This document shows positions 1 through 25,437 of a DNA stretch of 25,437 bases, one piece after another (position 1 is the stretch's first letter; each line of letters starts with the position of its first letter). This stretch comes from Fibrobacterales bacterium (GTDB lineage Bacteria; Fibrobacterota; Fibrobacteria; Fibrobacterales; JAOPTW01), in assembly GCA_051532055.1 (NCBI GenBank), contig JAOPTX010000028.1, positions 1 through 25,437 on the forward strand, read 5' to 3'. The translations under genes and the position numbers were made by a program. The notes beneath the pieces are model-generated. The model did not search any database and was not told the DNA's origin. It was given only the letters and a program-made list of their open reading frames with translations.

Positions 1-1
1 G

Positions 2-49
2 AAGGGAACTACTTTTGAAATAATAATTCCGATTGAACATGCAACTTAG
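2..49 (+). CDS. 3' end of a probable sensor histidine kinase (HATPase_c C-terminus), truncated by the window edge
   Basis: Frame 2 reads KGTTFEIIIPIEHAT-stop (TAG 47-49), matching the G-T-T-F-x-I-x-L/I-P ending of HATPase_c domains; only 15 codons visible. Confidence 0.6.
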   Translation, partial: KGTTFEIIIPIEHAT

Positions 50-133
50 AAATGACGGATCTTAGAAAATTTCGACAGTCATTAACATTACAAAGAAAAT
101 ACCACTAGACCATTCAAAAATCGAGGAGAATCT

Positions 134-745
134 ATGACAAAAGAGCACTGGAACACCATTTTTAACAACACGAGTCAAGAGCAACTTGGCTGGTTCGAAA
201 GTGAAGTATCACAAACGTTTTCACTCCTCGATCGTATCCCCAATCTCAACGAGAAACATGTCTTTATTGCGGGAGTCGGCACTTCAATTCTCGCCGAATC
301 TCTGATAGGCAAAACAGCCGTACTTACATTAAATGACCTGAGCGACAAAGCACTCACATTACTCAAACAACGATTACCGGAGAACACCCAACCAATTGAA
401 TGGGTTGCTGGGGATATTAGTACACCGCTTTGCATAGATCTTGAAAGTATCGATGTCTGGATAGACCGTGCAGTTCTGCACTTCTTAACTGAAGAGCGAG
501 ATATTGACGCCTACTTTGCGCAACTCAGACAGTCACTCCACCACAAAGGCTATGTACTTATTGCTGAATTCTCTGATACTGGCGCTCCAAAGTGTGCCGG
601 CCTTGAAGTACATCGCTACACAGAAGATGAGATACGTCATAGACTCGGCTCTCAATTCACCTTGATCCATGCAGAATCATACAGCTTTACCAATCCCAAT
701 GGAGACCCACGCCCCTATATTTATACCCTCTATCAAAAAGGGTAG
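134..745 (+). CDS. Class I SAM-dependent methyltransferase
   Basis: GAGGAG RBS upstream; motif I-like IAGVGTS, acidic residue after beta2 (LNDLS), AGDI, and WIDRAVLHFL / GAPKCAGL motifs typical of a widespread small SAM-MTase family. Confidence 0.85.
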   Translation: MTKEHWNTIFNNTSQEQLGWFESEVSQTFSLLDRIPNLNEKHVFIAGVGTSILAESLIGKTAVLTLNDLSDKALTLLKQRLPENTQPIEWVAGDISTPLCIDLESIDVWIDRAVLHFLTEERDIDAYFAQLRQSLHHKGYVLIAEFSDTGAPKCAGLEVHRYTEDEIRHRLGSQFTLIHAESYSFTNPNGDPRPYIYTLYQKG

Positions 746-763
746 TGACTCAATCATTCGGCT

Positions 764-1327
764 CTACCGAGCCATCTTCTCTACCTTCTTGAGCCATGCT
801 TCTCTCTTTTTAGGCGTTGATTGTTTGATAGGGGCAAAATAGGTTATGGATTTATTTTTAATTCCGCAAAATCCTAGAGTTCCTCGCGCAAACGAGTACT
901 TAACCGGTTGTTTCGTGAATAGTTTATAATACCAAACGGGTGAGTCCATTGTGACCATAAGCTGAGAAGTTTTTCCTTTCAATAGTTTTTCTGGAAAACT
1001 CTTTCCCGACTTAAACGCCCAACCAGGTAAAAAGAGTCGGTCAACAAATCCTTTGAGCAATGCTGGTATTGTCGCCCACCATATAGGAAAAACCCATACT
1101 ATATGCTCCGCTTCTTCGATCAATTTTTGACACCTTAAAAGGTCTGGCTCCAACTCTGTCCGTTTATGATACCCATCGGATAAATTGGGTGAGAAGGTTA
1201 GTTCGTATAATTTAACCATCGCTATATCTCTACCCGCCGATACCGCTGTTTTATAATAGGTTTCTGCAATTTCATTACAGTAAGATTGAGCATTAGGGTG
1301 CCCGAGAATAATCAATTCTTTTGCCAT
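764..1327 (-). CDS. NAD(P)H-dependent oxidoreductase, flavodoxin-like fold (Flavodoxin_2 / quinone reductase family)
   Basis: GHP..S, FPIWW, PALLKGFVDR, LKGK motifs. Confidence 0.9.
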   Translation of the reverse strand: MAKELIILGHPNAQSYCNEIAETYYKTAVSAGRDIAMVKLYELTFSPNLSDGYHKRTELEPDLLRCQKLIEEAEHIVWVFPIWWATIPALLKGFVDRLFLPGWAFKSGKSFPEKLLKGKTSQLMVTMDSPVWYYKLFTKQPVKYSFARGTLGFCGIKNKSITYFAPIKQSTPKKREAWLKKVEKMAR

Positions 1328-1401
1328 GATTTATGTTCCATATCAATTTCTTAGAACATATATAGTGTCTATCTGTTTACCCGTAAACCTTCATTCACAA
1401 A

Positions 1402-1428
1402 TGATACACCTTGATACATTTTGTTACT
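1402..1428. promoter_or_regulatory. Direct repeats at 10-bp period in a divergent promoter region
   Basis: TGATACA 1402-1408, TGATACA 1412-1418, TGTTACT 1422-1428. Confidence 0.4.
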
Positions 1429-1511
1429 CTCACCGTAGAATACGTTCCTTTTAATCCCAAAACAGTGACGCATAACTATGTTTATTACCGTTAGTATCTT
1501 AAGAGCCCCTC

Positions 1512-2315
1512 ATGAACCTATCAAGTCAAAAAAGCATCACCATAATCGGCAGTGGTTGGCTCGGCCTTCCTTTAATAATACACTGTATCAACAAGGGATA
1601 CTCCGTAAAAGCAACAACAACGACCCCTCATCGTATTTCTGAAATTACAGAAGCAGGCGCTGAGGGCCATCTTTTCAACATTGAGAGCTTTGATACTCTT
1701 GATCCTACACTCTTTCATAGCCACCTCCTTCTCATTAATATTCCCACAAAAAATAGTGCCGCCTTTAAAAGGCTCATCCCCATTATTGAATCATCTCCTA
1801 TTCGTTCTGTACTGTTAATCAGTTCTACTTCTGTATATGTTGCAACCAATAGTACTGTTACAGAAGAAGCACCAACAGTATCAGATGCGCCCCTCGTCAT
1901 CATTGAGAAATATTTTACCGATTCTCAAGTTTTCGATACCACCATCGTTCGGTTTGCAGGATTAGTAGGGCCACAGAGACATCCCGGCAAGTTTTTCTCA
2001 TCCGGTAAGTCAATCAGCAATCCTCGAGCCCCAGTAAATATTATTCATCGAGATGATTGTTTGGGAATCATTGATACCATTCTAATGCACAATGCCTGGA
2101 GTGAAACGTTTAATGGATGCTCTGAATCCCATCCATCAAAAATGGACTTTTATTCCGCTGCCGCACAACAACTCAATAAACCTATCCCACAAACTATCCC
2201 CAATAGTGACGCCCCCTTTAAAAAGGTTGATGGTTCAAAAATCACCCGTACATACGGATATCAGTTCAAACACCCCAATTGTTCAAAATGGCTCAAAACC
2301 CTCTCTAATTCTTAA
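1512..2315 (+). CDS. NAD(P)-dependent epimerase/dehydratase-like atypical SDR (YeeZ-like)
   Basis: IIGSGWLG Rossmann motif, ISSTSVY, RFAGLVGP, VNIIHRDD. Confidence 0.85.
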   Translation: MNLSSQKSITIIGSGWLGLPLIIHCINKGYSVKATTTTPHRISEITEAGAEGHLFNIESFDTLDPTLFHSHLLLINIPTKNSAAFKRLIPIIESSPIRSVLLISSTSVYVATNSTVTEEAPTVSDAPLVIIEKYFTDSQVFDTTIVRFAGLVGPQRHPGKFFSSGKSISNPRAPVNIIHRDDCLGIIDTILMHNAWSETFNGCSESHPSKMDFYSAAAQQLNKPIPQTIPNSDAPFKKVDGSKITRTYGYQFKHPNCSKWLKTLSNS

Positions 2316-2570
2316 ATAAGATACAGTTGGCAAGTGATTGTACCATTATTCATTTACGATAATACTATTGAACAGATACAACGAGATTACTACTAAGCTA
2401 CTGTAGATCACAAATTTATGAAAAACAGCCGCTCATCTCAGTACAAAGCTTTTATACAACCGTAAGAAGCACTCGTTATTATTATTTTAACAACACTAAT
2501 GTACCCCTTAGATATACGCTTACCTAAATATTTGATACATTTGGCCTTTTACACGTACTAAAGGCACACC

Positions 2571-4865
2571 ATGTTCTATATCAGTTTTATACTGCTTCTT
2601 CTTACTCTTGTATCAATGTCATGGGGACGCAGTGCCAGCCTCTACGGGACAGTAACCCATGCTCAGACGGGCAAACCGCTCGCCAACGTACGACTCTATC
2701 TTTTACCCGAAGACAAAATGGATACCACTGATCAAATGGGGAATTACGCATTAAGTAATTGTACCAGTGGTCTTCATGAACTCCAAGTCTGGGGAGACAG
2801 TCTCGAACCACTCCTTTTAGAAAATATTGTAATTACACAGGGACAAGATATTGAACATGCAATAATTCTGCACCCAATGTACACGAATGTTGGCAACCCT
2901 AATACTGATACTCTTACATCCATTACAAATAAAACAATTAAAGTTACCGCCTCAAAAACCCTTAAACAGATGCGTCCGGGTAACAATGAATTCTCAAGCA
3001 AATACAAAGTATCACGCAGTGATATCCTCGAAATGCCTGGAGGCATGCAAGATATAAACCATTACATAAAAACACTTCCTGGCTCGAGCAACAGTGCAGA
3101 CAATCTTTCAAATCTCAATGTTCGCGGTGGAGGCTCAAACGAAAATGCCTATCTCATCGATGGCATTCCTATTTTTAACATTAATCATTTTGAAGACAAT
3201 CAACAGACTGGAGGTGGCATTGGAAATATCAATCCTCATTTCCTATCACGTATCGATTACACAACAGGTGGGTTTCCTGCTCATTACCCTGATAAACTTT
3301 CTTCAGTCATGAACATCATTTTTAAAAAAGGTTCGACCGCAAACCACAGCGGAAAATTCACCTTTGACGCCGCTGGCGCTGGTGCAATGGTTGAAGGCCC
3401 AATCCCCCTTACCAATAGTAAAGCAAGTTATGGAGTAACGGCTCGAAAAAGTGCACTTGACCTTCTACAAAGTGTTGGTATAGTGGACTTTCCCGGCATA
3501 CCACGCTATCAAAATGTTCACGTTAAAACAAACTACGCATTTGAACATTCTGAACTCTCTCTTAATGTATTAGGCGCTCAAGATGAATATGATGAACCCC
3601 TTGAATACCATAGGTACATCCATCCCAGTGACACCATTATTAGATATGACACTACAAAGGTTTTACAAACCTCACAGAACCTATTTACGGCCCTAAAATG
3701 GACATCTTATCTTGATGATGGCCTTTTTTCTCTCTATAGTGCTTGGAATACTCGAAATATTACAGAGAAATGGTGGCGAGATCGAGGTATTTACATTACC
3801 ACCAGTGATACCACACACACCTTTCATACTATTTCTAATGAGTCTTCAGGGGGAGATCGACTTCTATGGGGCAGTGATATCATCACAAACCTTACTAATA
3901 ATATCACTATTCAAGGAGGAATTCTTAATCAATACAACTTAGTCAATACTTCTTTTCAAACAGAGCTAAACAAGCAAGACTATACCCAAAAATACGACGA
4001 AGGTTTCTATGACATAGCGGCATACACGGAAGGGACCTATAGATTTCCGAAGGGAGACATTACAATGGGAGTACGTACAACATACGACGAATTCCTTAAC
4101 ACTACAGCCATCAGTCCTCACTACGGTATACAGTGGTACCCTACAACGTCGATCACCCTGAGGTCCGTTGGCGGTATCTATCATCAAAGTCCAGCAATCT
4201 ATTTTCAGCAATCACCCAATCTACCCATTGACTTTAGCGAAAGTATTCAACAAGTCCTTGGCATTGATTGGAATATGTGGAAGTCCTTTATAGTCACTAT
4301 TGAAAGTTATGTTAAATTCAATAATGAAGTGCATACTATTGAGGAGCCTATTTTTGATCGGTATACAAAGCGCACTTTTAGAATGTATGGCATTGATGCA
4401 CACATCAAAGGGAATTTCAATAAAAGACTAAAAGCACAAGTAGGGTTTTCTTATGCATACAATAAAGAAAAAAGGCTCGGAAACTGGTTGCCATACGAGA
4501 GTTCACTTCCTTGGTCATTCTCAAATCATATCCATTGGAACCCATGGCATACTCTAAAAATCAGTACACAATACTCCATTGCCGCTGGCACTCCGTATAG
4601 TGAAAAGCAAGAAGTATTTATTAACAATCAAACAACTGGTTCCACAAGTATCAATGAAACGATGAGATTTTCGCACCTGCATGACGCAACCCATACTTTG
4701 AGTTTAAGCATAAACTACACTTGGAACTTTAAGTCAACAAGTATTCAATCATTTATCGATGTAAAAAATATCTACAACCAAAAAAACATCTATACTCAAG
4801 AAGAATTTTATCATCGAGAAGGATGGGGGCTCTTTCCTGTTGGTGGCTTCGCCTTCAGCTTCTAG
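2571..4865 (+). CDS. TonB-dependent receptor with N-terminal carboxypeptidase-regulatory-like domain
   Basis: Signal peptide; GTVTHAQTGKPLANV..TTDQMGNY domain; plug motifs LPG, NVRGG..NEN.YLIDG, GGFPA.Y.DKLSSV; NIYN near the end; C-terminal Phe. Confidence 0.88.
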   Translation: MFYISFILLLLTLVSMSWGRSASLYGTVTHAQTGKPLANVRLYLLPEDKMDTTDQMGNYALSNCTSGLHELQVWGDSLEPLLLENIVITQGQDIEHAIILHPMYTNVGNPNTDTLTSITNKTIKVTASKTLKQMRPGNNEFSSKYKVSRSDILEMPGGMQDINHYIKTLPGSSNSADNLSNLNVRGGGSNENAYLIDGIPIFNINHFEDNQQTGGGIGNINPHFLSRIDYTTGGFPAHYPDKLSSVMNIIFKKGSTANHSGKFTFDAAGAGAMVEGPIPLTNSKASYGVTARKSALDLLQSVGIVDFPGIPRYQNVHVKTNYAFEHSELSLNVLGAQDEYDEPLEYHRYIHPSDTIIRYDTTKVLQTSQNLFTALKWTSYLDDGLFSLYSAWNTRNITEKWWRDRGIYITTSDTTHTFHTISNESSGGDRLLWGSDIITNLTNNITIQGGILNQYNLVNTSFQTELNKQDYTQKYDEGFYDIAAYTEGTYRFPKGDITMGVRTTYDEFLNTTAISPHYGIQWYPTTSITLRSVGGIYHQSPAIYFQQSPNLPIDFSESIQQVLGIDWNMWKSFIVTIESYVKFNNEVHTIEEPIFDRYTKRTFRMYGIDAHIKGNFNKRLKAQVGFSYAYNKEKRLGNWLPYESSLPWSFSNHIHWNPWHTLKISTQYSIAAGTPYSEKQEVFINNQTTGSTSINETMRFSHLHDATHTLSLSINYTWNFKSTSIQSFIDVKNIYNQKNIYTQEEFYHREGWGLFPVGGFAFSF

Positions 4866-4901
4866 ACACCACTCACCTACACCACATACGTTCTCAATAA
4901 T

Positions 4902-5447
4902 TTACCAAATTGATTCGGGGCTTTTGCTAAAAAAGACCCCTAAGCGAATTCCCCACTGATTCATAGCATCAACCGTGGCAAACCGCTTATACAGACCAAG
5001 ATCGACCTTCCAAAATGTTATTCCAAGGGAAAGTGTTTCACTCATCCCCCAGTTACCCACATACGCCTCAAAACGATGAGAAAAATAGGGCTGCACATAC
5101 ATATACTGAAGACTCACATTGAAGTTAGCAAGGCTGTTTAATATAATCCCAGTTACCACCAGTGGAATCCCATGCTCCTTTCCTAGATACGCACCAGAGC
5201 CATAGAACACCCATGGCACTGCAAGTTCTAAAGGCACATAGACCTTATTATCAATATACGAGTATCCGACATTCACTAAATCAATGGCAAAAAGTTTATT
5301 TTCATCTGCTAAAAAGCCAATACTGACCTGGGATCTCACCTCATTTTTAGGTTGCCAATTAAAAGACAACTTCATAAGGTCTGGTTCGTTTTCAGCAAAA
5401 AGAGTGTTAAAGAGGACGAGTCCAATAACAAAAATACGCGATATCAT
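4902..5447 (-). CDS. Hypothetical exported, possibly outer-membrane, protein
   Basis: GAGGTG RBS; signal peptide (..NTLFA); alternating aromatic/hydrophobic strands near the C-terminus. Confidence 0.6.
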   Translation of the reverse strand: MISRIFVIGLVLFNTLFAENEPDLMKLSFNWQPKNEVRSQVSIGFLADENKLFAIDLVNVGYSYIDNKVYVPLELAVPWVFYGSGAYLGKEHGIPLVVTGIILNSLANFNVSLQYMYVQPYFSHRFEAYVGNWGMSETLSLGITFWKVDLGLYKRFATVDAMNQWGIRLGVFFSKSPESIW

Positions 5448-5557
5448 ATATCACCTCGAAACATAACAGAGCTTAAAAATAGTTTTTTTTAATATTCTCT
5501 CAAACAATCCTTCATTTCAGTCTTTAATGGCTATTGCGTACCACAAAGGCCAATTTG

Positions 5558-5571
5558 TTGATTTCAATCAA
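5558..5571. promoter_or_regulatory. CRP/FNR-family (FNR/DNR-type) binding site
   Basis: TTGAT-TTCA-ATCAA is an exact TTGAT-N4-ATCAA match, about 30 bp upstream of a TACCTT promoter-like element (5594), compatible with class II activation geometry. Confidence 0.75.
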
Positions 5572-5626
5572 GGGGCCTTTGTGGGAAACTATGTACCTTT
5601 ATATTCAGAACAACAGCGAGGCATTT

Positions 5627-6406
5627 ATGAAAGCATATCTTGAACAATATATCAAACCCCTTCTTGAGCAATACCCAGAAATTGGTACAATTCTTAATAA
5701 CTATTCTGTGGGATGTTCTGATTGTAATGTAGGTACTTGTAAGTTGATTGACATTTTAGAGATCCACAACCTCGATGCTACAACCAGTAAATCACTTATC
5801 AGTGAAATGGGATCGGTTATTTATGGAGATGCCCCTTTTGAAATCCCAACAATTGAAGAGAAGAAGACGGTAAACAAAGAATCATATTCGCCTGCTATCC
5901 GCAAAATGATGAATGAACATGTCTACATTAAAAAGGTTATAGCAGCAATTCCCTACCTCATTGAAGAATTAAAAATCGATTTCAGCAAAACAGTTTCTGA
6001 TATCGAAATGGCAATTGATTTTATTAAAAATTATGCCGACGGCTATCATCACGCTAAAGAAGAAGATATACTTTTTGGTTTTTTCGATCCAGAACTCGAT
6101 ATATTGAAAGTGATGTACACTGACCATGACACCGGAAGAAGCTTTGTAAAAAATACATTGGCCGGTATAACTGCCAAAAATAGCCATACCATAGAAGAAA
6201 ATTTATCTGGATATGCAGCACTTCTCACTGAGCACATTAAAAAAGAGGATGAAATACTCTTCCCTTGGATGGATAGAACACTCACCGATAAACAAATTGG
6301 CGAGCTCTATTCTCAGTGTGTTGTTGTCGACTCTACCTTTGGCTCAAAACCTTTTGAATATGAAGACTTTGCCAACCAACTCGAAAAAAGATTCGCATCA
6401 AACTAG
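5627..6406 (+). CDS. Hemerythrin (HHE)-domain protein with N-terminal Cys-motif (DUF1858-like) domain
   Basis: Start moved to ATG 5627 (GAGG RBS at 5618-5621); GCSDCNVGTC; iron-ligand motifs EH, HHAKEE, DH, EHIKKED. Confidence 0.85.
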   Translation: MKAYLEQYIKPLLEQYPEIGTILNNYSVGCSDCNVGTCKLIDILEIHNLDATTSKSLISEMGSVIYGDAPFEIPTIEEKKTVNKESYSPAIRKMMNEHVYIKKVIAAIPYLIEELKIDFSKTVSDIEMAIDFIKNYADGYHHAKEEDILFGFFDPELDILKVMYTDHDTGRSFVKNTLAGITAKNSHTIEENLSGYAALLTEHIKKEDEILFPWMDRTLTDKQIGELYSQCVVVDSTFGSKPFEYEDFANQLEKRFASN

Positions 6407-6412
6407 ATAAAT

Positions 6413-6452
6413 AAAAAATGCCCAAGGAGATCTGGGGAACTCCTTCGGGCAT
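6413..6452 (-). terminator. Intrinsic terminator for the minus-strand lipoprotein gene (possibly bidirectional)
   Basis: ATGCCC-AAGGAG / CTCCTT-c-GGGCAT stem, 10-nt loop; A-run 6413-6418 gives a U-tract on the minus strand. Confidence 0.75.
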
Positions 6453-6536
6453 CTTGTTTTGATACGGCATCTGCACTGTTTACTGGGGGTTATTCCAGTA
6501 CAGACACTAATCAAAGTCTATTGTTCTTCTTTACAA

Positions 6537-8195
6537 TCACAGTAATGTAAAATCTACTTGTGAACGCCATGTTCCTGTTGATCCATAACTACCGCTCGCG
6601 CCCTCTAATAGTGCATCATTGTTGTTACCCGATTGATCCTTTATAAATACAACATTAGTATCCAAATAATTAAAATCATAACTCACAATTAAACCACTCG
6701 TATAATCCAACTGTTGTGTAACGGAATACATATTTGCTTCAATTTCTACTGAAGTACGAACCCTATTCCAAATACGTACATTATCTATTCTACCATCAAA
6801 ATGTCCATCTGAACTAACAGCACTTTTACCAAGATAATTCACGTTTCGATCAGTATTAGCGGGGACCGCTTTCATACCTGCATTTACACTCTTTTTCTCC
6901 GCACCATTTATATACATTGAAACAACGCCATCAATTGCGACAGTAACAGCTACATGAGTCCACTGCCCTGCTACAAAAGCTGAATCAAGTAACGCCCCAG
7001 CCCAATCATCTGGATTAGTTCCTCTTTCGTTATTCAGTACATTAAATTTAAGAGCATTATAATTATTCCCTTTTACACTCACTCCTACAACCACCATATA
7101 ATTATGCAATCCATTTGAAAGGTGTATAATTGGAGCATCATTACTAAAGGTATCCCACAAAACCCATGCCTCGATCGTCATACCATTATTCTCCCAGTCA
7201 TCATTAAAGCGCGGAAGTGTTACATGACTCCATTCGTTGATATTTAAAATTTCTGTTTCATCAATAAATACTGCTGACGACTCATCAACCGACGATGAAC
7301 TCTCTGATGAGGAAACAACTTGCGATGACAATACTTGAACACTTGAAAGGGAAACACTACTAGAAGAAAGAACGACAACTATAGATGAACTTGAAAAAAG
7401 CGAGGAAGAGCTTATAACTTTACTCGAGGAAGACGATGCTATTATTAAAGTATCATCAGTAGCCGAACTCACTGGACTTATACTACTCAATAATTCAGCT
7501 GATGAGGAAATTTCGGTATGTGTATTATCTACGTCTCCATTTGACGAAGAACTAGATGTTTGAGTCGATAAGTCCACCTCTACTAGAGAAGAGGATGCTA
7601 GGGACCATGCATGTGAACTTACCGAGCTCAAAACATCTGAGGGATCGTTACTACTACTCACACCAATTGGAGGAGCCTGTATACTTGAAGATTGTAAGGA
7701 GTCAATTTTTACCATATGTTCGGCGATACCCTGAAAGGCATCTACCCTTAACAATTCATCTGATTTAAATTGTTGGAGTAACTCACGCAACTGATGTTGC
7801 TCCGCAACAAGCGTGGGGTCACTGTTTTCTGAAACAAGAGCGAGTGTCTCTGAGTTATATTGTTCTAAAGAATCAATAGTTGTATTTAGTTGTTGAATCT
7901 GAATGGTAATTAGTTCAACACGCCCTTGTAGCGCTCTTTCAAATACAGCCACTCGGCTGGGATCAGACTCCTTTGACAATGCTCGATCAATAAGAGTCAA
8001 TGTATCTATCAATAAGGCAATATCATTCACACGTTCTTTGAGAATTTGAATATCTTCATGAGATTCCAATTCTCCAGTCGTATCAAGTTCAGTAATGGTG
8101 ACCACCTTGTCGTCACCACAGTACAAGAGCATAAGTGAAATAAAGAAAACTCCCATCACCTTCATTAATTGCTGTACTGTCGCTACCCGATACAT
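6537..8195 (-). CDS. Lipoprotein: helical/coiled-coil domain, Ser-rich linker, C-terminal LamG-like jellyroll domain
   Basis: Start at ATG 8195 with GGGGA RBS; lipobox-like LLYC; poly-Ser linker; LamG motifs MTIEAWV, WTHVAVT, MYING, FDGRIDNVRIWN. Confidence 0.8.
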   Translation of the reverse strand: MYRVATVQQLMKVMGVFFISLMLLYCGDDKVVTITELDTTGELESHEDIQILKERVNDIALLIDTLTLIDRALSKESDPSRVAVFERALQGRVELITIQIQQLNTTIDSLEQYNSETLALVSENSDPTLVAEQHQLRELLQQFKSDELLRVDAFQGIAEHMVKIDSLQSSSIQAPPIGVSSSNDPSDVLSSVSSHAWSLASSSLVEVDLSTQTSSSSSNGDVDNTHTEISSSAELLSSISPVSSATDDTLIIASSSSSKVISSSSLFSSSSIVVVLSSSSVSLSSVQVLSSQVVSSSESSSSVDESSAVFIDETEILNINEWSHVTLPRFNDDWENNGMTIEAWVLWDTFSNDAPIIHLSNGLHNYMVVVGVSVKGNNYNALKFNVLNNERGTNPDDWAGALLDSAFVAGQWTHVAVTVAIDGVVSMYINGAEKKSVNAGMKAVPANTDRNVNYLGKSAVSSDGHFDGRIDNVRIWNRVRTSVEIEANMYSVTQQLDYTSGLIVSYDFNYLDTNVVFIKDQSGNNNDALLEGASGSYGSTGTWRSQVDFTLL

Positions 8196-8348
8196 ATGTT
8201 CCCCAATGATACAATGAGCATTCTGAATTTCAGAAATACCCACCCTAATTGTGCGTGACCATGCGATTTATTGTGTGTGTGTTTGAGTAGATGCATGTGT
8301 AGTGCATCCAATCACTTTCCCGACATAAAGGTATATTATTTATTCTTA

Positions 8349-8499
8349 TTTACTCACTAGTTTTTATTATTTCACTCACTAGCGAATACCAAATCAAACA
8401 AATACGGCCACCACAACCCCCATTTAAAGCTCAGTAAAGTAATATTTTACATGAGGAACAAATAAAAAACATAAATACCCCCAATACTTTACTCACTAG
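8349..8499. repeat. Three direct copies of TT(T/C)ACTCACTAG upstream of the lipoprotein promoter
   Basis: Copies at 8349-8360, 8371-8382 (22-bp period) and 8488-8499. Confidence 0.7.
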
Positions 8500-8603
8500 A
8501 TTTAACTAAATACAGTGTAAACGCACCTAAAAACCATTTGTATATCAATTGCCCCCTACTAACACACAAAGAGTATTCTTAAGAGATATCTATTTTTGAA
8601 CAC

Positions 8604-8628
8604 AAAAAAAGGGAGCAGAACGCCCCCT
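8604..8628 (-). terminator. Intrinsic terminator of the GH31 gene
   Basis: Minus strand AGGGGGC-GTTCT-GCTCCCT followed by a T-run. Confidence 0.75.
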
Positions 8629-8664
8629 CACTTGATAAAATAAATCGTTTGTTAAAAGTACATT

Positions 8665-10893
8665 TTATTGAAACCTATAATAGAGTACCTGGCCATACGA
8701 AGGAAGACCAAACTCCGCAACATCATCTGTCACTTCATGTCGTGATAGTACTTCACCAGATAGAGTATAAAAAACGAGCTCATGAGCCCCTACAGGCACC
8801 GTCACGCGTTCACGCTCAACTCCCACCACCATACCATCTTTCAATGATTTACCAAAGAAAGGGTACTGCACCAACGCAACGTCTTCACTTGAAAGAACTT
8901 CACCTTCTCCAGCCTCTTCATCACTAGACAAGCCACCATCGCTACTCTCATTATCAACAATGTCACTACTTTCTGTAGCCATATCGCTTTCACCTTTAGA
9001 CTCATCATTTGAAGAGACCACTACAGAGGACGAACTTTCTAATACAACCCCATAGTCTCCTGCAAAACAGATAATCGAGTTTTCTGCATCCACTGAAGTC
9101 TCTATCCGTACATACAGAACTCCATGTTCACCGTCTATTGACCACTCCCCAGCGCCAGCTCCTTCAGCGAGAAGACGTGTATAATCACCAATGTACCGTA
9201 GCGTATCATCATTGTGAGTTACCGCAATATAATTGGTATCAAGTAAGTTTAATTTAACAATATAATCCCGAGAGGTAGGCTTCCCCGAGTAATTACCCTT
9301 GCTCGCACCAATGGTCACCTCAATATCACTCGCCTCTTTAGAAACAGTAAACACCGTCTGTGCATACTCATTTCTTGTATACCCATTTGACTCACCATCA
9401 TCATCATACATAGCAAATGAAGCGTCTCCAGACTGCTTAGGATACACATCAAGAGTAAGAGGATCTGGATGTACAGCATGATCAATGTTATAGATTTCAG
9501 GGCCCATTGGCACAATTGAGCCACGCTTCACAAACAACGGAATATACTTATCGTTTGATTCACTCACATCATAATTAACTATAGAGCCACCTGCAAAAAT
9601 AGTGTGAGTCCAATAATCAACCCACTCTTCGCCCTCAGGGAGCCAGACAGGCATTTTATCATCAGCCCAATCTTCACGCTTTTTATACACAGGCGCCACA
9701 AGAAACTCCTCACCAAACATATAAGAATATCGAATGTCATCACGCTGTCCAGGATAGGCTAATTTAAAAGGACGAGTAAGAGGCATTGCCTTATCATAAA
9801 TATCCCACACATAGGTATAGATATAGGGCAGGAGCCTATAGCGTAGCATCCTTGAGAAATGAGAATTTTCTTCAACTTTTTCTCCCCATGACCATACATC
9901 ACGATCAACACCCGCACCATGATTCCGGGTAAAGGGTGAAAAGTCAGCATGCTGTATCCAACGATTCGCTAATTCTGGGTCTTCACCGCGCAAGTGCCCC
10001 GGGCAGTCCGCATGAACATACGACCACCCACCCATTGAACCATCTTCACTATAGACCGTTGCATCAATCGCCTCTTGCAATCCTTCCCAGCTCCCATCAT
10101 TATCACCAGTCCAATGCATCGGCATAGTCTTCTCTATCTCATCTTCGTTGGGAGCCTTTAACTCACCCATATCGCCCCAATCACCAGGACTCTCATAATT
10201 CATTCTATTTGGACGCATATAGTGGCGCGCCATAAAAATACGACGCTTATCATCACCCCACACTTCTCTGAGCAATTCCCACACTTGCGCCTCATAATCT
10301 GATCCACCAGTCCAAAAGTCGAGCCATACCACATCGACACCCCATTCGAGATGTTCACGCATTTTTTGAAGCCACTCCTGCCCAAAGCCACCAGAGTGGT
10401 AATTAAGAACAATCTTGAATCCCATATCATGAAGAGAATCAATCATTTTTTCAGGATCCGGGAATCGATCATAACTCCACTGCATGTTTTTTAGATCATT
10501 ATCCCAGCCCCACTCTTTATCATTCCAAAACATATCGAGTACCATAACATCTGCAGGATGCTTATGATCACCATACTGGTTTTCCAAACCACGGAGCGCC
10601 TCTGCATGATCAATAAAAGAATTTTGATACCCATACCCATTATCCTCACCCCAATAGGATTGCCAAAAGCCAAGAGACCACTTAGGAATCATTGGCTCAG
10701 TATGTGGATCATTCAAGTTTATTACAGGATTAATTGTTCCCTGTTCAACCATTTCTATATCATCAGTGGATTGTTCATCACCATATTTTGGTTTATACGT
10801 ATCATCAGCCGCAAAAACTGTCGTAGCAATGAGACTAACATAGAGTGCATTTTTAATATATGCACCCAATTTAATATTCTTTAGAATTTTCAT
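8665..10893 (-). CDS. Secreted glycoside hydrolase family 31 (alpha-glucosidase/xylosidase-like) with DUF5110-like domain, Ser/acidic linker and short C-terminal domain
   Basis: Start moved to ATG 10893 (AGAGGG RBS; signal peptide ..TTVFA); PKWSLGFWQS, VLDMFW, FPDP, WLD (nucleophile), HWTGDN (acid/base), PFTRNH, RYRLLPYIY, YMFG..FLVAPV, PLFVK.GSI.P, YDDDG. Confidence 0.88.
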   Translation of the reverse strand: MKILKNIKLGAYIKNALYVSLIATTVFAADDTYKPKYGDEQSTDDIEMVEQGTINPVINLNDPHTEPMIPKWSLGFWQSYWGEDNGYGYQNSFIDHAEALRGLENQYGDHKHPADVMVLDMFWNDKEWGWDNDLKNMQWSYDRFPDPEKMIDSLHDMGFKIVLNYHSGGFGQEWLQKMREHLEWGVDVVWLDFWTGGSDYEAQVWELLREVWGDDKRRIFMARHYMRPNRMNYESPGDWGDMGELKAPNEDEIEKTMPMHWTGDNDGSWEGLQEAIDATVYSEDGSMGGWSYVHADCPGHLRGEDPELANRWIQHADFSPFTRNHGAGVDRDVWSWGEKVEENSHFSRMLRYRLLPYIYTYVWDIYDKAMPLTRPFKLAYPGQRDDIRYSYMFGEEFLVAPVYKKREDWADDKMPVWLPEGEEWVDYWTHTIFAGGSIVNYDVSESNDKYIPLFVKRGSIVPMGPEIYNIDHAVHPDPLTLDVYPKQSGDASFAMYDDDGESNGYTRNEYAQTVFTVSKEASDIEVTIGASKGNYSGKPTSRDYIVKLNLLDTNYIAVTHNDDTLRYIGDYTRLLAEGAGAGEWSIDGEHGVLYVRIETSVDAENSIICFAGDYGVVLESSSSVVVSSNDESKGESDMATESSDIVDNESSDGGLSSDEEAGEGEVLSSEDVALVQYPFFGKSLKDGMVVGVERERVTVPVGAHELVFYTLSGEVLSRHEVTDDVAEFGLPSYGQVLYYRFQ

Positions 10894-11351
10894 TCGAGCC
10901 CTCTGTGTATGTGTGCGCAAGCCCCAGCATTCGCTATTCTGCGCTAAAAATAAGCACTCGACCTCACATCTACAACAACTACAGAAGATACAAACAAAAT
11001 TAGCGCAAGTACTGTTGAGATTTAAGCGAAGGATATTCATTGCTGCGAGCAAATTTCAGTCTACACACTCGTCATTAAAGACTACAAGTGCGCCACTCCC
11101 CCTCTAAAAGGCAGGATGAGAAAATATTACTTTTTACTCATCAACCCCTAGATACGGTATATACCATAGGTTGTGGAACATCAAAAAAGAACATTTAACA
11201 ATTATTAGTCAACAAAAATGTATACACTAAACGCAATCAAACAAGTAAAACATTCCTTACACAGGAGTTACCGGCTTATCGATCAATTTAAAAATAACCG
11301 GAATTCTGAATGCAACATTGACCGCACTATCGATTAGTAAAATATTACAAA

Positions 11352-12896
11352 TTATTTTGAGCTAAAATCCACTTGAGGGCGCCAATTGCCAGACACACCT
11401 AATACACCTGTCATTCCTCTCAAGTTTCCATAAGTATTCTGACCTGAATGGTCCTGTACTTTCAGGGGACCATTCGGATCATATTCAAAATCATAACTTA
11501 ACAATAGGCCTGATATATCATCGATTAATGCAGTAGTATGATAGAGATTATTAATAATTTCATCTTCCGTCCGTGCACGATTCCAAATACGTACATTATC
11601 CATACGTCCATAAAAATGGCCATCAGAAGATTCTTCACTTTTCCCGAGATAATTAACCCAACGCTCAGTATTGACAGGAACAGCCTTGCTTCCACTTTCC
11701 GACCGCACTTTCTCTATTCCATCGACATAAAAAGACACCACACCATTTGGCGTAACAGTCAGAGCTACATGGGTCCATTGATTAGGAACAAAAACACTAT
11801 CAAGACTCAATCCACTCCATGATTGATCATTAGTACCATCTTTCGCATTACACACCGTATACTGTAATTTATAATTTGACCCTTCAACAACAACTCCAAG
11901 CGCGATCATATAATTATTAAATCGACCATTAGAAAGATGGATGAGATGTGCATACTGCTCTATAGTATCCCACTCAACCCAAAGCTCCATTGTAAGACCA
12001 TTCCCTGTAAAATCAGCATTTACACCGTTCTCTATTTGAACATATTCATTTGACGTTTTGATATTTAAAACTTCAGTAGTATCAGCAAAAACAATTGGTT
12101 TATTAAATGAGAGATCTTGGTTCGATGATGATTCCAGAACCTCATCAAATTCTAACACAGAAGAGGCTACTGAACTCGCTTCTGATGAACTATGCATAGA
12201 TGAGGAACGTGAACCTTCTATAGAACTCGACATCAATGCATCACCATCTATCTTTTCAGATGAACTTGTAGAACTTATCATTTCTTCATATGAACTTATA
12301 AAAACAAAAGAAGACTCTTCTTTACTTGGAGGTAAGATGACCGATACTTTTTCATCTTGACCACTACTGCTTACAGGTAAATCACTTTCGATTTTTTCTT
12401 CTCTATTTTTAATTTGAAAATAGGCACTGTTATTATCAATCACCATAAGAGTTTCCGACTTAAAGCGAGTCAAATTTTCAATCTCTGTCTGCATATATGT
12501 TACACTATCTGATTCATCAATAGATTCATAATATTCTATTTCCACTTCTAAATCATACACAATAGAATCATACACTCTATTAAAATCATCAATCTGTACA
12601 TTAAGAAGTTCAACTTTTTGTTCAAGCCCTCTCACAAAGCCCTTGATACGGACCGCGTCTGTTTCATGGCTTAACACTTCATTTATTCGATTAATAGTAT
12701 CTGTGAGAGCTATCATTTCATTTATTCTTGGACTCAAAGGATTTTGTGAATCATTGTGAGCAATTTCATCTTTAGATTCATTCAACGACAATGGCTCTAT
12801 TGAATTAGTACAGTGCGTTATGAATAGTGAAAGTAATACAGTGAATAGTAACTTTTTGCTGGCCAACCCAACAACATTGCATTTATGAAAATACAT
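11352..12896 (-). CDS. Lipoprotein: helical/coiled-coil domain, Ser-rich linker, LamG-like domain; paralog of 6537-8195
   Basis: Lipobox-like ITHC; LTMELWV, WTHVALT, FYGRMDNVRIWN; aligns by eye with the 6537-8195 protein in both terminal domains. Confidence 0.82.
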   Translation of the reverse strand: MYFHKCNVVGLASKKLLFTVLLSLFITHCTNSIEPLSLNESKDEIAHNDSQNPLSPRINEMIALTDTINRINEVLSHETDAVRIKGFVRGLEQKVELLNVQIDDFNRVYDSIVYDLEVEIEYYESIDESDSVTYMQTEIENLTRFKSETLMVIDNNSAYFQIKNREEKIESDLPVSSSGQDEKVSVILPPSKEESSFVFISSYEEMISSTSSSEKIDGDALMSSSIEGSRSSSMHSSSEASSVASSVLEFDEVLESSSNQDLSFNKPIVFADTTEVLNIKTSNEYVQIENGVNADFTGNGLTMELWVEWDTIEQYAHLIHLSNGRFNNYMIALGVVVEGSNYKLQYTVCNAKDGTNDQSWSGLSLDSVFVPNQWTHVALTVTPNGVVSFYVDGIEKVRSESGSKAVPVNTERWVNYLGKSEESSDGHFYGRMDNVRIWNRARTEDEIINNLYHTTALIDDISGLLLSYDFEYDPNGPLKVQDHSGQNTYGNLRGMTGVLGVSGNWRPQVDFSSK

Positions 12897-12914
12897 AGTC
12901 TGCCTTAATTATAC

Positions 12915-12954
12915 AGTATTATTAATATCAAAGAACTTTGATATTAATAATACT
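12915..12954. repeat. Perfect 19-bp inverted repeat with 2-nt spacer
   Basis: AGTATTATTAATATCAAAG-AA-CTTTGATATTAATAATACT. Confidence 0.9.
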
Positions 12955-13222
12955 CAGTGTGTCCCCGTTTCATAGGTAAACCATAATAAAATGCCTTGTA
13001 TTTCTTTGACACTTCAAATAATTCCCTATGGTATCTCATCACATACAGTAATACTATTACTGAACACCGGCAAACATAGCAAAGAGAACGAAACCCCTCA
13101 CCCACTTTACGTATATTTTACATAGTGACAGGGTTTCCCAGCCAATATCGGCATTCAGTAAACATTATTTAACATACTTTAGAAAAAGATTCGCACAGCC
13201 CCATAGGCAAGTACTAGGAACC

Positions 13223-13293
13223 GCGAGAGTTAAAAATAGAGAAGAACGTTTGGGACACACTTCTCTATTTTCAGAGAGAACTCCGCATTTTTT
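13223..13293. ncRNA. Candidate small RNA / terminator-like hairpin with GGGACAC (minus strand GUGUCCC) loop; strand uncertain
   Basis: 12-bp stem AAAATAGAGAAG (13233-13244) / CTTCTCTATTTT (13260-13271), 15-nt loop; outer GCGAGAGTT/AACTCCGC extension followed by T6; no long ORF ends here. Confidence 0.4.
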
Positions 13294-13495
13294 CACTCAA
13301 TTGAGTCTATTTTTTATTTTCCTCTGTTAATTTAATACGACATCCAATACAGGCGTGATTCGTCAACAAATGTCAACATCAATTCCCTAATTTTGAGACT
13401 TCAAGTAATTTATAGAGAAACTAAAAGATACTTTTAACATACACACACATTAGAAAGTACCAACATATAGAATGACACATACATCGGGGGACACA

Positions 13496-13639
13496 ATGAA
13501 AGGATTAGCACTTATACTCAGCAGCATAATGAGCATACTTTTGGTCAGTTTTTCTATACACGAATTTTCACAAGCTGGTAATTACACCATAGAACCCATC
13601 AGCTCAAATGACCTATTCGGTGAAGAGGGAGCACAATGA
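13496..13639 (+). CDS. Unannotated 47-aa small membrane/secreted peptide MKGLALILSSIMSILLVSFSIHEFSQAGNYTIEPISSNDLFGEEGAQ
   Basis: GGGGGA RBS identical in context to that of the 21031 gene; N-terminal hydrophobic helix; stop overlaps the next start (ATGA). Confidence 0.6.
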   Translation: MKGLALILSSIMSILLVSFSIHEFSQAGNYTIEPISSNDLFGEEGAQ

Positions 13640-13743
13640 GTGTAATACAATACCACCTAACAGAAATAGAAGCAGGTTATATTACACGCAAGTGCCACTC
13701 AGCTAACATTAAGAACAGTACAGGAGCACTGAAAACATATTAG
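13636..13743 (+). CDS. Unannotated 35-aa small ORF MSVIQYHLTEIEAGYITRKCHSANIKNSTGALKTY
   Basis: GAGGGAG RBS, ATGA overlap with the upstream sORF, followed by a hairpin and a terminator. Confidence 0.45.
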   Translation: MSVIQYHLTEIEAGYITRKCHSANIKNSTGALKTY

Positions 13744-13800
13744 ATTATTTTGAATGCCCAAGCAGATATTTCACTAGAGTAAACTCTTTGAATATCTGCG

Positions 13801-13838
13801 AAAAGAGCCAATAGAGGGACACCTATTGGCTCTTTTTT
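13801..13838 (+). terminator. Intrinsic terminator (possibly bidirectional) after the small-ORF pair; loop AGGGACAC
   Basis: AAAAGAGCCAATAG-AGGGACAC-CTATTGGCTCTTTTTT; a second hairpin GCAGATATT/AATATCTGC lies at 13762-13799. Confidence 0.85.
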
Positions 13839-13908
13839 ATGAATTCTACCCCATACATAGGGCAAAAGTGCTACATTTAGGCTCTAAAATACCCTTTTTG
13901 AGCGTTTT

Positions 13909-15339
13909 ATGAATTATATATCGACCCGTGGCGGAATGGAGCCTCAACAGTTTTCTGACATCCTTCTTGGTGGCCTCGCCCCCGATGGTGGTTTGACTCT
14001 TCCAGAATCCTATCCTCAGTTTTCACTTACTGAACTAGCCGATATGGCTTCTCTCAGTTATGCTGATCTTGCCTATAGTGTCATCTCAAAACTTGCTACC
14101 GATATAGATCCCACCGATCTTAAAGAAATAATCGATGCTACATATACTGAAGAAGTGTATTGTAATGGCCGTGAACCTGCTCATGCGAATGAGATTACTC
14201 CACTGACTCAACTTGATGAGACACTCTTTCTACAAGAACTTTCTAATGGCCCCACACTCGCCTTTAAAGATATGGCCATGCAGCTCCTCGGCAATCTTTT
14301 TGAGTTTGTATTAGAGAAACGCAATCAGACAATAAACATTGTCGGCGCAACCTCTGGTGACACCGGCTCTGCAGCAGAATATGCAATGCGCGGCAAAAAA
14401 GGTGTCAACGTTTTCATGCTCTCACCGAAAGGTAAAATGAGCGACTTTCAACGTGCTCAAATGTTTAGCCTTCAAGACAACAACATTTTTAACATTACCA
14501 TTCCTTCATTTTTTGATGGCTGTCAAGATCTTGTTAAAGCAGTTAATAACGATGCAGATTTTAAGAAAGAGTACCAAGTGGGTGCAGTAAACTCCATTAA
14601 CTGGGGACGCATTGTTGCACAAGTGGTCTACTATTTTAAAGGCTACCTCGCTGCTGCACCAACTGTAGGCGATGCGGTCGACTTTACTGTACCTTCAGGG
14701 AACTTTGGCAATGTCTGTGCAGGTCATATAGCACGTATGATGGGTGTACCAATCAGAAACCTCGTTGTTGCAACCAATGAAAATGATGTGCTCGATGAGT
14801 TTTTCAAAACAGGCGCCTATCTTCCACGCCCCGATGAAAAAGTTTTTCAAACGTCAAGCCCATCAATGGACATTTCAAAAGCATCAAACCTTGAACGGTT
14901 TGTCTTTGATCTCGTCGGTCGTGATTCTAAAAAACTGGCAACCTTCTGGAAAGATGTTGAAGCCGGCAAAGGCTTTACCCTTGATGCCGCTACAACTGCA
15001 AAAATGAAAGAACGGTATGGCTTTCTCTCTCAGAAAAGTACTCATGCTGAGCGTCTTGCCTCTATTAAAGAAGTATTTGAAACCTATAAGCTCGAGATAG
15101 ATACTCACACAGCTGATGGGTATCATGCAGCTAAAATACATCGTGACCCAAAAGTACCAATGGTTATAACAGAGACAGCACTTGCATGTAAATTCAGAGA
15201 GTCAATTGTCGAAGCTCTTGGTACTGAACCTCATCGTCCTGAACATTTAAAAGGAATAGAGGAACTGCCCCAACGTTCATTCGATATAGAAAATGATAGT
15301 ATCTCACTTAAAAAATTTATAACAGATAATTTGGGATAA
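13909..15339 (+). CDS. thrC: Threonine synthase
   Basis: YISTRG, GLAPDGGL, GPTLAFKD (PLP lysine), GATSGDTG, NSINWGR, VPSGNFGN, ATNEND, SPSMDI..ASN.ER. Confidence 0.97.
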   Translation: MNYISTRGGMEPQQFSDILLGGLAPDGGLTLPESYPQFSLTELADMASLSYADLAYSVISKLATDIDPTDLKEIIDATYTEEVYCNGREPAHANEITPLTQLDETLFLQELSNGPTLAFKDMAMQLLGNLFEFVLEKRNQTINIVGATSGDTGSAAEYAMRGKKGVNVFMLSPKGKMSDFQRAQMFSLQDNNIFNITIPSFFDGCQDLVKAVNNDADFKKEYQVGAVNSINWGRIVAQVVYYFKGYLAAAPTVGDAVDFTVPSGNFGNVCAGHIARMMGVPIRNLVVATNENDVLDEFFKTGAYLPRPDEKVFQTSSPSMDISKASNLERFVFDLVGRDSKKLATFWKDVEAGKGFTLDAATTAKMKERYGFLSQKSTHAERLASIKEVFETYKLEIDTHTADGYHAAKIHRDPKVPMVITETALACKFRESIVEALGTEPHRPEHLKGIEELPQRSFDIENDSISLKKFITDNLG

Positions 15340-15359
15340 GTATCGGAGCACAATATTTT

Positions 15360-15392
15360 AAGCCAGCCTCATTACTATGAGACTGGCTTTTT
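15360..15392 (+). terminator. Intrinsic terminator of thrC
   Basis: AAGCCAG-c-CTCAT-tact-ATGAG-a-CTGGCTT followed by Ts. Confidence 0.8.
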
Positions 15393-15721
15393 ATTTTATA
15401 GACAATCAAAATGAACACATTTATTAACATACTCCAACAATTTTACACAGCTTAACATACCCCACTACAATTATCTTGTTGTGTAATTTTCTTTACACTA
15501 CATAAAACAGTGCAACCAAATTCCTCAAGCTCTGTATCCCTAACTTTACTTGAATTGCCCTCAGAGTATCCTACCTTTGTATTCAATGGCACACAGCCAG
15601 AACACATGACAAAACGTAAACTCATTCCTTGCTTCTCTAATCACTACCTTTGCAGACGAGGCCTCTTTCTCTTTATGAGTTCACCCTGACCATTTACCTC
15701 TTTACTAAAAAACAAGACTCA

Positions 15722-17086
15722 ATGAATAGTATAATATCAATACTCATACTCCTCACGTTCACCACCCTTATTCAGGCACAATTCCCCTCAATGAATCGCA
15801 TGCCCACCTCCCCAGCGAAGGGAGTACAAGGACTTGCCGTTGTCATTAATTTTGCCGACACCCCTAAAAACAAACAAATATCAAATGCTGCAATAGAACG
15901 ATTATACAATCAGCCAGACTATGCACGGTTCGGAAACAATGGTTCTGTTCGAGACTATTACATAGCAATGAGTAATGGAGCTTATGATATTACGCACACC
16001 GTAATTCAATACACTACTAATCACCCGAAAGAGTACTACACCTATCAGCAATACCAATCAGATCATCACCTCCTTCTCAATGAAGTAACAAAATGGTTGA
16101 CTGAAGGAACAGGCCTTAACCCAGATAGATATGATAGTGATGCAGATGGAATTATCGACGCTCTTACTCTTCTCTACACCGACACTCCAAGCGGAGGTTG
16201 GGGAAATTCACTATGGCCTCATATCAGCATTTTAGAAAAAACGGCGTCATGGCACAACTTCACAGTGGATCGCTATGCTGTGGTCCCGGTCTACACTCAT
16301 TCCCCAGGACAGCTCTCTATCGGAACAATCTGCCACGAATTAGGGCACCTTCTCTTTCAATGGCCTGACATTACCCCTTCAAACGCATCATCAGCAAACC
16401 ACAGTGGCCTCATGGGCACGGGTCTGAACCCTAGCAACCCCCTTCCTCCCTCACCACTCTATAGAATCCATGAGAGATGGTCTCCCTCATTCAACCTATC
16501 TATCAACCACGACACCACCCTTACTCTCTCATCAAAATTGAATAGCCCCATTTACCAAATACAAAACCCTCAGGATACAGACGAATACCTTTTACTTGAG
16601 TATCGCACTCAGAAAGGCCGATACTCATCGAGTAATCTTTCAGGGCTTCTCATATACCACGTTGCCCCCCTTGATTCATCTCGTTGTGACCCTAGAATAT
16701 CCTGTTTTCCAAAAACAACCTTACTTGATCAAAACGCTCTCTATTGGGATAATGGCACTAAAATCGAACTTACATTCTCATTGGGACACATCTACGAAAC
16801 ATCACTTTCTCTAACCATACAGAGCACGAATTCATCCCCTGAGACCTCCAACCAATTGCCCCCCCGCTACTCTTTAACTCAGACAGAGAGCCATATTATT
16901 ATTACCGCAACAACTGAATCTCCTTTCACTGCAACAATATTCTCCATCACTGGTATTGAACTCATAAGTGATACCGGTAGAAACAACTCTCTCTCAATAG
17001 AAAGAAGACACCTTCTTCCAGGAGTTAATCACCTCTATATTAAGAGTAAAAAAGAGACTCAGTATTTTACTATTGGCCAGTGGTAA
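15722..17086 (+). CDS. Secreted M6-family (immune inhibitor A-like) zinc metalloprotease with C-terminal sorting-like domain
   Basis: Start moved to ATG 15722 (signal peptide ..LIQA); GSVRDYY..MSNG, YDSDADGIID, LWPH, GTICHELGH (HExxH), LMG.G, YLLLEYR, GLLIYH. Confidence 0.8.
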   Translation: MNSIISILILLTFTTLIQAQFPSMNRMPTSPAKGVQGLAVVINFADTPKNKQISNAAIERLYNQPDYARFGNNGSVRDYYIAMSNGAYDITHTVIQYTTNHPKEYYTYQQYQSDHHLLLNEVTKWLTEGTGLNPDRYDSDADGIIDALTLLYTDTPSGGWGNSLWPHISILEKTASWHNFTVDRYAVVPVYTHSPGQLSIGTICHELGHLLFQWPDITPSNASSANHSGLMGTGLNPSNPLPPSPLYRIHERWSPSFNLSINHDTTLTLSSKLNSPIYQIQNPQDTDEYLLLEYRTQKGRYSSSNLSGLLIYHVAPLDSSRCDPRISCFPKTTLLDQNALYWDNGTKIELTFSLGHIYETSLSLTIQSTNSSPETSNQLPPRYSLTQTESHIIITATTESPFTATIFSITGIELISDTGRNNSLSIERRHLLPGVNHLYIKSKKETQYFTIGQW

Positions 17087-17370
17087 CAATCGACCAAGAT
17101 ATTTTCGTCTTTTAAACCCAAAAGACATATTTTCCTTTATAACGGTTCCCCAAGATGAACTTATTGAGTCAAGTTCAACCAATTTCAAAGTTATATTGGC
17201 CATCAATTTTATTTGGGCCTAGAATCCTATAAGCTCATCTTTCATCAATTGAGGCAAGCTCTTTAGAGCGGTCCCTTTTACTAGGTTTCACTCATTTATT
17301 TATTAACTGGCTACACATCTATATCGTTAGATTGTACTTTTCCAGAATATCTTCTTTAACGGGAATTCTC

Positions 17371-18096
17371 ATGTACATAAAAATGGTATTTATCAGCCTT
17401 TTATTACTCTCCACTATTTATTCAGAACAATATAACAGCCTCGAAGATGCCCAAATTGCAGGTACGACCAAGCAAGAAGGTGATTTTATCTACGTAACAA
17501 TCCATGATACCATCTATACAAATACTTGTAACTGCGATACCATTATCAATCCATGCCCGCAGACTAATGAAGGTTCCTTCTTCCAATCCATAGAGCATAG
17601 TATTCACTCTAACCTTTTAACGCTTGTCTCCTTTGATGCACACATAAAATACAGTGCAACTATGGATAGTATTCATACCATTACTACTGAAGTAGGCACT
17701 CTCGCAAGTAGAAATGGCTGGTTTGTTTTAGGCGGCTACCACTATGGCTTTAGCAAGCTCCAGGATGACCCTTGGTTTATAGGTACCCAATTAAACTGGG
17801 CCCAAATGGATGGGGATTATAACATTGGAGAAAAAATGGATAAATTAGTACACATACAATCCTATGTTGGAACTCTTGGGATCTTTGTAGGAAGCCGTAC
17901 TCAGTGGAAATCAGGCTTTTTTGCAGAATGGCGGGTCGGCCCTTCAATTCCATACTACTGGGAAAAAAACTACACAAATTACAAGAACCACCCACAAACT
18001 CAGTTTGAAAAAGATGTAGAAGATTATGATTCTATTTTAAAAACAATGACCTATGTATTTGGAGGAAGCGGACTGAATGTTGGCTGGCTCTTCTAA
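17371..18096 (+). CDS. Hypothetical exported protein, probable outer-membrane beta-barrel
   Basis: Signal peptide; amphipathic strands; C-terminal GLNVGWLF beta-signal-like ending; stop overlaps the modC stop. Confidence 0.6.
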   Translation: MYIKMVFISLLLLSTIYSEQYNSLEDAQIAGTTKQEGDFIYVTIHDTIYTNTCNCDTIINPCPQTNEGSFFQSIEHSIHSNLLTLVSFDAHIKYSATMDSIHTITTEVGTLASRNGWFVLGGYHYGFSKLQDDPWFIGTQLNWAQMDGDYNIGEKMDKLVHIQSYVGTLGIFVGSRTQWKSGFFAEWRVGPSIPYYWEKNYTNYKNHPQTQFEKDVEDYDSILKTMTYVFGGSGLNVGWLF

Positions 18097-19190
18097 AGAG
18101 AATCAACCTGTACCGCACTGGCCTTAAATAGACAATAAATCAATTGCCCTTTACCCAGTTCTAAACTACGAAAGGATTCAATTGAGATTACTGTATACAA
18201 TGGAAACCCACAATCAATCAAGCAGCGCACCTGCGTTCCTTCGACAATAAGTTCCTTTATGACTCCACGAATTTGATTTGCTGTAGATATCCCACACACC
18301 TTCTTTTTTGCCAGAGAGATCGCACCAGGGTGTAAGGTACATTCAAAAAAGGTCCCTTCCTCTTTCTCCTCAACATCTGCACCCACAATATAGAGTGCAA
18401 CATCAGTGCAAATAAATGGGCGAGGTTCTACTACAACACTATGTCGACTTGATGCAGTGACTTCATTTATTTGTTTAACCTCTTTACGAACCATAAATCG
18501 ATTAATCACTGACGCGTGTTCAATGCCCCGTATACCGGAATTAAACAAAAGGTGATCGATAGAACCTTGCCATGCTATCGACCTATCATCAATAACCGCA
18601 ACACGGGAAGTGAGTCGCATAATATCAGCAAGCTCATGGGATACGACTAAAATAGGGAGCGCATACTGGGCCTGAATTTTTTTAAGAAAGGGTATAATTT
18701 GATATCTTCGTTCACTATCAAGAGCAGAAAATGGTTCATCAAGAAGTAATACATCAGGCTCTTGTAATAAGGTACGCCCGAGAGCAACTCGCTGTTTTTC
18801 ACCACCTGAAAGAGTCTCAGGATACGCTGTAAGAAGTCCTGTTATATCAAGTAATGAAGCAACCTCACTCAACCTATCTAAACCTGGTTTGCTATAGCGC
18901 AAATTTTGCACTACCGTCATATGAGGAAAAAGGCGACTCTCTTGAAAAACCACACCAACACTTCGTTTATGTGGCGATAGCCAAGTTCCTGCATTACTAT
19001 CCGTGAGTATTGTACCGTTAAGCTTGACCACGCCTTTAGAAGGTTTAACAATACCAGCAATCACATTAAGAAGTGTACTTTTACCACTACCCGATCTTCC
19101 AAAAATTCCAGTAAAACCGTTATTAAATTCTGCGTTATAGGTGAACATTTCTCCACCCTGTTCTACTATGCAATTAAGCGATAGACTCAT
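18093..19190 (-). CDS. modC: Molybdate ABC transporter ATP-binding protein
   Basis: Walker A GRSGSGKST, VFQESRLFPH, LSGGEKQR, LLLDEP, VSH, C-terminal TOBE-like region; operon context. Confidence 0.93.
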   Translation of the reverse strand: MSLSLNCIVEQGGEMFTYNAEFNNGFTGIFGRSGSGKSTLLNVIAGIVKPSKGVVKLNGTILTDSNAGTWLSPHKRSVGVVFQESRLFPHMTVVQNLRYSKPGLDRLSEVASLLDITGLLTAYPETLSGGEKQRVALGRTLLQEPDVLLLDEPFSALDSERRYQIIPFLKKIQAQYALPILVVSHELADIMRLTSRVAVIDDRSIAWQGSIDHLLFNSGIRGIEHASVINRFMVRKEVKQINEVTASSRHSVVVEPRPFICTDVALYIVGADVEEKEEGTFFECTLHPGAISLAKKKVCGISTANQIRGVIKELIVEGTQVRCLIDCGFPLYTVISIESFRSLELGKGQLIYCLFKASAVQVDSL

Positions 19191-19879
19191 ATCCGCCTCC
19201 GTTTTTTCTTACTGCGGTGCGTAACATACGAAGCAACCACCATAGAGCCAAAAGCGAGAAGTACTGAACACAGTGTTACTGCGAGAGCCTCATTTTCTTT
19301 ACCAGGAACCTGCATGAGTGCATATATTTTAAGAGGTAGTGTCTGGGTTGCCCCAGCAATATTACCTGCAAACGTTATTGTCGCACCAAACTCTCCAAGT
19401 GCCCGGGCAAAACCAAGAACTGCTCCACTCAGAACTCCCGGAGCCACCAACGGTAATGTTATCGTAAAAAATTGCCGCCCTGGCCCAGCACCAAGAGTTG
19501 CAGCAGCTGTTTCGAGACCTTGAGGTGCCATCTCAAATGCAGTTTGAATAGACCGTAAAATTAAGGGAAATGACACTACACCAGCAGCGACAATTGCAGC
19601 TGTTGATGTGAAAGCCAGTTGGATGCCAAACATATCAAAGAGATAGGAGCCAACTACTCCATGTTTCCCGAGAGTGAGAATCAACAGATAGCCTAATGCA
19701 ACAGGTGGCAACACCAATGGTAGCTGTAACACAGTATTGATAACTGATTTCCCTGGAATCGCATAAGTATGTAACCCCCAGGCACATGCAAGCGCAAAAG
19801 GGGTTGCAATACCCACACTCACTAATGCGACATAGAGAGAAAGCCCAATAACTTCTATTAGTTCTGGTGAAAGCATCAT
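19187..19879 (-). CDS. modB: Molybdate ABC transporter permease
   Basis: LPLVLPPV.LGY.L, EAA-like ETAAATLGA, FARALGEFGAT..FAGNI; ATGA overlap with modC. Confidence 0.95.
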   Translation of the reverse strand: MMLSPELIEVIGLSLYVALVSVGIATPFALACAWGLHTYAIPGKSVINTVLQLPLVLPPVALGYLLILTLGKHGVVGSYLFDMFGIQLAFTSTAAIVAAGVVSFPLILRSIQTAFEMAPQGLETAAATLGAGPGRQFFTITLPLVAPGVLSGAVLGFARALGEFGATITFAGNIAGATQTLPLKIYALMQVPGKENEALAVTLCSVLLAFGSMVVASYVTHRSKKKRRRI

Positions 19880-20647
19880 CTACTGTACAAATCCATATTT
19901 ATTAAAAACCTCTTGAACATTCTTAGTGGATAGAAATTTAAAAAATACAGAAGCTTCTGGTGTTCCAGTAATCTGTATTGCAGTATACCTTATAGGTGAA
20001 TGACTCTGCTCCGGAAAAACCCCGAGAAGATGTACCTTTTTAGAGCGCTGTACGTCACTCCCATACACTATAGCATAAGGTACTTCACCTGTTTCAACAG
20101 CCATAAGTGCCGACCGTACATCCTTCGTTGGTACAATATTCTGAGCAAGACCCTCAAACCACCCATAATAGGTGAGCGCTTCACTTGCATACTTGCCAGC
20201 CGGAACATGTGCAGGGTCTCCAATAGCAATTCTACCCGCTAGTATTGGAGTAAAAAAAGCAGAAGCAGAGTCTATGACAACAGCCTGAGCCCCATTCTGT
20301 CCAATGAGTACTAAGCTATTGTGGGCTATAGGCGCGAGAGAATGATTATTTGCTAAACCAATACTATCAAGATAGTCAGCCCATTCTGTATTTGCCGAAA
20401 TATAGATATCACCCGGAGCCCCACTCACTAGTTGCCGTGCTAAGGTACCACTCGACCCTGTATTCACCAAAATTTCAATGTCATGATTTTCAGCATATAT
20501 CGATATGATCTCATCAATCACATCTGAAAAACTTGCAGCTACATGTACAATAAGACGAGAAGGAGTCCTCTCTTTATTATGATCATCACATCCTTGGATA
20601 GTCACAATCAATGCAACGAATATGTGTAGCCAAACAATCTGTCTCAT
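19880..20647 (-). CDS. modA: Molybdate ABC transporter substrate-binding lipoprotein
   Basis: Lipobox IQGC; AAS, GSSGTLARQ, DIYISA, IGDP..VPAGKYA, VYGSD. Confidence 0.93.
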   Translation of the reverse strand: MRQIVWLHIFVALIVTIQGCDDHNKERTPSRLIVHVAASFSDVIDEIISIYAENHDIEILVNTGSSGTLARQLVSGAPGDIYISANTEWADYLDSIGLANNHSLAPIAHNSLVLIGQNGAQAVVIDSASAFFTPILAGRIAIGDPAHVPAGKYASEALTYYGWFEGLAQNIVPTKDVRSALMAVETGEVPYAIVYGSDVQRSKKVHLLGVFPEQSHSPIRYTAIQITGTPEASVFFKFLSTKNVQEVFNKYGFVQ

Positions 20648-20659
20648 AATTTATGAATA

Positions 20660-20675
20660 AGCAACCTTTGTGCCA
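20660..20675 (-). promoter_or_regulatory. sigma54 (-24/-12) promoter of modABC
   Basis: Minus strand TGGCAC-AAAGG-TTGCT matches TGGCAC-N5-TTGCW with correct spacing and orientation. Confidence 0.8.
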
Positions 20676-21030
20676 GTTCTGTGGAAAGCAATTAGATTCT
20701 AAATATAACCATCTCCACTCCTACCCTATTACCTGATTGTCATTTTAATCGGTAAACATACAATTTTGTACTACAGAAGAGTTTATATCACACTTTTCAC
20801 CCAAGAGCTGAAACCTAAAATATTTAAATTAAACTGATTACTATATAACTATCAAAACAACTAAAACACACCGTAGACAATGATTTAAAAACCATAAAGA
20901 ACCTGCCAAAACAATAAGAAAACTCGATGTTAAATGTGGCGTTACAATCAATTACTCCGTAATTTTTAATATAAGTTAAGCCCATACTTATACAAATACA
21001 TATACATACATACTTGTCGTCGGGGGACAC

Positions 21031-24000
21031 ATGTCAAGATACACTGTAAGGAGTTGGGCTTCCTTAGTAATTGCTCTATTTTTTTTCATACAATCACCTC
21101 TCTTTGCACAACGTGCAAACATTGCACTCAATAAAAGCATCACAACCGATGACCCATCTCCACAGTATCCTCTGGAACGAATGGTCGATGGTAATATGAC
21201 AAGTCGATGGGCAAGTCAAGAAAACTCTTCTAAACCATGGCATATTATCATTGATTTAGAGGGCACCTTTCTCCTTGACTCAATCTACCTCGCCTGGGAA
21301 GCTGCTGGCGCTGAACACTTTACCATTGAAGTATCAACAGACAACAATCACTGGGATGAAGTAGTAGATAAACGAAATACTGGAACTGGTCCCTTTCAAA
21401 ATCGACTTAACTTCTCACCTGTTTCGGCGCAGTATGTTAAAATAAACTTCCTTGTACGCGCTACTGTGTATGGCTATTCACTCTACGAAGCGGAAGTGTA
21501 CGGTGAAACACCACCTGACTATGTTGCTTCCTTACAGATAGATGGACTAGATTCATTTTTAACCGTGGGGAAAAATAGGATCTATAGCGCAGGGGTTTAT
21601 AATGGTGAAGGAATAGAAATTTCTACAAAAAGTAGTGATATCAAATGGTCGCTAAACAGGTCGCTCCCAAGCAATGCTCAACTTTCGAACAACACAGGTA
21701 CTACTACATCGCTTTCCCCTGAAAAACCTTATCAAAAAGTCACCCTCATTGCGGAGTATACCGATAGTCAATACTCAGGACATACCTTTTTCGATTCTAT
21801 CCCTCTCTATATCAATCCCGACCCAAACAGCTACAATGGGGCAGTGCGCTGTGACATGGTGACTGCACAAGACACCTGCATCACTCTCGATGACCTCAAT
21901 GGCCTCTATCCTGATCTCCCCCAAAACATCACTCGCATAGCCGACAAAGACCTTAATATTTGCCTACCTGATGATGCGATATTTACTGCACCGGTAAATA
22001 TTGTATTTGCTATTGACATGAGTGGGAGTATGACATTTCCTCAAAATGACCCTACCTTTCTTACTCCCATCGCTGTTAAGAAAGCCATAGAAACCATCTA
22101 TGCAGAAGTACCCGATTCAAAAGTTGGATTTATGGGCTTTTCAGGTGGAGTATGTACCGGCACTGGTAAATATTCAGGTGGAGGCTATGGAAAAGGAACA
22201 AGACAAACAGAAAAGTCAAGTACCACTGTTTCCCCTAAAGCATTAGACCAAATACAATTAGATTCTCTTTATGCTCAAACTACTTATAACAAAGACGACT
22301 ATTGGTTTAATTGTGGATCAGAGTTTGGAGGTACTTCATATACCGAAGCATTTACCCTTGCCACTGAGTGGCTCGACCCCCTTGAAACCGAGTCTATAAA
22401 CAACAGTATCATTATATTTTTCACAGATGGTAATCCTGAGAATGATGATAATTTTTCAAAATATGTAGACACGCATGACTCTAGCGATCACCCTAAAGTT
22501 TACACTGTTGCCCTACAAAGCGCAATTAACGATAGTCTTGAAATTTTCATCAAAAAAACAAAAGGTTCCAAAATACTCATCGATAATGATGACAACATTG
22601 ATGGTGCAATTCAAGAAATTCTCAAAGATGCAATTTCCTCAATAACACCAGGAAACTTCACTGTATCAAATGGCACTCAATCATATACGACGGATGATTT
22701 TTCACTGCTTAATTCTAATGAAAAAAAGTATACCATTTCTGGAGATATTATTCCTCTTGCAGAAGATACCAATACCGTCATCTTTGAAGCAGTTGCAGAA
22801 TCAGATACTTCGAGTGCATTTTCCGCACGATTGAGTATCGACATTTCTGGAAAGACCCTCACTACCATTGGGAGACAATCTATTGCCGGCACCCCTTTTG
22901 ATGCAGTCTGCTATGAAACGGCTTCACTAACCGTTACTGACCAACAAGACTCTCTACTCAATGAAATCACCTTTGAAACAAGTCAGCTCAGTATTGCTCT
23001 TTCAACACCTTCATCAGTTGATGAACCAACTATCACTGCTTCAACAACCAAAGAGCGTGAAACTATTCTATTAAACACTATGATATCACCGTACAGCAGC
23101 ATCTCCTACTCCGTTGAAGTTGTTGATATTTCGCATCACGAAAACAGCGCATTCGAACTTCAAGATAGTACACATCTTAACTTTTTTTGGCGTAACCCTC
23201 TCGACCCAAGAGATAGTTCGACAATCACTATACCTATCAATGCAACCTATATAGAACCAATCCCTGATCCCGAACCAATTCGTATTCCAAAACCAGAGTT
23301 TTCATGGATATACGATGCAAACAATAATGGCACCGCTGATAGAATAGTAATAGCCTTTGACACCGCACTCACTGAACTGCCCTCTACCGTTAAATCGATA
23401 CATTGGCCCAGTGATGAAACCCGATCGGTCACAGCATCAGAAGAGTATATCTCATTTTATACAGAGGCTGACAGCACCGATTATTCAAAAGTCGTTGTGT
23501 CATACCCAGAACAAAGTCCTTTTAAAAAACACACGACTCAACAAGACGATGAGAATCTTCCCAACCTTAAGGTACTTGACCAAACAGTTACCATACTCAA
23601 CCGCATTGGACCCATAATAATTGATGCTCGGAAATCGTCATCAGACTATGAACGATACGCTATTCAACATGCAGATGGTACAACGAGTAATCACATTAGG
23701 CCCGACACCCTCCGCATTACACTCTCTGAAGCGATAGTCTTCAATGATTCTTTAAAACATAGCCTTATCGCTGTATTAAGAGATTCAGTTGCTGTAGTTC
23801 CTACTCTTGCCGCTCCTCCTTATTCAGATGATGGTATTCATTGGACGATGTATCTTGATATAAGTACCAGTAGAAATACCATCCTTGTCAATAACCTCAT
23901 CTCACTCAATCCTGCAATTACTATAACCGACTCCCTTGGTAACAAGGCTCTAAAAGTAGGACATATTGTAACAGGGATGGATGGCGTTGATAAAAGTTCT

Positions 24001-24597
24001 TTTGGAACATTTAGAGAGCCCATTGTACAATCATCAGGAAGTTTAACTACACCAACCCTGACTACTATTGAAGTACCTGTTTTCACTGAATCAGGTGAAC
24101 TCATATCTGGCACTTCTGAATTAATTCCTATTCCTCTCTCACCGACCTGGGTCCCTCCCGTTGTCGTCCCCCCTCATTTTTCTCCGAAAAATGATAATAA
24201 TACCATCGGTCAAACTTGTACCGACCCTCAAGTTGCTCAGCCATTTACTAAAGGGTGTCTCGCATCCTATGCACTCCTAACTCAAGAGGCTATGGGGGCC
24301 TATACCACCGAAGTATTTGTCTATAATAACCTCGGACACTATGTCACCCACTGGAAACAGTATTTTGGTTATTGTGGTGAATTTGACAATGCTCACCGAA
24401 TAGCCCAAACATCAACAGAAGGTGCCTTTATTAATGACCTCGCCTGGGATTTAACCGATTCAAAAGGCCGAGAAGTAGCAAGTGGTGTCTACTTTTGGAA
24501 GATTATTATGTCTTTTGCATCTGGTCAACAGCTTCAGTATAACAAAGAGGTTGGTGTGTTGAATGACCGCGAAACGTGTATGAGTCAACTGTTCTAA
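21031..24597 (+). CDS. Large secreted/surface protein: F5/8-type C (discoidin/CBM32-like) domain, Ig-like region, vWA domain, beta-rich stalk, FlgD-Ig-like C-terminal domain
   Basis: Signal peptide; NIALNK..DGN.TSRW.S..IDL..WE..YGYSLYE; MIDAS DMSGS, GGTSY, FFTDG; YDANNNGTADRI; VYNNLG..WDLTDSKGREVASGVYFWK. Confidence 0.8.
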   Translation: MSRYTVRSWASLVIALFFFIQSPLFAQRANIALNKSITTDDPSPQYPLERMVDGNMTSRWASQENSSKPWHIIIDLEGTFLLDSIYLAWEAAGAEHFTIEVSTDNNHWDEVVDKRNTGTGPFQNRLNFSPVSAQYVKINFLVRATVYGYSLYEAEVYGETPPDYVASLQIDGLDSFLTVGKNRIYSAGVYNGEGIEISTKSSDIKWSLNRSLPSNAQLSNNTGTTTSLSPEKPYQKVTLIAEYTDSQYSGHTFFDSIPLYINPDPNSYNGAVRCDMVTAQDTCITLDDLNGLYPDLPQNITRIADKDLNICLPDDAIFTAPVNIVFAIDMSGSMTFPQNDPTFLTPIAVKKAIETIYAEVPDSKVGFMGFSGGVCTGTGKYSGGGYGKGTRQTEKSSTTVSPKALDQIQLDSLYAQTTYNKDDYWFNCGSEFGGTSYTEAFTLATEWLDPLETESINNSIIIFFTDGNPENDDNFSKYVDTHDSSDHPKVYTVALQSAINDSLEIFIKKTKGSKILIDNDDNIDGAIQEILKDAISSITPGNFTVSNGTQSYTTDDFSLLNSNEKKYTISGDIIPLAEDTNTVIFEAVAESDTSSAFSARLSIDISGKTLTTIGRQSIAGTPFDAVCYETASLTVTDQQDSLLNEITFETSQLSIALSTPSSVDEPTITASTTKERETILLNTMISPYSSISYSVEVVDISHHENSAFELQDSTHLNFFWRNPLDPRDSSTITIPINATYIEPIPDPEPIRIPKPEFSWIYDANNNGTADRIVIAFDTALTELPSTVKSIHWPSDETRSVTASEEYISFYTEADSTDYSKVVVSYPEQSPFKKHTTQQDDENLPNLKVLDQTVTILNRIGPIIIDARKSSSDYERYAIQHADGTTSNHIRPDTLRITLSEAIVFNDSLKHSLIAVLRDSVAVVPTLAAPPYSDDGIHWTMYLDISTSRNTILVNNLISLNPAITITDSLGNKALKVGHIVTGMDGVDKSSFGTFREPIVQSSGSLTTPTLTTIEVPVFTESGELISGTSELIPIPLSPTWVPPVVVPPHFSPKNDNNTIGQTCTDPQVAQPFTKGCLASYALLTQEAMGAYTTEVFVYNNLGHYVTHWKQYFGYCGEFDNAHRIAQTSTEGAFINDLAWDLTDSKGREVASGVYFWKIIMSFASGQQLQYNKEVGVLNDRETCMSQLF

Positions 24598-24609
24598 TAA
24601 GCGTCAATG

Positions 24610-24641
24610 GTGTACATATGTAGTTACAGACATGTGTACAC
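24610..24641 (+). terminator. Hairpin immediately after the 1188-aa gene (terminator or stabiliser; no U-tract)
   Basis: GTGTACATATGT-AGTTACAG-ACATGTGTACAC, 12 bp with one U-G pair. Confidence 0.5.
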
Positions 24642-24797
24642 TAAGCATTATTAAAGGACTTTTAAGATACATCTCTCCGCAAGACAGCAAGCCACAATAG
24701 CGTACAACTAATTTTCCATAAACAAACAGTATACTCCAAACCTCTCCGAAAATAAGTATCTTGGCATAATCAACCACTACACACTATAGGAACGATT

Positions 24798-25397
24798 ATG
24801 TCAGATGCAAACGAGAAATTGAGTGCAATCGAAACCGCACTCTCTTCAGCTACCAAAAACGTTGATAAACACAACGAAGACCTTGTAACGCTCCATGACA
24901 AAAGCGACAGAAACGATACCGTTTTAAAACAACAGGGTAATGAACTGACCACACACCATTTAAAGATAGCTCAAAATGCATCGGGTGTAGCTCAAATCAC
25001 ACAAGAGCTCGAGTCAAGTAAAAGTAGCCTTACAGAAACAATAGACCTGCTTAAAGCCAAAATTACTCGCTTTGCTACTATCGGTGCTGCCGGTGGAGTT
25101 ATCGCTGCTGGCCTTATTCTTTTCATGTTCATTGGCTACTATTCACAAAGTAATGCACTCAATGAAGCGTTAGAGAACAACAATGCCCTTCTAAAACAGA
25201 TTGAAGCATCACATGTTCAACAACTTACTGCAATTCAAGAGCAAATCACTGCAGCCAATACAACGATCCAGGGTGTGAATACCAGCGTAGTAAAAAATGG
25301 TTCTCTGGTAAGAAGAAATGCCGGTTCTCTTAAACGAGTAATTCGCAAAAGTAATGAACTCAAAATATTGGTTAGTGAAGCACAACCTACCGAGTAA
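24798..25397 (+). CDS. Hypothetical single-pass membrane protein with coiled coils on both sides
   Basis: AGGA RBS; heptad-like N-terminus; TM segment IGAAGGVIAAGLILFMFIGYY; helical C-terminus. Confidence 0.7.
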   Translation: MSDANEKLSAIETALSSATKNVDKHNEDLVTLHDKSDRNDTVLKQQGNELTTHHLKIAQNASGVAQITQELESSKSSLTETIDLLKAKITRFATIGAAGGVIAAGLILFMFIGYYSQSNALNEALENNNALLKQIEASHVQQLTAIQEQITAANTTIQGVNTSVVKNGSLVRRNAGSLKRVIRKSNELKILVSEAQPTE

Positions 25398-25437
25398 ATT
25401 TCCGTAAGATACCTATTTCCATTATAGAAACAACAAA

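Follow-up and report, generated by a model that had tools for sequence, protein, structure and literature searches.

GGGACAC as a lineage-specific leader word of exported-protein genes in a marine Fibrobacterales genus

In this marine Fibrobacterales genus, the heptanucleotide GGGACAC stands out as a genuine 5'-leader element peculiar to the lineage, carried on the sense strand by mRNAs of exported proteins. The word was picked out in the window, that is, the whole 25,437-nt stretch of contig JAOPTX010000028.1 analysed here, for which the initial annotation had described an RNA-level motif common to the leaders and ribosome-binding sites (RBSs) of envelope and secreted genes. This idea extends to the entire genome, where 21 of 24 motif genes are of the exported type and the motif is biased to the sense strand; the two regulatory circuits built on it found no comparable support. 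Fibrobacterota are major polysaccharide degraders, and to our knowledge almost nothing is known of the post-transcriptional control of their secreted enzyme repertoires.

Distribution of the leader word

GGGACAC is found at positions -22 to -1 of 24 genes, 21 of which are signal-peptide-like, against a baseline of 39.9% (Fisher p = 1.8e-6), with gene starts and signal peptides called by a crude ORF caller of our own and a hydropathy rule rather than by a trained predictor. When the leaders of exported genes are modelled by a second-order, position-specific Markov null, 2.6 occurrences are expected (maximum of 7 in 100 simulations) and 21 are observed. The z-score of GGGACAC under this null is the highest of all 7-mers. 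Furthermore, it shows the best exported-gene association of the 1074 7-mers tested, its p being matched in 1 of 300 label permutations. These genome-wide tests draw on data outside the window and are corrected over the 1074 7-mers.

The specificity is sharp. Each of the 21 single-base variants occurs in only 0-6 exported genes; AGGACAC, a better Shine-Dalgarno (SD) sequence, stands at 4:3, and related CA-type continuations are 3-5 times less frequent (GGGACAT 3:1, GGGACAA 5:1, GGGATAC 6:4). CAC is the commonest triplet after GGGA, whereas after AGGA it ranks only 49th. For 34 of the 251 genomic copies, an ATG within 9 nt opens an ORF of at least 60 aa, which is the top share among the 64 GGGANNN words and 210 permutations.

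The motif genes are signal-peptide and lipoprotein genes, for the most part encoding glycan-binding or glycan-degrading exoproteins, and the Pfam families LamG, BNR, GH16, GH5, CBM6, F5/8-C, M60, CotH, Fib_succ_major and thaumatin are found among the 24. Paralogy does not explain the motif, because the 24 proteins form 21 BLAST clusters. With a mean unpaired probability of 0.56, compared with 0.40 for control RBS regions, the motif is only marginally more accessible, and the RNA accessibility and folding comparison revealed no common fold around the motif sites.

The genus comparison comprises two genomes, the present one and its sister genome G001, which represents a sister species. In G001, 20 motif sites are followed by an open ORF of 101 codons or more, and 18 of these are signal-peptide-like. 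Seven clear orthologue pairs have the exact 7-mer on both sides, several of them with flanks that have diverged, and one- or two-base differences separate about half of the pairs (GGGATAC, GGGACAT, GAGACAC, GGGGCAT). One leader copy located in a hairpin loop (C4:95914) lies within a 28-nt invariant island, a block that opens with TATATT. The exported-gene pattern was not found in three other Fibrobacterales families.

Ribosome binding, promoter or docking site

Of the 63 non-coding copies, 47 are in leader-sense orientation (57% baseline, p = 0.005); 18 of these 47 lie 0-4 nt and 22 lie 0-12 nt from the start, a placement that matches the ordinary SD (about 4-12 nt), and the general G peak is at -9. 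The similarity to an ordinary SD also extends to pairing, as GGGA can pair with the 3'-UCCU-5' of the genome's anti-SD within the canonical 16S tail GGATCACCTCCTTTCT. In contrast, CAC cannot pair with 16S, and complementarity does not span the whole element. The main rival to the docking-site reading given below, possible although on the unlikely side, is a specialised ribosome-binding context that operates without any dedicated regulator: a weak SD (R-GGGA, with four pairs to 3'-UCCU-5', one G-U among them) would lie in the CA-rich unstructured leaders of exported genes, with GGGACAC as the commonest junction word. This would be consistent with the use of canonical SDs (GGGA, GGGG and AGGGA are enriched at -12 to -6), with the 18 copies in SD position, and with a purine before the motif in 36 of 61 copies and an A after it in 32 of 61. 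CA-rich words are, moreover, enriched independently in exported-gene leaders (ACACA 71:43, ACATAC 27:6, CACACA 26:7), and the two sister genomes show turnover of the motif. However, the null that yields 2.6 rather than 21 occurrences already holds the compositional trends, and the rarity of GGGACAT, GGGACAA and GGGATAC also counts against this reading. Unlike an ordinary SD, the word is confined to exported genes and can stand ahead of a separate SD: of 16 copies located 13-250 nt upstream, each with an SD of its own, 13 precede exported genes. The absence of the pattern in the three other families likewise argues against a purely ribosomal origin.

The strong orientation of the motif near gene starts might also be expected of a DNA-level element, for instance a promoter, an initiator or a transcription-factor site in an envelope regulon whose leaders are very short. 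TATATT- or TACATT-like hexamers are present 1-8 nt upstream of several copies, and the conserved C4:95914 block begins with one. Such an element is nevertheless improbable, since no position-specific signal appears at 60 upstream positions (information of at most 0.12 bit), the share of genes with a -10-like hexamer 3-10 nt upstream does not differ significantly between motif genes (10 of 24) and control exported genes (30% of 1494), and a distance of 0-4 nt from the ATG is too short for a -10 element.

The reading towards which we lean, still tentatively, is that GGGACAC represents a candidate lineage-specific docking site of a trans-acting post-transcriptional regulator on exoprotein mRNAs. 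The 7-mer, mostly in the SD slot 0-4 nt before the AUG and less often 13-250 nt upstream with a separate SD, would be recognised by one factor, either a small RNA (sRNA) whose seed is GUGUCCC or an RNA-binding protein with sequence specificity, and its binding at or beside the RBS would set the translation of a dispersed exoprotein regulon. A more far-reaching proposal, which we consider possible but rather doubtful, is an undescribed exoproteome regulon in which a single factor (a GUGUCCC sRNA, or an RRM- or CsrA-type protein of unusual specificity) would read this 7-nt word, placed either in the leader or in the SD slot, on some 25-45 mRNAs for secreted glycan-binding or -degrading proteins, with the sense hairpin-loop copies (the sORF terminator described below and the C57 and C4 leaders) acting as auxiliary or decoy sites.

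The search for csrA and RRM genes suggested in the initial annotation yielded CsrA and one RRM protein as candidate RNA-binding factors encoded in the genome. The GUGUCCC seed is absent from the 16S, 23S, SRP RNA and 33 tRNA/tmRNA genes, and no convincing sRNA emerged when 26 non-leader or distant sites were folded on the GUGUCCC strand. Rfam searches over 20 sites returned two tRNA-adjacent cases only, and the scan of the window at E<=1 matched no family except for a chance snoRNA hit. We know of no sRNA regulon described in Fibrobacterota. RsaE and other Rsa RNAs of S. aureus are reported to pair C-rich (UCCC) seeds with G-rich SD regions (PMC2790875), and in Listeria, envelope stress reportedly induces the C-rich-seed sRNA LhrC, a repressor of the adhesin LapB (PMC4132741). 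The present case resembles such regulons in its short G-rich SD-slot word common to dispersed mRNAs (24 genes), many of them for surface proteins, in a sharp specificity as expected of base pairing, and in being a lineage-specific system; it differs in that no GUGUCCC-seed sRNA was found here and the motif runs on 3' of the SD core (CAC).

If the docking-site reading is true, a discrete RBS-region word marking exported proteins would offer a direct handle on a regulon, in the form of a list of targets, a seed sequence and a partner that can be tested, and would exemplify an unusual partitioning of translation-initiation signals by protein destination. If only leader composition is at work, the word would still be useful for gene-start calling and exported-protein prediction in this lineage.

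Hairpins of the window and the proposed circuits

Two hairpins with GGGACAC in their loops had been described in the window, and both fold as reported. Hairpin 1 (13233-13271, no strand assigned) consists of an AU-rich 12-bp stem and a 15-nt loop (13245-13259) with the motif at 13252-13258. It is preceded by an A-tract and followed by a T-tract, a layout reminiscent of Rho-independent terminators that would make it a bidirectional, terminator-like element; no upstream gene ends at it. The minus strand folds at -19.6 kcal/mol (z -4.2; 0 of 200 shuffles as good) and the plus strand at -14.8 kcal/mol (z -2.0). Hairpin 1 lies inside a 74-nt indel missing from the sister genome, and no further copies are found elsewhere in the genome.

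The second hairpin follows a 47-codon sORF (13496-13639, plus strand) with a signal-peptide-like N-terminus. TCGGGGGACACAATG precedes this ORF, and GGGACAC occupies its SD slot (13488-13494, plus strand), 1 nt before the ATG. In the sister genome the length, frame and stop of the sORF are all unchanged, and the RBS copy reads GGGACAA. A single RNA sequencing run, assembled into unstranded contigs of low depth, provides a contig spanning 13550-13726 in the sORF region; the contigs take in neither hairpin. Hairpin A (13762-13799, plus strand), kept in the sister genome, is located directly 5' of hairpin 2 (13800-13843, plus strand), which comprises a 14-15-bp stem, the 8-nt loop AGGGACAC at 13815-13822 (motif at 13816-13822) and a subsequent TTTTTT, 66 nt upstream of thrC. 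Hairpins A and 2, taken as a tandem, lie 160-200 nt past the sORF stop, just ahead of UUUUUU, and have a folding energy of -36.8 kcal/mol (z -7.1). A stable long stem, a U-run and a position right after a small ORF, at the end of a transcription unit, are the features of Rho-independent terminators, and hairpin 2 is the predicted intrinsic-terminator-like 3' end of the sORF transcript. The sister genome has the same stem and the same loop apart from the first loop base, leaving no informative variation. A consensus terminator scan lists neither hairpin 1 nor hairpin 2, because the T-runs lie partly within the stems and hairpin 1 is AU-rich.

Loop content usually has no bearing on termination; the loop copies of the window sit in terminator-like hairpins and are at most tentatively tied to the leader class. 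Genome-wide, five copies lie in perfect-stem hairpin loops, three of them outside the window against about 0.8 expected. The link between the motif class and hairpins is weak.

The first of the two earlier circuits, in which minus-strand small RNAs from the window hairpins would present UGUGUCCC loops as anti-SD seeds, is distinctly improbable. The sharp 7-mer specificity of the targets would suit base pairing, the minus strand has three GUGUCCC words in a span of 570 nt, and the well-folding minus strand of hairpin 1 has GUGUCCC in its loop and UUUUU after the stem. Yet only hairpin 1 resembles a minus-strand terminator with such a loop, and the sister genome, lacking its 74-nt indel, keeps the target class. 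On the minus strand, hairpin 2 lacks a free U-tail and no promoter-like site is listed from 13838 to 13908; across the genome, a U-tail on the GUGUCCC strand accompanies just one of the five loop copies.

In the second circuit, plus-strand hairpin loops would act as GGA decoys titrating CsrA from the same motif at RBSs. CsrA sites follow the consensus A(N)GGA and usually lie in hairpin loops, known CsrA sponge RNAs carry many GGA each, and RsmA controls exoenzymes in other bacteria. The genome does encode CsrA (PF02599 match, C10:100228-100383, 89 bits), and the motif contains GGA. The base before the motif is A in 20 of 61 copies, and only the five copies mentioned above fall within perfect-stem loops. 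One leader (C57:24847), with a loop copy 30 nt upstream and an RBS copy, shows the classical two-site CsrA layout. Repression of translation by CsrA/RsmA bound at GGA sites is reported, as is the FliW-CsrA-flagellin module (PMC4894983, PMC6529632). The overlap with the SD, the leader copies in hairpin loops and the presence of csrA are shared features, but csrA here is FliW-partnered, adjoining fliW in a flagellin-fliW-csrA cluster, FliW being a known protein antagonist, and the flagellin leader contains three AGGA words and no GGGACAC. Each hairpin offers a single GGA rather than an array, no multi-GGA sponge RNA is apparent, and CsrA recognition accounts neither for the CAC requirement nor for the rarity of AGGACAC. 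With the motif class also missing from the other Fibrobacterales genomes sampled, titration of CsrA is very improbable.

Local clustering and the leader copies of the window

All six GGGACAC positions of the initial annotation, five non-coding and one coding, were recovered: 12959-12965 on the minus strand, and 13252-13258, 13488-13494, 13816-13822, 16783-16789 and 21024-21030 on the plus strand. The coding copy (16783-16789) lies within the ORF 15650-17086, outside the leader class. Also confirmed as exact was the 10-bp inverted match GGGACACACT / AGTGTGTCCC between 13252-13261 and 12956-12965; TCGGGGGACACA occurs twice in the whole 5.17-Mb genome, both times in this window. Shuffled windows contain a mean of 1.48 copies (1 of 100 shuffles reaches 6), and the genome-wide rate predicts 1.2. 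In the non-coding DNA of the window, GGGACAC is the top 7-mer, with 5 copies against 0.31 expected (p 2e-5). Nevertheless, a non-coding 7-mer at least as enriched turns up in 45 of 150 further 25-kb windows taken from the genome, and for this reason the cluster, picked post hoc, is by itself not evidence. Of the original observation, the positions stand and the leader motif holds genome-wide, whereas the local cluster loses its weight.

That both the cluster and the genome-wide pattern are accidents of a motif chosen afterwards has a very slight chance of being true. The 45 comparable windows, a rank of only 9th among 6960 7-mers by whole-window count, and the small excess of outside loops would agree with it; the tests beyond the window, corrected over all 7-mers tested, the replication in the sister genome and the significant orientation bias all disfavour it.

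The copies at 12959 (minus strand), 13488 and 21024 (both plus strand) are ordinary members of the leader class. The first precedes the LamG lipoprotein gene (11352-12896, minus strand) and, being separated from the ATG (12896) by 62 nt, belongs to the leader rather than to an RBS, in agreement with the initial annotation. It sits in a 12-nt island, AACGGGGACACA (minus strand), unchanged in the sister genome between flanks of ~69% identity. A perfect 13-bp palindrome, TATTAATATCAAAG..CTTTGATATTAATA (12920-12949, no strand assigned), lies between the LamG start and the leader motif and is not conserved in the sister genome. The last copy (21024-21030, plus strand) abuts the ATG of a 1188-aa exported protein with F5/8-type-C and VWA domains (ORF 21031-24597), which TCGGGGGACACATG precedes; from 20995 onward, the leader of this gene is 100% identical in the sister genome.

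The GGGACAC cluster of the window

The initial annotation had placed six copies of GGGACAC in the window, and all six are present in their places, together with the two long RBS matches in front of the sORF (13496-13639, plus strand, 47 codons) and of the gene for the 1188-aa F5/8-type-C and VWA protein (start 21031, plus strand). The sequence TCGGGGGACACA has just two copies in the whole 5.17-Mb genome, both of which lie inside the window, and a search for repeats or mobile elements returned no further genome copies of the two long matches, both of which are preceded by ACATAC-type repeats. The minus-strand copy assigned to the LamG lipoprotein gene (11352-12896, minus strand) does lie in its leader, 62 nt upstream of the ATG at 12896, and so does not count as an RBS. 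The inverted match is exact over all 10 bp. An invertible promoter built on this match was rejected, since the second arm is missing in the sister genome of the same genus (G001) and the copies are strongly orientation-biased.

Shuffled versions of the window contain on average 1.48 copies, six being reached in 1 of 100 shuffles, and the 251 copies on both strands of the genome predict 1.2 per window. By whole-window count GGGACAC ranks 9th among 6960 7-mers, and it is the top non-coding 7-mer of the window (5 observed vs 0.31 expected, p 2e-5). Elsewhere in the genome, 45 of 150 windows of 25 kb contain some non-coding 7-mer that is equally or more enriched, in a control somewhat inflated by crude ORF-based gene calls. 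The local cluster by itself is a frequent outcome of a post-hoc search.

A leader word linked to exported-protein genes

The genome-wide motif uncovered through this local finding is real: in leaders, GGGACAC is a discrete and oriented word, specific to the lineage and linked to exported-protein genes. With our own ORF caller, SD-guided starts and products classed as signal-peptide-like (SP-like) by hydropathy, a rule that flags 39.9% of 3810 genes, the motif is found at -22..-1 in 24 genes, 21 of them SP-like (Fisher p 1.8e-6). Its exported bias is the strongest of the 1074 7-mers tested, and an equal or smaller minimum p is reached in 1 of 300 label permutations. The enrichment near start codons that the initial annotation had proposed to count is present: under a position-specific second-order Markov model, 2.6 copies are expected in the leaders of exported genes, with a maximum of 7 in 100 simulations, where 21 are seen, and the resulting z-score is the highest among all 7-mers, exceeding those of SD words. 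Its 21 single-base variants are all rare (among them AGGACAC 4:3, GGGACAT 3:1, GGGATAC 6:4, GGGACAA 5:1), and CAC, the most frequent triplet 3' of GGGA, ranks 49th 3' of AGGA. Independently of start calling, an ORF of 60 aa or longer begins at an ATG within 9 nt after 34 of the 251 copies, a share at the top of the 64 GGGANNN words (median 4%) and of 210 permutations; inspected by eye, about 22 of the about 24 credible starts in this list belong to signal or lipoprotein peptides. Non-coding copies are sense-oriented upstream of the next gene in 47 of 63 cases, against a 57% baseline (p 0.005). An SP-like gene lies downstream of 16 of the 18 copies located 0-4 nt from a start, and of 13 of the 16 located 13-250 nt upstream.

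The proteins concerned are varied exoproteins (LamG, BNR+LamG, GH16, GH5, CBM6+fn3, several F5/8-type-C, peptidase M60, CotH, Fib_succ_major and thaumatin families), and paralogy was rejected as the origin of the shared RBS, the 24 proteins forming 21 BLAST clusters. Three motif genes are non-exported (metallo-beta-lactamase fold, DUF4423, TrpF). The DUF4423 gene (contig C3:92821) and a motif gene of G001 (L041), likewise non-exported, are paralogues of this TIGR02147-like family, which is typical of Fibrobacter; in this genome, the orthologue of the L041 gene carries GAGACAC in place of GGGACAC. CA-rich words are also enriched at -22..-1 before SP-like genes, independently of GGGACAC (ACATAC 27:6, CACACA 26:7, ACACA 71:43, GGGCAT 14:2). 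No common secondary structure was found around the RBS copies, and no promoter at a fixed distance 5' of the motif; CGTT, placed 0-3 nt 5' of it, accompanies 6 of the 251 copies, all non-coding, and is only 51st among 4-mers in that slot.

Among 40 relatives searched, a DNA-level match was obtained in one, G001. There, 33 sites of the form GGGACAC-N0-4-ATG are listed; 32 were fetched, an ORF of 101 codons or more begins at 20 of these, SP-like in 18 cases, and the 33rd is the orthologue of the 1188-aa gene. Traced to the present genome, the G001 sites comprise seven clear orthologues with the exact 7-mer, several of them with diverged flanks, about six with one or two base changes (GGGATAC, GGGACAT, GAGACAC, GGGGCAT) and three without a match, the remainder being paralogous or ambiguous; the two genomes are kin and therefore not independent, and the sites were picked for carrying the motif in G001. 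Three further families of the Fibrobacterales, each represented by one genome (G002, G007, G029), give pattern counts at or just above the level of the reversed-pattern control, and the 18 sites sampled there include no credible start of an exported gene. Within this sampling, the motif class is therefore specific to the genus of the two sister genomes. A narrow full-text literature search turned up no account, for Fibrobacterota, of a word in the RBS that singles out exported proteins; among the matches listed, the 7-mer gave primer-type matches only, and nothing relevant appeared on Fibrobacter SDs, signal peptides or leaders.

Possible readers of the word

In a count over the hairpin loops of the genome, as the initial annotation had proposed, GGGACAC accounts for 5 of 8986 loop 7-mers (1998 non-coding perfect-stem hairpins), where about 0.8 would be expected; the window itself contributes two of these five. 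Two of the three loop copies outside the window belong to leader hairpins of exported genes (contigs C57:24878 and C4:95914), the former 30 nt 5' of a gene that also carries an RBS copy, the latter within a 28-nt island unchanged in G001. The C57 leader (24845-24895) precedes a 232-aa F5/8-type-C exported protein; its upstream copy sits in the loop of an 8-bp hairpin and its second copy at the RBS, and the loop (AAACGTTACTGGGACACC) is similar to that of hairpin 1 of the window (AACGTTTGGGACACA).

A pure SD or leader-composition effect, with no trans-acting factor, is one explanation of these data. SDs are canonical in this genome (AAGGAG words, a G peak at -9), the 16S 3' end is GGATCACCTCCTTTCT, and the SD slot is also enriched in GGGA, GGGG and AGGGA. 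That most copies occupy this slot, and that the motif turns over between the sister species, supports such an effect and counts against a trans-acting factor. The CAC part, however, cannot pair with the anti-SD, the 7-mer specificity is sharp, and copies also lie 5' of separate SDs. Together with the leader hairpin-loop copies and the narrow phylogenetic range, these features favour a trans-acting factor that would read GGGACAC at the mRNA level, and the SD or composition effect is the less favoured explanation. If such a regulator is absent, the word would be an ordinary leader-composition quirk.

Functionally, two systems come closest: sRNAs whose C-rich seeds mask G-rich SDs, namely RsaE and other Rsa RNAs (PMC2790875) and the envelope-stress sRNA LhrC (PMC4132741), and repression by CsrA/RsmA at GGA sites, the FliW-partnered type among them (PMC4894983, PMC6529632); membership in either is not established. 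No partner for a trans-acting reading was found. A complementary sRNA was not found: none of 26 non-leader or distant copies folded on the GUGUCCC strand was convincing as an sRNA, and Rfam returned only two adjacent tRNAs and sub-threshold matches at 20 motif sites outside leaders. The 16S, 23S, SRP RNA and 33 tRNA/tmRNA genes do not contain GUGUCCC, and pairing of the motif with these stable RNAs was rejected. The SRP RNA gene (C57:31361-31459) lies directly 3' of a motif-bearing lipoprotein gene (C57:30402-31193), probably by coincidence, because its sequence lacks the motif and the complement alike.

Of the regulator genes sought on the initial annotation's suggestion, csrA (C10:100228-100383) and a single RRM_1 protein gene (C30:10647-10859) are encoded, and Hfq was not detected in the 94% complete genome. 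The csrA gene is the last of a flagellin-fliW-csrA cluster (C10:98805-100458, L008), whose presence suggests that the lineage is flagellated. In the flagellin leader, AGGA appears three times over the last 60 nt before the ATG, once covering the SD; the fold of this leader shows nothing distinctive. Since this leader uses AGGA words and AGGACAC is rare (4:3), the proposal that the hairpins of the window act as CsrA decoys is unlikely; the sponge feature of CsrA/RsmA systems was looked for and not found. The other proposal, antisense sRNAs derived from the window's hairpins, is likewise unlikely, hairpin 1 being missing from G001. The local leader-and-hairpin circuit is thus mostly unsupported.

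Hairpins, sORF and conserved blocks of the window

Both hairpins fold as described. In hairpin 1 (13233-13271), a 12-bp stem encloses the loop at 13245-13259, and the hairpin lies inside a 74-nt indel relative to G001 (13208-13282); a second indel covers 13313-13354 (42 nt), and neither is duplicated in the genome. The stem of hairpin 2 (13800-13843, plus strand, upstream of thrC) measures 14-15 bp, its loop lies at 13815-13822, and a T-run comes after the hairpin; with the preceding hairpin (13762-13799), hairpin 2 forms a strong terminator-like structure 3' of the sORF. The repeat and mobile-element search gave no second copy of either hairpin in the genome. Hairpin 2 is the same in G001 except for one loop base, and no covariation is seen because the whole block 13740-13908 is nearly invariant; the locus has a single match in the contig database and one DNA-level relative among the 40, with no further relatives for covariation. 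In a metagenome scan, thrC relatives reach at most 63% identity, and the 7-mer lies upstream in 0 of 62 with full flanks. Rfam gave no match in the window at E<=1 apart from a chance snoRNA. An RNA library (X2), prepared from the sample that also yielded the likely source DNA, provides unstranded, low-depth contigs. These reach 11 of 30 bins, including 13550-13726, parts of thrC and other genes, and lack 13102-13402 and the core of hairpin 2.

One RNA-library contig overlaps the 3' half of the sORF. The sORF has a signal-peptide-like N-terminus with a possible SQA|G cleavage site, and its frame, length and stop are the same in the sister genome; its product may be a small secreted peptide. A role as thrC leader-peptide attenuator was rejected, the peptide having no Thr/Ile run. 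The sORF coding region is visibly less conserved than the neighbouring block 13740-13908 (tandem hairpins and a 66-nt spacer, 5' of thrC), which has no Rfam family match and could be a regulatory leader or promoter of thrC.

In the divergent LamG/sORF intergenic region, a non-coding block at 13050-13135 (CGGCAAACATAGCAAA...CTCACCCACTTTACGTA.ATTTTACATA) is conserved, and the rest is about 69% identical or unalignable. A direct repeat, GTCAACA-AAT-GTCAACA (13362-13378), lies about 120 nt 5' of the sORF start within a 20-nt stretch unchanged in the sister genome, and is a candidate operator or promoter element. Throughout the window (1-25437), the plus strand has C>G in every 1-kb bin (GC skew -0.06 to -0.32) and, with the exception of two bins, A>T. 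Because this skew does not follow gene orientation, it reflects a compositional asymmetry between the strands and not an effect at the level of genes. The 1188-aa gene is in divergent orientation to a ModABC-like molybdate ABC transporter operon (18093-20647, minus strand; SBP_bac_11, BPD_transp_1, ABC_tran+TOBE).
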